From positions 142,888-206,887 of the forward strand of contig MFJF01000005.1 in assembly GCA_001779115.1 (NCBI GenBank): a DNA stretch of 64,000 nucleotides, read 5' to 3'. The stretch's first letter is position 1. Every line of letters starts with the position of its first letter. Of this stretch, positions 1 through 64,000 are shown piece by piece. This DNA comes from Candidatus Gottesmanbacteria bacterium RIFCSPHIGHO2_01_FULL_40_15 (GTDB lineage: Bacteria; Patescibacteriota; Microgenomatia; 2-02-FULL-39-11). The notes beneath the pieces are model-generated. The model was not told the origin of the DNA and did no database searches. It worked only from the letters and a program-made list of their open reading frames with translations. The position numbers and the translations under genes were made by a program.

Positions 1-144
1 GCCTTTTTTTAAGCTTTATTTTTATTTTGTTTTTAATATTAAGACAACTGAAATTACTGACTCTTTTTAATTTTTCCATACTTTTCGCAATTTTTGTGCT
101 TTTGGAAATTTACAGAAAAAGGAACGGGTCAAAATAAATATTTA

Positions 145-960
145 CTACGGGATTTGGAATAACCGGCGGGCATTAGCTGAAGTTGTTTTAAGGGTTTGTT
201 TCAGTGGTAACCCTTGAAATAGAGCTACCTGCCGGGCAACAAGCGGTAAATAAGAAGGCTCATTTCTGGTTGTGCGGAATGGAACAGGAGTTAAAAAGGG
301 AGCATCCGTTTCCAAAAGCAGTCTGTCCGGAGGTGTTTCGGCTACGATTTTCCCCCATTTATTACCATAGGTTATATTGCCGTCAAAACCGACATAAAAA
401 CCCATTGAAACAACTTTTTTCAAATCGGATACCGTACCTGAGAAACAATGAAAAACACCGGTCAATTTTTTATTTTTATGTTTGAACGAAGATATGATTT
501 CCAACAGATCAGTAAATGCATCACGGCAGTGAATAATTACCGGTAAATGATGGCTTTGTGAAAGCTCAAGCTGTAATAACAAAAGTTCCTTTTGTTTTTT
601 TTTAATTTCCGCGGTTATTATATTGTCGGAATATCTGGTTTTTATGTACCTGAAATAATCAAGGCCGATTTCTCCGACCGCGATGACTTTTTTATTTTTA
701 ACAAGTTTTTCCAGATTATCTTTTAACTTACTGCCAACTGTAAGATTTTCATCCTGGGCATGATGAGGATGGATTCCGACAGCTGCATAACAACCGGAAA
801 ACCTATCGATAATTTCAACTGCTTTTTTACTGGATGAGATATCGGTACCGGGAATTATGATTGCTTTAACGCCCTTTTGATTGGCGCGGTTGATAACTTC
901 ACCCACATCTTTTTTAAAGGCTTTAAAATTTAGATGAGAGTGCGTGTCTATCATTTTCAA
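145..960 (-). CDS. tatD: TatD-family metal-dependent hydrolase (DNase)
   Basis: 271 aa. N-terminal IDTHSHL motif and the conserved His/Asp/Glu pattern of the TatD amidohydrolase fold. Overlaps metG by 4 bp, so an operon is likely. Confidence 0.85.
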   Translation of the reverse strand: MKMIDTHSHLNFKAFKKDVGEVINRANQKGVKAIIIPGTDISSSKKAVEIIDRFSGCYAAVGIHPHHAQDENLTVGSKLKDNLEKLVKNKKVIAVGEIGLDYFRYIKTRYSDNIITAEIKKKQKELLLLQLELSQSHHLPVIIHCRDAFTDLLEIISSFKHKNKKLTGVFHCFSGTVSDLKKVVSMGFYVGFDGNITYGNKWGKIVAETPPDRLLLETDAPFLTPVPFRTTRNEPSYLPLVARQVALFQGLPLKQTLKTTSANARRLFQIP

Positions 961-2411
961 CGGATTCTCGGATAAAGCGGAGGAGCAGATTTTATCTTCC
1001 TGCCTGAGAATAGCCCTATAATTTTTTCGGCAGTTTGGGGTAAAAAAGGCTGAAGATAAAAAGCGATTTCTCTTATCTTATTTACTGCCGGTTCAAGAAT
1101 TTCCTTCAATTCGGATTTATTTTTTATTGTCCAGGGCTTTTTATCATTAATAAAGCGGTCAAGAAACCTTATTTGGTTCCAAATTAATGACAGGGCTTCA
1201 TCAAAAGCGAAATTAGCCATTGCTTTTTCAAATTCAGTGGAAAATGGAAAGCTGTCCGCCGGCTTAAAACTGACATTCTCCGTTAGCCTGGTAATTCTGG
1301 CAATAAGATTTCCCAAACCATTAGCAAGATCGGCATTATACAACTGTTCAAATCTTGAGAAACTGAAATCCCCGTCACTATGCGAGGGTATTTCTCTCAG
1401 AAGGTAATAACGTAAGCTTTCCGAACCGTATTTATCAATAACTTCTAAGGGATCGATGACATTGCCCAGAGACTTACCCATCTTTTGCTGATTAACGGTT
1501 ATATACCCGTGAACTGAAATAGATTTCGGCAGGGGCAGTCCGGCTGATAAAAGCATTCCGATCCAATATACGGCATGAAAACGGAGGATTCCCTTCCCGA
1601 TAACATGGACATCAGCCGGCCACCACTTTTTCCACAGGGTATCGTCAATCCCGAAACCGGCGGCAGTCTGATAAATATTTAAAGCATCATACCAGGTATA
1701 GATAACCTGGCTATCGTCATCGGGCACCGGAATCCCCCAATTTTTTGCCCTGTCTTTTGAACGGGAAACGGAAAAATCAACAAGACCAGATTTAATAAAG
1801 GCCATTATTTCATTTTTCCTCTGCCGGGGAATTATTTTTATTTCATCCGAAGCTATTAACTTCTCAATCCGGCTTTTAAACCGGCTTAATTTGAAAAAAT
1901 AATTTTCTTCCTCAACCCATTCAGGAGGGGTTAAATGTTCCGGGCATTTTCCATCCTGTAATTGCTTTTTTGTATAATAATCTTCGCAACCGACACAGTA
2001 GAAGCCGCCGTACTTTTTTTTGTATAAATCGCCTTTTTCCATGGAAAGGCGCCAGAGTTTGCGGGTTCCCGGCCAATGAAGTTTTCTGTCCGATCCCCTT
2101 CTCCAGACATCAATTTGGATATTAAGTTTTTGAACAAGATCTCTAAAAAAGACTGTATTTTTATCGGCCAGCTGCCGGGGAGTAAGATTTTGAACTTGGG
2201 CGGCGCGGACAATTTTTAAGCCGTTTTCGTCAGATCCGGAAATCAGGAGAGTTTCAAAACCTTTTAATTTAGCGAATCGGGCGGCAGCATCGCATTGGAC
2301 AAATTCCAAAGCATGTCCCAGGTGGGGCCTGCCGTTAACGTAGGGAATTGCTGCAGTTATAAAAAACTTTTTGTCTGGCATAGGTTGTAAAAAGTCAACC
2401 AATCTTATCAC
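957..2411 (-). CDS. metG: Methionine--tRNA ligase
   Basis: 484 aa. Class I HIGH-type motif (GRPHLGHA), KMGKS (KMSKS) motif, CxxC...CPxH zinc knuckle and a MetRS-like anticodon-binding C-terminus. Confidence 0.9.
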   Translation of the reverse strand: MIRLVDFLQPMPDKKFFITAAIPYVNGRPHLGHALEFVQCDAAARFAKLKGFETLLISGSDENGLKIVRAAQVQNLTPRQLADKNTVFFRDLVQKLNIQIDVWRRGSDRKLHWPGTRKLWRLSMEKGDLYKKKYGGFYCVGCEDYYTKKQLQDGKCPEHLTPPEWVEEENYFFKLSRFKSRIEKLIASDEIKIIPRQRKNEIMAFIKSGLVDFSVSRSKDRAKNWGIPVPDDDSQVIYTWYDALNIYQTAAGFGIDDTLWKKWWPADVHVIGKGILRFHAVYWIGMLLSAGLPLPKSISVHGYITVNQQKMGKSLGNVIDPLEVIDKYGSESLRYYLLREIPSHSDGDFSFSRFEQLYNADLANGLGNLIARITRLTENVSFKPADSFPFSTEFEKAMANFAFDEALSLIWNQIRFLDRFINDKKPWTIKNKSELKEILEPAVNKIREIAFYLQPFLPQTAEKIIGLFSGRKIKSAPPLYPRIR

Positions 2412-2467
2412 AAAATAAACGGGATGTTTAAGAACTCTAATCGGAATATGCTAAAATAAGGCAAATT

Positions 2468-3952
2468 ATGGGCAGGTTAATTAACAGAAATCCCAATTTT
2501 TGGCATCGGTTATTTGAGATATCTTTTCCGCTTCTGACATGGCTAACGGTAACTCTGCCGCTCTGGCTTTCCCCTTTCCATCCGGCAGTAGTAGCCTATT
2601 TTCTTTTGACGTTTGCCGTTTATTTTTTCTATAAATCATTAACAGTGACCATCTATTCAACCTGGTCATACCTGAAACTGAGAAAAATGTCGCATATCAA
2701 CTGGAGTAAACTGGCTAAAACAGAAAAAGATTTTAAAAAACTATACCACGCGGTAATCATTACCAACTATAAGGAAAATACGGAAAAAGTAAGCCTTACT
2801 TTGGAAAAACTGGCTTTACAGGATTTTCCGAGAAAAAGAATGATTATTATTTTGGCTATGGAAAAAAGAGAAGGAGAAGAAGCCCAAAAACGGGCAAACA
2901 AACTCCTGACTAAATTCAAGAGTAGATTTCTTGAAATGGGAGTGACATTTCATCCGGTTTCAGGAAATGAAGTGGTCGGAAAAGCCAGTAATTCCGCCTG
3001 GGCAGCTAAATTCCTAAGTTATAGGATCAGGAAACTCGGTATCGATCCGGATTTTGTAACAGTAACTTCCTGTGATGCGGATTCCCTGATTCCTCCCAAA
3101 TACTTTTCCTACCTGTCATATTTGTTTTTAACCGATAAAGACAGGTATTACCATTTTTATTGGGCTCCGGTTCTTCTTTACAGTAATTTCTGGGAAGTAC
3201 CTTTACCGGTAAGGGTCCAGGCAACAATTTCTTCAATCATCAGACTTTCCGCCTTAGCCAAACCCAGTTCGCTGATTCAGATATCCACTTATTCGTTATC
3301 CCTGAAAATGCTCCAAAATATCGGATATTGGGATACAAATATTATTCCTGAAGACTGGCACATTTTCCTTCAGGCATTTTTTACGTACGGCGATAAGGTC
3401 AGAACTATGCCGATTTATCTTATTATTACGCGCGATGCGGTTAACAGTTATACTTTTTGGTCAACCATGAGATCAAGGTATGAACAGGAAAAGCGTTGGG
3501 CATGGGGAATTACGGACATCCCGTATGCCATATACAAGTTTTTTACCACCCCTCATATTCCTGTTCTGCCGAAATTATTCAGATTGATTTATGTTATGGA
3601 AACGCATCTCTTCTGGCCGACTTCATTTTTTCTTTTGACTTTGGGAGCTTATGCTTTACAACTGATTAATCCGGCATTTAACAGGACAGCACTGGGACAT
3701 AATCTGCCTAAACTTTCAGGACTTATTCTGACAATGACAACTTTATTTCTTTTGGTATTAATTGTAATTGACGCAAAATCCAGACCGAAAAGACCCGCCA
3801 GTATTTCGATAGCCAAGACACCGCTGCTTCTTTTCCAATGGATTTTATTACCGCTTGTTTCCTTCCTGTTATCAAGTCTTCCGGCACTTGAAGCTCATAC
3901 CCGGCTGCTTTTAGGCAAAAGATTGGAATATAAAGTAACGGAGAAAATATAA
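2468..3952 (+). CDS. Family-2 processive glycosyltransferase (cellulose/chitin/hyaluronan-synthase-like), integral membrane
   Basis: 494 aa. N- and C-terminal TM helices flank a GT-A domain with a DxD-like SCDADS motif and a QxxRW motif (QEKRW) typical of processive beta-glycan synthases. Confidence 0.65.
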   Translation: MGRLINRNPNFWHRLFEISFPLLTWLTVTLPLWLSPFHPAVVAYFLLTFAVYFFYKSLTVTIYSTWSYLKLRKMSHINWSKLAKTEKDFKKLYHAVIITNYKENTEKVSLTLEKLALQDFPRKRMIIILAMEKREGEEAQKRANKLLTKFKSRFLEMGVTFHPVSGNEVVGKASNSAWAAKFLSYRIRKLGIDPDFVTVTSCDADSLIPPKYFSYLSYLFLTDKDRYYHFYWAPVLLYSNFWEVPLPVRVQATISSIIRLSALAKPSSLIQISTYSLSLKMLQNIGYWDTNIIPEDWHIFLQAFFTYGDKVRTMPIYLIITRDAVNSYTFWSTMRSRYEQEKRWAWGITDIPYAIYKFFTTPHIPVLPKLFRLIYVMETHLFWPTSFFLLTLGAYALQLINPAFNRTALGHNLPKLSGLILTMTTLFLLVLIVIDAKSRPKRPASISIAKTPLLLFQWILLPLVSFLLSSLPALEAHTRLLLGKRLEYKVTEKI

Positions 3953-3984
3953 ATTATTGCCGATTAAATATTCATCAATTATAG

Positions 3985-5274
3985 ATGATAATTTCCATCT
4001 TAAACTTTATCATCTCTCATTCGCCTGTCTTTTATTTAACCCAGTCGGTATGGCGGGATGAAGCTTTTTCCTACTTCATGGCCAGACCGGGAACCATAAA
4101 AATTATTGCAGCCACGGCTAATGATTTCAATCCTCCGCTTTACTACATTTTGCTTCATTTCTGGATGTATTTGGCAGGACACTCGGAAGTATTTTTACGA
4201 CTGCTCTCGTTTATTTTTCATTTGACGGGGGTTTATTACATTCATTTATTGGGGAGAAAATTGTCGGGAAAAAGATTTGCCTTATTTTTGGCACTTTTTT
4301 ATCTTTTTAATCCCATGTTATTGTATTTTGCTTTTGAAATGCGCATGTATTCGCTGTATGCCCTGACAACCACGGCAACACTTTATTATTTTTACAGTAA
4401 AGACTGGAAAAGATACACCATTGCCAATATTTTAGGACTATATACCCATTCTTTTTTCATTCTGATTAATATATCGCTGGCAGCATATTTATTTATTTCA
4501 AAAAAAACAAGAAAAAATATCTTCAGAACTCTTTTTCCCGTACTTTTTTTCCTGCCCTGGATACCCATTTTAATTATCCAATTTATCAAATCAAAACAAT
4601 CATGGTTGTATCCGGTTGACTGGCAACTGATCAAATCGGTTTTGGGTAATTTATTTTTAGCTTATGAGGGAACACCCGGACATTTATGGAAATTCACTGC
4701 CCGGCTTTCAGCGGTCATAATTTTATTGATGTATCTGTCCCTCAAAAAAAGGAAGATTAAACCCGGGATATTTGTTCTGCCCGTTTTTATCCCCCTGATA
4801 TTAATATTGTCTTATTCCATATTAAGAAGGCCTGTTTATGTACACCGATATCTGATATTTATTACCGTATTTGAAATAATATCCGTGGCATTGGGAGTAG
4901 CGGCAATTCCAAATAAAAAAATCAGAAAGTTGATGGCATTTTTCTGTATTTTATTTGTTATTTATTTCAATTTTTATATTACACCTTTCAGGAAAAAAAC
5001 CGACTTCAAATCAACATTTAGTGAAATAAACAGAATGGCCAATGAAGGGGATTACGCTTATACGATGACACCGATAGCTTTTTTGGAATCGGCTTTTTAT
5101 TTTAAAAATCCCGGCAAAACATTCGTTTATAATCCCAAAAAAATACACATACCCGATTATATAGGCGTTAATGTTGTGTTTCCCGATATATCAAAAACTG
5201 ATTTTCCAACAGGTCCTTCAAGAGTGTTTTTAATAAAAGATGATGCCAGTTTTGAAGTAGTTATCCAACAATAA
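3985..5274 (+). CDS. GT-C family glycosyltransferase (ArnT/PMT-like, dolichyl/undecaprenyl-phosphate-sugar dependent)
   Basis: 429 aa polytopic membrane protein. N-terminal WRDEAFSY motif region resembles ArnT/PMT_2 (GT39/GT83) proteins. Immediately downstream of the GT2 gene. Confidence 0.55.
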   Translation: MIISILNFIISHSPVFYLTQSVWRDEAFSYFMARPGTIKIIAATANDFNPPLYYILLHFWMYLAGHSEVFLRLLSFIFHLTGVYYIHLLGRKLSGKRFALFLALFYLFNPMLLYFAFEMRMYSLYALTTTATLYYFYSKDWKRYTIANILGLYTHSFFILINISLAAYLFISKKTRKNIFRTLFPVLFFLPWIPILIIQFIKSKQSWLYPVDWQLIKSVLGNLFLAYEGTPGHLWKFTARLSAVIILLMYLSLKKRKIKPGIFVLPVFIPLILILSYSILRRPVYVHRYLIFITVFEIISVALGVAAIPNKKIRKLMAFFCILFVIYFNFYITPFRKKTDFKSTFSEINRMANEGDYAYTMTPIAFLESAFYFKNPGKTFVYNPKKIHIPDYIGVNVVFPDISKTDFPTGPSRVFLIKDDASFEVVIQQ

Positions 5275-5628
5275 ATGAAAGAAAGAATTAAAGAAGTATT
5301 AAGAGATAATATCATTAAGAAATCCTGCCAGGTTTTTCTGATTATTCTTGCCTTTTTTACTGCTACTTTGATCTGGAAATGGAAAAACTTACCTCCGGAA
5401 TTGCCACTTTTTTACTCGCTGCCAAGAAGTGAGGAACAACTGGCGTCTCCATATCATCTTCTTATTATAATTGCGGCAATAATAATTATTTTTTTATTGC
5501 ACTTTTTTATTTCAGTTCTTTTATACCGGAAAGAGTTACTTGCTTCCAGAATTCTCCTGATAAATGTTACTGTTATTATGACTGCTCTTTTTTTAACATC
5601 TTTAAAAATAATTTTTCTGATTACATAA
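5275..5628 (+). CDS. Small integral membrane protein (possibly GtrA-like)
   Basis: 117 aa with 3-4 predicted TM helices. Translationally abutted between the GT-C gene (stop 5274) and the MraY/WecA-like gene (start 5629). Function inferred only from context. Confidence 0.3.
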   Translation: MKERIKEVLRDNIIKKSCQVFLIILAFFTATLIWKWKNLPPELPLFYSLPRSEEQLASPYHLLIIIAAIIIIFLLHFFISVLLYRKELLASRILLINVTVIMTALFLTSLKIIFLIT

Positions 5629-6717
5629 ATGGTATTATCGATTTCGCTTTTAACCTTATCATCATTTATCATCAGTTTCTCGCTGGTACCTTTAACAATC
5701 TCTCTGGCCAGAAAATACAAGCTGGTTGATGATATCAGGAGCCGACCCCACCCGGCACATACCCATCGCGGCAGCATACCGCGCGCCGGCGGGATTCCGA
5801 TATTTATCGGAATATTTTTACCGATCCTTTTATTTCTTAAGATTAATCCCGCTATCACCGGTATAAGTTTGGGGGCTTTAATTCTAGTATTGACCGGAAT
5901 TTGGGATGACCGGCGTGACCGCTCACCCTATATCAGATTTTTGTTTAATTGCACAGCCGCTTTCGCCGTAATCATTGCCGGAGTTCAGATTCCATATATA
6001 ACCAATCCTATGGGAGGGATTTTACATTTTAACTTTCAAATATCCACAATAAATTTTGCCGGGATGTCATTTTCCATAACAATGGCACAAATTCTAGCTC
6101 TAATTTGGATCGTATGGACAACCAATATTGTCGGCTGGTCGGGAGGAGTTGACGGCCAATTACCCGGTTACGTAGCGATATCGGCTGTTGTTATAGGACT
6201 TTTATCCTTAAGATACATTGCTGATCCCAACCAATATTATGTTACTGCCCTGTCATTTTTAACCGCAGGAGCTTTTTTCGGGTTCCTGCCCTGGAATTTT
6301 TCCCCCCAGAAAATAATGCCCGGATACGGAGGCAAGACTCTGGCCGGTTTTATGCTATCGGTTCTGGCAATTTTATCCTATGCCAAATTCGGAACTGCGC
6401 TTCTGGTTTTGGCAGTACCGATGACTGACGCCGGTTTTATCATTTTTAAGAGAATTTTTACCGGAACATCTCCGGTGAAGGCAACTTCAGGCCATTTACA
6501 TCACCATCTTTTAAACCTAGGATGGAGTAAAAGTAAAATTGCCGTATTTTATTGGGGAATAAGTTTAATTGCCGGATTTCTTGCCTTAATTCTAAATCCC
6601 AGACAGAAATTATTTGCAGCTCTCCTGATTATAATAATAATATCAATGTTTATTCTGTGGATTAATTTTTTCAAAAAGCTGCCTGTTAAACATACCAGCG
6701 AAAATTCCGAGTTCTGA
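5629..6717 (+). CDS. Glycosyltransferase family 4, MraY/WecA-type polyprenyl-phosphate sugar-phosphate transferase
   Basis: 362 aa polytopic membrane protein. Cytoplasmic loop motifs of the MraY/WecA family (VDDIRS...HTHRGSIPRAGG, GIWDDRRD). Confidence 0.8.
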   Translation: MVLSISLLTLSSFIISFSLVPLTISLARKYKLVDDIRSRPHPAHTHRGSIPRAGGIPIFIGIFLPILLFLKINPAITGISLGALILVLTGIWDDRRDRSPYIRFLFNCTAAFAVIIAGVQIPYITNPMGGILHFNFQISTINFAGMSFSITMAQILALIWIVWTTNIVGWSGGVDGQLPGYVAISAVVIGLLSLRYIADPNQYYVTALSFLTAGAFFGFLPWNFSPQKIMPGYGGKTLAGFMLSVLAILSYAKFGTALLVLAVPMTDAGFIIFKRIFTGTSPVKATSGHLHHHLLNLGWSKSKIAVFYWGISLIAGFLALILNPRQKLFAALLIIIIISMFILWINFFKKLPVKHTSENSEF

Positions 6718-6724
6718 AATTACC

Positions 6725-7564
6725 TTACTCGACTTTATCGGCATAACGTCCTGAAATCCAACCTTCTTTACCCTCAGCATAAATGATTTTAATCCAGCCT
6801 GATTTTTCATCAAGGTACGGCACCTTATCGCCTGGTTTTAACTGGCCGACTTCGGTTGCCGAAATTGAAGCATCAAATCTGACCCGAAGAAAACCTGTCG
6901 GAGTTTCATTCACTAAAACGTATGGTTTTGATAACTGATCCCCTTCACCGGTTTGGGTATCAGTTTCCGGTGTCGGAGTGGGTGTTTCTAACTGTTCTCC
7001 GGACAGACTCAGTTGAAAATCTACATTTAAACGGTAATCCGGAACTGCTTTTACTCTGACAGTTCTGCCGATAAATCCGGTTGAAGTGACGGTGATGTCA
7101 TGCTCACCTTCGCTTATAGGAATATTTATAGGAGTTGCCCCTTTTTCCAAACCGTCAATTGATACCGAAGCGGCATCAGGTGTTGAAGAAACTGAAATTT
7201 CGATTTCATCATCACCGATTTTATCCAATGTGATAACTTCTCCTGATGTGGTCAGTTCACTTTGGCCTAATTCTTTTTTTATATAGGTAAGAGTTGACGG
7301 GTTAAGTGTTATTTTGTCCTGCCAAACCGAAGCGGATGATTGGGAATCATCAGGCACAAGTTTTATTACAAAAGAACCGGCAGGGTGACGGCTGTCTAAA
7401 GGTGTTTTTCCAATAAATTTTTCATCCAGATATATTCCGGCTACGGGAGTAGAAACTACTTTTAATCCGGCAACTGATGACTTACCGGCAAATATAAGCT
7501 TATAGAGAATATAGGCTATGGCTGCAAGAAATAAGACAATGACAAGAACAGTCTTCCTGCTCAT
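6725..7564 (-). CDS. Secreted/membrane-anchored PEGA-domain protein with C-terminal SH3b-like domain
   Basis: Start placed at the first in-frame ATG (MSRKTVLVIV..., signal anchor). The ORF track's TTG start at 7600 looks like an over-extension. Two PEGA-like repeats (VSTPVAGIYLDEKFIGKTPLD, VSIDGLEKGATPINIP) and a C-terminal SH3_3-like segment (GFLRVR...GWI..GRYADKV). Confidence 0.55.
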   Translation of the reverse strand: MSRKTVLVIVLFLAAIAYILYKLIFAGKSSVAGLKVVSTPVAGIYLDEKFIGKTPLDSRHPAGSFVIKLVPDDSQSSASVWQDKITLNPSTLTYIKKELGQSELTTSGEVITLDKIGDDEIEISVSSTPDAASVSIDGLEKGATPINIPISEGEHDITVTSTGFIGRTVRVKAVPDYRLNVDFQLSLSGEQLETPTPTPETDTQTGEGDQLSKPYVLVNETPTGFLRVRFDASISATEVGQLKPGDKVPYLDEKSGWIKIIYAEGKEGWISGRYADKVE

Positions 7565-7629
7565 AGACTTTATATTACATGAGAAGAACCTTATTTTCAA
7601 TCGAAATGAAGCAATTCCGACTTGATAAA

Positions 7630-7656
7630 TTAGCAGTCTATATACTAGACTGCTAA
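7630..7656. promoter_or_regulatory. Perfect CIRCE-like inverted repeat TTAGCAGTC-N9-GACTGCTAA (candidate HrcA operator)
   Basis: Read directly: 9-bp arms are exact reverse complements with a 9-bp spacer. It matches the CIRCE consensus TTAGCACTC-N9-GAGTGCTAA at 16/18 positions, and the two changes are symmetric. It lies 66 bp upstream of the PEGA/SH3 ATG and 116 bp downstream of the transposase stop. Confidence 0.45.
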
Positions 7657-7745
7657 TATAAAGTTGCCCTCCGTCTTCCCGGAGGACTTCAGAAGGATGT
7701 GAGACTATATGGCAATTTTAAGATTTGATCCGTTTTCAATGTTAT

Positions 7746-8469
7746 GGGGACGGGGGTAGATTTGAGCCTTGTTATATGCTAAAAGCCTTCATTTTTCTGT
7801 GCGTGGCAAATACTGGATTTCCAATGACATCATTATTATTTTTATACGGATCATATTCATCAAGATTTAGATTCATTCCATCCTTAATAAATTTGAGATA
7901 ATTTTCAATTCTGTTTCCCTTATCACCTAATAGGATGATAATTTTATTCATGTCTATTATCTTTCTTGAACTATTGTTTAAGTACTCTCTTAAACTGCTA
8001 TATTTATATTCTTCCGGGTTTTTGGTCATAGCCGATTTATACGGATTTAGGTGAATATATCTTGAAACTTCCAAAAAATAAGACTCTTTCTGAACAAGCT
8101 TACTTTTAAATCTATCTTGAAATAAAGGTCCCTGTCTATTGTATTTTTTATTGAAATATAGGGAATAACTTGTAAATAATCTCCCCATCAATTTAGCAAT
8201 TGGTGTTCTCTTTTCCTCAACCAGAAAATGATAGTGATTAGGCATTAAACAATAGGCATAAAAACACCAATCACCTTTCCGAAGAAGTCCATTTAATATT
8301 TCAAGCAATCTTTCATAATCTTTATCTTCATGAAATATTTGGTTTTTGTTAAGCCCCCTATTAAAAATGTGATAAAAACCTCCGGGAAATGTCAGTCTAG
8401 CTATTCTTGGCATTAATAATTTTATAGCACTTTTAAGCTGTCAATACAATATATTCTACCCCCGTCCCC
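7746..8469 (-). mobile_element. IS200/IS605-family (HUH Y1 transposase) element bounded by perfect 14-bp inverted repeats
   Basis: GGGGACGGGGGTAG (7746-7759) and its exact reverse complement CTACCCCCGTCCCC (8456-8469) flank the tnpA ORF. The element is 724 bp, the size of an IS200-type insertion, and sits between groEL and the PEGA gene. Confidence 0.55.
7772..8413 (-). CDS. tnpA: Y1 HUH transposase, IS200/IS605 TnpA / REP-associated tyrosine transposase (RAYT)-like
   Basis: 213 aa. HUH motif (LMPNHYHFLVEE) and the Transposase_17 signature RYIHLNP...EEYKYSS carrying the catalytic Tyr region. Confidence 0.8.
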   Translation of the reverse strand: MPRIARLTFPGGFYHIFNRGLNKNQIFHEDKDYERLLEILNGLLRKGDWCFYAYCLMPNHYHFLVEEKRTPIAKLMGRLFTSYSLYFNKKYNRQGPLFQDRFKSKLVQKESYFLEVSRYIHLNPYKSAMTKNPEEYKYSSLREYLNNSSRKIIDMNKIIILLGDKGNRIENYLKFIKDGMNLNLDEYDPYKNNNDVIGNPVFATHRKMKAFSI

Positions 8470-8479
8470 GATATACAAA

Positions 8480-8506
8480 GCCCCGAGAAAATCGGGGCTT
8501 TTTTTT
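8480..8506 (-). terminator. Intrinsic (bidirectional-type) terminator after groEL
   Basis: GCCCCGA-gaaaa-TCGGGGC hairpin 22 bp past the groEL stop. T8 run on the + strand; A-run before and a UUUGUAUAU tract after on the - strand. Confidence 0.5.
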
Positions 8507-8528
8507 GTTTTTGTAATGCTTTAGTTCT

Positions 8529-10175
<1,647 letters not shown>

Positions 10176-10220
10176 TTAAAATTTATTAACTTATTTTTAA
10201 CTTTTTTTTGTTCCCATTCT

Positions 10221-10523
10221 TCAGTCAATAACCGCGAGAATATCTTTTTGTTCGACAAGCAACCATTCTTCCTGTCCTACCCTAATTTCTGAGCCTCCCC
10301 ATTTTTTATAAACTACTTTCTGGCCGACTTTAACATTCATGGGGAGTTTTTTTCCGTCATCTGTGACTGCTCCTGAACCGACTGCCATTATTTGTCCTAT
10401 TTGGGGTTTTTCTTTAGCGGTTTCAGGAAGAACTATGCCGGAAGGTGTTTTGGCTTCCTCTTCAAGCGGTTTTACCAAAACATTATCCAAAAGGGGTTTA
10501 ATTGAAGACGCTTTAATATTCAT
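10221..10523 (-). CDS. groES: Co-chaperonin GroES (Cpn10)
   Basis: 100 aa. IKPLLDNVLVK...mobile loop...GKVVAVG-type Cpn10. Preceded by a GGAGGT RBS. Confidence 0.93.
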   Translation of the reverse strand: MNIKASSIKPLLDNVLVKPLEEEAKTPSGIVLPETAKEKPQIGQIMAVGSGAVTDDGKKLPMNVKVGQKVVYKKWGGSEIRVGQEEWLLVEQKDILAVID

Positions 10524-10556
10524 ATGGTTACCTCCATTTATTAAAATTTAAATAAT

Positions 10557-10583
10557 TTGGCACTTAATAAAGACGACTGCTAT
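10557..10583 (-). promoter_or_regulatory. Degenerate CIRCE-like element (aTAGCAgTC-N9-aAGTGCcAA on the - strand) at the groES promoter
   Basis: Matches 7/9 in each CIRCE half and abuts the -10 hexamer, the classical HrcA operator position. Same variant half-site (TAGCAGTC) as the perfect palindrome at 7630. Confidence 0.4.
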
Positions 10584-10610
10584 TTTATGAAATGGAAAAA
10601 TACTTGTCAA
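10582..10610 (-). promoter_or_regulatory. Sigma-70-type promoter of groESL (TTGACA-N17-TAAAAT)
   Basis: On the - strand: TTGACA (10610-10605), a 17-nt spacer, TAAAAT (10587-10582), about 50 nt upstream of the groES RBS. Confidence 0.5.
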
Positions 10611-10623
10611 GAGGTATATACGG

Positions 10624-11514
10624 TTATGAAGGAATTTTGGCTATATTTAACATTTTTATCTTTTTATAATACTCATCAAGAATCTTGGGGCGTAAATCTA
10701 ACGGGTGAAAACGCAGGTATCCGTCTTTTATGACTTCATTAGTAATCTTTCTTTTCATGTACGTCAATTGGATAGTTTTGAAAAAAACTTCCAAAAAATT
10801 AACATCAGACACTCCGCCTTTTAACTTTTTGTGATTATTATCCATAAACTGGTATAAAGGTGAAAAATTCGGGAGAAACGATTTAATCCAACTGTTTATA
10901 CTGATAAATTCCCGATAAATATTATTCCTTTGAAATAAAGGCTTCATTTGAGCTATTTCATGGGCTGAAAAGAGGTCTTTTTCACCATTTATTAACTCAA
11001 GATTTCCCTCATCAATAAACATATTGAGGCAGAATTTATTGCGGATATCAGATGTGCCGGGATTTCTGTAAAGCCCAAACAGCTTCAGAAAGATGACAGA
11101 AAAAAATCTTGTCGTCCAAATAAAATTTTTTGATGTAATTATAAAAACGTCAATATCATCTCCGTCATCAGCATTTTCCATTGAAAGTGTCCCGGTGATT
11201 CCGATCAATTTTACAAAAGGAAGCATAAATAATAACCGGCAAAATTTTAAAGCTTTTAATATTTTTATTCCGGAACAGTATTTTCTTTTTTCCCGAAAAT
11301 AAACTGATTTTTCCCGGCCTTTCAGGCAATAATAATCCCTGCTTTTAACAATTATCTTTTCTTTTGTCAACTCAGTCAGTGATTTTGCAACGGCAGCCAG
11401 GGTAGCTTTTTTTTTGATAAGATACCGGTGAACTTCATTAGACTTTAAAGGATATCCGAATATATCGGCATAGATGAGAGTTTTTAGAACTGAGTTATTC
11501 AACCCGGAAGACAT
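10624..11514 (-). CDS. Hypothetical protein with nucleotidyltransferase (Pol-beta superfamily)-like core
   Basis: Start moved to the internal Met (MSSGLNNS...) because the upstream extension overlaps the SBP gene by 100 bp. Contains G-[ST]...DDGDDIDVFI, which resembles the GS-x(n)-DxD minimal NTase motif, and a possible N-terminal winged-helix region. Confidence 0.35.
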   Translation of the reverse strand: MSSGLNNSVLKTLIYADIFGYPLKSNEVHRYLIKKKATLAAVAKSLTELTKEKIIVKSRDYYCLKGREKSVYFREKRKYCSGIKILKALKFCRLLFMLPFVKLIGITGTLSMENADDGDDIDVFIITSKNFIWTTRFFSVIFLKLFGLYRNPGTSDIRNKFCLNMFIDEGNLELINGEKDLFSAHEIAQMKPLFQRNNIYREFISINSWIKSFLPNFSPLYQFMDNNHKKLKGGVSDVNFLEVFFKTIQLTYMKRKITNEVIKDGYLRFHPLDLRPKILDEYYKKIKMLNIAKIPS

Positions 11515-11524
11515 AAAGTTAAAG

Positions 11525-13141
11525 TTATTGGACCTGCAAAGAACCGGACTGGTTTTCCCCTGTTTGACCCTGATTATCCTGTTTTTGACCGTATGAAAGA
11601 TTGAATCTTTTAAATACTTCCCCAAACCCGCTCTCGGCAGTCTTTATTACGGATTCTTCACTGACACCCTGCTCTGACAATCCGTTAACCGCATCTTTCA
11701 GGTAATCAATCAGAGATGTATTTATTCCCGTTTCACCGTCAAAAGTTCTTGAGGAAAGATAAAAAGACTTCATGGTCGGAGCTTCTGATATTAATGGAGA
11801 CAGATACGGATTATCGGAAAGATTTTTTCCCAGATCTACCCGGGAATAAGGCTCTCCGAAGAGTTTTCTGACTTTTGACTGACCCTCATACAGTTTTTGC
11901 ATATTTTCCGGTTGAAGAAGAAATTTAAGAAATTGCCAAGATGTATCCTGTTTTTTACTTTTTACTGAAACGCCTTCAACCCAATAACTGGCCCAGTTAA
12001 TTTCGGGACAGGGTTCACGGTCACAGGGCAATTGGGGAACCTTGGCGGTTTTAAAATTAAGATCCGGATTGATTGAATTTATTGTCAGAGCCTGCCAGCT
12101 GGGTGCTATAATCATGGCTGTTTTTCCGCCGGCAAAGGCAACTATTGAGTTTTCCAGTGAGTTATCCCAGGTGTTTGAAGGCGGAGCGGCGAACATCCGG
12201 TAAAACTTCAATGTTTGGACGGCACAGTCGGTCTCGGCAGCGTCAGAACAACTGAAAAGGGATTCATAAAGTTTTGTACCGTTTTGAAGCATCATCAACC
12301 CCAAAATGTCACTGAAATGTTCGATATTTTCAGCCGTTCCGAGAGCTATAGCTGATGTAGCGATCAGATTTCCTTCTTTAACTGTCAGTCTGGAGACGGA
12401 ATTTTGGATATCTATCCAGGTCAGAGGAACTGTAACATTAGCTCCGTTTAAAATATCTTCATTATAAAAAAGCAACAGGCCGTCAATTTCCAACGGTATA
12501 CCATAGAAATTATCACCGCCTTTAAGATCCTGTAAAACAACCGGATAAAAAGTTTTTCCATATTCCTCATCTGAAATAACATCCTTTGGCAACGGAGCAA
12601 GCTGTTTGACCAGCATGGGCAACCAGGTATTATGGAATCTGAAAATATCAGGACCTTCTCCCCTGTCTATTGCCGCTTGGACTCTTTCCCTGTATTGAAC
12701 AGGGTCCTGTCTGACATAATTTACTTCAATCTGATTATTCTCTTTTTCAAATTTTTCAATAAGAGGACTCATGATGGATTCTTCTTCCCACAAACCCCAG
12801 TAAGTCAAAGTAATTTTTTCCGTTTTTTGGCCGTTTGAACCGGTAGGAGTAGTACTTCTTGATCCCAGAAATCTTAAAGCAACAACTCCAACCACGACAA
12901 TGATAATTACGAATAAAGCCAGAAATAGAAATTTCCGACGGGGATCTTCAATATAGGCAGGCGGAACAGAAAAAGCATCAGGTACAGGAGGGTTAGCGCT
13001 ATCTTCAAACGGAACAGAGGACGGCCCGGCAACTTCTTCACTTGGCGCTGCCATAGCTTCTTCATAAGCTGAATGACTTCCTTCAGAAAATATTTCACCG
13101 GAGGGAGGAGGACCGTTTGACTGTTTTGATGGATCATCCAT
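11525..13141 (-). CDS. Extracellular solute-binding protein (family 1, sugar-type ABC SBP) with Pro-rich cytoplasmic N-terminal extension and TM anchor
   Basis: 538 aa. An ~85-aa P/S/E-rich N-terminus precedes a single TM, followed by an SBP_bac_1-like domain (LTYWGLWEEE..., FRFHNTWLP). No permease or ATPase genes adjacent. Confidence 0.65.
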   Translation of the reverse strand: MDDPSKQSNGPPPSGEIFSEGSHSAYEEAMAAPSEEVAGPSSVPFEDSANPPVPDAFSVPPAYIEDPRRKFLFLALFVIIIVVVGVVALRFLGSRSTTPTGSNGQKTEKITLTYWGLWEEESIMSPLIEKFEKENNQIEVNYVRQDPVQYRERVQAAIDRGEGPDIFRFHNTWLPMLVKQLAPLPKDVISDEEYGKTFYPVVLQDLKGGDNFYGIPLEIDGLLLFYNEDILNGANVTVPLTWIDIQNSVSRLTVKEGNLIATSAIALGTAENIEHFSDILGLMMLQNGTKLYESLFSCSDAAETDCAVQTLKFYRMFAAPPSNTWDNSLENSIVAFAGGKTAMIIAPSWQALTINSINPDLNFKTAKVPQLPCDREPCPEINWASYWVEGVSVKSKKQDTSWQFLKFLLQPENMQKLYEGQSKVRKLFGEPYSRVDLGKNLSDNPYLSPLISEAPTMKSFYLSSRTFDGETGINTSLIDYLKDAVNGLSEQGVSEESVIKTAESGFGEVFKRFNLSYGQKQDNQGQTGENQSGSLQVQ

Positions 13142-13172
13142 TCTTATGATATGATAACCGCAATATTAAACC

Positions 13173-14609
13173 ATGGTCAAGGAAAAAAAAGGAAAACCGG
13201 CAGTTGGTACATTGCCGAAAAAATTACCCTTAATAAGGGTAATTTTGATAATACCGGCAATTTTATCCGTATTGGGAGCAGTTTTTGCCGTATCATTTAT
13301 TAATCAATATGAAAATATTTACCGGGATAAAATTTATCCCGGGGTAACAGTTGATTTTATACCATTCGGAGGAAAATCCCAACGTGATTTGGAGAATTAC
13401 TTCAATAAAAAAAATAAAAAATTAGCCGGATTCCAAATAACTCTAAAACATGAAGACCGGTCGGCAACAATTTCAGGAAAAGAATTGAAGGCCGGCTATG
13501 ATGTCAAACTTTCCTCAATTCAAGCTTATTCCATCGGAAGAAGCGGCAATATTTTATCCGATATTTACCACAAATGGCGGGCAAAAGCAGCTGGAATAAA
13601 TTTGACTGCTGTCATGACTATGGACAATGAGTATATCGATGAGACCATAACTTATCTGGCAAATTCAATTGATAAAAAAGCTGAAGATGCCCTTTTTAAT
13701 TTTACCGGCGGCCGGGTTACTGCCTTTAAGCCTTCCAGATCAGGCGTTGCCGTCAACCGGGAAAAAACCAAGAAATTAGTAATGAATTTCCTGGAAAAAA
13801 CAATTCAAAACGGAACCGATGAAAAGGTTGAATTCAAATTACCGGTTGAAATTGTTCTTCCGTCAATCACAACGGAAAATTCAAATGATTTCGGAATAAA
13901 GGAACTTATCGGAACCGGTAAATCCAAATTCGTCGGATCAATAGCAAGCAGAATACACAATATTGAACTGGCCGCTTCAAGAATAAACGGACGGCTGATT
14001 CCTCCCGGGGAAACCTTTTCTTTTAACAGTGCCCTGGGCGATGTATCTTCGGCAACCGGATACCAGCCGGCTTACATTATTAAAGACGGCAGAACGGTTC
14101 TCGGAGACGGCGGTGGGGTTTGCCAGGTTTCAACAACCCTTTTCCGGGCGGCTCTTTCGTCGGGATTACCGGTAGTTGAAAGATGGGCCCATTCTTACAG
14201 GGTAAGTTATTACGAGCAGGATTCAGGTCCGGGGATTGATGCTACGGTATTTGCACCCAGTGTTGATCTGAAATTTACAAATGATACTCCGGCCCATATC
14301 CTGATTCAGGCCGAAACAAATAAAAGTGCAAGCTCGTTAACTTTTTCTCTTTACGGAGTATCCGACGGAAGAGTTGCACAAATCACCAAACCGGTGATAC
14401 TTTCCCAGACCCCGCCACCGCCTGACCTTTATCAGGATGATCCTACACTTGATAATGGGGCAGTTAAGCAAGTTGACTGGAAAGCCTGGGGAGCAAAAGT
14501 CAATTTTGATTATAAGGTTACCAGAGACAGAGAAATTTTATTTCAAAAATCTTTCTTCTCAAATTTCCAACCATGGCAGGCAGTTTTTTTACGCGGAACC
14601 AGAATTTAA
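13173..14609 (+). CDS. VanW-family protein (PG-binding/G5-like N-terminal region + VanW domain)
   Basis: 478 aa. N-terminal TM, then the VanW core motif GYQPAYIIKDGRTVLGDGGGVCQVSTTLFRAA. Confidence 0.75.
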   Translation: MVKEKKGKPAVGTLPKKLPLIRVILIIPAILSVLGAVFAVSFINQYENIYRDKIYPGVTVDFIPFGGKSQRDLENYFNKKNKKLAGFQITLKHEDRSATISGKELKAGYDVKLSSIQAYSIGRSGNILSDIYHKWRAKAAGINLTAVMTMDNEYIDETITYLANSIDKKAEDALFNFTGGRVTAFKPSRSGVAVNREKTKKLVMNFLEKTIQNGTDEKVEFKLPVEIVLPSITTENSNDFGIKELIGTGKSKFVGSIASRIHNIELAASRINGRLIPPGETFSFNSALGDVSSATGYQPAYIIKDGRTVLGDGGGVCQVSTTLFRAALSSGLPVVERWAHSYRVSYYEQDSGPGIDATVFAPSVDLKFTNDTPAHILIQAETNKSASSLTFSLYGVSDGRVAQITKPVILSQTPPPPDLYQDDPTLDNGAVKQVDWKAWGAKVNFDYKVTRDREILFQKSFFSNFQPWQAVFLRGTRI

Positions 14610-14652
14610 ACAAAAGTGCAGCCGAATTAACCGGATTCGTAAATTTATCCTG

Positions 14653-15135
14653 ATGGAAAAAATATCTGATTTAAAGGGATTCAAAACGACTCTAATAAAA
14701 CTTCAAAAGAGAGGCAAGCCGATAATTCTAACCGGCGGTTGTTTTGACATACTGCATATCGGCCATATCCGATTTTTGGAGGAAGCTAAAAAATCAGGGG
14801 GAACACTTATAGTATTACTGGAACCGGATGAAAAGGTCAGAAAACTTAAAGGAGCAAAAAGACCCGTGTTTTCTCAGCATGAAAGAGCCCGGACACTTTC
14901 ATCTTTAATTCCGGTGGATTATATAATACTTCTTCCTTATCTTTCCGGATCAGGATATGACCAATATATAAGTGTTATAAAACCTGATATTATTGCAACA
15001 ACAGAAAACGATCCGATATTGGAAAAGAAACGAAAACAGGCAAAAAAAGTTTCCGGAAAACTCTCCGTTGTTAAATATTTCACATCCCTATCAAGCTCTC
15101 AAATAGCTGACAAATTGAAAAAAGAATCTTTATAG
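14653..15135 (+). CDS. Cytidylyltransferase-like nucleotidyltransferase (RfaE/HldE domain-II-like, HxGH family)
   Basis: 160 aa from the internal ATG at 14653; the ORF track's upstream extension overlaps the VanW gene. Motif GGCFDILHIGHIRFL is the (T/H)xGH nucleotidyltransferase signature. Confidence 0.7.
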   Translation: MEKISDLKGFKTTLIKLQKRGKPIILTGGCFDILHIGHIRFLEEAKKSGGTLIVLLEPDEKVRKLKGAKRPVFSQHERARTLSSLIPVDYIILLPYLSGSGYDQYISVIKPDIIATTENDPILEKKRKQAKKVSGKLSVVKYFTSLSSSQIADKLKKESL

Positions 15136-15142
15136 TTTTGTT

Positions 15143-16201
15143 ATGAAAATTCTGGCTATAGAAACATCATGCGATGAAACAGCCGCTGCGATTGTTGAAG
15201 ACGGCAGGAAAATAATTTCAAATATTGTTGCAACTTCTGCGGAACTTCATGCAAAAACCGGCGGAATTATTCCTGAAATTGCGGCGCGGCAACAAGTTTT
15301 ATTTATTATTCCGGTTATTGAAGAAGCCACTCTGCCGCTTCGGAATGAAAAAAAGGGTAAGCCTGATCTTTTGAACACATTTAAAAAAATTGATGCGTTG
15401 GCGGTAACAGTCGGACCGGGACTTATCGGCTCCCTGGTGGTAGGAGTAGAAGCGGCAAAAACTATTGCCATGACAACCGGGAAACCGATTATTCCGGTAA
15501 ATCATGTTAAAGCTCACCTTTACGCCAATTTATTAAACGGCACCGAAAAACCGGATTTTCCGGCTATCGGATTGGTTGTTTCCGGAGGCCATACTGAACT
15601 TTATTTTTGGCAAAGTATAAATAATATTAAATGGATCGGAGGAACAATAGATGATGCTGCCGGTGAAGCATTTGATAAAACAGCCAGAATACTCGGTTTA
15701 GGCTTTCCGGGAGGACCGGCAATCGCAGCGGAAGCGGTAAAAATTCAATTTGATGGGAACCCGGGCAGAATACAAAACATTAAGTTACCAAGACCAATGA
15801 TGAAAGAAGACAGTCTAAATTTTTCATTTTCAGGATTAAAAACAGCAGTAAAAAGAACAGTAGACGATCTTAAGATGAAAAATAAATTTAACGGAAAGAC
15901 TGTTTCATATCTGTCTTATGAAATCCAGGAATCCATAACCGATGTTTTATCTTTTAAAACAATTCTGGCGGCGGAGAAATACAAAGTGAAAACAATTGCT
16001 TTGGGGGGAGGAGTGGCTGCTAATTTACGATTAAAGGAAAAATTAACAAAAGAGAGCGGCAAGAAAATAAGAATATGCGTTCCTCCTCCGTCATTTTGTA
16101 CCGATAACGCTCTTTATATTGCCAGTTGTGCTTTCCATTATAATAATCCGGTTAGTTGGAAAAGTATTGAAGCCGATCCGGGACTGTCGGTTGAAGTTTG
16201 A
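15143..16201 (+). CDS. tsaD: tRNA N6-adenosine threonylcarbamoyltransferase
   Basis: 352 aa Kae1/TsaD/Gcp family (MKILAIETSCDETAAAIV..., GxGG, HxxxH metal site). Confidence 0.9.
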   Translation: MKILAIETSCDETAAAIVEDGRKIISNIVATSAELHAKTGGIIPEIAARQQVLFIIPVIEEATLPLRNEKKGKPDLLNTFKKIDALAVTVGPGLIGSLVVGVEAAKTIAMTTGKPIIPVNHVKAHLYANLLNGTEKPDFPAIGLVVSGGHTELYFWQSINNIKWIGGTIDDAAGEAFDKTARILGLGFPGGPAIAAEAVKIQFDGNPGRIQNIKLPRPMMKEDSLNFSFSGLKTAVKRTVDDLKMKNKFNGKTVSYLSYEIQESITDVLSFKTILAAEKYKVKTIALGGGVAANLRLKEKLTKESGKKIRICVPPPSFCTDNALYIASCAFHYNNPVSWKSIEADPGLSVEV

Positions 16202-16234
16202 GAATTATCGCAATATAATAATCCAAACCTAAAT

Positions 16235-18427
16235 ATGGATAAAGTTTATAAGCATCAGCATACAGAAAAAAACTGGTACAGTCTTTGGGAGGAAAAAGGT
16301 TATTTTACACCGGTTATTAACCCGGAGAAAAAGCCTTTTGCGATAATAATGCCTCCTCCCAATGCCAACGGTTCACTTCATATCGGACATGCCGCATTTT
16401 TAACTATTGAGGATGTGATGATCCGCTATCACCGAATGGTTTCTGAAGTTACTCTCTGGCTTCCCGGGGCTGATCATGCCGGAATTCTGACTCAGGTAGT
16501 TTTTGAAAGAAAACTGGAAAAAGAAGAGAACAAAAGCCGGTTTGATCTGGGTCGTGAAGAGTTTATCAGGCGGTGTATGGAATTTACTTTGAAAAATAAA
16601 GAAGTGATGGAAAATCAGATGAGGGCTATCGGAGCTTCCTGCGACTGGAGCCGGAAGAGTTTTACACTTGATCCTAAATTCAATAAACCGATAAACGCGA
16701 CATTTAAAAAACTTTATGAAGACGGCTTTTTGTACAGAGATTTACGGATGATAAACTGGTGCCCGAGATGCGCCACGGCTTTATCGGATCTGGAAGTTAT
16801 TTATAAAGAGAAAAAAGATCCTCTGTATTTTATTAAATACGGTCCCCTAACTCTGGCAACCGTCAGACCGGAAACAAAATTCGGCGATACGGCATTGGCT
16901 GTTAATCCGAAGGACAAAAGATACCTTAATTTTATCGGCCGGGAGATAGAAGCCGAAGGACTTTTGGGGAAGATGAAGTTTAAAGTCATTGCGGATCCGG
17001 CTGTTGACCCAAAATTCGGTACTGGAGTGGTTAAAGTAACACCGGCCCATGATCCTGATGATTTTGCCATGGGCTTACGGCATAATCTGGAAGTCAGACA
17101 GGTAATCGGTTTTGACGGTAAATTAAATGAAAAAACAGGTCCCTTTAAGGGATTGACCGTCAGGGAAGCACGGATAAAAACCGCTTCTGATATGGAGAAA
17201 AAAGGACTGATCGTAAAAAAAGATACTGAATACATACATAATATTGCCATTTGCGAGCGGTGTCAGACAGTCATTGAACCGATGGTATCGCTGCAATGGT
17301 TTATCAGAACTAAAAGTTTGGCTGAAATGGCCATAAAAGCTGTCCAAAAGGGAGAGATAAGATTTATCCCTAAAAGCTTTGTAAAAAACTATAATATCTG
17401 GATGGAAAATATCAGAGACTGGTGCATTTCCAGGCAGTTATGGTGGGGCCACCAGATTCCGGTTTGGTATTGCGGAAAGAAAAATTTATCCGACCTCCAA
17501 TTAACCATGAATCCGGAACTTAAAAAAATTAAAAATGAAGGCTGCGGGGAAATCATAGTCGCAGATGAAAAACCCCGGACATGTCCCAAATGCCAAAAGA
17601 AAAATCTTATCCGTGATCCTGATACATTGGACACCTGGTTCTCATCAGGACAATGGCCGTATACAACACTTAACTTCGATCAAGAGAATGTTTCTGATTA
17701 TGAATATTTTTATCCGACTACTGTCATGGAAACCGGTTATGAGATCCTTTTCTTTTGGGTGGCACGGATGATAATGCTCGGATTGTATTCTACCGGTAAA
17801 GTTCCTTTCAAAATTGTTTACCTTCACGGTTTAGTCAGAGATGCATTGGGAACGAAAATGAGCAAATCCAAAGGAAATGTGATTGATCCCTTAACAGTTA
17901 TTGACAAATACGGGGCGGATTCATTAAGAATGGCTCTGGTTTACGGAACTTCACCAGGGAGTGATGTCAAACTTTCGGAGAAAAAAATTGAAGCAATGCG
18001 GAATTTCGGCAATAAAATCTGGAACATGGCCAGATTTATTAAAATGAATATTGAGTTTTTTGAAAAAAACAGTAAAAAATTTACTCCTGATCAAAAATAT
18101 ATTCCTTCCGATAATGATGATAAAAATCTGTTAAAAAATTTAGATAAGCTGATTAAATTGGTTACTGATAATATGAACAGCTACCGGTTTGCCATAGTTT
18201 CCGAGAAATTATACAACTTCCTTTGGCATGAAATGGCTGATAAATATATGGAGCAAGTTAAGGACAGGCTGCGGAATAATGATTGGAGTGCTTTGAATAC
18301 TTTATATGTGACTTTTATATCCTCAATCAAGATGCTTCACCCCATCATGCCGTTTATTACCGAGGAAATAAATAAACAATTAACCGGTGAAGAAAAGCCG
18401 CTTATAATCTCTCCCTGGCCGAAATAA
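16235..18427 (+). CDS. valS: Valine--tRNA ligase (short form lacking C-terminal coiled coil)
   Basis: 730 aa. PPPNANGSLHIGHA (HIGH), KMSKSKGNVIDP (KMSKS) and DTWFSS editing/CP1 context typical of ValRS. Confidence 0.85.
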   Translation: MDKVYKHQHTEKNWYSLWEEKGYFTPVINPEKKPFAIIMPPPNANGSLHIGHAAFLTIEDVMIRYHRMVSEVTLWLPGADHAGILTQVVFERKLEKEENKSRFDLGREEFIRRCMEFTLKNKEVMENQMRAIGASCDWSRKSFTLDPKFNKPINATFKKLYEDGFLYRDLRMINWCPRCATALSDLEVIYKEKKDPLYFIKYGPLTLATVRPETKFGDTALAVNPKDKRYLNFIGREIEAEGLLGKMKFKVIADPAVDPKFGTGVVKVTPAHDPDDFAMGLRHNLEVRQVIGFDGKLNEKTGPFKGLTVREARIKTASDMEKKGLIVKKDTEYIHNIAICERCQTVIEPMVSLQWFIRTKSLAEMAIKAVQKGEIRFIPKSFVKNYNIWMENIRDWCISRQLWWGHQIPVWYCGKKNLSDLQLTMNPELKKIKNEGCGEIIVADEKPRTCPKCQKKNLIRDPDTLDTWFSSGQWPYTTLNFDQENVSDYEYFYPTTVMETGYEILFFWVARMIMLGLYSTGKVPFKIVYLHGLVRDALGTKMSKSKGNVIDPLTVIDKYGADSLRMALVYGTSPGSDVKLSEKKIEAMRNFGNKIWNMARFIKMNIEFFEKNSKKFTPDQKYIPSDNDDKNLLKNLDKLIKLVTDNMNSYRFAIVSEKLYNFLWHEMADKYMEQVKDRLRNNDWSALNTLYVTFISSIKMLHPIMPFITEEINKQLTGEEKPLIISPWPK

Positions 18428-18450
18428 ATATTAATATAAATTTATGGCAG

Positions 18451-19149
18451 CTAGCTTTCGGAGACGGTGATATTTTCAATGATGACTTTTTCTTTCGGTT
18501 TTGACTGTTCTCCCAGCCCGTTATCTTCAACTTCCACTCCAGCTATCTTATCAATTATTTCCATCCCCTTGACTACTTGTCCGAAAATAACATAATTTTT
18601 AGGCAGATTATTATCCTGATGCATAATGAAAAACTGGCTGCCGTTGGTATTTGGTCCTGAATTAGCCATTGCAACCATTCCCTTTTTATAGTCAAGCGTA
18701 ATTTTTTCATCGGCGAATTTATAACCGGGACCTCCGGTACCGTCACCAAGGGGGTCTCCACCCTGAATCATGAAATCTTTAATAATCCTGTGAAAGGGAG
18801 TCCCATTGTAAAATCCGTCACGCGCCAGAACAACAAAATTATTTACCGTTACCGGTGTGTTTTCAGCAAACAATTCGATTTGAAAATTGCCGTATGAAGT
18901 TGAAACATCAGCCGTATAAATTTTTCCGGGATCAATTGTCATTTCCGGTATTTTGGAATATTGTTTTGCCATATTAGCCGATTGGGTTTTTGCTTTGTCC
19001 TGATTTTCCTGCGGCTGTTCTTTGGAGAAAAATAATGTCAAAATAAAAACCGCAGCTGCTATTGCCAACAAATACAGGATAAAATTGAAAAAATTAGATG
19101 TTCTTTTCAATTTTGGCATCTTTTCTGATTTTATTAAACCATTCCTCAT
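18451..19149 (-). CDS. ppiB: Cyclophilin-type peptidyl-prolyl cis-trans isomerase, membrane-anchored
   Basis: Cyclophilin core (FHRIIKDFMIQGGDP...GGPGYKF...SQFFI) after an N-terminal TM. The start is uncertain: a later Met at 19119 would reduce the overlap with the upstream gene. Confidence 0.85.
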   Translation of the reverse strand: MRNGLIKSEKMPKLKRTSNFFNFILYLLAIAAAVFILTLFFSKEQPQENQDKAKTQSANMAKQYSKIPEMTIDPGKIYTADVSTSYGNFQIELFAENTPVTVNNFVVLARDGFYNGTPFHRIIKDFMIQGGDPLGDGTGGPGYKFADEKITLDYKKGMVAMANSGPNTNGSQFFIMHQDNNLPKNYVIFGQVVKGMEIIDKIAGVEVEDNGLGEQSKPKEKVIIENITVSES

Positions 19150-19768
19150 AGAGCTCGCTTACTTTTTGCTGTTTAATAAAACCTTCAACTTCCGAACGCA
19201 GTTTTGCGGGATCAGTAGCTTCTGATGACAATTCCTTATTATTTTCCAGATATTTTTCAATATCAGTTGAAGATACTGAAGTTTGTTTATCAAACAGCTT
19301 TTCAATGGAAAGCTGAAGCTCCAACTGCCTGCGGAAAGTAGTCGTATCCAAACCCTGCATTGACAACGCCTCATTTAGGGACATTTTCCCGCCTAAATTT
19401 TCTTCAATTTTTTTAACCCGGCTTTCTATTTCATCAGCGGTGATAAATATGCCTTCCTGCCGTGCAGCTCCCAAAATCAACCTCTCATTAATCAGTTGAT
19501 CCAGAACCGAATCGGAAAACTGGCTATTCAAACGGCTGTTTAACTCAAAACGGGAAACGGGCTGGCCGTTAACCGTGGCGACTATATAATATTTTCTCAA
19601 CAGCCAAAATACTAAAACCAGGAACAGAATTCCGATTATAATCAGATTCTTCTTTGTAAAAAAGCTTTTTGAAAAATAATTTTTCAGAAAACTTTTAGCG
19701 TTTCTTTTATTCAGACTTAACTTTTTATCAGCTGTCGATGTTTTTCCCAAAGTTTTTTTTACCGGCAT
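19094..19768 (-). CDS. SurA-N-domain-like periplasmic chaperone, membrane-anchored
   Basis: 224 aa. TM helix followed by a SurA_N-like helical domain (VNGQPVSRFELNSRLNSQ...LINERLILGAARQEGI). Confidence 0.5.
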   Translation of the reverse strand: MPVKKTLGKTSTADKKLSLNKRNAKSFLKNYFSKSFFTKKNLIIIGILFLVLVFWLLRKYYIVATVNGQPVSRFELNSRLNSQFSDSVLDQLINERLILGAARQEGIFITADEIESRVKKIEENLGGKMSLNEALSMQGLDTTTFRRQLELQLSIEKLFDKQTSVSSTDIEKYLENNKELSSEATDPAKLRSEVEGFIKQQKVSELYEEWFNKIRKDAKIEKNI

Positions 19769-19771
19769 ATA

Positions 19772-20218
19772 TTAATTTGGGGATTTTGATAATTTATCAT
19801 TAACAATCCTGGCAATATTAGCGGGGTCTGCCCCGGCACTCACTTCTTTTACGGTTAACCCGATTATTTTTCCCGGATTTTTAACATCACCGCTTTTTTC
19901 AATTACGCGGTCAATAATCACTGAAAGCTGTTCGTCGGTTAACTGAGGCGGCAGATATTCCGAAATTATTTTTATTTCATTTTCCTCAGCTTCAGCCAGT
20001 TCGTTTCTGCCTCCTTTGCGGAAAAGCTCAATTGACTCACGGCGCTTTTTAATTTCTTTGGCCAATAAAGATTCCGCTTCCTCTTTATTCAAATCAGCCT
20101 GTTTATTTATTTCCGCATATTTTATCTGAGACAAAATATAACGCAGTGTGTTAACTTTAAAACTTTCTCCTTTTTTTAACGAAGAATGCATTTGTTTTTG
20201 AATTTCATCCTTTAACAT
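19772..20218 (-). CDS. GatB/YqeY domain protein
   Basis: 148 aa with strong similarity across the whole YqeY fold (LKKGE...LRYILSQIKYAEI...EEAESLLAKEIKKRRESIE...). Confidence 0.85.
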   Translation of the reverse strand: MLKDEIQKQMHSSLKKGESFKVNTLRYILSQIKYAEINKQADLNKEEAESLLAKEIKKRRESIELFRKGGRNELAEAEENEIKIISEYLPPQLTDEQLSVIIDRVIEKSGDVKNPGKIIGLTVKEVSAGADPANIARIVNDKLSKSPN

Positions 20219-20298
20219 ATTAAAAGCTTTTTCAAATTATTAAGGCTTAAGTATATGACAACAGGCAAACAAAAGCAAAGACTATGTCATGCCAATGT

Positions 20299-21567
20299 TT
20301 ATACCGGTTGAAGAAGATAAATTTCCCGGCCAATAAACTGTCCGGGACTTGTATACAAAACAGACTGTCTTTTAGTCAACCAGCTTTTAATTTTTCCGAT
20401 TGATGCCTCCGATAGAGGGTTTATTATCCTGAAACCACCGGCAGCGATTATAGACGCATCAATAAAAATATCTTCATCAGCGCTATGATAGACAGGGAAT
20501 ACTATAACCAAACGGCCCTCTTTTTTTAAAAGTTTTCTAAAAACTGAAAAACTGTCATGATACAGGCTGGTAACAATATTTACTGATTTTTTAATCACGG
20601 CATCAGCGGGTCGTTTTAAAAGCGGCGGTCCCAAAAACGGCTCCGTAACCAGAGCATCGAAGACATCCCCTTTCAGTTGTTTGTCCAAAAGTCGGACATC
20701 GGAAGTGCGCAATGTGATTTGAAAAGATTTTTTATCAAGGCTATATGATTTAAATAACCAGTCCAGGTTCTGGCGCGAAGAATTTATAGCATATTCTGAA
20801 ATATCCGATCCGGTAATATTTTTTATACCCGACAGCACGGCTTCCATAAGAATTGTTCCTGAACCGCAAAAAGGATCAAGCAGTCTTTCCTCAGCACCAA
20901 TTCCTGACAGATTTATCAAGGTTCTGGCCAATTTTACCGGTAAAATTCCCGCTTTTTTATCAAGAGCGGGTCTTTTAATATCGCGATAAGCATATGAAGA
21001 ATAATCCTGAACTTTTTCAGTTCTTCCGACATAAATATTATCGCCGGCAGCATGAAGACACATTTCAAAACCCCGGTCCAACAGCCGGTTTTTATATACG
21101 GCAACAGAGGATAATTTTCTTCCTTTAAGTCTTAAATAACCTGATTTGAAACCGTTTATTTTCAAATTTTCCTTGATATTATTGTTAAAATCGGACAAAT
21201 GATTTTCCAGAAGTTTTATTAGCTTATTACTTTTAGCTCCGGCATCATAAATACTGATACCGAAGTGTATTTTTTTTGTTTTTTCCGGGATAAAATATTT
21301 CGTCAAAAAGTCAGATTCAAAACAGGAATATAAAGCCGCCCGGTCTTCATCCAAAGAAAGTTGCGAGATTATTCTGCCCATTTTAACAGTACCTCCCAGA
21401 CGGTCCATAAAATATCCGGTGTCAAAGATTTCAGGAAGATTAATTATGACGGCCTCCGGCCCTATTTCCTCAATTAAGAATTCAATTTTTTCCTTTTTAA
21501 GTTGTGATAATATTTCCGCAAGAGACAAAGAATAATATCTTCCGAGAATAAAGAAGTATCTGTTCAT
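20299..21567 (-). CDS. THUMP-domain class I SAM-dependent RNA methyltransferase (RlmL/Trm11-like)
   Basis: 422 aa. N-terminal THUMP-like region, SAM-binding motif I (LDPFCGSGTILMEA) and a downstream DPPY-like context. Confidence 0.7.
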   Translation of the reverse strand: MNRYFFILGRYYSLSLAEILSQLKKEKIEFLIEEIGPEAVIINLPEIFDTGYFMDRLGGTVKMGRIISQLSLDEDRAALYSCFESDFLTKYFIPEKTKKIHFGISIYDAGAKSNKLIKLLENHLSDFNNNIKENLKINGFKSGYLRLKGRKLSSVAVYKNRLLDRGFEMCLHAAGDNIYVGRTEKVQDYSSYAYRDIKRPALDKKAGILPVKLARTLINLSGIGAEERLLDPFCGSGTILMEAVLSGIKNITGSDISEYAINSSRQNLDWLFKSYSLDKKSFQITLRTSDVRLLDKQLKGDVFDALVTEPFLGPPLLKRPADAVIKKSVNIVTSLYHDSFSVFRKLLKKEGRLVIVFPVYHSADEDIFIDASIIAAGGFRIINPLSEASIGKIKSWLTKRQSVLYTSPGQFIGREIYLLQPV

Positions 21568-21576
21568 TAAAATCCG

Positions 21577-22194
21577 TTATTCTATGACTTCCTCTTCAAG
21601 AAAAATCTCACCGGAGGTATCCACCGGAATACCGGAATTGCCGGTATTGATCTTTTTTGGCTCACTACTTCCGATAAATTTGTAGGATGAAACGATTGAA
21701 TCAAATATCTTTTGCCAATACCCCTTTCCAAAAGTGTCTACTTCAATCTGATAAAGATATCCGTTTCTTATCGCTTCCAACGTAAATTTGTTTTTGTCCG
21801 TATTATTTATAACTTTTACAGCGGGAAAAGTATCCAGCCGGCTGCCGACATAGTTTTCCAGTGATTCTCCGTCAATAAGATCGTCGAGATTTTCATAAGA
21901 GGTGTCTTTTGTCCAGAGAATGACGGAACCGGGATTATCTTTATCGGTCAACTCAAGATGGGCATAATTTTCGTTATCTTCAGAATGAGGGTTAAGATTC
22001 AGGTTTTTAGGGTATTGAAAGAGGAATTCAGATTGATCTTCCCAGGTTAAAAGTTCTACCGAAACAGGAGTTGAAGTTGGCAACACAGCCTCAGCCGTAT
22101 TCTGTCCGGTTTTTAGAAACCTTCCGAAATAAAAACCTGATACTGTAATAAAAAAGGCAAAAAGTGAGGCGAAAATTATGATTTTTTTATCCAC
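21577..22194 (-). CDS. Hypothetical membrane-anchored secreted protein
   Basis: 205 aa. N-terminal TM/signal anchor and an acidic extracellular domain. No recognisable motifs. Confidence 0.35.
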   Translation of the reverse strand: MDKKIIIFASLFAFFITVSGFYFGRFLKTGQNTAEAVLPTSTPVSVELLTWEDQSEFLFQYPKNLNLNPHSEDNENYAHLELTDKDNPGSVILWTKDTSYENLDDLIDGESLENYVGSRLDTFPAVKVINNTDKNKFTLEAIRNGYLYQIEVDTFGKGYWQKIFDSIVSSYKFIGSSEPKKINTGNSGIPVDTSGEIFLEEEVIE

Positions 22195-22296
22195 CGGCTA
22201 AAAGTATACTAAAAAAATAAACTATTATCAGCACAACCGGCAGATTGGAGATTGCATTAATACCGGATTTAGGGATAAAATCTTAAAAGAAAAAAA

Positions 22297-22734
22297 ATGA
22301 GATTTTTTCAGACTGTTTTAATTGCAGCTGTTTTATTTTTTTTACCTCTAAATAACCGGACTGTGTTTGGCGCCAAAAAATTCATACCAAAAAAAGGCAA
22401 TGCCAAGTCGGTTAATACGGCTTCGATAATACCTGTCAGAGTAAAATACAGAGCTGATAAGAGAGCAATTATATTTAATTTTACCGGATTTTCTAACATT
22501 ACTAGCGCTTCCTATCTTTTCAGTTACTTAAGTAACGGAATAACACAGGGAGCTGCCGGTACCATTTCTTCAGAGAATGATCCTTCGAGTCCCAGAGAAC
22601 TACTATTTGGAACATGTTCCACTTCAGTCTGTACTTTCCACACCGGACTGTCCAAGGCCGGCTTAAATATAACGGTTACAATGTCAAACGGCAAAAAAAT
22701 CAGTAAAAACTACCGGATAAAAACTTACTTTTGA
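22297..22734 (+). CDS. Hypothetical secreted protein
   Basis: 145 aa with an N-terminal signal peptide. No recognisable motifs. Confidence 0.35.
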   Translation: MRFFQTVLIAAVLFFLPLNNRTVFGAKKFIPKKGNAKSVNTASIIPVRVKYRADKRAIIFNFTGFSNITSASYLFSYLSNGITQGAAGTISSENDPSSPRELLFGTCSTSVCTFHTGLSKAGLNITVTMSNGKKISKNYRIKTYF

Positions 22735-22831
22735 CAAACCTTCCTGAGTTTTATTCCCTTTAACGGCTAATGATACTTGTGTATGATAAAACTAAGTACC
22801 CGACAGTTGCCGGGACTAAATTTATTGATTT

Positions 22832-24514
22832 ATGGCAATAAGCGATTATCAGCTTCAAAATCTTCTTATTGAATCAGGTCTTATCAAAGAACAGGAAATA
22901 AAAGATATTGCGGTGCTTTCCAAGAATTCCGGTATCGCTTTTTCCGAAACGTTAATAGAAAAAAATATCCTTTCGGATGAAATTCTTGGACAAATGGTTG
23001 CCAGAAAATTGGGGTATCCGTTTGTGATTTTATCCAAAACCGCTATTCCTGATGAAATGTTTCATGTAACTCCGGAAAAAATAGCCAGGAAACATAAAAT
23101 TATATCCTTTGGGAGGGACGAAAAAGGCATTAAGTTGGCGATGTCCGATCCTGCTAATAAAACTATTATTGAAATGATTGCCAAAAAAACCGGCAGTGCC
23201 ATCGTTCCCTATTACGCTACGGATAAAGACATAAACAATGCCCTGAAAATGTTCAGGAAAGAGCTTCAACTTGCCTGCGATAATTTATTAAAGGAAACTA
23301 TCAGTAAATCCAATACTTTTATTCCGGATGAAGCGCCGATAACAAAAATTGTCGATCTTATTATCGATTATGCTTATGACGATAAATCTTCGGATATTCA
23401 TATTGAACCTGAGGAAAAAAATTGCCTGATCCGATTCAGGATTGACGGGTTATTGCATGACGAACTGAAACTGCCGAAAATCCTTCATGACCGGATTATT
23501 GCCAGAATAAAAGTTCTATCAAGACTGCGGACCGATGAGCATTTATCAGCCCAGGACGGAAAAATGAGAATGCAAAGGGAATATGAGAATTTGGATATCA
23601 GAGTGTCAATTATTCCGGTGGCTGACGGTGAAAAGGCTGTTTTAAGACTCCTTTCTTCCAAACACGGACAATTTTCACTTTCTAATTTGGGAATAAATGA
23701 CAGTGACTTAATTAAAATTAACAAAGCCGTAAGCAAATCTTACGGGATGATTTTATCAACAGGACCCACAGGATCAGGTAAAACAACAATCATTTATACC
23801 ATATTAAAACAGATTAATATCCGGGAAAGAAATATTACGACAATTGAGGATCCTGTAGAATACCGGATAATGGGAGCCAATCAAATTCAGGTTAATACAA
23901 AAACAAATCTGACATTTGCCAACGGTTTAAGATCAATTTTAAGACAGGACCCCAATGTAATATTTGTCGGTGAAATCAGGGATAATGAAACCGCTGCCAT
24001 AGCTGTTAACGCGGCACTGACAGGCCATTTGGTTTTATCAACACTTCATACAAATGACGCTTCAACTGCCATTCCGCGACTGATTGATATGAAAGTGGAA
24101 CCTTTTCTGGTTGCTTCAACGGTAAATCTTATTATTGCCCAAAGACTGGTCAGAAAAATCTGCGAAATGTGCAAAACAGCCTACACCATATCGTTATCAG
24201 AACTTAGCCAGCATATTCCCCTGGAATTAATTAAAAAAGCTGTCGGAGAAGAACTGGAATTTACCTTTTTTAAAGGCAAAGGCTGCAAATTATGCCGCAA
24301 TACCGGTTATCAAGGGAGAATTGGAGTTTTTGAAGTTTTGGAAGTAACGAAAGAAATGAAAAAACTGATAGCTACCAAGTGCGATGCCGAGACAATCACC
24401 AACACGGCTGTAAAAGAAGGCATGAAAACAATGACAGAAGACGGACTTAACAAAGCCGTAAAAGGGATTACCACCATTGAAGAAGTAATCAGAGTTACCA
24501 AAGTAGAATCTTAA
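22832..24514 (+). CDS. pilB: Type IV pilus assembly ATPase PilB/GspE
   Basis: 560 aa. Walker A GPTGSGKTT, Asp box, His box, tetracysteine motif (CEMC...CKLC). Confidence 0.92.
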   Translation: MAISDYQLQNLLIESGLIKEQEIKDIAVLSKNSGIAFSETLIEKNILSDEILGQMVARKLGYPFVILSKTAIPDEMFHVTPEKIARKHKIISFGRDEKGIKLAMSDPANKTIIEMIAKKTGSAIVPYYATDKDINNALKMFRKELQLACDNLLKETISKSNTFIPDEAPITKIVDLIIDYAYDDKSSDIHIEPEEKNCLIRFRIDGLLHDELKLPKILHDRIIARIKVLSRLRTDEHLSAQDGKMRMQREYENLDIRVSIIPVADGEKAVLRLLSSKHGQFSLSNLGINDSDLIKINKAVSKSYGMILSTGPTGSGKTTIIYTILKQINIRERNITTIEDPVEYRIMGANQIQVNTKTNLTFANGLRSILRQDPNVIFVGEIRDNETAAIAVNAALTGHLVLSTLHTNDASTAIPRLIDMKVEPFLVASTVNLIIAQRLVRKICEMCKTAYTISLSELSQHIPLELIKKAVGEELEFTFFKGKGCKLCRNTGYQGRIGVFEVLEVTKEMKKLIATKCDAETITNTAVKEGMKTMTEDGLNKAVKGITTIEEVIRVTKVES

Positions 24515-24515
24515 T

Positions 24516-25571
24516 ATGAATATTGCTCCGATATCTTTATCCAGCAGTGAAAAAATCAGTTTCTTAAGCAATCTTTCAACAATGCTGGCTGCAGGCATAT
24601 CCATTTTGGAAGCGGTTGACGCATTGCTTGAAGATGCCAAAGGGAAAAATAAAAAATTTTTGGAAATTTTAAGGGAGGATATTGTTCAGGGCAATCACCT
24701 TTATTATTCTTTTTCCAAATTCCCGTTAGTTTTTGACAAAATTACCGTTAACCTGATTAAAGCATCTGAGGAAGCAGGAACGCTGGAGATAACACTTAAA
24801 GATATAAAGATAAATATACTAAAAGAAATGGAATTTACCGATAAAGTCAAGCAGGCTTTGATTTATCCGGTTCTTATAGGGTTTGTTTTTTTGGGGGTAC
24901 TTCTTTTAATGCTTTTAGTTGTCATTCCAAAAATTTCCTCGGTATTTTCCAGGCTGAATGTGGATTTGCCTCTGCCGACGAAAATACTGATTTATTCATC
25001 GGAACTTTTAACCAGGAATTCCCTTTTAATCGCAGTTTCATCCGTATTATTTTTTCTAATAATGTCTTTTATTTATAAAAGAAACCGGTCGTTTTTTATC
25101 ACACCCTTGTATTCCCTGCCTTTAATATCAAATCTCATCAAAGATATTGATTTAACCAGATTTACCAGAAGCATGGCCCTTCTTCTTCATGCTGGAGTAC
25201 CGATAGTCAATTGTCTGGAGTTAACCAAAAATGTGGTTATTAATAAAGAAACAGCCAAAGTAATAGCCAGATCAACTGAAATGGTTGTAGCCGGAAAAAA
25301 ATTATCCGAAGGATTCAAATCTGCCAAAAGCGTGTTTCCGACAATCATGATCAAGCTTTTGGAAGTCGGAGAGAAAAGCGGAGCTTTGGAAAAATCGATG
25401 CAGGACATCTCCGAATATCTGGAATACCAGGTATCCAATACTTTAAGAACTTTTACCGCTCTTTTGGAACCGATCATGCTTATTATAGTGGGTGTTCTGG
25501 TGGGCGGAATGATGCTGGCCATAATTGCCCCCATTTACGGACTGATCGGCCAGGTAGGAGCCGGCGGATGA
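24516..25571 (+). CDS. pilC: Type IV pilus platform protein PilC/GspF
   Basis: 351 aa with two T2SSF-like repeats and 3 TM segments. Start is 2 bp after the pilB stop. Confidence 0.85.
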   Translation: MNIAPISLSSSEKISFLSNLSTMLAAGISILEAVDALLEDAKGKNKKFLEILREDIVQGNHLYYSFSKFPLVFDKITVNLIKASEEAGTLEITLKDIKINILKEMEFTDKVKQALIYPVLIGFVFLGVLLLMLLVVIPKISSVFSRLNVDLPLPTKILIYSSELLTRNSLLIAVSSVLFFLIMSFIYKRNRSFFITPLYSLPLISNLIKDIDLTRFTRSMALLLHAGVPIVNCLELTKNVVINKETAKVIARSTEMVVAGKKLSEGFKSAKSVFPTIMIKLLEVGEKSGALEKSMQDISEYLEYQVSNTLRTFTALLEPIMLIIVGVLVGGMMLAIIAPIYGLIGQVGAGG

Positions 25572-26059
25572 AAAAAAACAATACAAAATTAAGCGGATTT
25601 ACCCTGATAGAACTTATTGTTTCAATGGCAATAATAGCGATATTTACGGGTATTATTACGATTAGCCTTATAAATATTGAACCGAGGTCATCCCTGACAA
25701 CTACCGCGGCAACCTTGATTTCAGATATTAAACTGCAACAACTTAAAGCCATGACCGGAGGAATAAAAAATAATGCCGCTTCGGAATTCGGAGTTTTTTT
25801 TGAAAATGACAAATATATACTTTTTTCGGGAATTAATTACACACCCGCGGATCCATCCAACACCATAGTTACATATGATGAAAATATCCGCTTGACTTCA
25901 ATAAATTTTCCCGGATCACAAATTGTATTTAACCGCATCAAGGGTGAAATCAGCGGATTTATTCCGGAGTCAGACAGTCTGACCTTAAAAAATCTTGTTT
26001 CCAATGATGAACAGACACTGACATTTAATAAACTGGGTGCTGTTATTTCCTTAAATTGA
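25568..26059 (+). CDS. Prepilin-type (class III signal) pseudopilin
   Basis: 163 aa. KLSG|FTLIELIV with Glu+5, the N-terminal methylation/cleavage motif. Confidence 0.75.
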   Translation: MKKNNTKLSGFTLIELIVSMAIIAIFTGIITISLINIEPRSSLTTTAATLISDIKLQQLKAMTGGIKNNAASEFGVFFENDKYILFSGINYTPADPSNTIVTYDENIRLTSINFPGSQIVFNRIKGEISGFIPESDSLTLKNLVSNDEQTLTFNKLGAVISLN

Positions 26060-26074
26060 AATAAATTATAAACA

Positions 26075-28042
26075 TTGCTACTGCCCATGAAAAACCGTCA
26101 AAAGAAAAATATTCCGTTCTCCCAGGGGCAGTCAATTATCGAGCTTTTGATTGCCATTGCCATATCTTCCATTCTTCTACCGGGTCTGATACAGGGACTG
26201 ACATCATCAAGAGAGGGAAAAGCGCAGCAAAAACAAAGAAACGAAGCATATCAACTTTTAATCGAAGCAGAAGAAGCGGTAAAACAGGTCAGGGAAAGGA
26301 ATTGGAACGAAATATCGGTTAACGGTACTTTCCATCCCCTAATAAGCGGGACTTACTACATTCTTCAACCGGGAAGTGAATCCCTCAGCGGATTTACGCG
26401 GCAAATATCCATTGAAGATGCTTACAGGGATGCTAACGGAGTTCTTTCCGGCACAGGCGAAGCGGATCCTTCAACAAGAAAAATTACAACAACCGTCTCT
26501 TGGTCGCAGCCGAATCCTTCCGATGTGGAATCGATAATTTACCTGACCAGATATATTAATAATTCAGCGTATACGGAAACGACTATTGATGATTTTGACC
26601 GGGGAACACAAAACGGTGTTGCCGTTATTGATGATTTCGGAGGAGAAGTAGTTCTGGGAACCGGGGGAACCGGCAGCTGGTGGTGCAATCCGAATTTATC
26701 GATTTCCGCTGTAGATCTGCCTAGACAGGGTGTGGCGAACGCCGTTTCGGCCATTGAAGGACAGGTGGTTGCCGGAACCGGCGAGAATGCTTCAGGAGTA
26801 TCATTCGCCAATACCCTTATTTCCAACCCTCCGGCTCCGACTCCGCCGGGTGGAACTATTGAAGGGACTTTTGACGGTTATAAAACCAACGGAGTTTTCG
26901 GAGAAGATGATTTTGCTTACCTGGCAACGGACACTAACGCAAAAGAAATAGTTATTATCGATCTGACGCAGGTTGACATAAACGGAAAATTTACCGAGGC
27001 AGGCTATTTTAACGCTCCCGGTAATGCTGACGCCCAAAGTGTATTTGTATCCGGTAATATCGGCTTTGCCCTTATATTCAATATCCTTTATACATTTGAT
27101 TTGTCGGAAAAAGCCGGAGCCAGACCGCTTCTTTCACAGATAACTTTAGCAGGAACGGGAAACAGAATATTCGTCAGAGGAAATTACGCCTATATTGCCG
27201 TTGAATCTTTATCTAAACAACTCCAAATAATTGAAGTAAGCCCCGACGGAACAGTTTTGACCGAAACGGGATTTGCCCAATTGGACGCGTCCTACGGCCG
27301 GGATGTTTTTGTCAATCAGGCAGGCAACCGGATATATATGGCGACAGCAGTTTCATCAACTCAAAGAGAAATGTTTACAATTGATACGACAATCAAAAAC
27401 GGCCAAAGACCGGTTGTGGCGACCTATGAAACGAACGGAATGAATCCTAAAGGAATTACCGTTGTTACCGGAAATAAAGCAATTATTGTCGGAACAGGAG
27501 GAGAGGAATACCAGGTTATTAACATAATCAGAGAAAGAATCGATCCTCCGATGCCCAAATGCGGCGGATTAAACATTGATACCGGGATAAACGGATTATC
27601 TTCAGTTCTGGAAGCGGACGGAGATGTATATTCCTACATTATTACCGGCGATGCCAATGCCGAACTTAAGATTATCGCCGGAGGTCCCGGCGGACAATAT
27701 ACAACAACAGGCATTTATGAATCGGCTCCGTTTGATGCGGGAACAGCCGCTGCATTTAACAGGCTGGAATTCACAACCGATATTCCTATTAATACGACAT
27801 TGAATTTACAGGTGGCTGTAACTGAGGCTGTAAACGACAATTGTAACGATGCTTTATATACTTATGTCGGACCTGACGGACTGCTTACGGGTTTTTTTAC
27901 CCAAGCCGGTTCAATTCCCATAAACGGGGTAGGGACTTATAAAAACCCGGGCAGATGTTTCCGCTATAAGGCCAATTTTAATTCAGATGATATTTTTTAC
28001 AGTCCTGTTCTATATGATGTAACGGTAAATTATTCACCATGA
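26075..28042 (+). CDS. Large (655 aa) prepilin-like minor pilin / putative pilus-tip or adhesin subunit
   Basis: Class III signal (FSQG|QSIIELLIAIAI, Glu+5) followed by a ~620-aa Gly/Thr/Asn-rich, probably beta-rich domain. Confidence 0.55.
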   Translation: MLLPMKNRQKKNIPFSQGQSIIELLIAIAISSILLPGLIQGLTSSREGKAQQKQRNEAYQLLIEAEEAVKQVRERNWNEISVNGTFHPLISGTYYILQPGSESLSGFTRQISIEDAYRDANGVLSGTGEADPSTRKITTTVSWSQPNPSDVESIIYLTRYINNSAYTETTIDDFDRGTQNGVAVIDDFGGEVVLGTGGTGSWWCNPNLSISAVDLPRQGVANAVSAIEGQVVAGTGENASGVSFANTLISNPPAPTPPGGTIEGTFDGYKTNGVFGEDDFAYLATDTNAKEIVIIDLTQVDINGKFTEAGYFNAPGNADAQSVFVSGNIGFALIFNILYTFDLSEKAGARPLLSQITLAGTGNRIFVRGNYAYIAVESLSKQLQIIEVSPDGTVLTETGFAQLDASYGRDVFVNQAGNRIYMATAVSSTQREMFTIDTTIKNGQRPVVATYETNGMNPKGITVVTGNKAIIVGTGGEEYQVINIIRERIDPPMPKCGGLNIDTGINGLSSVLEADGDVYSYIITGDANAELKIIAGGPGGQYTTTGIYESAPFDAGTAAAFNRLEFTTDIPINTTLNLQVAVTEAVNDNCNDALYTYVGPDGLLTGFFTQAGSIPINGVGTYKNPGRCFRYKANFNSDDIFYSPVLYDVTVNYSP

Positions 28043-28539
28043 GAAAAAATACACACTTTTCAGGTAAAGGCACGGCGATTATCGAAATGGTAATCTATAC
28101 TTTTCTTTTATTTACTCTGTTAATTGTCATAACCGATGTTTTCGCAACTCTTTTTGACACCCAGAAAGAATCTGTTTCCTATTCGGAATCCCAAACAGAC
28201 GCCAGATTTATCAGTCAAAAGTTAATAAATACACTATCAACGGCTGGAAACGTATTGATTCCGGTCAATCCCGGAGACAACAGCAATATATTAACAATTC
28301 AAAGCGGAACTGATACTTATACTTTTTTTTTATCGGGCGGTAATTTAATTTCAGATGACGGAGTAACACAAGAAAGATTAAACAGTTTTTCCACCAATAT
28401 TTCAAATTTCAATATTATAAGACTGCAAAATCCGGGAGATAAACCGCTTTTAAGGATAACTGCTGATGTTACAAGTACAATCCAAAGAGCTGCCGGACCG
28501 GAAACGGAGAAAATTAATTTAACAGCGGGAATCAGATGA
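28039..28539 (+). CDS. Prepilin-type pseudopilin
   Basis: 166 aa. GKG|TAIIEMVIY with Glu+5. Overlaps the upstream gene by 4 bp. Confidence 0.6.
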   Translation: MRKNTHFSGKGTAIIEMVIYTFLLFTLLIVITDVFATLFDTQKESVSYSESQTDARFISQKLINTLSTAGNVLIPVNPGDNSNILTIQSGTDTYTFFLSGGNLISDDGVTQERLNSFSTNISNFNIIRLQNPGDKPLLRITADVTSTIQRAAGPETEKINLTAGIR

Positions 28540-28919
28540 GAAAAATTAATAAATACAGTAAGGGTCACGCTTTAATTGTCCTTATATTTTTTATGGTTCT
28601 TGCCGTTACGGTAATTGCAGCCTCTGTTGCGTTAATGATTATTGCCGGATCTTCAACAACTTATGCCGTTACTTCCGGAAGAGCAAAATCATTAGCAGAA
28701 ACAGGAGCGGAAAATGCCCTGCTAAGACTTCTGAGGAATCCCGGTTATACCGGGGAAACAATAACCATCGGAGACGGAGAAATTACCGTAACAGTAACCG
28801 GATCCTCCGAAAAAACCATTATCAGTTCAGCAAAATTGTCCAACCAGATAAAAACAATAGAAGCATTAACAGCTATCAATAATAATGTTTTGTCTGTTTT
28901 ATCATGGAGAGAATTATGA
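28536..28919 (+). CDS. PilX-like minor pilin
   Basis: 127 aa. N-terminal hydrophobic helix with no Glu+5, then a PilX_N-like segment (AKSLAETGAENALLRLLRNP). Confidence 0.45.
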   Translation: MRKINKYSKGHALIVLIFFMVLAVTVIAASVALMIIAGSSTTYAVTSGRAKSLAETGAENALLRLLRNPGYTGETITIGDGEITVTVTGSSEKTIISSAKLSNQIKTIEALTAINNNVLSVLSWREL

Positions 28920-29602
28920 TGGGCAATGAAAGTAACAAGAATTTCGGAATTATATTAATCGACCGGTCCAGGATGGAATATTTTGACATGAATGTTAAAA
29001 AACAAATGGTTTTTAATTTTTCTCCCAATTTAGTCCGTGATCTTGAAGTGATTAACCGGATTGATTTGGAAAAACAAATTATTCTTTTTATTAATTTCTA
29101 CAAACTGAATCCGCAGTCACTTGTTATCGTTTTGTCCGAAGAGGTAATTTTTGAAATCTTAGTCGATGAAGTCAGTGACAGCCAATTTGAGCTGACATTA
29201 AATAACTTTCTATACCATCTGCCGTTTGAGGAAACTATTCATAAAATCTACAGGCAGCCAAAGGGCTACCGGATTGTTGCCGTCAACAAAGATCTGATTG
29301 AAACAATAAGGCATATGTTTATTAAAATGGGATTTTATGTTGAAGCAATTGTCCCGACTTCAATAATCGGAATTAACGTAAAAACCCTTGATTTGGCCGC
29401 GGCAAACTTTATATCGGCAAAATTGAATATGATTAAGGATCAGACTCTTGTTACTTCACAGATACAGAGTAAACCTAAAAATCCTGAAGAGAAACAGGTA
29501 TTCGGAATAAAAAGAGTTTTTATTCTTTTAACGTTTTTTTCACTGCTTTTAATTCTTCTTCTTTTCATGCTCTACAGGCAAACAACACCATTTAGATTAT
29601 GA
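28904..29602 (+). CDS. Hypothetical pilus-assembly-associated protein (cytoplasmic domain + C-terminal TM; PilM/PilN-like?)
   Basis: 232 aa, embedded in the pilus operon. N-terminal GIILIDRS...-type start resembles actin-like PilM. Single C-terminal TM. Confidence 0.3.
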   Translation: MERIMMGNESNKNFGIILIDRSRMEYFDMNVKKQMVFNFSPNLVRDLEVINRIDLEKQIILFINFYKLNPQSLVIVLSEEVIFEILVDEVSDSQFELTLNNFLYHLPFEETIHKIYRQPKGYRIVAVNKDLIETIRHMFIKMGFYVEAIVPTSIIGINVKTLDLAAANFISAKLNMIKDQTLVTSQIQSKPKNPEEKQVFGIKRVFILLTFFSLLLILLLFMLYRQTTPFRL

Positions 29603-29608
29603 AAAAAT

Positions 29609-30091
29609 ATGACTAAAATTTGGAAACGTGTCAGATTGAATAAAATACTTTTGGTCTTAGAAGTCCTTATTTTAGTAATATTTGGGGGATTTCTTTTCAA
29701 GCGTAATATACAAAAATCTACTCTACAATGGGTATTAATACCGGGAGTGGATCGTCCTCTTGATTTATTCTGTAATGGTCAGCAATTATATCCTCCTAAT
29801 TCATGGGATTGGCCTTTTCCAGCTTTCTCACCTGATAGACGTTTCTATGTAAATGTTTCTAACGGCAATAAAACTAAATCAAAATGGATAAAGATGTTTA
29901 AAGCAAATACAAAAAAAGAGATTGGCAGGTATTATAGCGAGTATTCAAGTTTAATAGTTTTGTGTTGGGCCAAAGACAATAGCGGTATATATTTATTGGA
30001 TTATGATCCTGGATTCAGAGCAATGATAGATATAGGTTTACCCTCAAAATACGGTGAGGTTAAAAAACTTCTTGTGCCCTCATCAACCTAA
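29609..30091 (+). CDS. Hypothetical bitopic membrane protein in pilus locus
   Basis: 160 aa. N-terminal TM followed by a Trp/Pro-rich extracytoplasmic domain. No recognisable family. Confidence 0.3.
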   Translation: MTKIWKRVRLNKILLVLEVLILVIFGGFLFKRNIQKSTLQWVLIPGVDRPLDLFCNGQQLYPPNSWDWPFPAFSPDRRFYVNVSNGNKTKSKWIKMFKANTKKEIGRYYSEYSSLIVLCWAKDNSGIYLLDYDPGFRAMIDIGLPSKYGEVKKLLVPSST

Positions 30092-30187
30092 GTAATAAAT
30101 GATTTTTCCATGGAGCGGGTTTTGTAAACTTTTACTTGACAATGAATACTTCTTAATAGTAGCGTGAATTTAGGAGGTGATTATTTA

Positions 30188-30631
30188 ATGAAAACTGCCC
30201 AAAAGGGTTTTACCCTTATAGAACTTTTGGTTGTCATCGGTATTTTGGCAACCCTGTTGGCGATTACTCTTATCGCCATTAACCCGGCCAGACAATTTTC
30301 CCAGGCCAACAATACTCAAAGAAACAGCAATGTCTCAACAATACTTAATGCGGTCCATCAATATGCTGCAGATAACCGAGGCGCGCTACCGGCCGGAATA
30401 ACAACAACGGTGCAAACTATAGCTGATACAGGAGCCGATATCTGTGCTGATGTTATCACCAGATATATCGCCGCTTTACCGGTTGATCCTTCTTTAGGAG
30501 GAGCAAGCGTGACTATCTGTACGGCCGCGTATAACACCGGTTATACGGTTGTCAGAAGCGTAACAGACGGAAGGATAACAGTGGCCGCCCCAATGGCTGA
30601 GCTGGGTTCATCCATTTCAGTAACCCGCTGA
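30188..30631 (+). CDS. pilA: Type IV major pilin (PilA-like)
   Basis: Start at the ATG after a perfect AGGAGG RBS (30172-30177). QKG|FTLIELLVVIGILA with Glu+5; 147 aa; followed by a strong terminator. Confidence 0.85.
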   Translation: MKTAQKGFTLIELLVVIGILATLLAITLIAINPARQFSQANNTQRNSNVSTILNAVHQYAADNRGALPAGITTTVQTIADTGADICADVITRYIAALPVDPSLGGASVTICTAAYNTGYTVVRSVTDGRITVAAPMAELGSSISVTR

Positions 30632-30646
30632 AACAACGGAGATCGA

Positions 30647-30698
30647 AAAGAAAGGTTTGAAGAGGAAGCGATTCCTTTACCTTTCTTTTTGGTGTTTT
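30647..30698 (+). terminator. Intrinsic terminator after pilA
   Basis: 10-bp stem AAAGAAAGGT/ACCTTTCTTT with an inner AGGAA/TTCCT stem, followed by TTGGTGTTTTT. Confidence 0.55.
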
Positions 30699-30699
30699 T

Positions 30700-31155
30700 A
30701 TGAGAACCTTGTTGCAACGCGTGTTAAAAGGCAGAGTTCTTATTGACGGTGAAGTCATCAATGAAATTAATAAAGGGTATGTCATTTTATTGGGAATTTC
30801 CGAAACGGATACTGATAGACAAGTTAATCTGATTGCTGAAAAAACGGCAAATTTAAGGATTATGCCGGACAGTGATGGTAAAATGAACCTGTCCATTCTT
30901 CAAACGGGCGGAGAAATTCTGGTTGTCAGCCAATTCACTTTATACGCGGATTTATCGGCCGGCCGGCGACCTTCATTTCTTAAAAGCGGCAATCCCCAAC
31001 GTGCGGAAAAGTTATATGAACTATTTATCGAAAAGCTGAAAAAAGCGGGTATAAAGAAAGTAGTTTCGGGGAAATTCGGTGCATATATGACTGTCGAGAT
31101 CGTAAATGACGGACCGGTAACAATACTCATTGATTCCGATGAATTTTTAAAATGA
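30700..31155 (+). CDS. dtd: D-aminoacyl-tRNA deacylase
   Basis: 151 aa. Canonical Dtd N-terminus (MRTLLQRV..G.V) and SQFTLYAD motif. Confidence 0.9.
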   Translation: MRTLLQRVLKGRVLIDGEVINEINKGYVILLGISETDTDRQVNLIAEKTANLRIMPDSDGKMNLSILQTGGEILVVSQFTLYADLSAGRRPSFLKSGNPQRAEKLYELFIEKLKKAGIKKVVSGKFGAYMTVEIVNDGPVTILIDSDEFLK

Positions 31156-31255
31156 CTATTAATTTTTTTATTTGGGTGCCGGAACGAAGATAAGAACCGC
31201 CAAAAGAACTACAAAAATGGCCGTCATAATGACAACAAGTCTGACCATAAGTTTG

Positions 31256-31825
31256 TCATTTCATGAGTCCGAGGTTTTTTAAAGCAATATTCAGGGATTC
31301 AGTAGGCCCGTAATAAAAGGTATCAATAACCAGATCATAATATTTGGCATCCCAAAAATTATTAATCTTATAAAGACGTTCCCATTTTTTAAGATTTTCT
31401 TCCTCCCGCCTTTTCAAATGTTCCTTGGCCTGGTCAATTGTCATTTTTTCCCGGTTAACCAGACGGTCAACCCTTAAAGAAAAATCAGAGCAGTCAACGA
31501 ATATTCTAAATATACCTTCAATATTTCTGGCATCATATCCCGACAGCCATGATTCCATAATCAACTGTTTCTCGGTTTTTAATTTTTCCCTGATGTAATT
31601 ATCCAATTTGATATGATAGTCATCGGAAGAAAGATCAGTTCTTTCAAGAGGAATTTGCTTTTCTCTGGCATACTGGCGATATATTTCTCCGCCGTTCCAC
31701 AACCGCCAATTCAAAACTCTTTTTAAACCATGCGATAAAGTTGTAGCCCCGCTGGCAACTCTTCCTGAAACGGTGATGCATCTGTAAGCTATTCCGGCGG
31801 GTTTTTTGTCCATATATAAACTCAA
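31256..31825 (-). CDS. Cytidylate-kinase-like family P-loop protein
   Basis: 189 aa. P-loop ITVSGRVASGATT...HGL resembling the Cytidylate_kin2 family. Confidence 0.55.
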   Translation of the reverse strand: MSLYMDKKPAGIAYRCITVSGRVASGATTLSHGLKRVLNWRLWNGGEIYRQYAREKQIPLERTDLSSDDYHIKLDNYIREKLKTEKQLIMESWLSGYDARNIEGIFRIFVDCSDFSLRVDRLVNREKMTIDQAKEHLKRREEENLKKWERLYKINNFWDAKYYDLVIDTFYYGPTESLNIALKNLGLMK

Positions 31826-31873
31826 TATATTAATAATTAAACGGAATAAATATCTTTGGACGGGTGACAGGAA

Positions 31874-32344
31874 TTACTTGACGAGAGTTTTTCCCAGATT
31901 ATCCGCCCAGGAAGCCAATTTTTCTGAATTAGTCTGCTGGTCGAGATAAAATCCGTCTATTTTCAATGAATCAACCGCCAATATCCCTTCCAAATCTTTA
32001 ACAAACTGCTCCAGATGATTAACCGCTCCGCAAAAATACGTATAGGATGAATCTCCCAGTCCTAAAACGGCGAATTTTTTACCGGTTATTTTCTTACCTT
32101 TAAAAAGCTCCATAAACGGCCGGTAATCAGGATGAGGTTGTCCCTCTAAACCTTCATAATCCCAAGTGGAAGAGGCCAGAATTACGGCATCGGCATCAGT
32201 CAGTTCTTCCGGTTGAGTATCACGGACTTCCTTCATTGTCACCTGCAAATTTTGACTCATCAGATGTTCCTGAACTATTTGGGAGGCTAACTGTGTTCCG
32301 CCTGAATTGGTGGCATAGACAAGCAGAATATTCATATTATTCAT
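31874..32344 (-). CDS. Flavodoxin
   Basis: Start set at the internal MNNMNILLVYA (the ORF-track extension runs into the SOS promoter). Short-chain flavodoxin pattern (LVYATNSGGT...SSTWDYEG...). Confidence 0.8.
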   Translation of the reverse strand: MNNMNILLVYATNSGGTQLASQIVQEHLMSQNLQVTMKEVRDTQPEELTDADAVILASSTWDYEGLEGQPHPDYRPFMELFKGKKITGKKFAVLGLGDSSYTYFCGAVNHLEQFVKDLEGILAVDSLKIDGFYLDQQTNSEKLASWADNLGKTLVK

Positions 32345-32378
32345 ATTACAATACCTGCCCCCCGGTGACAAGCGACTC

Positions 32379-32407
32379 TTGACAGGTGAACGATCGTTCA
32401 CTATAAT
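32379..32407 (+). promoter_or_regulatory. Consensus sigma-70 promoter (TTGACA-N17-TATAAT) with LexA/Cheo-type SOS box TGAACGATCGTTCA (32387-32400) in the spacer
   Basis: Read directly. The -35 and -10 are exact consensus with a 17-nt spacer. The spacer carries a perfect 14-bp palindrome matching the Gram-positive-type LexA box GAAC-N4-GTTC. It is upstream of the small-ORF/lexA/Y-polymerase operon. Confidence 0.65.
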
Positions 32408-32417
32408 AGTATTAATA

Positions 32418-32594
32418 ATGGGAAAAAAAGATAAATTCCGGCCAATGTCAGCTACTTACCTCCGGTTTAAGAAACAGCTTAAAGCCCTGGAAACAGGCCG
32501 GTTGAGGACGGTCAAAAAATTGGCGCTTGAAGCCAGGAGAGAACTTATCCTGAAAAGCCGGGTCAGCCAGTTAAGTTTATCTTTAACAGGTTGA
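32418..32594 (+). CDS. Small basic helical protein (58 aa), first ORF of the SOS operon; near-leaderless
   Basis: ATG lies 10 nt after the -10 hexamer. The stop is 3 nt before the lexA ATG. No homology recognised (MGKKDKFRPMSATYLRFKKQLKALETGRL...). Confidence 0.35.
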   Translation: MGKKDKFRPMSATYLRFKKQLKALETGRLRTVKKLALEARRELILKSRVSQLSLSLTG

Positions 32595-32597
32595 ATT

Positions 32598-33170
32598 ATG
32601 AAGCTTGAAACAGCCAAAAATTTAATCAGAAAATTCTTCCGGCAACAGAAAAGACTGCCTTCCTATCAGGAGATGTGCCGCCTTTTCGGTTTTGCCTCCA
32701 AACAGTCCAGTTTCCGCCTGGCGAAAAAACTTGTTGAGGAAGGCACCTTAAAGAAGGACGATAAAGGCAGACTTGTTCCCGGACGTTTATTTTCCGCTCT
32801 GCCTATTGCCGGAATAATTGCCGCCGGCATGCCGAGAGATGCTTCGGAGACTCTTTTAGATTCATTATCTTTTGACGATTATCTGGTGAAAAAACCGGGG
32901 AATTCCTACCTGCTGCGGGTATCGGGCGACTCCATGATTGAAGCCGGCATTAATGAGGGTGACCTGGTGGTAGTTGAGAAGGATAAATTGCCGGGAGAAG
33001 GCGATGTGGTAGTGGCTTTTATAGACGATGAATTTACCCTCAAGCATTTTTCCCGAAAAAATAGCAGAATAGCCCTGTTTCCGGCGAATAAAAAATATCC
33101 GGTGCTCTACCCCAGAAATCAACTGTCGATTTTCGGCACGGTCGTTGCAGTAATCCGGAAATACCACTGA
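32598..33170 (+). CDS. lexA: LexA repressor (S24 peptidase)
   Basis: 190 aa. N-terminal wHTH, cleavage-site region AG (IIAAGMP), Ser (GDSM) and Lys (LKHF) of the S24 catalytic dyad. Confidence 0.9.
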   Translation: MKLETAKNLIRKFFRQQKRLPSYQEMCRLFGFASKQSSFRLAKKLVEEGTLKKDDKGRLVPGRLFSALPIAGIIAAGMPRDASETLLDSLSFDDYLVKKPGNSYLLRVSGDSMIEAGINEGDLVVVEKDKLPGEGDVVVAFIDDEFTLKHFSRKNSRIALFPANKKYPVLYPRNQLSIFGTVVAVIRKYH

Positions 33171-33204
33171 TAATAATTTTTCCCGCCACGGAGGTCACCG
33201 TTTT

Positions 33205-33468
33205 ATGAGTGAAGTCATCAATGAAAAAATCAGCGTTATCTCTTTTTATGACAGGAATAAAGGCAAGAGTTGGCCTGTTAAGTTTTTTTGGCAGGGAAGA
33301 TCCTACAAAATCCGGCAGGTAGGCTATCATTGGCCCGCCAGAATAGGAAGGAAACTGGTTCATATTTATTCTGTTGTGGCCGAAAATAACACCTCATTTA
33401 AACTGGTGCATGATACGGAAACGCTTCACTGGATTTTGGAGGAGGTTATCGATGAATTTGCCACTTAA
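33205..33468 (+). CDS. Hypothetical 87-aa protein translationally coupled to Y-family polymerase (possible YolD/UmuD-functional-analogue)
   Basis: Overlaps the polymerase start by 17 bp. A GGAGG for the polymerase lies inside its 3' end. No recognisable motif. Proposed role comes from position only. Confidence 0.4.
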   Translation: MSEVINEKISVISFYDRNKGKSWPVKFFWQGRSYKIRQVGYHWPARIGRKLVHIYSVVAENNTSFKLVHDTETLHWILEEVIDEFAT

Positions 33469-34705
33469 CCGGAATCGCCCTGCCATTATGCATATTGATC
33501 TTAATTCCTGCTTTGCCTCAGCTGAACAGCAGGCTTATCCGGTTTTGCGGGGAAAACCTCTGGTCATTGCGGCATATACCACACCGGGAGGCTGCGTTGT
33601 CGCCCCTTCGGTTGAAGCTAAACAATTCGGCATAAAAACCGGCATGACGGTGCGGGATGCCAGACTCCTTTGTAAAGATATTATCGTCCGCGACCCTGAT
33701 CCCCAACTTATCCGTGATATCCATCTCAAATTCAGGAAAGTCTTATCCGATTACTCGCCGAATCTTACCCCCAAATCAATTGACGAACTGGTTATAGATT
33801 TTGAAGGGACATTGAGCTTTAAAAGAGGACTTGTTGAGATCGGAAAAGAAATGAAACAGCGGATAAAAAAAGAAGTCGGTGAATGGATTTCCTGCAATAT
33901 CGGCATAGCCACCAACCGGTTCCTGGCGAAACTGGCCGCATCTTTGCATAAACCCGACGGACTGGACATTGTCACCGATAAAAATTTAAGAGAAGTTTAT
34001 GCGTCCCGCACCCTGACGGATCTTAACGGCATTAATACGCGTTATGAGGCGCGGCTGAACGCATGCGGCATATTTACTCCCTTACAGTTTCTTAACGCTT
34101 CTTTGGATATTCTTAAAAAAAGAGTCTTTAAAAGCATCAACGGTTACTACTGGTATTTGAGACTGAGGGGCTGGGAGATAGACGCTGTTGAATTTGCCCG
34201 AAAAAGTTACGGACAGTCATATGCTTTAAAGGAGCAGACGGATGATCCGAAAAAATTAATCCGGTTACTTATGAAGCTTTGCGAAAAAATGGGCCGGAGA
34301 CTCAGAAAGAGAAACTATCAGGCATACGGAATTCATGTGGCTTTAGTTTATACGGACATGACTTACTGGCATATGGGAAGAACCCTTCAGATTCCCCTTT
34401 ATTCAACTGCTGACCTTTACAGAAAAGCAGTCTGGATTTTTAACCGGCAGCCCCAACAAAAAAAAGTCAGGGATTTGGCGGTAAGCTGCTTTCATCTTGA
34501 AAGTACCCAACCGGAACAGCTGGATCTGTTTGATTCGGAGATGAAAAACAATAAAAATGTCATTAAAGCGGTTGATGCGATTAACGACAAATACGGAGAA
34601 CTTATCGTTACTCCGGCCCTGATGATGGGAATGAAAAACGTGATAATTGACAGAATTGCCTTCGGGGGGGTCAGCGAACTGGAAGATATATATTTAGCCC
34701 GATAA
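33452..34705 (+). CDS. Y-family translesion DNA polymerase (DinB/UmuC-like)
   Basis: Start at the internal ATG with a GGAGG RBS. IMHIDLNSCFASAEQ (catalytic D, FxS, E) N-terminus, fingers/palm/little-finger architecture, 417 aa. Confidence 0.85.
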   Translation: MNLPLNRNRPAIMHIDLNSCFASAEQQAYPVLRGKPLVIAAYTTPGGCVVAPSVEAKQFGIKTGMTVRDARLLCKDIIVRDPDPQLIRDIHLKFRKVLSDYSPNLTPKSIDELVIDFEGTLSFKRGLVEIGKEMKQRIKKEVGEWISCNIGIATNRFLAKLAASLHKPDGLDIVTDKNLREVYASRTLTDLNGINTRYEARLNACGIFTPLQFLNASLDILKKRVFKSINGYYWYLRLRGWEIDAVEFARKSYGQSYALKEQTDDPKKLIRLLMKLCEKMGRRLRKRNYQAYGIHVALVYTDMTYWHMGRTLQIPLYSTADLYRKAVWIFNRQPQQKKVRDLAVSCFHLESTQPEQLDLFDSEMKNNKNVIKAVDAINDKYGELIVTPALMMGMKNVIIDRIAFGGVSELEDIYLAR

Positions 34706-34777
34706 ATCTTTGACCAAACGGTAGGCATCCCTCCGATAGCGGATCAGTACAATGAATGAATAAACAGGTCAGGTAAG

Positions 34778-35398
34778 TTATTTTTTTATCGCTTCTTCGA
34801 CGGCTTTGTCCAGATCGGTACGGGAAAAGAGATTCAGTTTTTTGCCGTTTAAAAAAAAGGTAGGAGTGGCGTCAACCCCGAATTTTCTGCCGTCTGTAAG
34901 ATCACGGTTAATCTTATCCTGATATTTTTTCTCTTTATAGGCTGCTTCAAAATTTTCTTTATCAAGACCCAACTTTTCAGCGGCTTCAAGAAGAAATTGC
35001 TCAGACAAATTTTCCTGATTTTCAAAAATATAATCATGCATTTCCCAAAATTTACCCTGTTCTCCGGCGGCTTCGGCTGCGAGGGCTGCCGGCCAAGCCT
35101 GTTCATGCTGATCCAAGGGAAAATGCCGGTATGCAAAAACCAGATTATCCTTATTGTCCTCCACAACGTTTTTCACCTGGGGATAAAACGATCCGCAGGC
35201 AGGACACTGGAAATCGGAAAATTCAATCAGACAGTTTCTCGCTTTTTCATTTCCTTTTTTATAAGAATCTGAAGTGAGAATTTCCTGACAAGTGAAAGCC
35301 GGAGCGGGCCGGGACAGGAAAAATATTCCTCCTATAACCAGAATTACCGTTACCAGGACGATACCGATTAAAAATTTTGATTCTCCGCTTAATTTCAC
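34778..35398 (-). CDS. DsbA-family thiol:disulfide oxidoreductase (thioredoxin fold), membrane-anchored
   Basis: 206 aa. N-terminal TM and the CPAC active site in an FSDFQCPACGSFYP context. Confidence 0.8.
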   Translation of the reverse strand: MKLSGESKFLIGIVLVTVILVIGGIFFLSRPAPAFTCQEILTSDSYKKGNEKARNCLIEFSDFQCPACGSFYPQVKNVVEDNKDNLVFAYRHFPLDQHEQAWPAALAAEAAGEQGKFWEMHDYIFENQENLSEQFLLEAAEKLGLDKENFEAAYKEKKYQDKINRDLTDGRKFGVDATPTFFLNGKKLNLFSRTDLDKAVEEAIKK

Positions 35399-35838
35399 TT
35401 TGTCCGCCTTTCCAGTTGATACATTTTAAGACCAATAATAAAGATTATCAACATATTCAAAGCAGATATAGCGCACCAGGTACAAACAGCTTTAATATAA
35501 AATATTTCCGTATAAGTAAACCAACCGACAAATAATACTCCGAAAACGGCAATAGCCAGGATTGCTTTCAGAAGTTTTAAGTCTTGGGAAACCGATCTGG
35601 CAAAGGTGAGAATCATCAACACAAAATAGCCGATCAAACCGACCAGGGGTACAGGTATGCCCAAGGGGTAGCTGTAAGGACTTTTTCTGACTATTTCACA
35701 ACCTTCATTGACGCAGACAATTGATGTTTTTTTTATAAAACCGTAAAGCACATAAACGGCTATTATTACGCCGATTATCGACAGGATAAAAACTATCCTA
35801 TTAAGAACTTTTTTTGTTAATTTAATATTTTCAGCCAT
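35395..35838 (-). CDS. Vitamin K epoxide reductase (VKOR)-family protein
   Basis: 147 aa. Four TM helices, loop Cys pair (CVNEGC) and TM4 CxxC (CTWC). Overlaps the dsbA-like start by 4 bp, the classic VKOR-DsbA pairing. Confidence 0.75.
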   Translation of the reverse strand: MAENIKLTKKVLNRIVFILSIIGVIIAVYVLYGFIKKTSIVCVNEGCEIVRKSPYSYPLGIPVPLVGLIGYFVLMILTFARSVSQDLKLLKAILAIAVFGVLFVGWFTYTEIFYIKAVCTWCAISALNMLIIFIIGLKMYQLERRTK

Positions 35839-35888
35839 TTATTTTTTATGTCTGGTATTATATATTTAATAAACTTAAGTTTCAATTT

Positions 35889-36101
35889 ATGTGTTTTTCA
35901 ATCCCCTACCGAGTTGAAAAAATTGTAAATAAAACAGCAATTCTTGAAGGCGGAAAAAAAGCCGGAGTTGATGAAAATCTCAAAGTAAAAAAAGGCGATT
36001 ATTTGCAAATCGCCGGGAATATGGCTGTCAGGAAAATTTCTGCCGGAGAGGGACTTAAGATCAGAAGATTAATTAAAACTTTATACAATAATGGAAAATA
36101 A
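35889..36101 (+). CDS. hypC: [NiFe]-hydrogenase maturation factor HypC/HupF family
   Basis: 70 aa beginning MCFSIP (the MC(L/I)(A/G)(I/V)P N-terminus with Cys2 essential in HypC) and a hVGxxA-like C-terminal half. Confidence 0.75.
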   Translation: MCFSIPYRVEKIVNKTAILEGGKKAGVDENLKVKKGDYLQIAGNMAVRKISAGEGLKIRRLIKTLYNNGK

Positions 36102-37008
36102 TATCAAAAAAGGGGTTATTCTGTCTTTAATAACGGCGGTTATATCGGGAATTGCAATTTTTTATAACAAACAGGTTTTGGTAAAGGGCATCGATCCTTT
36201 AATTTTCAACATCATAAAAAACGGCGGTACCGCGTTAATTTTATCCTTTTTCATTTTGGGAAGAAATCCCCGCATATCAAGCTTGTCAAGGCGGCACCTT
36301 GACAAGTTTGACAAGAGGCTGATACTGATCGGATTGATCGGAGGAAGTCTGCCTTTTATCCTTTATTTTCAGGGTTTAACCGAATCAACGCCGGTTGTGG
36401 CCAATTTAATCCATAAAACACTTTTTATATGGGTAGCCATATTTTCGGTTTCTGTTTTAAAGGAAAAACTGTCATATTATCAAATAATCGGATACCTTTT
36501 AATTATTTTTGCAAATTTTTTTATCGGCGGACTTACCCAATTTAAATTTGGAGTTCCGGAAATTTTCATTTTATCGGCCACTCTTTTATGGTCTTTTGAA
36601 AATATAATTGCCAAAATTGTACTAAAAAAAACAGAAAGCAGCACTGTTGCCTGGGGCAGGATGACATTTGGTACTGTATTTCTTATTTTTATTGCCGTTA
36701 TTTCGGGTAAAGCACAGCTCATTTGGCAGGTTGCGCCTGAACAAATTCTACCAATTTCAGGAAGTATCATTCTGCTGACTTTATACGTAATTACCTGGTA
36801 TAAAGCCCTTAAATATGCTCCGGCAACACTGGTTACGTCGATTCTGATCCTTGCCACACCGGTCACCAATTTTTTATCGGCAGTAACAATTACCCGTGAT
36901 TTTTCACCGATAATTTCCGTTAACTCTTTGGCTGTATTGACCGGTGTTATCCTGATTAGTGTTATTACTTCGGGAAAGTATCAAAGTGCCAGGAAATATT
37001 ATCAGTAA
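36091..37008 (+). CDS. EamA/DMT-superfamily transporter
   Basis: 305 aa. 10 TM helices in two EamA repeats. Overlaps the hypC end by 11 bp. Confidence 0.75.
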   Translation: MENNIKKGVILSLITAVISGIAIFYNKQVLVKGIDPLIFNIIKNGGTALILSFFILGRNPRISSLSRRHLDKFDKRLILIGLIGGSLPFILYFQGLTESTPVVANLIHKTLFIWVAIFSVSVLKEKLSYYQIIGYLLIIFANFFIGGLTQFKFGVPEIFILSATLLWSFENIIAKIVLKKTESSTVAWGRMTFGTVFLIFIAVISGKAQLIWQVAPEQILPISGSIILLTLYVITWYKALKYAPATLVTSILILATPVTNFLSAVTITRDFSPIISVNSLAVLTGVILISVITSGKYQSARKYYQ

Positions 37009-37753
37009 CGGCAAACCGATTTGCGGACTTTACCAATGCTGCCGGTTTTCTTATCCGCCAAATTCTCTTTCGTTATGCGGACCGGCTAAAGCTTCAAACC
37101 TCCGGCATTATTCACTAACCGGCTTAACTGATATTGGAACCGCAGAAATTCTGTCACAATTTTCAACTCTTTATCCTTACTTGTGTTTAATTGCATATGA
37201 AAATAAAATCAGCGATCCCTTTGACAATCGGGTAGTTGAAGCCTACTGGCTAGGCAACTCATTACTATACAAAATTAAAAAATCCGCTTTTTATAATCTT
37301 CTAAATGAGAAGCTGTCCTTAAGAAAAAAACTAAACCGGAGTGATTTGGAGATTATTTCCAATAAATTCCGGTATGAATCGGTTCCCCATCATTCCTTCC
37401 ATGTTTTAAACATATATATAAGGACCGGACATTTTGATTTACCGCACACATTAGAAACCATGGACGCCTGTCTAGTCAATTACGGAAAAATTATTTCCAT
37501 CTCCAAGGGAAAAATCAGAATCCGGACACAAAGACTGAAACAATTCAAGGGAAAGCTTTATATGGAAAAAAACTGCATAAAAGAAATAAGTAAACAGGGA
37601 GCACATGACATCCTCTTTCAATCATTATCGGTTGGTGATGATGTCAGTTACCATTGGGGATTTCTGACATCAAGGTTAACTCTGAGGCAACGCGCTAATC
37701 TGAAATATTTTACCGGGTTATCCGTCAATCTGGCCAATGCGAAAAATTTATGA
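36959..37753 (+). CDS. Hypothetical Cys-rich protein in hydrogenase-maturation operon
   Basis: 264 aa. N-terminal CGLYQCCRFSYPPNSLSLCGP (4 Cys in 18 aa). No recognised family. The only in-frame ATG overlaps the EamA gene by 50 bp, so the start is uncertain. The stop overlaps the endopeptidase start by 4 bp. Confidence 0.4.
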   Translation: MLLLRESIKVPGNIISNGKPICGLYQCCRFSYPPNSLSLCGPAKASNLRHYSLTGLTDIGTAEILSQFSTLYPYLCLIAYENKISDPFDNRVVEAYWLGNSLLYKIKKSAFYNLLNEKLSLRKKLNRSDLEIISNKFRYESVPHHSFHVLNIYIRTGHFDLPHTLETMDACLVNYGKIISISKGKIRIRTQRLKQFKGKLYMEKNCIKEISKQGAHDILFQSLSVGDDVSYHWGFLTSRLTLRQRANLKYFTGLSVNLANAKNL

Positions 37754-38133
37754 AAAGAATAATTTATTGCCTCGGCAATCCACTTATTCAAAAGGACAGT
37801 CTGCCTTTAAAATTAATGCCTCATTTAAAGGCAATTTTACCTTCTTATAATTTTGAAGTATTTGATCCGACTGAGGTAAGCGACATTTCTGATAATTCAA
37901 TATTTCTAGATACAGTTACGGGAATTAATAAAGTTAAAATATTTACCGGCCTGAAGTATTTTTTACTTTCACCCCGCAACAGTGTTCACGACTATGATTT
38001 ACCCCTGTTATTGGGATTAATGCTTAAACTGGGAAAAATAAAAAAATTCAAAATCATCGGTGTCCCGGCAAATTATTCTTTTGAAGAAGCATATGAATCC
38101 GTAAAAGGATGTCTTAAAGATAACGGAATTTAA
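37750..38133 (+). CDS. Hydrogenase maturation endopeptidase (HycI/HybD family)
   Basis: 127 aa. N-terminal (L/C)LGxGN-like CLGNPLIQKD with a conserved Asp, and a later SVHDYD His region. Converges on and overlaps the large-subunit gene, whose product carries a short extension after DPCxxCxxH. Confidence 0.6.
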   Translation: MKRIIYCLGNPLIQKDSLPLKLMPHLKAILPSYNFEVFDPTEVSDISDNSIFLDTVTGINKVKIFTGLKYFLLSPRNSVHDYDLPLLLGLMLKLGKIKKFKIIGVPANYSFEEAYESVKGCLKDNGI

Positions 38134-39406
38134 GGAAATGCGAGGCGCAACTCATACAGGGATCATACGCCCTGACTATTGATTCAATTGTGTGTTCCAG
38201 GGATGATTTGTCCTTAATGGCCGCCATATTATCAATTATGAATTGGCGGATAGATTCTTCAATGCCGATCTGATTTTGTCCGGTGGGAACAACTATCCGG
38301 CCGTTTTTAATCTTTCCGCCTGCGTCAACTTCCAAACGGTAGTAAAGTGTACCGCGCGGAGCTTCAACAACCCCAACACCAATGCTTTCCTTTCTTTGAA
38401 GAACAACCTGACTCTCGGGATAAATTTTGATATTATTGATAATTTCCAGTGAAGAATCAACGGCGTGAAGAATTTCAATGGCCTGGGCTAAATTATTGTG
38501 ATAAATATTTTGTGACGGAAATATTTTGAGATATTTTTCCGTATCTTTTACAGTTCTTTTGTGAAGCTTATCTTTGGCCAGGTTCAAACGGGCCAAAGCC
38601 CCGACCATGTAGGTTTTACCCAAATATTTGTAGCCTGTCGCATGGGAATAAGGAATAATAACTTTTTCCAGATAATCTCCGAATTTTTTCTCCCCGACAA
38701 TATCTCCGTTACTACTAAAAAGAGAACCGGACAGGAACGACAGTTCATCATCAATAAGTGAGGCATACAGTAAATTTTTTCTGAGTAAACGGCCGTCTTT
38801 TTTAAAAAACAGGTCTATTAAATCTAATACCAGAGGTCTTATTTTTTCCAATTGTTCGCCCGTCTTTTTTAAATCATCAGTTAAGGGTAGCCTGGTAAAT
38901 CCCCCGGGGATAATAAAGGGTGCATGGACACTTCTGCCGCCGACTGTTTTACCCAGTTGATTACCGGCTGCTTTTACAATAAACGCATTATGGAGCATCT
39001 GATGCTCTAATGAATCACTTTCATCAAAATCCAGTATTGAATCCTTACCGAAAAGATCAGGCAGTACAAAAACATACAAATGAAGAGCATGATCCCTGAT
39101 AAACAGACCGTAATTTAATAGTTTTCTTAAATTCACTGTCTGAGGGCTGACTGAAACAGCCAAAGCATTTTCAACAGCTTTAACGGCACATAAAAGATGA
39201 GCATTTGAGCAAGTACCGCAGATACGGGCAGTCAACTGGGGAAGCGCGGCAATATCTTTTCCCCTTATAGCCTGAGTATAAAACCTCTTATATTCGGCAA
39301 TGGAAAATTTTATATCCTGAAGTTTTCCGTTCCTAATTTTTATCTCACAGGAAGCTTTGCCTTCAATTTTAGATATATCCGATAATGACAGATCAAGATT
39401 ATGCAT
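38114..39406 (-). CDS. [NiFe]-hydrogenase large subunit (group-3-type L1/L2 motifs)
   Basis: 430 aa. L1 motif RICGTCSNAH and L2 motif DPCMSCASH, followed by a 7-aa C-terminal extension (FLKFRYL). Confidence 0.9.
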   Translation of the reverse strand: MHNLDLSLSDISKIEGKASCEIKIRNGKLQDIKFSIAEYKRFYTQAIRGKDIAALPQLTARICGTCSNAHLLCAVKAVENALAVSVSPQTVNLRKLLNYGLFIRDHALHLYVFVLPDLFGKDSILDFDESDSLEHQMLHNAFIVKAAGNQLGKTVGGRSVHAPFIIPGGFTRLPLTDDLKKTGEQLEKIRPLVLDLIDLFFKKDGRLLRKNLLYASLIDDELSFLSGSLFSSNGDIVGEKKFGDYLEKVIIPYSHATGYKYLGKTYMVGALARLNLAKDKLHKRTVKDTEKYLKIFPSQNIYHNNLAQAIEILHAVDSSLEIINNIKIYPESQVVLQRKESIGVGVVEAPRGTLYYRLEVDAGGKIKNGRIVVPTGQNQIGIEESIRQFIIDNMAAIKDKSSLEHTIESIVRAYDPCMSCASHFLKFRYL

Positions 39407-39409
39407 GGG

Positions 39410-39889
39410 TTATTTAATGCCGAATTCTTTAAAATAACGGTTAATTAACTCTAAAAATTGAGCTTCATTCATCGGACAGCCCGCCACCGTATCATCAACC
39501 CGGACAATATCAGCAACTTTTTTTACATTCTGAGTATAATCAAAAGTAATCAGGACATTATTAATCTCCCCTTTCAAATCTTTTTGAAAAGTATTTCTTT
39601 GTGATGAAGGCATTCCTATTACGGCACATGATCCGACAGCCACAAGCTTTTTAGCGTTATTTCGGATTGTTAACAGTTTTTTTTCCTGGGATTTTGAAGT
39701 TATTGCTCCTTCAATGAAAGCCACATCCAAATCAACAGGATTGCTTTTTTTCTGCAAAATAAGCATAGAACGGAAATCGATCAGATTCCTCCATTCCAAA
39801 TAATAATCATTTAACAGTTCGGTGAAAATAATTGTCGAGTCTTCACTGCAGGAAAAAGAAAACCAACCGATTTTAAGTTTATTATTCAT
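39410..39889 (-). CDS. [NiFe]-hydrogenase small subunit, minimal NuoB/HycG-like (proximal-cluster only, 3 Cys)
   Basis: 159 aa. Motifs FSCSED (NuoB CCxxE position with one Cys replaced by Ser), VGSCAVIGM (NuoB GxCAxxGG-like) and AGCP (GCPP-like). Start is 4 nt after... on the - strand it directly precedes the large subunit. Confidence 0.7.
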   Translation of the reverse strand: MNNKLKIGWFSFSCSEDSTIIFTELLNDYYLEWRNLIDFRSMLILQKKSNPVDLDVAFIEGAITSKSQEKKLLTIRNNAKKLVAVGSCAVIGMPSSQRNTFQKDLKGEINNVLITFDYTQNVKKVADIVRVDDTVAGCPMNEAQFLELINRYFKEFGIK

Positions 39890-39898
39890 TTTTTTACC

Positions 39899-39927
39899 AG
39901 ATTACTCTCATTTTTCCGGTTAGTCAA
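39899..39927 (-). promoter_or_regulatory. Putative sigma-70 promoter of the hydrogenase structural operon (TTGACT-N17-TAATCT)
   Basis: On the - strand: TTGACT (39927-39922), 17-nt spacer, TAATCT (39904-39899), about 10 nt upstream of the small-subunit ATG. A short or no leader is implied. Confidence 0.4.
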
Positions 39928-39985
39928 TTCCGATTTAATCCTTTACAAGACTATTTTATTTCTTTTATGCTGTTATTATAGTTAT

Positions 39986-41494
39986 ATGAAGTTAAAAGTC
40001 AGGGGCAAAATAATTATTGCCTTGGTTTTTAGTACCATAATCTTTACAGCTTTGAATTTGACCGCATTTATTCCGGGCGGGAATATTAATCGGCTATTGA
40101 CTTTCGCAGGCGGTGTCATCCTCATGACCGGTCTTACCGCAATAGTATATTTATTTTTTAATTCAGCCATAAACAAATTTAAACAGTCTTTAGAAAAAGT
40201 AGAAAAAAACATTCTCAATACCGATGCTTCCATGAGTAAAAATTTAGATATTGAAGATATGGCAACATCATTTGATTTACTTATTAATCAGGTCCAGGAA
40301 AAAGAAGGCAATTTAAAAAATGAAGAAAAAAAGATGGAATCCATGCTGCAGGCATTATCTGAGGCCGTAATAGCTATTGACGAAAGTTTCCGGATACTGG
40401 TCTTCAATAAAACCGCGGAATTATTTACCGGTTTTACAGCTCAAACTGTCATGGGAAAACATATTGATGAAATAGTACAACTTTACGGCGGAGACGAAAA
40501 AATCGTCTTATCCAATTATATCCAAAAGCCGGATGAACTGGCGTCCATTCACCGGGAAAGAGGCCTGCAGATTAAATCTCAATCGGAAAAAATATTTTAC
40601 GTTTCAATCGATGTGGCGCCTTTAGTCTTTGGGAGCGGAGAAAGCCACGGATATATTCTGACTTTTTATGATGAAACAAATCAAAAAGCGCTTGAAGAAA
40701 TGAAACTCGATTTCGTTTCAATGGCAGCTCATGAACTCAGAACCCCCCTAACAGTTATCAGAGGTTATGCCGAATTATTAAATTCCGAAATCGGGGAAAA
40801 ACTGTCTCCTGAACACCAGGAACATTTACACAGACTTTCTTATAATGCCAGCAATTTAGGCACTTTAATAGATAATCTTCTAAATGTGTCAAGAATAGAA
40901 AGAGGTTCATATAAAATCGAGCCTGTTCCGGTTGATCTTCTGTCTCTGGTCAGAAATACTGTAACCGACATGGTAGATCAGGCAAACAGTAAAGGGCAGA
41001 AACTTATATTTACAGAACCTGATGAAAAAGTGCCTCTTGTTTTGGCTGATCAATCAAGAATAAATCAGGTGTTAACTAACCTGATTACCAACGCAATTAC
41101 TTATACTCCGGTTGGTGAATCAATAACCGTTTCCATTTCAAGAAAAGATTCTTTTGTCGGTGTTACCGTAAAAGATACCGGAATTGGAATTCCTAAAGAA
41201 GCTTTATCCAAGCTGTTTACTAAATTTTTCCGGGTTTCAAGCGTACTGGAACAGGGTTCAAAAGGAACAGGATTGGGACTTTTTATTTCCAAATCAATTA
41301 TTTCCATGCACGGCGGAGACATTTCAGTTGACAGTGAACTGGGAAAAGGTTCAACATTTATTTTTACCCTGCCGATCGCAACAAATGTACCGGTTGACCA
41401 GTTAATCTCCCCTGCACCAATAGGAAGAACCGGAAAAGGAATTATGATTAATCCTGAAAGAATGGCCCAACGTATTTCCGGGGGTCAGTTATAA
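39986..41494 (+). CDS. Sensor histidine kinase (TM-PAS-HisKA-HATPase_c)
   Basis: 502 aa. Two N-terminal TMs, a PAS-like region, H-box AAHELRTPLTVIRGY, and N, G1 (DTGIGI) and G2 (GTGLGL) boxes. Confidence 0.85.
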   Translation: MKLKVRGKIIIALVFSTIIFTALNLTAFIPGGNINRLLTFAGGVILMTGLTAIVYLFFNSAINKFKQSLEKVEKNILNTDASMSKNLDIEDMATSFDLLINQVQEKEGNLKNEEKKMESMLQALSEAVIAIDESFRILVFNKTAELFTGFTAQTVMGKHIDEIVQLYGGDEKIVLSNYIQKPDELASIHRERGLQIKSQSEKIFYVSIDVAPLVFGSGESHGYILTFYDETNQKALEEMKLDFVSMAAHELRTPLTVIRGYAELLNSEIGEKLSPEHQEHLHRLSYNASNLGTLIDNLLNVSRIERGSYKIEPVPVDLLSLVRNTVTDMVDQANSKGQKLIFTEPDEKVPLVLADQSRINQVLTNLITNAITYTPVGESITVSISRKDSFVGVTVKDTGIGIPKEALSKLFTKFFRVSSVLEQGSKGTGLGLFISKSIISMHGGDISVDSELGKGSTFIFTLPIATNVPVDQLISPAPIGRTGKGIMINPERMAQRISGGQL

Positions 41495-41511
41495 TAGAAT
41501 TAGAAATCAAT

Positions 41512-42213
41512 ATGAAAACGATACTTATTGTTGAAGATGATTTTCATATCCAGGATATTTACCGGATGGCTTTTCTTAAAACCGGAAATTATTCCGTGGA
41601 AACAGCATCTGACGGCCAGGAAGCGTTGGTTAAATTAAGAGCTCATGTCTATGACCTGATTCTTTTGGATATCATGCTGCCAAAAGTTACCGGAATCGAT
41701 GTACTTCGGGCTATGAGGTCACCGAGTTCACCGACAAGAGATACGCCGATAATTCTTATTACGAATTTGGGCCAGGAAGACATAATAAAAGAGGCGTTTA
41801 AAATAGGTGCAGACGGTTATTTGATAAAAGCCCAATTTACACCAAATGATGTCGTGGCTGAAGTTGACGCGTTTTTCGAGCAAATGGCTCAAATAAAAGA
41901 ACAACCTACGCCGGCACAACAATCTTCCCCAGCAGCAGCAGCTTCGGTACTTGGAAATGATGAAAACACAGCCCCGACCCAGCCAACTCCGGTTATGACT
42001 CCGGCAGCCTCACAACCCGTTAATGAACAAAATTCAACAACGACGGCGCTATCAGGTAATAAATCGAGCTCTGATTCAGATCAAACAGTTTCATCAAATC
42101 CGATGGGACAAAATATGCCAAATGATACGCCAGTTCCTCCCCCGGAGTCAGCCGGTGAAAACCTTCCCGGTGATGGAAAAGCGGATATAAGTCCAGGTAA
42201 AACTTCCGTCTAA
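41512..42213 (+). CDS. Response-regulator receiver domain fused to ~110-aa Pro/Thr/Ser/Gln-rich disordered tail (no output domain)
   Basis: 233 aa. REC domain (DD...D52 in LLDIMLP...K) up to about residue 120, then a low-complexity tail. Confidence 0.8.
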   Translation: MKTILIVEDDFHIQDIYRMAFLKTGNYSVETASDGQEALVKLRAHVYDLILLDIMLPKVTGIDVLRAMRSPSSPTRDTPIILITNLGQEDIIKEAFKIGADGYLIKAQFTPNDVVAEVDAFFEQMAQIKEQPTPAQQSSPAAAASVLGNDENTAPTQPTPVMTPAASQPVNEQNSTTTALSGNKSSSDSDQTVSSNPMGQNMPNDTPVPPPESAGENLPGDGKADISPGKTSV

Positions 42214-42474
42214 TCAGCCTGCCTTAAAACGATAAACAGTTTTACTTTGTTTAGCTTTTCTTTTCCGTTCGGCAGAACGCCTTATTTTTTCACCGATAAC
42301 CAAAGTGACGGCACTGGTTCCGGCAAGTAATATACCTCCTGATACCAATCCGGGTACTGTCCGGACAACGCCGTAAGCCGCTCCTGCCAAACCGGCCACA
42401 ATTCCGGTTTTGTCAATTTTTTTGGAGATTTCAGCAGCCCTTTCCGTCAAGGATTTTTTCTCTTTTGGTGTCAT
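42214..42474 (-). CDS. Small hypothetical membrane protein
   Basis: 86 aa with a Gly/Ala-rich TM segment. No known motif. Confidence 0.35.
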   Translation of the reverse strand: MTPKEKKSLTERAAEISKKIDKTGIVAGLAGAAYGVVRTVPGLVSGGILLAGTSAVTLVIGEKIRRSAERKRKAKQSKTVYRFKAG

Positions 42475-42553
42475 TTAGCCGCTTTATTTATATAAGTAGG
42501 AATTTATATTTAAACTGTTTTCCGGTAAGAAAAAGTTATGGGGATAAAAGCAC

Positions 42554-43117
42554 TTATTTCTCTTTAATAAGAATAGGGACAAGCATCAGAACTATAATCA
42601 GAAGAAAAGCGGTCGCAGCCATCAACGGAATTGTTATATACCCCAGTTCCATGACAAAACTGTTAGAGCAGGATACGGAATAGCCGATTGTACTGCAGGG
42701 TAAGATAGACTGACCCCCTCTTTGAAGATAATAATGATAAAAGGCGATAACAATGCCGATTCCTGACAGGGTAATCAGGTAATCATTTATACTTTTGTCT
42801 TTTTTCCAAATCGCCAGGCTTAAAAGCAGCGGCATCGGATACATTAAAATCCGCTGAAACCAGCAGAGTTTACAGGGCTCAAAACCGGCTATTTCGGAAT
42901 AAAACAGACTGCCTAATGTTGCCGTCAGAGAGACTATTAAAGCCAAATGATAGGAATATTTTACTATTTTTCTAAAAATACTGTTTTTTACGAATTTAAG
43001 CTTTTTTTTATTCAGAAAATAAAAGAGGAAAATTACTAAAAATGAAATACCAATAACCTGTCCGAAAACCGTTAAAATCGCGAGTATCCGGTTGACTAAG
43101 AAAACTGACTGATTCAT
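42554..43117 (-). CDS. DsbB/BdbC-family disulfide bond formation protein
   Basis: 187 aa, 4 TM. CKLCWFQRILMYP matches the BdbC/DsbB CxLCWYQR active-site loop. Second Cys pair CSTIGYSVSC. Confidence 0.65.
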   Translation of the reverse strand: MNQSVFLVNRILAILTVFGQVIGISFLVIFLFYFLNKKKLKFVKNSIFRKIVKYSYHLALIVSLTATLGSLFYSEIAGFEPCKLCWFQRILMYPMPLLLSLAIWKKDKSINDYLITLSGIGIVIAFYHYYLQRGGQSILPCSTIGYSVSCSNSFVMELGYITIPLMAATAFLLIIVLMLVPILIKEK

Positions 43118-43152
43118 GAGATAAGTGCTATAATTATAGACTTTTTGATTAA

Positions 43153-45453
43153 ATGATCAAAATCATATCATCAATTTTCCGAAAACTTATACCCTACTGG
43201 TTTTTAATTTCTATTTTTCTCCTATTTATTATATTTCTTTTCGGCCTGTATACCTATTTCCGATATGTAGATAGTATAGCAACACCTTTTAAGCTAATGA
43301 ACAGCAATAACACAGGAATAATACTTTATGACAGAAAAGGCAGAATCTTTTACCAAAGCCCAAGTGTTAAACCGATACAGCCTGTTTCCCTTACAAAAAT
43401 TCCCAAATTTTTAACCGATGCGACGTTATCAATTGAGGATAAGGATTTTTATCGGCATTCGGGATTTTCGGGAAGGGGTATACTCCGATCCATAGGGCTT
43501 AACATAAGGACGGGAAGTAACATCGGCGGGTCTACAATTACCCAGCAGCTTGTCAAAAACGCCATTTTATCCGATGAAAAAACGTTCAGGCGAAAGTTCC
43601 AGGAACTGATTTTATCTTTTGAAGTGGAAAGACGCTATTCCAAAGATCAAATTCTTGAAATGTATTTAAATTCCATTTATTACGGCAGCGGTGCTTACGG
43701 AGCGGGACAGGCAAGTTTACTTTATTTCAATAAAGACATCAGTAAAATTAATTTGGCGGAATCAGCAATTCTGGCAGCTCTTCCACAATCCCCTTCCAGA
43801 CTGACACCATACGGGGGCGACCGGGAGGCATTGTTTTCAAGACAAAAAATTGTTTTTAAAGAAATGAAAAATGCCGGTTTTATAGGCGAAGCTGAATATG
43901 AAAAAGGTCTTGAAGAAAAAGTTGTATTTGCAGCATCCCGGGAATCTGATGATAATTTGATCCAAGCACCGCATTTCGGCATTTATATCAGAGAATATCT
44001 TTTTAACAGATACGGTGAAGACAAAGTTATCAGAAACGGATTTAAAATTACAACATCTCTTGATGCTTCACTTCAGGCAAAAGCCCAATCTATCCTGCAG
44101 GAGAAAATAAGAGGACTGGCAGAGCAAAAAGTAACAAACGGAGGAGCAATAACAATAAATCCGGCAACCGGAGAAATTATTGTATATGTGGGAAGCAAGG
44201 ACTGGAATGATACCGAGTTTGGAAAATTTGATATAGTACAAGCCTTAAGACAACCCGGATCCTCATTCAAACCGGTAGTTTATTCCGCCGCTTTTATTGA
44301 AGGACACAAGACAACTGATATTCTTCATGATAAGCGGTCTGATTTTTCCGGGTATATGCCTGAGAATTATGACAGGAAGTTCCGAGGGGATGTCACTTTG
44401 AGAAGGGCTCTTTCCAATTCCTTAAACGTACCTTCGGTGGAACTTCTTAATGACATAGGAATTGAAAAGGCAATGGAACTGGCAGCTTCCATGGGTATCA
44501 CAACATTAACGGATATTGATAGATACGGGTTATCTTTGGTGCTCGGGGGAGGTGAAGTAAAACTATCGGAGTTAACAAGGGCATACGGTATACTTTCATA
44601 TCAGGGAGAGCTGGTAAATACCCATCCGATACTTAAGATAGAGGATAAAGCGGGAAACATTATTTATTCATTTGATTCGTCAACTCTTGAAGAGGTAGAA
44701 ACAATTAATAAAAATATTCCGGATTTAACTGAACTTATCGGCTTGAACGACAAACAGGGAAAACTGGACCAATTCACCGGTGGCAGAGGTAAAAAACAAG
44801 TTATTGAAGCCAAATATGCCTATCTGACAACAGATGTTCTTTCAGACCGAAGTGCCCGCGAAGAAATATTCACAGGAGTAACATCCCTTAATCTTTCCCG
44901 GCCGGGGGCTGTTAAGACGGGAACCACTGATGATTACCGTGATTCTTGGACAATCGGATATACACCGGATTATGTAACCGGTGTTTGGATAGGTAACAAT
45001 GACAACAGCCCGATGAACCGTGTTGCGGGCTCAGTCGGAGCGGCTCCCATCTGGCATGACATAATGGAAGAAATTCATCGCGGATTGCCAATCAGGCAAT
45101 TTCCTAAACCTGCCGGAATTGTTGAACTTAATATATGTAAAGATACCCTGCTTCCTTCATGTAATGATTGCAGCGAAAGTTTGCGTGAAGTATTTTCCAT
45201 TGAAACTGCTCCGGAAATACATTGTCAGAGTCCGGTAACTTTGGCGCCTACAGAAGTAAACCCAGAAGAGGAAGATCATGAGAAAAATAATGAAGAAGAT
45301 AATATAGGAGAAAATGACGGACCAACTGAAACTCCTCCGGTAACAATAACGGAGGAGCCTTCATCAACACCTCCGTTTATCTCAGGCAACTCACACCCTC
45401 TGACAATACCGGTGATTACTTCGGGAACCATCCCTCCAACAATTCTACCGTAA
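43153..45453 (+). CDS. Class A penicillin-binding protein (PBP1A-type transglycosylase/transpeptidase) with Pro/Thr-rich C-terminal tail
   Basis: 766 aa. GT51 motifs (EDKDFYRH, GGSTITQQLVKN), transpeptidase SGSSFKP, SxN, KTGTT. Confidence 0.9.
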   Translation: MIKIISSIFRKLIPYWFLISIFLLFIIFLFGLYTYFRYVDSIATPFKLMNSNNTGIILYDRKGRIFYQSPSVKPIQPVSLTKIPKFLTDATLSIEDKDFYRHSGFSGRGILRSIGLNIRTGSNIGGSTITQQLVKNAILSDEKTFRRKFQELILSFEVERRYSKDQILEMYLNSIYYGSGAYGAGQASLLYFNKDISKINLAESAILAALPQSPSRLTPYGGDREALFSRQKIVFKEMKNAGFIGEAEYEKGLEEKVVFAASRESDDNLIQAPHFGIYIREYLFNRYGEDKVIRNGFKITTSLDASLQAKAQSILQEKIRGLAEQKVTNGGAITINPATGEIIVYVGSKDWNDTEFGKFDIVQALRQPGSSFKPVVYSAAFIEGHKTTDILHDKRSDFSGYMPENYDRKFRGDVTLRRALSNSLNVPSVELLNDIGIEKAMELAASMGITTLTDIDRYGLSLVLGGGEVKLSELTRAYGILSYQGELVNTHPILKIEDKAGNIIYSFDSSTLEEVETINKNIPDLTELIGLNDKQGKLDQFTGGRGKKQVIEAKYAYLTTDVLSDRSAREEIFTGVTSLNLSRPGAVKTGTTDDYRDSWTIGYTPDYVTGVWIGNNDNSPMNRVAGSVGAAPIWHDIMEEIHRGLPIRQFPKPAGIVELNICKDTLLPSCNDCSESLREVFSIETAPEIHCQSPVTLAPTEVNPEEEDHEKNNEEDNIGENDGPTETPPVTITEEPSSTPPFISGNSHPLTIPVITSGTIPPTILP

Positions 45454-45478
45454 GGAAAAACAGTTTCCGCAATAAACG

Positions 45479-45512
45479 TAACCCCGCCCTTCGTAATGAA
45501 AGAGCGGGGTTA
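45479..45512. terminator. Bidirectional intrinsic terminator between convergent PBP1A and repeat-protein genes
   Basis: 9-bp stem TAACCCCGC/GCGGGGTTA with a 16-nt loop and T-rich tracts on both sides. Confidence 0.45.
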
Positions 45513-45527
45513 CTTAAATTGTTTATG

Positions 45528-46121
45528 TTACAATTGAGTGACTTCTACTTGAGCGTTATTAACCATATTTTTAACTATCACTCCGGCTGTAACATCGCCT
45601 GACTCAACACCGTTTTTGCAAATCGTATTGAAATTGCATTTATTATTTCCGGTGTTGGCGCTGATATTAACGTTATTATTAACGTTTGCCTTTTGAAATG
45701 TTAACACATTTGCATTTTGGCCGTCATTGACATAAACGGTATTGGTTGAAAACGGTCCGGTAATACTGTTACTACCGTGACCGCCACCCCCTTCATCCAC
45801 CTGCGTCACATATACACCGGTGTTGTTGGCATATGTTACCAACTTAACTCCCGCCTCAATCCCCCCAGTGTCTACACCGCCTGTAATTGTGTTGAAGTTG
45901 GATGTATTACCGCCAGTATTGGCTCTTATAGCAACGTTATTATTAACGTAAGCAAATTGTGCCGTATTTACATTAGCGGATTGCCCGTCCTTTACAACGC
46001 ACCTGTTACGGCTGAAAGGACCGGTTATGCGGTTTACGCATTTTGTGTCACTGGCCAGAGCAGGCATAGCCGCGGCCAGTAGCATTCCTCCACCAAGTAA
46101 TGCACCCCAGATTTTTTTCAT
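45528..46121 (-). CDS. Secreted Asn/Thr/Gly-rich protein with internal tandem duplication
   Basis: 197 aa. Signal peptide, then two ~85-aa repeats (ITGPFSRNRCVVKDGQSANVNTAQ... and ITGPFSTNTVYVNDGQNANVLTFQ...). Strong AGGAGGTG RBS. Confidence 0.5.
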   Translation of the reverse strand: MKKIWGALLGGGMLLAAAMPALASDTKCVNRITGPFSRNRCVVKDGQSANVNTAQFAYVNNNVAIRANTGGNTSNFNTITGGVDTGGIEAGVKLVTYANNTGVYVTQVDEGGGGHGSNSITGPFSTNTVYVNDGQNANVLTFQKANVNNNVNISANTGNNKCNFNTICKNGVESGDVTAGVIVKNMVNNAQVEVTQL

Positions 46122-46289
46122 CTATATTTTTCACCTCCTTTCTCCTTTTATATTTTTTTAATCAGGATTTTCATCCTATCGGTGTTTAATAAAGGCGGCA
46201 TAAGAAAGAGGTAAGACCTATTTAAGAAGACAATTTTTACTGTCTATGCGAGTTGCGCTTTTGTTGAATTATGGTAAAATCTTCCGGCA

Positions 46290-46961
46290 ATGATTAAAAC
46301 CGTCATGGTAATAGAGGACGAACAGGACGTAAGAAAATTCATCAATAACCTTCTATTAGATCACGGTTATTCTGTTGTTGAAGCTTCTGACGGTGTAAAA
46401 GCTCTGGATTTAATTGAGAGCAGGCGTCCTGATCTGGTAATTCTTGATTTAGGGTTGCCAAAATTAAGCGGTGAATCGGTGATGACCGAAATAAGAAAAA
46501 AATTCCCGGATATGCCAGTAGTCATATTAACCGCCAAAGATGCTGTTTCCGATATTGTTAAAGGTTTTAACCTCGGTGCAGACGACTATATAACCAAACC
46601 TTTTAAAGGGGAAGAGCTTATTGCCAGAGCAAAAGCCAGATTAAAACATTTGGAACACGGCGGAACCATTTTAAAAGTAGGTAACCTGGAATTAAATACA
46701 AAAACTTTTGAAGTTAAAAGAGGTGAAGACAGAATCAGCTTATCCCATAAAGAATATGAATTATTGCAGTATCTGATGATAAATGCCGGAAGAGTATTAA
46801 CCCGGGATATGATTCTTCAAAGGATTTGGCTGACGGCAGATTATATAGAACCGAGGGTTGTGGATGTATATATCGGTTACTTAAGAAAAAAAATTGATAA
46901 TAATCAAAATAAACAGCTGATAAACACAGTGCGGGGATTCGGATATGTAATCAGAGAATAA
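46290..46961 (+). CDS. OmpR-family response regulator (REC + winged-helix Trans_reg_C)
   Basis: 223 aa. REC motifs (EDE...DLVILDLGLP...K) and a C-terminal wHTH (LSHKEYELLQYL...RVVDVYIGYLRKKI). Confidence 0.9.
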   Translation: MIKTVMVIEDEQDVRKFINNLLLDHGYSVVEASDGVKALDLIESRRPDLVILDLGLPKLSGESVMTEIRKKFPDMPVVILTAKDAVSDIVKGFNLGADDYITKPFKGEELIARAKARLKHLEHGGTILKVGNLELNTKTFEVKRGEDRISLSHKEYELLQYLMINAGRVLTRDMILQRIWLTADYIEPRVVDVYIGYLRKKIDNNQNKQLINTVRGFGYVIRE

Positions 46962-46965
46962 GCTT

Positions 46966-47175
46966 CTAAAGATTCCTGTCTACCGTTTCGGTCATTTTTT
47001 GCAAATCTTCCAGAATCCGATCAAGTCTACTATTAATCTTTTCCAGAAAATTATGCCTGCTTCCGCTTTGTCTTTCAAAAAGCTTTAAATTAACCTTTAT
47101 GACCGTCAATGAATTTTTAAGACTGTGACTGAATTCATGAACGGTGTTTTTAATGATATTTTTTTTATATTTCAA
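46966..47175 (-). CDS. Orphan HisKA (H-box)-like mini-ORF; possible histidine-kinase remnant
   Basis: 69 aa. VHEFSHSLKNSLTVI resembles the HisKA phospho-acceptor H-box. No TM, sensor or HATPase domain. Lies between the PBP1A and OmpR-RR genes on the opposite strand to the RR. Confidence 0.3.
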   Translation of the reverse strand: MKYKKNIIKNTVHEFSHSLKNSLTVIKVNLKLFERQSGSRHNFLEKINSRLDRILEDLQKMTETVDRNL

Positions 47176-47216
47176 GGAAGATTATTTTATACGGAAGAAG
47201 CAATAAATTCAATAAA

Positions 47217-49148
47217 TCAACAATTGGATTTGGGTATTAAATTACTGACAAAATATTCCGTACTGCCAGCAGCACCGGCACTTTTGCAAACTTTTAATTT
47301 AACGATTCCCTCAGGCGCAACAAAATCGGAATGATTGACAAACTGAGAATAATAATCTATTAATATTTTCCAAATAGGAGCAGCTCCGCGGGAACCCGGA
47401 AGATTAGCCATCGGTTGCCCGTAATTATTACCGACCCAAACACCAACCGATATTTGCGGAGTAAATCCGATAGTCCAGGAATCTTTAAAATTATCAGTAG
47501 TGCCTGTTTTTACGGCAGCATTTGTTTTGGTATCTAAAATTTTTCCAAAAACTTCCCTTCTGACAAGCCTATCCGATAATATTGAAGTTAACAAAAATAC
47601 CGATTGCCGATCAACTACATTTTCCGGCAGATTTTTATGCTTGTAGATTATTTCATTTTGCTTACTTATTATTTTTTCTATGATATAGGGAGTATTTTTT
47701 AAACCGTTATTGGCAATTACCGAATAAGCACCGGTTAATTCCAATAGAGATACTTCACCGGTTCCCAATACCAAAGATAATCCGTAATTTTTCTTATCTT
47801 CAAGAGAAGAAATACCTAATAAGCGGGCAAAATCCAATACATTTTCAACGCCAATTCGGGATATTAATTCAACTGCCGGAACATTTAATGAATTTGACAG
47901 TGCCCGTCTGACAGAAACCGGTCCCCGGAATTTTCTGTCGTAATTATGGGGCTTGTATATTCCAGCGGGCGTGGTATATGCGGTAGGCACATCTTTCAAT
48001 TTTGTTGTCAGAGTGATATTCCCCCGGGATAATCCTAACAGATATACAACCGGTTTGAATGAAGATCCGGGTTGCCTCAACGAAAGAGCCATATTAACTT
48101 TTCCGATATCATTATCTTCCCAATCCGCGCTGCCGACTAAAACTCTTACAGCTGAGGTGTTTGAATCCAAAACGACAACAGCAGCATTTCCGGCATTTAA
48201 TTTTTTTATTTTTTCCACCTCTATTTTGACAATTTTTTCCGCAAACCGCTGCCAATCCAAATCAAGAGTTGTGTATACTTTCAGTCCGTCACCCACGATA
48301 TCCGGGCCGTAATTTTTTTCTATTTCATTTTTTATCATCAAAGCAAAATGAGGAGCATTCCTGTTAATACTCCTGTCCAATACAAAATGAACCGGTGTGT
48401 TTTTGACCTCGTAACCTACTTGCGCGGTTATATAGGAAGATTTAACCAATTCATTAAGAATCGCCGAAAAACGATTCTTAATTTGAGGATCCAATCCGTC
48501 TTCCGGTTTGAATTTCGAAGGAAAGGGCAGAACTGATGTGAGCAGAACTGATTCGGCAAGATTCAAGTCCTGGGTTTTTTTATCAAAATATGTTTCAGCC
48601 GCCGCTTCAATTCCCCAGGCACCACGGCCGAAATAAACAGTATTGAAATACATTTCAAGTATTTCATTTTTATTAAATTTCTTTTCAAGATAAATGGACA
48701 GGGGAATTTCCAAAAGTTTTCTCCAAACATTTTTATTACTGTTTAAAAGCACATTTTTTGTCAGCTGTTGAGTTAAGGTTGAAGCTCCATATGCCGGATA
48801 ACCTTTTGTAATATTGAAAAAAAATGCTCTGGCAATTGCTTTTACCGATACTCCGTTATGACGGTAAAAATCCCGGTCTTCAGAAATTAAAACTGCCTCC
48901 TTTAAGATTGAAGGTATTTTGGCAAGCGGAATAAAACGCCTTACTTTTGCCTGGCCAAATCCGAAAAACGGTCTTCCTTTTACATCATAAATAATAATTC
49001 CGGTATCATTATGGGATGTTAATCTTTCCTTAGAAACAAATTCTCCGTCAAAAGAATAAATTACCGACATAACAGGAATAATATAAAAGAAAAGTAAAAC
49101 CAATATCAGCACCGGTAAGATGTGTTTTTTCATGAAATTAATTTTCAC
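47217..49148 (-). CDS. Class A penicillin-binding protein (second PBP1A-type paralogue)
   Basis: 643 aa. GT51 (EDRDFYRHNG, GASTLTQQLTKN) and transpeptidase SGSSFKP, SxN and KTGTT motifs. Confidence 0.9.
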   Translation of the reverse strand: MKINFMKKHILPVLILVLLFFYIIPVMSVIYSFDGEFVSKERLTSHNDTGIIIYDVKGRPFFGFGQAKVRRFIPLAKIPSILKEAVLISEDRDFYRHNGVSVKAIARAFFFNITKGYPAYGASTLTQQLTKNVLLNSNKNVWRKLLEIPLSIYLEKKFNKNEILEMYFNTVYFGRGAWGIEAAAETYFDKKTQDLNLAESVLLTSVLPFPSKFKPEDGLDPQIKNRFSAILNELVKSSYITAQVGYEVKNTPVHFVLDRSINRNAPHFALMIKNEIEKNYGPDIVGDGLKVYTTLDLDWQRFAEKIVKIEVEKIKKLNAGNAAVVVLDSNTSAVRVLVGSADWEDNDIGKVNMALSLRQPGSSFKPVVYLLGLSRGNITLTTKLKDVPTAYTTPAGIYKPHNYDRKFRGPVSVRRALSNSLNVPAVELISRIGVENVLDFARLLGISSLEDKKNYGLSLVLGTGEVSLLELTGAYSVIANNGLKNTPYIIEKIISKQNEIIYKHKNLPENVVDRQSVFLLTSILSDRLVRREVFGKILDTKTNAAVKTGTTDNFKDSWTIGFTPQISVGVWVGNNYGQPMANLPGSRGAAPIWKILIDYYSQFVNHSDFVAPEGIVKLKVCKSAGAAGSTEYFVSNLIPKSNC

Positions 49149-49234
49149 TTTTAACGGATTTTTATTATTACAGCGGGATGTAAGAATGTTTTAAAAATAG
49201 GATAAGGAATATTAAGGGTTATTGCATTTTTGAA

Positions 49235-50260
49235 TTAATTCCAATATTTCCAGGTATTGTATTTTTCTTTAAGCATATCTTCACCCACACCGACCATCTG
49301 CAATCCTTTCAGATTATTGAAACCGATATCCAATAGTTTAGCCGCCCAGAGATCCCTTTTAAGAACCGAAGGAGCACCAAGGACTACCGTAAGCAGTTTA
49401 ACACCGTTCCTTCGGGCGAGCACTACAGTTGTTTTACCGGCCTTATCAGTATTGCCGATTTTTACACCCTGGACTTCGGGATATACCCCCAATAAACCAT
49501 TCCAATTATAAAGATCATATTGTTTATGATTTTTATTTTTGGGAAGTAACTGATAATCTTTTTTTACAATTGCAGCTATAAGGGGATATTTAGTCAAAGC
49601 ATAGCGGGAAAGCAAGATCATATCAGCTGAGGATGAATAATTATCAGGACCGTCAAAACCCTGCGGATTATCAAAACTGGTGTTTAGCAACCCTAAGAAT
49701 TTGGCTTTATTATTCATGGCTTTGATAAAAACCGGAGATCCGTATTTGGAATCTATCCCTTCCTTAATCATTTCGGCGACATCATTGGCACTGGTTAAAA
49801 GGAGAGCATCCAATAATTCTTCCAAAGTCAATTTTTGTCCCGGAATAATTCCGATTTTTGTCGGTACCGCTTTAGAAGCTTTAACTGAAACAGTAAATAT
49901 TTCATCGGATTGCGCCAAATCCAAAGCAACAACAGCCGTCATTATTTTTGTCAATGACGCAATCGGTAATGGAATATTTATATTCTTGCTTTTTATTACA
50001 TCACCACTGTCAAAATCAACTACGGCGTAAGCTGAAGCCTGCTGATAAACTTCATTGTCTGCTGCCGTTTGTTGACTATCCAGTTTATTAAGCTGATATT
50101 GGTAATTTTTTATTTCCAACTTGGGGTTAACCGCTCTCATGACATCAGCGTTATAGGAAATTTCACTCAGAATAACATGGCGGCCAATTTTTCCGTTGAA
50201 AAAGACAGTTAGAAGGATTAAAATAACGGCTGAAATATTTAATTTTATCTTGGCTTTCAT
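49235..50260 (-). CDS. dacA: D-alanyl-D-alanine carboxypeptidase (peptidase S11, PBP5/6-like)
   Basis: 341 aa. Signal peptide, SxxK (ASLTK), SxN (SAND), KxG (KIGNT). Confidence 0.8.
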   Translation of the reverse strand: MKAKIKLNISAVILILLTVFFNGKIGRHVILSEISYNADVMRAVNPKLEIKNYQYQLNKLDSQQTAADNEVYQQASAYAVVDFDSGDVIKSKNINIPLPIASLTKIMTAVVALDLAQSDEIFTVSVKASKAVPTKIGIIPGQKLTLEELLDALLLTSANDVAEMIKEGIDSKYGSPVFIKAMNNKAKFLGLLNTSFDNPQGFDGPDNYSSSADMILLSRYALTKYPLIAAIVKKDYQLLPKNKNHKQYDLYNWNGLLGVYPEVQGVKIGNTDKAGKTTVVLARRNGVKLLTVVLGAPSVLKRDLWAAKLLDIGFNNLKGLQMVGVGEDMLKEKYNTWKYWN

Positions 50261-50290
50261 GAATTTTGAGATTTATCCGATTTGAACATA

Positions 50291-51649
50291 CTACCTAATT
50301 GCTGATGTTATTTCCCCCCCATCAGCAATTTTTACACCGAATTTATCCCTTAATCCTTTCCATAAATCATCACCGTCTTCAAAACCCAAAGCCCAAACTC
50401 CGACCCCCATCAAGTTTTTATCAAGGGCAAAATCATATTTAAGCGATAAGGAAGCTTCATCTTCAATAAAAACCATCCGGTACACACCTTCGTTTTTTTG
50501 GTAATAAGATCTGAAGCCAACCTGGCCGAATTCATCCCATCCGGTTTTATAATCGGAAAGTCCGGTATTGTCCGGTTTTATAAAACTTGAAACAATCGAG
50601 TGGGTTTGGGCGGGTTTTGGCAGGGATACAAACCTTCTGTAAAATTTCCGTCCGACTCTTTTTGAAACGTAGTAACCGTTGTTAACCGATGCTTTAATCT
50701 GCGGACTTTTTACGGGATAATTATAACCGTACCAAGGTAAGCCTAATATTAATTTCTCAGGCGGCATTTCAGCCAGAAAATCGGTAACAGCCGTTGAAAT
50801 GTCATACCAATATACTCCTTCCTTATGACCATATAATGGAGCTGTCGGCATTGCTTCTTTTGACGATGAGGTGGCAAAATCATAGGCCATCATAAATATT
50901 CCGTCCGTGTATTTCGAAAGGGATCCGATATCGTAAAGTTTGGGATCTTTAGCGGATGAAGCATAGACTGAAACAGTGACATAAGGATCAGACAGCCAAG
51001 AGTGAAACACTTCGGAAAATCTCTTAACGAACCGGCTAAATTTATTCCGGTAATTTGGACCGGGATTTCCCAGATATTCAAAATCTAAATTAATTCCGTC
51101 AATACCTCTCCGGCCCACCTCCCAAACCGCCTGCGCGATTGCTTTTTCCTGAGCTTTATTGTTATCCAGAAAAGCTTCAATCGTCGAATTGTCCATTTGA
51201 GTCAAAGTCAAGACAACCTTAGTTCCTGACTGATGAGCTTTGTTGAAAATTTCGGAAGCCTCATTACTTTTAAAGACTTTATAAGATTGGTTATCGCGGT
51301 TTAAGTTTCCGTTGTCATTAACTTCAATACCGAAATAGGCAAAGGTGGTCAGTACATTAAAATCTATATTTTTTAACTTTTCTCCGAATACCCAATAAGG
51401 AGCAAACCCGAAAATTTCATTTTGACGGGGGGGAGTTTTTTTTACCTCACCGGAAAAAAAAGTTACGGGAGAGATAATATCTAACTTAATATTTTCAGGA
51501 ATCAGAAAACCGGTCAGGAACAGAGCTGCGATAATGAAAGCAGGAAGCTTTTTAATTTTTTCGATTTTTAATAAAAACGATTTTTGCGCGAAAAAGCCGA
51601 TAATTCTTTTCAACTGGGGTATAAAAATTGTCATTGGCAGAAGTGACAA
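50291..51649 (-). CDS. Glycoside hydrolase family 18 (chitinase/peptidoglycan hydrolase-like), membrane-anchored
   Basis: 452 aa. GH18 catalytic DGINLDFEY (DxxDxDxE) motif. N-terminal TM. Confidence 0.75.
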   Translation of the reverse strand: MSLLPMTIFIPQLKRIIGFFAQKSFLLKIEKIKKLPAFIIAALFLTGFLIPENIKLDIISPVTFFSGEVKKTPPRQNEIFGFAPYWVFGEKLKNIDFNVLTTFAYFGIEVNDNGNLNRDNQSYKVFKSNEASEIFNKAHQSGTKVVLTLTQMDNSTIEAFLDNNKAQEKAIAQAVWEVGRRGIDGINLDFEYLGNPGPNYRNKFSRFVKRFSEVFHSWLSDPYVTVSVYASSAKDPKLYDIGSLSKYTDGIFMMAYDFATSSSKEAMPTAPLYGHKEGVYWYDISTAVTDFLAEMPPEKLILGLPWYGYNYPVKSPQIKASVNNGYYVSKRVGRKFYRRFVSLPKPAQTHSIVSSFIKPDNTGLSDYKTGWDEFGQVGFRSYYQKNEGVYRMVFIEDEASLSLKYDFALDKNLMGVGVWALGFEDGDDLWKGLRDKFGVKIADGGEITSAIR

Positions 51650-51758
51650 AGAAGTGACAATATACCAATCAAAAAAATAAAAGTCAAGAGGTAATTTTTT
51701 AAAAAAACAAGTTTAATGTGTAAGAGAAATGTAAAAATGAGAATCCGCTGGAAAAAGA

Positions 51759-52133
51759 TTAATTGACTTTTTTAGGGCGAAGATGTTTTTTGACAGTTTG
51801 AACCAAATGTTCTATTTCGAATGGTTTTGCGATAAAACCGTCGGCTCCGGACTGCACGGCAATTTGCCTGCCCCGGTTATTAGCGGAAATCAGTATAATC
51901 GGTATTCCGGCTATTTTACTGTCAGATTTAAATTGCTTGGTTATTTGCTCTCCATCCAAACCGGCTAACCAAATATCCAAAAGTATAAGATCGGGTTTTT
52001 GGGTATTTATTTTATTAAGAAGGTCACGCCCGTCTGAGATAATTGTTATTTTATAACCGCTTTCTTCTAAAATTATTTTCAAGACATCCAAGATCGCTTC
52101 ATCATCGTCGACAACAAAAATATGTTTTTTCAT
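51759..52133 (-). CDS. Single-domain CheY-like response regulator
   Basis: 124 aa. REC motifs VVDDDEAI...LILLDIWLAGLDG...K. Confidence 0.85.
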   Translation of the reverse strand: MKKHIFVVDDDEAILDVLKIILEESGYKITIISDGRDLLNKINTQKPDLILLDIWLAGLDGEQITKQFKSDSKIAGIPIILISANNRGRQIAVQSGADGFIAKPFEIEHLVQTVKKHLRPKKVN

Positions 52134-52335
52134 TTACTGTTTAATTTAACTTTTTCTAACTTTGATTACAAGTCCAATTACAAAACGCTTCCGTATAGTC
52201 ACAGGAGGCTATCCGAAAGCGTTATAGAGTTATTTGAGAGGATAGCTTAAACTTATCACCCTCAGAGGGTAAATAATAGAATTAATTTATCAAATGATTT
52301 CCGAGTATTAAATAAGAACAGCGTAAGAAATAATA

Positions 52336-52779
52336 TTAAATGACTACAATTATACCGGTCTTTTCCGGATTTAGATGATTATGATAGCCCCATACCCCGC
52401 TTGAATCAAAGGTAAAATAATAACTTTCTCCCCGTGTCGTACCTTCTTTCATTGCAAATCCGGGATACTGGTCGTGTTGCGGGTGGGGATCTGAGGCCAC
52501 CAACATCATTTCACCAGACCGGTTTTCAAAAAAAACACTGTCACCTTTTTTAACAGTTACTATCGCCGGGTCAAAGCCGTTATCCGTCATAATTACCCTA
52601 ACGGCATCAGACTGATTTTTGCTGTTTTGGATTTCACCCGGTGCTCCCCCAACCGGCGCTTTGAGAGCATCGGACACATCCGCTCCATTTCTGTCATTAA
52701 TAGCGGTATACGCCAAAAATAATATTCCACTAACAATAACAATACCAATAAAAATAAATTCAATCCGCCTTTTTTTCAT
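52336..52779 (-). CDS. Hypothetical membrane-anchored protein, possibly cupredoxin-like
   Basis: 147 aa. N-terminal TM and a beta-rich domain with a His-rich C-terminus (HPQH..., YHNH). Assignment is weak. Confidence 0.3.
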   Translation of the reverse strand: MKKRRIEFIFIGIVIVSGILFLAYTAINDRNGADVSDALKAPVGGAPGEIQNSKNQSDAVRVIMTDNGFDPAIVTVKKGDSVFFENRSGEMMLVASDPHPQHDQYPGFAMKEGTTRGESYYFTFDSSGVWGYHNHLNPEKTGIIVVI

Positions 52780-53013
52780 AGGATAAAACCTGTAATAAAC
52801 CCAAATAAATCAGAACAGAAGATAATATGAGATTGACATTAATAATTTTTGGAGGAATAAGAAGCTTATCATCCCTATTATTAACAAGCTTATCGGATTA
52901 ACAATAATTTTATCGGAATTTTTCATTTTAACTAGAGAAGGATTATTGAAAAATACTTTTAACCGTAATATATTTTTGGGTTATAAAAATGTAAGAATAA
53001 ACCGACGACTGAG

Positions 53014-53334
53014 TCAGTGAAGGGTAATCCCCGACATATGCAAAATAAGCCCGATTATCAGAAGAATAATTATCAGATTGGAAAGACCAGTAATGGCAAT
53101 TACTCCCAATATCGCCAAAAGCCATAAAACAAGAAGCACCATACCGATACCCCGCAGGGGAGAAGGTAAAACACCTATCACCCAGATAAAAACCGAAAGA
53201 AGCAAAAGGTCCAAAAACGAAACCGGATTACGGTTAATAAAAAAAAGCGCCCGATGAAGAATTGAAAATGACGGAATAGATATTATACCGGCTAACCAAA
53301 ATACTACCAGTAAAATTACTATTAAAGTAATCAT
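53014..53334 (-). CDS. Small hydrophobic membrane protein
   Basis: 106 aa, 3 predicted TM helices. No motif. Confidence 0.3.
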   Translation of the reverse strand: MITLIVILLVVFWLAGIISIPSFSILHRALFFINRNPVSFLDLLLLSVFIWVIGVLPSPLRGIGMVLLVLWLLAILGVIAITGLSNLIIILLIIGLILHMSGITLH

Positions 53335-53384
53335 TCCATTTTATTTTAATACCGGTACACTGTATACTTCAATACCATAAATAA

Positions 53385-54155
53385 ATGAATCTCCTGCAAA
53401 TAATTACCCTGTCAATTGTTGAAGGTGTGACCGAATTTCTACCGATATCCTCAACCGGCCATCTGATACTGGTTTCCGGCCTTTTAAAAATAATCCAATC
53501 GGACTTTGTAAAGACCTTTCAGATTTTTATTCAGGCGGGAGCAATTTTGGCAGTGTTAACACTTTACTTTAATACTTTAAGGAGAAACCGGAGAATCTTA
53601 TTTAAAATTTTTATTTCTTTTCTGCCGGCAGCATTAACGGGTTTAATTTTTTACCGGTTTATAAAGACTTACTTATTGGGAAATCAGTCCGTCACCATAG
53701 CGTCACTTATTACCGGCGGAATAATAATTATCACGATTGAAAAATTACTTAAAAATAATAACGGAAAAGTCAGCGATCTTAATCATATCGGTTTTTTCCG
53801 AGCTTTTATTATCGGTCTATTTCAATCAACATCAATTATTCCCGGAGTATCCAGAGCGGCAGCCAGCATTATAGGGGGACTGGCCGTCGGATTAAACAGG
53901 GAAACTGCCACAGTTTATTCATTTCTTTTAGCAATTCCGACAATTTCCGCAGCAACATTATATGATTTATATAAAGAAAAGTTTATTTTTTCAATTGAAG
54001 AAATGGCAATTCTGGCAACAGGAGTAATATTTTCTTTTTTCTCAGCCCTTATAACTGTCAAATTTTTAATCAAGTTTACGGCTAAACATTCATTTACGGC
54101 TTTTGGCGTTTACCGGATTATTATCGGATTACTGTTTTTGTTTCTGCTTTATTAA
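53385..54155 (+). CDS. uppP: Undecaprenyl-diphosphatase (BacA/UppP)
   Basis: 256 aa. MNLLQIITLSIVEGVTEFLPISSTGHL N-terminal signature of UppP and a second PGxSRSxxT motif (PGVSRAAAS). Confidence 0.9.
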   Translation: MNLLQIITLSIVEGVTEFLPISSTGHLILVSGLLKIIQSDFVKTFQIFIQAGAILAVLTLYFNTLRRNRRILFKIFISFLPAALTGLIFYRFIKTYLLGNQSVTIASLITGGIIIITIEKLLKNNNGKVSDLNHIGFFRAFIIGLFQSTSIIPGVSRAAASIIGGLAVGLNRETATVYSFLLAIPTISAATLYDLYKEKFIFSIEEMAILATGVIFSFFSALITVKFLIKFTAKHSFTAFGVYRIIIGLLFLFLLY

Positions 54156-54166
54156 TTTTTTGTTGA

Positions 54167-54808
54167 CTAATCCCTGCTTCTGATAAGAAAGACTTTTCCC
54201 TTTATTACCGTTATAGTGCAAATATTTCTGTTAATTTCGTTGCTTATTCCCCTTGTTTCGCTGCGTTTAATTTTTTTACCGGTCAGGTTATACCGACAAC
54301 CTTCAATTGTAAGAATTGCCGAGGAAGTAAAAGGGATTACTGACAAATACTTGTAATAGGCGGATTTTAAAACTGAAATTTTTTTATCAATAAGACTTAC
54401 TTCATTGTATTCATCTTTTATTACGGCAGGAATTCCGGCTTTTAAGAATAAATCCAGTAATTGCACCGTTGCCATTGAATGATCCAACCGGCTGCCTGTT
54501 CCCGACAGGATTACGACTTTGCGGGGCACCAATTTTATTGCTTCCAATATGGCCAGATGCATATCGGTGAAATCTTTTTTTTCAGGATATAACTTTACTT
54601 CCGGAACTTTTTCTTTTATTTCCTTTAATGTAACAAGGGAAGGCGAGTCAAAATCTCCAACAGCCAAATGCGGTATTATTCCCAGATTAATTAATTTTGC
54701 AGCAGCCGAATCAACAGCAATTATAAAATCTGAACTCTTAATTTCAAAAATGAGACGTTTGGTAAAAAATCCTCCGCCGATAATAACCAGTGTTTTTATC
54801 CGGCTCAT
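54167..54808 (-). CDS. thiN: Thiamine diphosphokinase
   Basis: 213 aa. GGG...IIAVDSAA...GDFDS catalytic motif of TPK and a C-terminal thiamin-binding domain. Confidence 0.75.
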   Translation of the reverse strand: MSRIKTLVIIGGGFFTKRLIFEIKSSDFIIAVDSAAAKLINLGIIPHLAVGDFDSPSLVTLKEIKEKVPEVKLYPEKKDFTDMHLAILEAIKLVPRKVVILSGTGSRLDHSMATVQLLDLFLKAGIPAVIKDEYNEVSLIDKKISVLKSAYYKYLSVIPFTSSAILTIEGCRYNLTGKKIKRSETRGISNEINRNICTITVIKGKVFLIRSRD

Positions 54809-54821
54809 TTATTTAAGTTTA

Positions 54822-57005
54822 TCAGATAGCGGAAGGAACTGCAGGCTTATTCGAAAAGGGAATAGTGAAACTGAAAACAGAACCTTTACCCTTTCGGCTT
54901 TTTAAGCTAAATTGCCCGCCGTGCCTCTCAATTATTTCTCTGGAAATATAAAGGCCGATTCCCAAACCCGGATTATGTTCAATCGGGGATGTACCGACTC
55001 GGAAAAATCTTTCGAATATTTGTCCGTGATGTTCTCTATCGATTCCGATTCCGAAATCAGTCACTGCAATATATGCTTTTTCGCGAGCTGATTTGAGAGT
55101 GATAATTATTTTATCTTTTCCGGGGCTGAATTTAACCGCATTTTGAATTAAATTAGTCAAAACCTGGTTGATCCGGAAAGGATCACCATAAATTTGCCTG
55201 TTTATTTTTCCGCGAACTTCAATATTATGGCTGTTATGCAATATACTCATATCCGATTTCAACTCTTGAATCAACTTACTAAGATCGAATTTTTCAAATT
55301 CAAATTCCAATTTCCCATGCTGAATTTTTGATATCTCGAGAAGATCATTTACCAATAACTTTAACTTATCCACCTGTTTAATCATTTTAGGAAAATAATT
55401 ATGTGTTGACTTATCCTGATTTTTATTGAATTTTTTATTTAACAATTCCAGATAAATTATCAGACTGGTTAAGGGTGTTTTTAATTCATGAGAGGCTATG
55501 GAGATAAAATCATCCCTAAGAGTAACCGCTTTTTCAAGTTTTACAAATAGATCGGCATTTCTGATTGCCAAACTGATAATATTGACTAATTCTCCCATCA
55601 TAACCAAATGATTATGCGTTAAAGGTTTTCTGGATTCGTCTGTTAACAGGGAAATCCTTCCGGTTGTTTTACCATTTGTTCTGATCGGAAAAATTATGGC
55701 TGAAGTAAAACCGAATTTATTAATCTCATGTCTTAACTGACCATCTTTAATCATTTTATCAATTTCATCTTTTTTTATTTCCGGATAAAAAACCGGCTGC
55801 CCGGAAAATAGGGCTTTTCTGACCGAATCCGGAGTGATGTCAAACGAGGAGTATTTTTTTCTGAACTTTCTGGCCAATCTGATTTTTTCAGATTTTTTAT
55901 GCTCGAGAGCAACTTCCTCCGCTTGTCCGCCGGGAGTGTAAAGTTCTACTGAAAACCAGTCGGAAACATTGTCCACAGCCAGCCGGGCTATTTTTTTGAT
56001 ATTATTCCGGAAATCGGGTGATGAGATTAATATTTTACCGGCCTTAATCAGGAATTGGAGATTTCTTTCATATTGTTTTTTTTCAGTAATATCCCGGGAA
56101 ATTACCGATATACCGATGTTTTTACCGATTTGATTTTTATCGGGCGTCAGGGAGATTAAAACATCAAATAACTGATCACCTTTCCGGCAATGCTGAAACT
56201 CAATCCAGGGAAAAGATTTTCCTTTTATAACTGTTTTTAAAAGCTTATTCCATTGGGTTCTCATACCTATAGGAATAACAGATATCACCGGCTTTCCGAT
56301 CATTTCAAAATCCTTATAGCCGTAAAGAAACTGCGCCCCTTTATTCCAATCGGAAATTATACCCTTATTATCGATGTTATAAACGGCATATTCGGTCGAA
56401 TTTATTAAGATGTTTTGCATTTTAAGTTCCTGTTCAAGTATTTTTTGAGAAGTAACATCCTGAACTGTGCCTAATATTTTTATGGCTTTTCCATTTTTAG
56501 CCTTTACCACTCTGCCTTTGCCGTTTATTGTCCTGACAGTACCATCAGTTCTTACAATATGGTGATAATAATCAAAAGGTTGACCGGATTTTTTGGAATA
56601 TAGAATGATTCTTTTTATTCTGTTTCTGTCTATAGGGTGAATTAATATTAGAAAATCCTTCATAGCACCGGAAAAGTTTTCAGCCGTTATACTGAAGATT
56701 TTAAAAAGTTCAGAGGAACATATTAATCTGTTACTTGATAAATTCCATTCCCAATTGCCGATATAGGCAATATTTTGCGCATCTTTTAATTTGATATTAA
56801 CGCTTTCAATTTCATTTATTTTTTCACGGATAGCCTCCTGCATTATCCGGACTCCGGCAAATGTTTCGCTGAACGGTGTTTCAACTTTTGTCACGGGCAC
56901 ATTTTGAGAAAAGTCTCCCACAGCGGCTTTAACGAATATTTTTCTTAATTTCGACAGCTCACGACTGAAATCCGCTTTATTGGGTTTTAATTTTTTCTTC
57001 TTCAT
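54822..57005 (-). CDS. Multi-PAS/GAF sensor histidine kinase (cytoplasmic)
   Basis: 727 aa. Several PAS/GAF-like segments, H-box IASHELKTPLTSL, and N, G1 (DFGIGI) and G2 (GLGIGL) boxes. Confidence 0.85.
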   Translation of the reverse strand: MKKKKLKPNKADFSRELSKLRKIFVKAAVGDFSQNVPVTKVETPFSETFAGVRIMQEAIREKINEIESVNIKLKDAQNIAYIGNWEWNLSSNRLICSSELFKIFSITAENFSGAMKDFLILIHPIDRNRIKRIILYSKKSGQPFDYYHHIVRTDGTVRTINGKGRVVKAKNGKAIKILGTVQDVTSQKILEQELKMQNILINSTEYAVYNIDNKGIISDWNKGAQFLYGYKDFEMIGKPVISVIPIGMRTQWNKLLKTVIKGKSFPWIEFQHCRKGDQLFDVLISLTPDKNQIGKNIGISVISRDITEKKQYERNLQFLIKAGKILISSPDFRNNIKKIARLAVDNVSDWFSVELYTPGGQAEEVALEHKKSEKIRLARKFRKKYSSFDITPDSVRKALFSGQPVFYPEIKKDEIDKMIKDGQLRHEINKFGFTSAIIFPIRTNGKTTGRISLLTDESRKPLTHNHLVMMGELVNIISLAIRNADLFVKLEKAVTLRDDFISIASHELKTPLTSLIIYLELLNKKFNKNQDKSTHNYFPKMIKQVDKLKLLVNDLLEISKIQHGKLEFEFEKFDLSKLIQELKSDMSILHNSHNIEVRGKINRQIYGDPFRINQVLTNLIQNAVKFSPGKDKIIITLKSAREKAYIAVTDFGIGIDREHHGQIFERFFRVGTSPIEHNPGLGIGLYISREIIERHGGQFSLKSRKGKGSVFSFTIPFSNKPAVPSAI

Positions 57006-57017
57006 GTTTTTGAAAAC

Positions 57018-57380
57018 TTATTCCTTTAACCAGTCGATTGCATCTGAACGATTCCGGAAAATTGACATCTTATCTGATTTTCCCGCCGCGTAAAACATAA
57101 ATCTGGCTAAATGCATATAAAAAGTGTTGGCGCCGTATATGGCTATTTTTCTGAATGATATTCTTTTTAAAGCGTCAACAGTAATTTTTCTTGATCCGGC
57201 TGTTGATTTTCTCAGTTTTTTTAAATTAACGATTATATTTATCGGGATTTTCTTTTTATCCAATACGGTAATTAAAATATTCATTTGTTTAATCATAACA
57301 GCGGTCATTTCAGGATTTTGAATCCCGCGGTAAATTACGTTTATAAAATCGTTTTTGTCCTTAAAAACGCGGTTATACAT
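57018..57380 (-). CDS. Hypothetical protein (STAS-like?), first gene of operon with multi-PAS kinase
   Basis: 120 aa. Stop is 12 bp before the kinase start. Weak resemblance to STAS/anti-sigma-antagonist-like folds. Assignment is weak. Confidence 0.3.
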   Translation of the reverse strand: MYNRVFKDKNDFINVIYRGIQNPEMTAVMIKQMNILITVLDKKKIPINIIVNLKKLRKSTAGSRKITVDALKRISFRKIAIYGANTFYMHLARFMFYAAGKSDKMSIFRNRSDAIDWLKE

Positions 57381-57624
57381 TTCTGAAATAATAAAAAATG
57401 TTTTTCACGGAATTATTTTTCCAATGCTAAAGAATAATTGTAAGATAAAGGTAAGTATTTATGCCCCATAAAAAATAAATTGATCACTCTTCAATAACTC
57501 TTACTGATGTCTTAATTTCCTTTCACCCCGAATAATTATTCTTAACCTTCTGCTTTAATTTAAACCCGCCGCCTCATTTCAGAATAATCAGAAATTAAAT
57601 ATAAAATTTTATAAAATCATTAAT

Positions 57625-58032
57625 TTGAATATTGTATTGGATACAAATATATTTATCGCCGCCGGATTCAGACAAAGCAATGGAGCAGCCAGAATTTTTG
57701 ATATGGTCCACGACGGCAAACTGAAGTTTATCTGGAATGGAGAAATAAGAAACGAAATTGTGGGAACGATAAATAAAATTCCCGGTTTTCCGGGTGAAAA
57801 ATTTTTAAGATTGTTCAGAAAAGAAAATGAATTTAAAGGTAAGACTTTTCCGGAAAAATATACACTTGTTTCCGATCCCTCAGACAGAAAATTTATCGCT
57901 CTTGCCAAAGAAGTAAAAGCAATTCTTATAACAAATGATGATCATCTGCTTTCCAAAAGGCTTGATTTACAGGCAAAAATAATGTCGTCAAAAGAATTTA
58001 TTATATTTTTTTCCAATACCAATAACGGTTAA
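57625..58032 (+). CDS. PIN-domain protein (VapC-like nuclease fold), orphan
   Basis: 135 aa. IVLDTNIFIAAG N-terminus and ILITNDDHL (conserved acidic residues of the PIN active site). No adjacent antitoxin ORF. Confidence 0.65.
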   Translation: MNIVLDTNIFIAAGFRQSNGAARIFDMVHDGKLKFIWNGEIRNEIVGTINKIPGFPGEKFLRLFRKENEFKGKTFPEKYTLVSDPSDRKFIALAKEVKAILITNDDHLLSKRLDLQAKIMSSKEFIIFFSNTNNG

Positions 58033-58045
58033 ATTCAGAAGAATA

Positions 58046-58603
58046 ATGAAAATTAACAAAAATCAAAAAGCTACATTTGCGGGAGGCTGTTTCTGGTGTA
58101 CCGAAGCTATTTTTAACAGGTTAAAAGGAGTAATATCAGTCACATCCGGTTATTCCGGAGGAAAAGAAATTAAACCTGACTATGAGAAAGTGTTATCCGG
58201 TGAAACCGGCCATGCTGAGGCGATACAAATTGTTTTTAATCCTGAAGAAATTTCTTACAGAGATCTGGTAAATTTATTTTTCCAAATCCATGATCCGACA
58301 CAGTTAAACAGACAGGGGGCAGATATCGGATCCCAATACCGCAGTGTTATTTTTTTTCATAATAATGAACAAAAAAATACCGCACTTTATGAGAAGGAAG
58401 AGTTTATTAAGACGGGAATGTATCAAAAAGAAATAGTCACGGAAATAGTTCCATATGATAATTTTTATAAAGCCGAAGAATATCACCAGAATTATTATGA
58501 AAAGAATCCGCAAGCGCAATATTGCCGGCTAATTATAAATCCCAAACTGCAAAAGCTTTACCGCCGGCATTCAAAATATACCAGGGAAATTAAAAATAGT
58601 TAA
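58046..58603 (+). CDS. msrA: Peptide-methionine (S)-S-oxide reductase
   Basis: 185 aa. Active-site GGCFWCTEA motif. Confidence 0.92.
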   Translation: MKINKNQKATFAGGCFWCTEAIFNRLKGVISVTSGYSGGKEIKPDYEKVLSGETGHAEAIQIVFNPEEISYRDLVNLFFQIHDPTQLNRQGADIGSQYRSVIFFHNNEQKNTALYEKEEFIKTGMYQKEIVTEIVPYDNFYKAEEYHQNYYEKNPQAQYCRLIINPKLQKLYRRHSKYTREIKNS

Positions 58604-58634
58604 AGACTTATAAAGTCAGTACCCATCTGGTCCC

Positions 58635-59108
58635 TCAGAATTTCCGGGAAATGTAAACACCAATCAAATGGGAAAGTAATATTACGATGACGGCAATCGA
58701 AATATGCTCCATAATCACAAATCCGGGAGATTCTTTTTTATGCCGGGCTATCAAATAACTGAAAAAAGTGAGGATCGTAATGCCCCAGATTATACTGAAA
58801 ATGATGGCCTGAGATAAATCAAGCAAAATTACCGGAATTATAAATGTTACGGTAATGAAAAATTTGGCAAGCCAGGCTGATATTGTTGATTCCCAAATAT
58901 CCCTGAAAGTACTGCCAGGCCGGGCTTCCTGGGAAATATGGATACCAAGAGCATCTGAAAAAGCATCGGCAACGGCGATGGTCAGAATTCCGCCGATAAC
59001 CGGCAACCTGGAGTGGGTACCGGCATTTAAACCGACAATCAAACCCAGTGTAGTTATTATACCGGAAGTCAATCCGAAGCTGAGACCGGTTTGGAAAGAC
59101 AGTCGCAT
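58635..59108 (-). CDS. VIT1/CCC1-family membrane domain protein (transporter domain only)
   Basis: 157 aa, 4-5 TM. GGILTIAVADAFSDALG resembles the VIT family core. Paralogous to the C-terminal half of the adjacent gene. Confidence 0.5.
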   Translation of the reverse strand: MRLSFQTGLSFGLTSGIITTLGLIVGLNAGTHSRLPVIGGILTIAVADAFSDALGIHISQEARPGSTFRDIWESTISAWLAKFFITVTFIIPVILLDLSQAIIFSIIWGITILTFFSYLIARHKKESPGFVIMEHISIAVIVILLSHLIGVYISRKF

Positions 59109-59119
59109 AGTTTATAATT

Positions 59120-60013
59120 TCAGGTTTCTATTCCCAGACTTTTTCGCAGAATAATCCCGATAGCAAAACTGACAGCGGCAACACCCATACTGATTACCAG
59201 CATTTGGGTAAAATGCTTTTTGAAAGAAATCTGTTGAGCCACCGAAACATAAAAAGAGAAAAAGACTATGATGAGGACGGCAATCATAAGAGTCATAACG
59301 AGAGAAAAATATACCCGGGATAAAATTAGATAAGGTGAAATAAGGAGTAAAACTACAATAAGGTAAGCTGTGCCGGTATACAACGAAGCTCTGAGGGCAT
59401 CTTTATCATTTTTTTCTTCTGATTTTATTGACAGATATTCCGAGGCAGCCATTGATAAGGAAGCGGCCACACCGGTAATAAAGCCGACCAGTGCAATAAG
59501 AGCGGAGTCAGCCAATGCAAAAGTCAGACCGGCTAAAGCTCCCGTCAATTCAACCAGGGCATCATTTAACCCAAGAACAATGGAACCGACATATTTTAGA
59601 AAGCGGTCATTTATAAGATTAAGCGTGTCAAGTTCATGCCTGTCTTCATCGGTTATTATTTTTTCGATGCGGGGAATCTTTGCGGAAAAATCCCGATAAG
59701 CCACTTGGGCATTTTCTTCACCCAACTCCATTAATTTAGTTGTAAACATTAAACCCAAAATTCTGGCCAAGGAGCTATAGAAAAATACTTTTAAGCGGTC
59801 AGCCGGGACATCCTGCTTTGATATTTTTTTCCAAAAGTTATAATGCCGATATTCATCATCGGCAATTGTTTTTAGTATTTTTTTATTTTCCGGATTTTTG
59901 GATAAGCGGGATAAGTTTTTATAAACATAATATTCGGTAATTTCCGATCTCTGGAAATTTTTAATCTTTACTAAATCATCATGATTCATATCTGCTAACT
60001 TTGAGTTTATCAT
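59120..60013 (-). CDS. MbfA-like membrane-bound ferritin (erythrin/ferritin-like diiron domain + VIT1 transporter domain)
   Basis: 297 aa. N-terminal ExxH diiron motifs (DDEYRHYNFW, TDEDRHEL) followed by a VIT1-like TM domain. Confidence 0.7.
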   Translation of the reverse strand: MINSKLADMNHDDLVKIKNFQRSEITEYYVYKNLSRLSKNPENKKILKTIADDEYRHYNFWKKISKQDVPADRLKVFFYSSLARILGLMFTTKLMELGEENAQVAYRDFSAKIPRIEKIITDEDRHELDTLNLINDRFLKYVGSIVLGLNDALVELTGALAGLTFALADSALIALVGFITGVAASLSMAASEYLSIKSEEKNDKDALRASLYTGTAYLIVVLLLISPYLILSRVYFSLVMTLMIAVLIIVFFSFYVSVAQQISFKKHFTQMLVISMGVAAVSFAIGIILRKSLGIET

Positions 60014-60044
60014 AAAATGCTCAGGTCAGAATTGTTATACTGAA

Positions 60045-61910
60045 TTGATGATTGCATATCTAAAAAATAAATTCCAGATGGATATTTGGCGGCGTAACAA
60101 GACCTTCTTTTTATTGATACTTATCTATTTTGCCGGATTAATCGCGTATTTCAACAGTTTTTCCGGAGAATTTGTTTTTGACGATATCAATACTATCGTA
60201 AATTCAAGAGCTGTTAAAAGCAACTTAAGCTTATCTTCATTATGGGAAATCAATCACAGCCGTTTTATTCCGCTTTTAACATTTGTTTTTAATTACCGGT
60301 TAAATCAACTTAACCCGGAGAACTACCATTTTATTAATTTTCTGATCCACATTGTCAATTCGTTTCTGGTTTTTTTTCTGTTTAATACTATTTTAAAAAT
60401 TTCCCCACCAGGACCAGACACTTCTAAAAAAAGCAGTCTTTTACCTTTTATTACGGCAGTAATTTTTACCGTTCATCCGTTACAAACTTCGGCCGTGTCA
60501 TATATTTCCCAGAGAGCAACTCTTATTGTTTCTTTTTTTTACTTAATGACCCTCCTTTTTTATCTGCTTTCAAAAAGCGGTAAATTAAAAATAAGTATAA
60601 TTTTTTATTTTCTTTCACTTGCTATAACTATTCCGGCTTTAATATCAAAAGAAAACGGTTATTCACTGCCCCTTATTATTCTTGTTACAGATTATTTTTT
60701 CTTTTTCAGACAGAATCTGAAGAATAAAATAAGATTTTTGAAGCCGTTACCTTTTTTTATTTTGGCAGGGACTGTTTTTTATTTTATCTATCTTCAAAGA
60801 GCCGGTGCCCCTTTTGAAGTTACAACCGGCCTGTCAATGACGGGAGGAGACAGAATAATTACGCGACAGGAATATTTATTCACCCAGATAAAGGTCATAC
60901 CCTTTTACATTTATCTTCTTCTTTTGCCCCTTAATCTGAATGTTGACTATGATTTTCCGATAAGTAAAACTTTTTTTTCACCTGATGTAATTATCCCGTT
61001 TATATTCTCTCTGGCAATTTTTGTTATTTCTGCCCCAATATTATATAAAAAAAGGCGGCCGGCAATATGGGGATTAATATTTTTTTTCATAACACTGTCA
61101 GTAGAATCTTCAATCATACCCATTAAAGACGTAATATTTGAACACCGGCTATACCTTCCTTCAGCGGGATTTATCAGCGCTGTGGTATTTATTGCTTCAG
61201 CGGTAGTAATTCAGATGATTAAAAAAAATAAAAAAACCGGTAATTTAATTAATTTAACTGTTATCAGTATCATAACTTTATATATTGTTCTGACTGTTAA
61301 CAGAAATAAAGTTTGGCAGTCAGAATACAGTTTATGGAGCGATACGGTAAAAAAATCACCGAAAAAAGCACGAGTGCGCTACAATTTAGGGGTAGCCAGT
61401 TATGCAATCGGAAAAACTGAAGAGGCAAAAGCCGAATTCGGACAGGCAATTAATCTTGATCCCCATTATTCCGACGCCTACCGGAATTTGGGATTTATTT
61501 TTGAAAGAGAGAATAATTTTAATAAAGCATATTCTTTATATAACGATGCTTTAAGCATAAATTTTTATAACACAAAAAGCCGGGCGCAATTAGCAGCATT
61601 TTATATTAATCAAAAAAAGTATAATGAAGGCATTCTACAATATTTAAAAATTCTGGAATATGATCCGAAGAATGCAGCAGTCTACAATGATTTGGGAATC
61701 ATCTATCTGATACAAAACAGGCAAGAAGAAACAATTAACTCTTTTAAAAAAGCTATCAAGCTTGACCCGAAAAATGAAATTGCCCTTAAAAATTTAGTCA
61801 ATAGTTTATGGCATTTCGGTTTTGACGACGAAGCCCGGAAATATTACTTGAAGCTTATAAAGCTTAATCCGGAAAATTCACAAGCATACCAGTTCATGTT
61901 TAATCCTTAA
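60045..61910 (+). CDS. Polytopic membrane protein with C-terminal TPR repeats (PMT_2/GT-C-like N-domain)
   Basis: 621 aa. About 11 TM helices, then at least 5 TPR-like repeats (YNLGVASYAIGKTEEAKAEFGQAINLDPHYSDAY...). Confidence 0.65.
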   Translation: MMIAYLKNKFQMDIWRRNKTFFLLILIYFAGLIAYFNSFSGEFVFDDINTIVNSRAVKSNLSLSSLWEINHSRFIPLLTFVFNYRLNQLNPENYHFINFLIHIVNSFLVFFLFNTILKISPPGPDTSKKSSLLPFITAVIFTVHPLQTSAVSYISQRATLIVSFFYLMTLLFYLLSKSGKLKISIIFYFLSLAITIPALISKENGYSLPLIILVTDYFFFFRQNLKNKIRFLKPLPFFILAGTVFYFIYLQRAGAPFEVTTGLSMTGGDRIITRQEYLFTQIKVIPFYIYLLLLPLNLNVDYDFPISKTFFSPDVIIPFIFSLAIFVISAPILYKKRRPAIWGLIFFFITLSVESSIIPIKDVIFEHRLYLPSAGFISAVVFIASAVVIQMIKKNKKTGNLINLTVISIITLYIVLTVNRNKVWQSEYSLWSDTVKKSPKKARVRYNLGVASYAIGKTEEAKAEFGQAINLDPHYSDAYRNLGFIFERENNFNKAYSLYNDALSINFYNTKSRAQLAAFYINQKKYNEGILQYLKILEYDPKNAAVYNDLGIIYLIQNRQEETINSFKKAIKLDPKNEIALKNLVNSLWHFGFDDEARKYYLKLIKLNPENSQAYQFMFNP

Positions 61911-62347
61911 CTACCCGGTGATGGAGTAGGAGTTGATGTCTGATATCTTCCGTATTGCGGATTAAGCTGGATATTTTGGGCTGTAACTGATCCGTCAGAA
62001 TTTTCAGAACCGAATACGACAACCTGACTCCCCTGTTTTAAGTCAGTTATAGAAACTTTTGTTGCCTGATTGATTTGGGTAGTGTCTTTTAATAAAACAA
62101 TTTTACTTTGTTCGTCAGACATTTTAACAGTGAATGAATTCCCGTCGATATTGATAATTTCACCGGCCACAGGCCGGTTATTGACCTGTCTACGAATATT
62201 GTTTTGACCGTTTATCTCCTGGTCAAACTGCCGGAATATATTCATACGGTTAGCGGTGACCTTTGACTGATTATATTTCATTCCGCCAAAAAATCCCGCT
62301 GATAGGGCAATAATTGCGATAATAATTACATAGACCGGTTTCATCAT
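61907..62347 (-). CDS. Hypothetical membrane-anchored protein
   Basis: 146 aa. N-terminal TM, Asn/Gln-rich linker, and a small beta domain with a Pro/Thr tail. Confidence 0.35.
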   Translation of the reverse strand: MMKPVYVIIIAIIALSAGFFGGMKYNQSKVTANRMNIFRQFDQEINGQNNIRRQVNNRPVAGEIINIDGNSFTVKMSDEQSKIVLLKDTTQINQATKVSITDLKQGSQVVVFGSENSDGSVTAQNIQLNPQYGRYQTSTPTPSPGS

Positions 62348-62374
62348 TGATAATCACCTCCCTTTGACTTTGGC

Positions 62375-63457
62375 TTAGGATAAACCCTTTAGATATTTGT
62401 TAAAAAAGGTTACTGATCTTTGCATGGCCGTGTTGAAATAATTGGAGAGATTATGATCGTCACCGGGATAGGTAAACAATTCAACTTCCTTACCGGCATT
62501 TTTAAGCTGGAGAGTCAGTTTTTCGGAAAACTCCAATGGAACGGAATTATCGCCGGTTCCGTGATGAAGCTGTAAGGGTCCGGAAATATCAGACAGATAA
62601 TAATTGGCGGAAATGGAATTCCAAAAATCGGGATTTTGTTCGGGAGTGCCGTATTTTTCCGTCATAAGCTGCCTCCATCGTCTGGTTCCGGTCGGTCCGC
62701 CAGCTCGCGGAGAAGGCGACGATGATCCCACCCTCCACCTTGTTAATAAATCAGGATAAGAAGCAACAACTCCAGCCCAGATTACTCCAGCCTTTATATC
62801 TTGCCTTATGACCATATTACGGAGTGAAATAAAACCTCCCAGTGAATGACCCCACATGCCGATATTATTCGGGTCGGCATCCTTATATTTTTTTACGGAA
62901 GAAACGGCATTTAGAACATCTATTGTGTAAGCGTTAGACCCGTAAGCTCCGGAGGCATCACCTTCTGAATTTCCATGGCCGCGGTAATCGGGTTTAAAAA
63001 CTATATAACCTGACCTGGCAAAACCGTCGATATAGGCTACATAACGCTCTGATGTCCGATACTGAAGCGGAGGAATATAGCCGTGATTAAAGACAATCAC
63101 CGGCCAGCCGCCGGCGGGTTTGACCCCCTTGGGAACTGTTAATAACGCATAAATTTTTAAGCCTTCGGACAAATAAGAGGTAATAAACCGATCGTAATTA
63201 TTGCCTGGAGGAAGTGTTTGTTCGATGGTGATTAAACTTCCATTCTTCCAAAGAGCGAAATTATGGCGAAGAAGCTCAATTGACAAGGGGTTATCATCAA
63301 CCTCCAGATCTCCTTCGTTTATTTCCTGATTGTCAGTCATTTCTGGATTGGAAGTAAGGCTAACAACTTGACTTTTTAGAGTAAACTGTCTCAAACCAAT
63401 ATATATGAAGAGAAAAACAACCGGGATAATAAGAAAAGTAATGGTAATTTTATTCAT
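62375..63457 (-). CDS. Alpha/beta-hydrolase (S9 prolyl-oligopeptidase/dienelactone-hydrolase-like), membrane-anchored
   Basis: Start at the internal ATG (MNKITITFLII..., 7 nt after the upstream gene's stop). Nucleophile elbow GMWGHSLGG, and downstream Asp and His (HHGTGDNSVP). Confidence 0.75.
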   Translation of the reverse strand: MNKITITFLIIPVVFLFIYIGLRQFTLKSQVVSLTSNPEMTDNQEINEGDLEVDDNPLSIELLRHNFALWKNGSLITIEQTLPPGNNYDRFITSYLSEGLKIYALLTVPKGVKPAGGWPVIVFNHGYIPPLQYRTSERYVAYIDGFARSGYIVFKPDYRGHGNSEGDASGAYGSNAYTIDVLNAVSSVKKYKDADPNNIGMWGHSLGGFISLRNMVIRQDIKAGVIWAGVVASYPDLLTRWRVGSSSPSPRAGGPTGTRRWRQLMTEKYGTPEQNPDFWNSISANYYLSDISGPLQLHHGTGDNSVPLEFSEKLTLQLKNAGKEVELFTYPGDDHNLSNYFNTAMQRSVTFFNKYLKGLS

Positions 63458-64000
63458 AACGCAGTGCTTCGATTGGCTGGAGATTGGCAGCTTTTTTTGC
63501 GGGATACCAGCCGAATAATATACCGATAAAAGCCGAAACTGCAAATGCAAGCAAAATTGAATTGAGTGAAATAATAAAAAGAGAATTTATTAATCCGGAA
63601 ATGACGTATGAAGCGATAATTCCGACAATAATTCCAATTACTCCGCCGCTGAAAGTTAGGATTACAGATTCGGTTAGAAACTGGGAAGTGACTACTCTTT
63701 TTTTGGCACCGAGCGCCTTTCTTAAACCGATTTCCCTGGTCCTTTCAGTCACGGTTACCAACATAATGTTCATAATACCAATTCCGCCAACCAGAAGAGA
63801 AATGGCGGCAATACCTGATAAAAGAGCTGTAAATGTCCCTGTAGCACTTGAAGCGGTATTGAGAATATCAGCCTGGGACATAATCATAAAATCAGCTTGA
63901 GTCGGATCAGTCAGATTATGACGGTCAAGCAGCAAATAGCCCACCTGATTCTGGGCATCAACCATGACTTGGGGACTTTTGGCTTCAAGAGCGATTGAAG
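63450..64000 (-). CDS. FtsX/MacB-family ABC transporter permease, C-terminal part (gene continues beyond window end)
   Basis: Four-helix FtsX core (GIGIMNIMLVTVTERTREIGLRKALGAKK...). The reading frame is open to the window edge, so the 5' end is not in this window. Confidence 0.7.
   Translation of the reverse strand, partial: SIALEAKSPQVMVDAQNQVGYLLLDRHNLTDPTQADFMIMSQADILNTASSATGTFTALLSGIAAISLLVGGIGIMNIMLVTVTERTREIGLRKALGAKKRVVTSQFLTESVILTFSGGVIGIIVGIIASYVISGLINSLFIISLNSILLAFAVSAFIGILFGWYPAKKAANLQPIEALRYE

Follow-up and report, generated by a model that had tools for sequence, protein, structure and literature searches.

A minimal hyd2-type [NiFe]-hydrogenase with a candidate Cys/Asp cluster ligand pair in a Gottesmanbacteria genome

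The window analysed here, a 64-kb stretch of a Gottesmanbacteria genome, encodes a two-subunit [NiFe]-hydrogenase that is placed, by small-subunit length, gene context and host taxon, in the hyd2 clade of CPR bacteria and DPANN archaea. Taken as a whole, the observations are best explained by a minimal heterodimer with one [4Fe-4S] cluster, bound by three Cys and one Asp, and a separate ferredoxin-type partner, a reading that we hold with moderate confidence. What the analysis brings for the window is chiefly a correction. The initial annotation regarded the architecture as undescribed and the small subunit as NuoB-like; the architecture was already published in 2020 (PMC7304191), and the small subunit belongs elsewhere. 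What appears to be novel is that the sole cluster lacks both standard N-terminal Cys ligands and probably uses a neighbouring Cys and an Asp instead.

The hyd2 locus and its family

The two structural genes are separated by 3 bases (Table 1). Because the small-subunit stop lies 3 nt from the large-subunit start, there is no space for a missing FeS domain, in keeping with the initial description of a two-gene operon with a single-cluster small subunit and neither a medial nor a distal FeS domain. Position 39927, at first taken as the end of the feature, falls inside the 96 bp that separate the small-subunit gene from the divergently oriented histidine kinase gene at 39986. The promoter match upstream of the small subunit is weak evidence, for the consensus scan gave 23 sites against 14.8 expected in the region scanned. 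An Rfam scan of the window gave no matches.

Table 1. Features at and around the hyd2 locus, in window coordinates
Feature	Position	Strand	Remarks
Flavodoxin	31874..32401		
HypC/HupF-like chaperone, 70 aa	35889..36101	+	N-terminal MC motif
EamA/DMT-family transporter, 305 aa	36091..37008	+	PF00892; embedded in maturation cassette
DUF6390 protein	36959..37753	+	start probably ~36986
Divergent HycI-type maturation endopeptidase (putative), 127 aa	37750..38133	+	convergent with large subunit; 20-nt overlap with its 3' end
hyd2 [NiFe] large subunit	38114..39406	-	430 aa; PF00374
hyd2 small subunit	39410..39889	-	159 aa; PF01058; single (proximal) FeS-cluster domain
Sigma-70-like promoter match CTGACT-16-TATAAT	39975..40002	-	~85 nt upstream of small-subunit start; weak
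PAS histidine kinase and response regulator	39986..42213		divergent from hyd2, on the other strand

The large subunit matched PF00374 (E 2.4e-27) and carries the L1 motif RICGTCSNAH at residues 60–69 (C62, C65) and the L2 motif DPCMSCASH at residues 415–423 (C417, C420), after which the protein ends in seven residues, FLKFRYL; both motifs and the tail length are as first read. In related loci L1 was kept in 73/76 and L2 in 68/76, and 65/68 relatives with an intact L2 end in a tail of 7–11 aa. Since L1, L2 and the tail are conserved, a putative protease family adjoins the large subunit and HypACDEF genes adjoin hyd2 in two loci, the sequences suggest that hyd2 likely has a working Ni-Fe site. 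In a PDB search the best matches, full length at E ~1e-54, were the group 3b alpha subunits of P. furiosus and T. kodakarensis, with 188 bits for group 3b against 147 for 3c and 105 for 3d. Among the NCBIfam models, ShyA (248 bits, 1.8e-73) and HydA (209) outscored VhuA (122) and FrhA (102), all of them, ShyA included, far under their equivalog cut-offs of 700–880. These comparisons place the large subunit nearest group 3b.

The small subunit matched PF01058 (E 1.1e-16) and contains exactly three Cys, C14 (FSCSED), C88 (GSCAV) and C138 (AGCPM). The count and the FSCSED reading were right from the outset, while the motif first given as GCPP is GCPM. A profile of the family matched group 3 small subunits, with SHI delta at 3e-16, MvhG at 1e-12, HoxY at 2.5e-10 and FrhG at 1e-9, and the best PDB and NCBIfam matches (HydD, 2e-12) were group 3b delta subunits. 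An AF2 model (pLDDT 87.5) gave P. furiosus SHI delta as its best Foldseek match, followed by the single-cluster HydS and HoxY. The alignment to the 261-aa SHI delta ends at about residue 150. Group 3b enzymes have proximal, medial and distal clusters and operon genes for beta (FeS) and gamma (FAD/NAD(P)) diaphorase subunits; the 159-aa subunit with its three Cys lacks this set of clusters. No diaphorase, Ech/Hyc membrane subunit, ferredoxin or HypA/B/D/E/F gene was found by Pfam scans of 50 window ORFs, the remaining ORFs being taken as housekeeping genes from a reading of their sequence alone. The initial statement that diaphorase and membrane subunits are lacking nearby is borne out among these 50. 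By sequence, the small subunit is a group 3b delta subunit without the medial and distal cluster domain.

Homologous small subunits of ~159 aa number at least 796, so a chance ORF is excluded. Lengths in the family range from 155 to 176 aa, and members are present in no fewer than 422 species genomes from the CPR bacteria and DPANN archaea. The closest relatives come from Gottesmanbacteria and Roizmanbacteria MAGs (RIFCSP, RBG, GW2011 and CG series), which presumably overlap the genome set sampled when the hyd2 clade was described. In that description (Jaffe et al. 2020, BMC Biol 18:69, PMC7304191), the CPR hyd2 clade has a group-3b-related large subunit and a small subunit cut to ~164 aa, beta and gamma are not consistently associated, a hypC-like gene lies nearby and the function is called uncertain. 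The window has the same traits, with a small subunit of 159 aa, a hypC-like gene near it and no co-located beta or gamma. The available text of PMC7304191 does not report the ligand shift at C14/D17, the Ser15 sub-variant, the protease/DUF6390/EamA cassette or the DPANN members.

Candidate ligands of the proximal cluster

C14, D17, S18, C88 and C138 do not vary across 193 unique small subunits, and E16 is likewise invariant in the family. Position 15, that of the canonical first Cys, is Cys in 151/193 (78%) and Ser or Thr in 42/193 (22%); the window has Ser. The suggestion that FSCSED replaces a tandem CC fits this pattern of CC and CS/CT forms. At position 18, that of the canonical second Cys of CxxC, Cys is lost family-wide and replaced by Ser, Asn or Thr. 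These patterns indicate that the canonical first Cys is dispensable in hyd2, and that C14 and D17, each one position upstream of a canonical Cys, make up a register-shifted C-x-x-D pair. Two independent sequence sets agree on the invariance; the 80 related loci were retrieved partly by the pattern SFSC[CS]EDST, so within those loci the invariance is partly circular.

It had been envisaged that a fourth Cys might emerge once a sequencing error in FSCSED was corrected. Codon 15 reads AGT and differs by a single base from the Cys codon TGT. A second protein, from a different source and 99% identical (P0001), also has Ser15, as do the nearest relatives P0002 and P0004 (71–72% identity), and Ser15 variants turn up at scattered points of both CPR and DPANN. 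With Ser or Thr in more than a fifth of the family, an error at this codon is ruled out.

The motif can be followed without gaps from the canonical x-C15-E-G-C18, through CC-E-G-C and C-D-E-G-C forms, to the C14-[C/S]15-E-D17-S18 of hyd2. CC-E-G-C is already present in full-length group 3 relatives, which places the origin of the extra Cys within group 3. Position 17 is Gly in the canonical relatives, implying that Asp17 appeared together with the loss of Cys18. Both HMMER and MAFFT set D17 opposite this Gly and not opposite a canonical Cys, so ligation by Asp needs a local backbone shift. In the AF2 model C14 lies two residues before a helix spanning residues 16–33, and D17 lies in the first turn of that helix. 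This is how CxxC sits in canonical small subunits.

A tandem C14-C15, as in 78% of the family, could give two ligands without Asp, and three Cys are equally compatible with a [3Fe-4S] cluster.

The cluster is likely a [4Fe-4S] held by C14, D17, C88 and C138, as judged from conservation and by analogy. Proximal clusters with three Cys and one Asp are documented in FrhG of group 3a (Asp60; PMC3930138) and in the actinobacterial-type (AH) hydrogenase of C. necator, group 1h (PDB 5AA5; PMC11023054). The fourth ligand, at first left open, is with these precedents less so, invariant Asp17 being the obvious candidate.

A reading that keeps everything else about hyd2 but makes Asp17 a second-sphere residue, one that tunes potential or protonation, is possible though distinctly less probable. 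The cluster would then be a [3Fe-4S] held by C14, C88 and C138 only, or, in the CC variants, an N2-like tandem-Cys [4Fe-4S]. The window protein has only three Cys, hydrogenase small subunits with a [3Fe-4S] are known (Huc, for example), most of the family keeps C15 beside C14, and D17 aligns to Gly rather than to the lost Cys. Against this, D17 is present in 193/193 sequences, those with Cys and those with Ser at position 15 alike, and it arose in place of Gly when Cys18 was lost. Asp-ligated proximal clusters, moreover, have precedents. These points favour ligation by Asp17, which would be a third, positionally distinct carboxylate ligation at a hydrogenase proximal cluster.

Maturation genes and the redox partner

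The genes that recur beside hyd2 are probably maturation genes: a HypC-like gene, EamA, DUF6390 and a divergent HycI-type protease. The 70-aa HypC-like protein scored just under the cut-off for PF01455 (E 4.6e-6, 27.1 bits against 28.5) and well below that for TIGR00074 (E 6.6e-5, 22.7 against 48). The conserved His of GDYVLVHVGFA is Ala in the window copy. Its homologous cluster occurs in ~50/80 loci. EamA lies near hyd2 in 54/84 loci and is fused to DUF6390 in one (L083, a 558-aa ORF); we can only guess that its substrate is nickel or another cofactor precursor.

DUF6390 combines a Cys/His-rich helical N-domain with a HypC-like OB-fold C-domain and has invariant C40, H145, H148, C171 and H232, though hhalign against HypC gave a weak local match only. 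It is probably a maturation factor; a literature search found no papers on it. As the missing redox subunit it was ruled out, for it has no FeS-type motif, its C-domain is HypC-like and it is largely absent from DPANN loci.

The 127-aa putative protease family occurs in 70/84 loci, usually immediately past the large-subunit gene and in convergent orientation, with G9, D16, D54 and H80 invariant. PF01750 (HycI) was matched by 13/20 family members (best E 2.5e-6). The window copy had no match in Pfam or NCBIfam, and the family profile had none in the PDB. Aligned by hhalign to a single sequence, E. coli HycI, the family has the Asp/Glu-Asp-His metal triad (D16, D54 and H80) in register at a non-significant E of 0.1.

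Canonical HypACDEF genes adjoin hyd2 in L060 and L088. These are the only two loci with HypCDEF beside hyd2, and both lack EamA and DUF6390. The best 120 matches of a HypD search came from DPANN apart from one match labelled 'Pacebacteria', none of them on a Gottesmanbacteria hyd2 contig. A fuller reading, in which hyd2 is a natural minimal enzyme with a ferredoxin-type partner and a sole cluster bound by C14-x-x-D17, both canonical N-terminal Cys being dispensable, and in which the CPR HypC-like/EamA/DUF6390 cassette replaces some of the canonical Hyp proteins, is doubtful when taken as one claim.

No electron partner gene was found within 24 kb on either side of hyd2 in the window. The L088 operon runs ferredoxin, Pyr_redox_2, small subunit, large subunit, and L051 has the same flavoprotein and ferredoxin. 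Ferredoxin genes lie near hyd2 in ~10/80 loci, a small single-cluster ferredoxin being among the partners encoded in relatives, and relatives also include fusions of a TrxR-like flavoprotein to the N-terminus of the small subunit and a NuoF-like fusion. A partner gene was not seen in ~80% of loci, the window included, so that only a minority of relatives speaks for the ferredoxin assignment. The flavodoxin that the initial annotation offered as partner is near hyd2 in only 1/84 fetched loci, that of a close relative, and is rejected as unsupported.

It is very unlikely that hyd2 is a conventional NAD(P)-linked group 3b tetramer with beta and gamma encoded elsewhere in the genome. The window covers only 64 kb, and the best large-subunit matches are P. 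furiosus sulfhydrogenase alpha. The small subunit, however, lacks the whole C-terminal medial/distal-cluster domain (159 against ~260 aa), and this truncation is uniform over hundreds of genomes. In the group 3b tetramer the connection between delta and beta would run through these two clusters. Beta and gamma were not a conserved neighbour across the 80 related loci, the adjacent partners being non-homologous to them (ferredoxin, Pyr_redox_2, TrxR-like, NuoF-like). Jaffe et al. (PMC7304191) likewise found beta and gamma not consistently associated with hyd2. Annotation of hyd2 as an NADPH-linked group 3b enzyme, though routine, is almost certainly wrong for the CPR and DPANN organisms that carry it.

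A still less probable alternative is an H2-sensing hydrogenase that signals through the divergent PAS histidine kinase and response regulator. The PAS-HisKA-HATPase kinase and its regulator lie directly upstream, and the small subunit is minimal with no partner encoded. Kinase and regulator, however, adjoin hyd2 in only 5/84 loci, all of closely related Gottesmanbacteria; elsewhere there is a Crp-type regulator or none. The large subunit keeps its C-terminal tail and a putative dedicated protease, neither of which is known from group 2b sensors, and its sequence affinity is to group 3b, not group 2. The sensor reading is rejected on the rarity of the kinase beside hyd2.

The initial proposal of a chimera, in which group 3 catalytic chemistry is paired with a complex-I/group-4 (NuoB/HycG) style small subunit, has a size similar to that of NuoB, a tandem-CC family consensus and the naming of PF01058 after NuoB in its favour, but is the least probable of all: the family profile gave E ~0.2 for NuoB/PSST and 1.2 for MbhJ against 3e-16 for group 3b delta, NCBIfam NuoB models gave 4e-4 or worse against 2e-12 for HydD, query-normalised Foldseek TM was 0.50–0.60 for complex I/NDH-1 against 0.69–0.81 for group 3 small subunits, and the extra Cys has its origin within group 3. 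NuoB/Nqo6, which hold the tandem-Cys N2 cluster of complex I, belong to the same PF01058 superfamily and are likewise small and single-cluster, and the hyd2 consensus also has adjacent Cys. The sequence relation is nonetheless marginal, the MAFFT alignment sets the CC of NuoB out of register, three residues downstream of that of hyd2, and the window copy has no tandem Cys. The NuoB/HycG affinity is rejected on the profile, NCBIfam and Foldseek results, and an alignment that includes the verified E. coli sequences of NuoB and HycG agrees.

Proposed mechanism and comparison with known systems

To our knowledge hyd2 has never been characterised biochemically. In the mechanism that we propose for the minimal heterodimer, a HypC-type chaperone would assist in maturing the canonical Ni-Fe site of the large subunit, and the 7-aa tail would be cleaved off by the divergent HycI-type protease encoded beside that subunit. 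The small subunit would hold one proximal FeS cluster through C14, D17, C88 and C138. As hyd2 lacks an internal relay, this cluster has to exchange electrons directly with a separate docking partner. For the window enzyme that partner would most likely be a ferredoxin-type carrier whose gene lies elsewhere in the genome, or PFOR directly. The enzyme may vent fermentative reductant as H2 or run in reverse.

Among natural [NiFe]-hydrogenases the hyd2 architecture is probably the smallest. Once the cluster chemistry and the partner are known, H2 metabolism in ultra-small symbionts could be modelled anew, and hyd2 could serve as a compact scaffold for engineered H2 production.

The nearest solved structures for both window subunits are those of P. 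furiosus SHI of group 3b (PDB 9nez, 9e1j). SHI delta has ~260 aa, three clusters and a canonical CxxC, whereas the window small subunit has 159 aa and one cluster. Native SHI is an NADP-linked tetramer, and its identity to the window proteins is only ~25–30%. An engineered SHI alpha-delta dimer is active and takes electrons directly from POR (Hopkins et al. 2011, PMC3200332), showing that a two-subunit group 3b core can be active.

HoxY of the NAD+-reducing group 3d (PDB 5xf9_C) and HydS of HydABCSL (PDB 7t2r_E) have ~180 aa and, as in hyd2, a proximal cluster only. Their folds match the hyd2 small subunit with a target-normalised TM of 0.65–0.69, while their sequence similarity to it is lower than that of group 3b delta. 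Each has a permanent connection to FeS and flavin subunits from its own operon; the window hyd2 has no such genes.

FrhG and the C. necator AH enzyme, in which a carboxylate takes the place of one Cys at the proximal [4Fe-4S], provide the precedent for hyd2. A representative search also found relatives with C-x-G-D or C-x-G-E motifs. In these the Asp or Glu stands at the canonical second-Cys position, whereas in hyd2 the Asp comes one residue before that position and the first ligand has shifted too. The hyd2 enzymes described by Jaffe et al. 2020 (PMC7304191) and the window enzyme are alike in CPR host, truncated small subunit and gene context, with no essential difference between them.

The hydrogenase pair and its affinities

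The window encodes a [NiFe]-hydrogenase of two subunits, the genes of which are 3 bases apart. The large subunit carries the motifs RICGTCSNAH and DPCMSCASH, the latter followed by a seven-residue tail, FLKFRYL. Its alignment with the P. furiosus and T. kodakarensis alpha subunits of group 3b spans the whole protein (E about 1e-54). Sulfhydrogenase alpha models are its top NCBIfam scores, far under their equivalog cut-offs. The small subunit possesses exactly three cysteines, C14, C88 and C138, and its nearest relatives are Gottesmanbacteria proteins (71-72% identity). The ORFs, their Pfam domains and these cysteines confirm the two-subunit architecture and three-cysteine small subunit seen in the initial annotation. 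No diaphorase, Ech/Hyc membrane subunit, ferredoxin or HypA/B/D/E/F was found in Pfam scans of 50 window ORFs; the other ORFs were taken as housekeeping genes from sequence alone. In its remaining content the window resembles a CPR (Patescibacteria) genome.

Coordinates of features in the window and in related loci
Feature	Sequence	Position	Strand	Family or remark
IS200-type Y1 transposase	window	7772-8413	minus	
LexA-like S24 peptidase, then Y-family polymerase	window	32598-34705	plus	ImpB/UmuC-type polymerase
VKOR + DsbA pair	window	34778-35838	minus	
Cassette of presumed maturation genes	window	35889-38133	plus	
DUF6390	window	36959-37753	plus	also in L001, L004
Large subunit, 430 aa	window	38114-39406	minus	PF00374
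Small subunit, 159 aa	window	39410-39889	minus	PF01058
DsbB-like protein	window	42554-43117	minus	
ORF adjoining the next feature	window	58635-59108	minus	weak, sub-threshold VIT1 match (23.7 bits; cut-off 28.1)
Rubrerythrin-like domain fused to VIT1 (iron transporter) domain	window	59120-60013	minus	
TrxR-like/small-subunit fusion	L059	2994-4487		PF07992, CVNCDG motif
TrxR-like/small-subunit fusion	L063	8025-9539		PF07992, CVNCDG motif
Ferredoxin/flavoprotein/hydrogenase operon	L088	5859-9299		

This architecture had been thought undescribed. Jaffe et al. 2020 (PMC7304191) divide CPR group 3b-related hydrogenases into hyd1, which possesses beta and gamma subunits, and hyd2, in which beta and gamma are not co-located, a hypC-like family lies close by and function is called uncertain. 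Because the window fits this description of hyd2, that view is wrong and the novelty was overstated. The enzyme is a real, ordinary member of the published clade.

The small subunit is a truncated group 3 delta subunit and not, as had been proposed, a NuoB-type protein. A profile of 26 family members matched the delta subunit of P. furiosus soluble hydrogenase I (SHI; 3e-16), MvhG/VhuG (about 1e-12), HoxY (2.5e-10) and FrhG (about 1e-9), whereas every NuoB/PSST chain scored at E about 0.2 and matched only around GCP. NCBIfam ranks the small-subunit families in the same order. The closest fold to an AlphaFold2 model (pLDDT 87.5) is SHI delta, followed by single-cluster HydS (7t2r_E) and HoxY (5xf9_C); subunits of complex I and NDH-1 lie further down the list with lower TM-scores. 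The likeness to the NuoB CC is a parallel only: when verified E. coli NuoB and HycG are included in a MAFFT alignment, the NuoB tandem lies three residues further downstream than that of hyd2.

When each species was represented by a single genome, small-subunit relatives turned up in 422 genomes. The 80 loci retrieved include, at 50-72% identity to the window, CPR bacteria (Gottesman-, Roizman-, Woese-, Moranii- and Jacksonbacteria) and DPANN archaea (Woese-, Pace-, Micr-, Aenigmat- and Nanoarchaeota, Iainarchaeum). The operon is common to both domains with 50-57% identity between them (L005-L084), which implies transfer between the domains among ultra-small organisms. The label 'uncultured Gammaproteobacteria' on many of the records is probably wrong. 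In a subclade of large subunits (L054, L065, L082, L084) the L2 motif reads DPCMSCATN, asparagine replacing the histidine that is normally the mature C-terminus. One truncated small-subunit homologue (P0172, 167 aa) lacks any cluster ligand. In P0247 (576 aa) a small-subunit domain is joined to an Fe_hyd_lg_C domain like that of [FeFe]-hydrogenases and to ferredoxin domains.

Ligands of the single cluster

The N-terminal motif has the family consensus FSFS-C-C-E-D-S-T-I and reads C-S-E-D-S in the window. Intermediate sequences, obtained by searching 50%-identity representatives exhaustively, allowed gapless alignment at 30-45% identity. At positions 14-18 canonical relatives have x-C15-E-G-C18, many full-length relatives C14-C15-E-G-C18, one branch C14-D15-E-G-C18, and hyd2 C14-[C/S]15-E-D17-[S/N/T]18. 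The canonical second cysteine is therefore gone throughout hyd2, and the first is also gone in 42/193 unique sequences, including the window. Ser15 variants are dispersed across CPR and DPANN members. A sequencing error at Ser15 (codon AGT) is ruled out, as the residue recurs in the closest relatives and in an independent sequence of 99% identity.

C14, D17, S18, C88 and C138 are invariant in the 193 unique sequences; within the retrieved loci motif invariance is partly circular, as the motif served as one of the two patterns used for retrieval, and two motif-independent sets agree on it. Judged from sequence, the simplest reading is that C14-x-x-D17 forms a pair one residue off the canonical CxxC, which would give a 3Cys+Asp cluster. 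FrhG Asp60 (PMC3930138) and the C. necator AH enzyme (PMC11023054) are documented cases of this kind of ligation. A live alternative is that the cluster is a [3Fe-4S], or that tandem cysteines act as ligands in the CC variants. The shifted pair is unreported and is one of three places of residual interest.

Neighbouring genes and maturation

Small and large subunits occur together in 80/84 loci. A gene of about 130 aa, usually convergent directly past the large subunit, is found in 70/84, an EamA transporter in 54/84, a HypC-like protein in about 50/80, and DUF6390 in 39 by profile search (35 without duplicate loci). A PAS kinase/response regulator is present in 5 loci, all of them close relatives. 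The 130-aa family is probably a divergent HycI-type endopeptidase: D16, D54 and H80 are invariant and 13/20 members match PF01750, the window copy having no Pfam match of its own.

DUF6390, on which a literature search found no papers, has invariant C40, H145, H148, C171 and H232. Its model (pLDDT 82.8) has a helical domain, then an OB-fold, and looks like a Cys/His-rich helical domain joined to a HypC-like OB domain. By eye, A-C171-L-x-N-x-G-K and G-D-x-x-S-Y-H-W-G-F resemble HypC MCLGIPG and GDWVLVHVGFA; for the second motif the hhalign match is weak (E 0.059). Given these two families, the plus-strand cassette is regarded as maturation genes, not redox subunits.

In L060, HypA-like, HypC, HypD, HypE and HypF genes lie immediately upstream of hyd2. 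EamA and DUF6390 are absent from L060 and L088, the two loci with canonical HypCDEF beside hyd2, which hints at a lineage-specific maturation route. DUF6390 is fused to EamA in L083. The CPR/DPANN-wide maturation cassette with DUF6390 and EamA is the second place of residual interest.

The VKOR and DsbA pair directly adjoins the cassette and is syntenic in Gottesmanbacteria relatives. Together with the DsbB-like protein it equips a CPR genome to form disulfides outside the cytoplasm.

Redox partners

Flavodoxin had been suggested as electron partner. Gene context gives no support, as it lies near hyd2 in 1 locus only. Among relatives, in some DPANN archaea, a TrxR-like flavoprotein is joined to the N-terminus of the small subunit (P0121, 500 aa; L059, L063) or, as in L037 and L070, is the product of a gene just upstream, suggesting an H2-linked disulfide or thioredoxin reductase. 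In P0126 (702 aa) a long linker rich in Pro and Thr connects a hyd2-type small subunit of the Cys-Ser variant with a NuoF-like FMN/FeS module (PF01512, PF10589). A small ferredoxin with the motif C-x-x-A/G-x-x-C...C-P lies near hyd2 in about 10/80 loci. In L088, on a 478-kb contig labelled Pacebacteria, the order is ferredoxin (91 aa), Pyr_redox_2 flavoprotein (414 aa), small subunit and large subunit, then a convergent protease-like gene and HypC, HypD, HypE and HypF; a Suf cluster also flanks the operon. This flavoprotein and ferredoxin recur in L051.

Together, these fusions and neighbouring genes, Hyp genes included, show that the single cluster is a plug-in point for varied, non-homologous partners and that at least some hosts mature hyd2 into a genuine Ni-Fe enzyme. 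None of these partners (TrxR-like, NuoF-like, ferredoxin, Pyr_redox_2) is encoded in the window, and the physiological partner and direction of the minimal hydrogenase are the third place of residual interest. An engineered P. furiosus alpha-delta dimer, which is active and accepts electrons directly from POR, is a functional analogue (PMC3200332).
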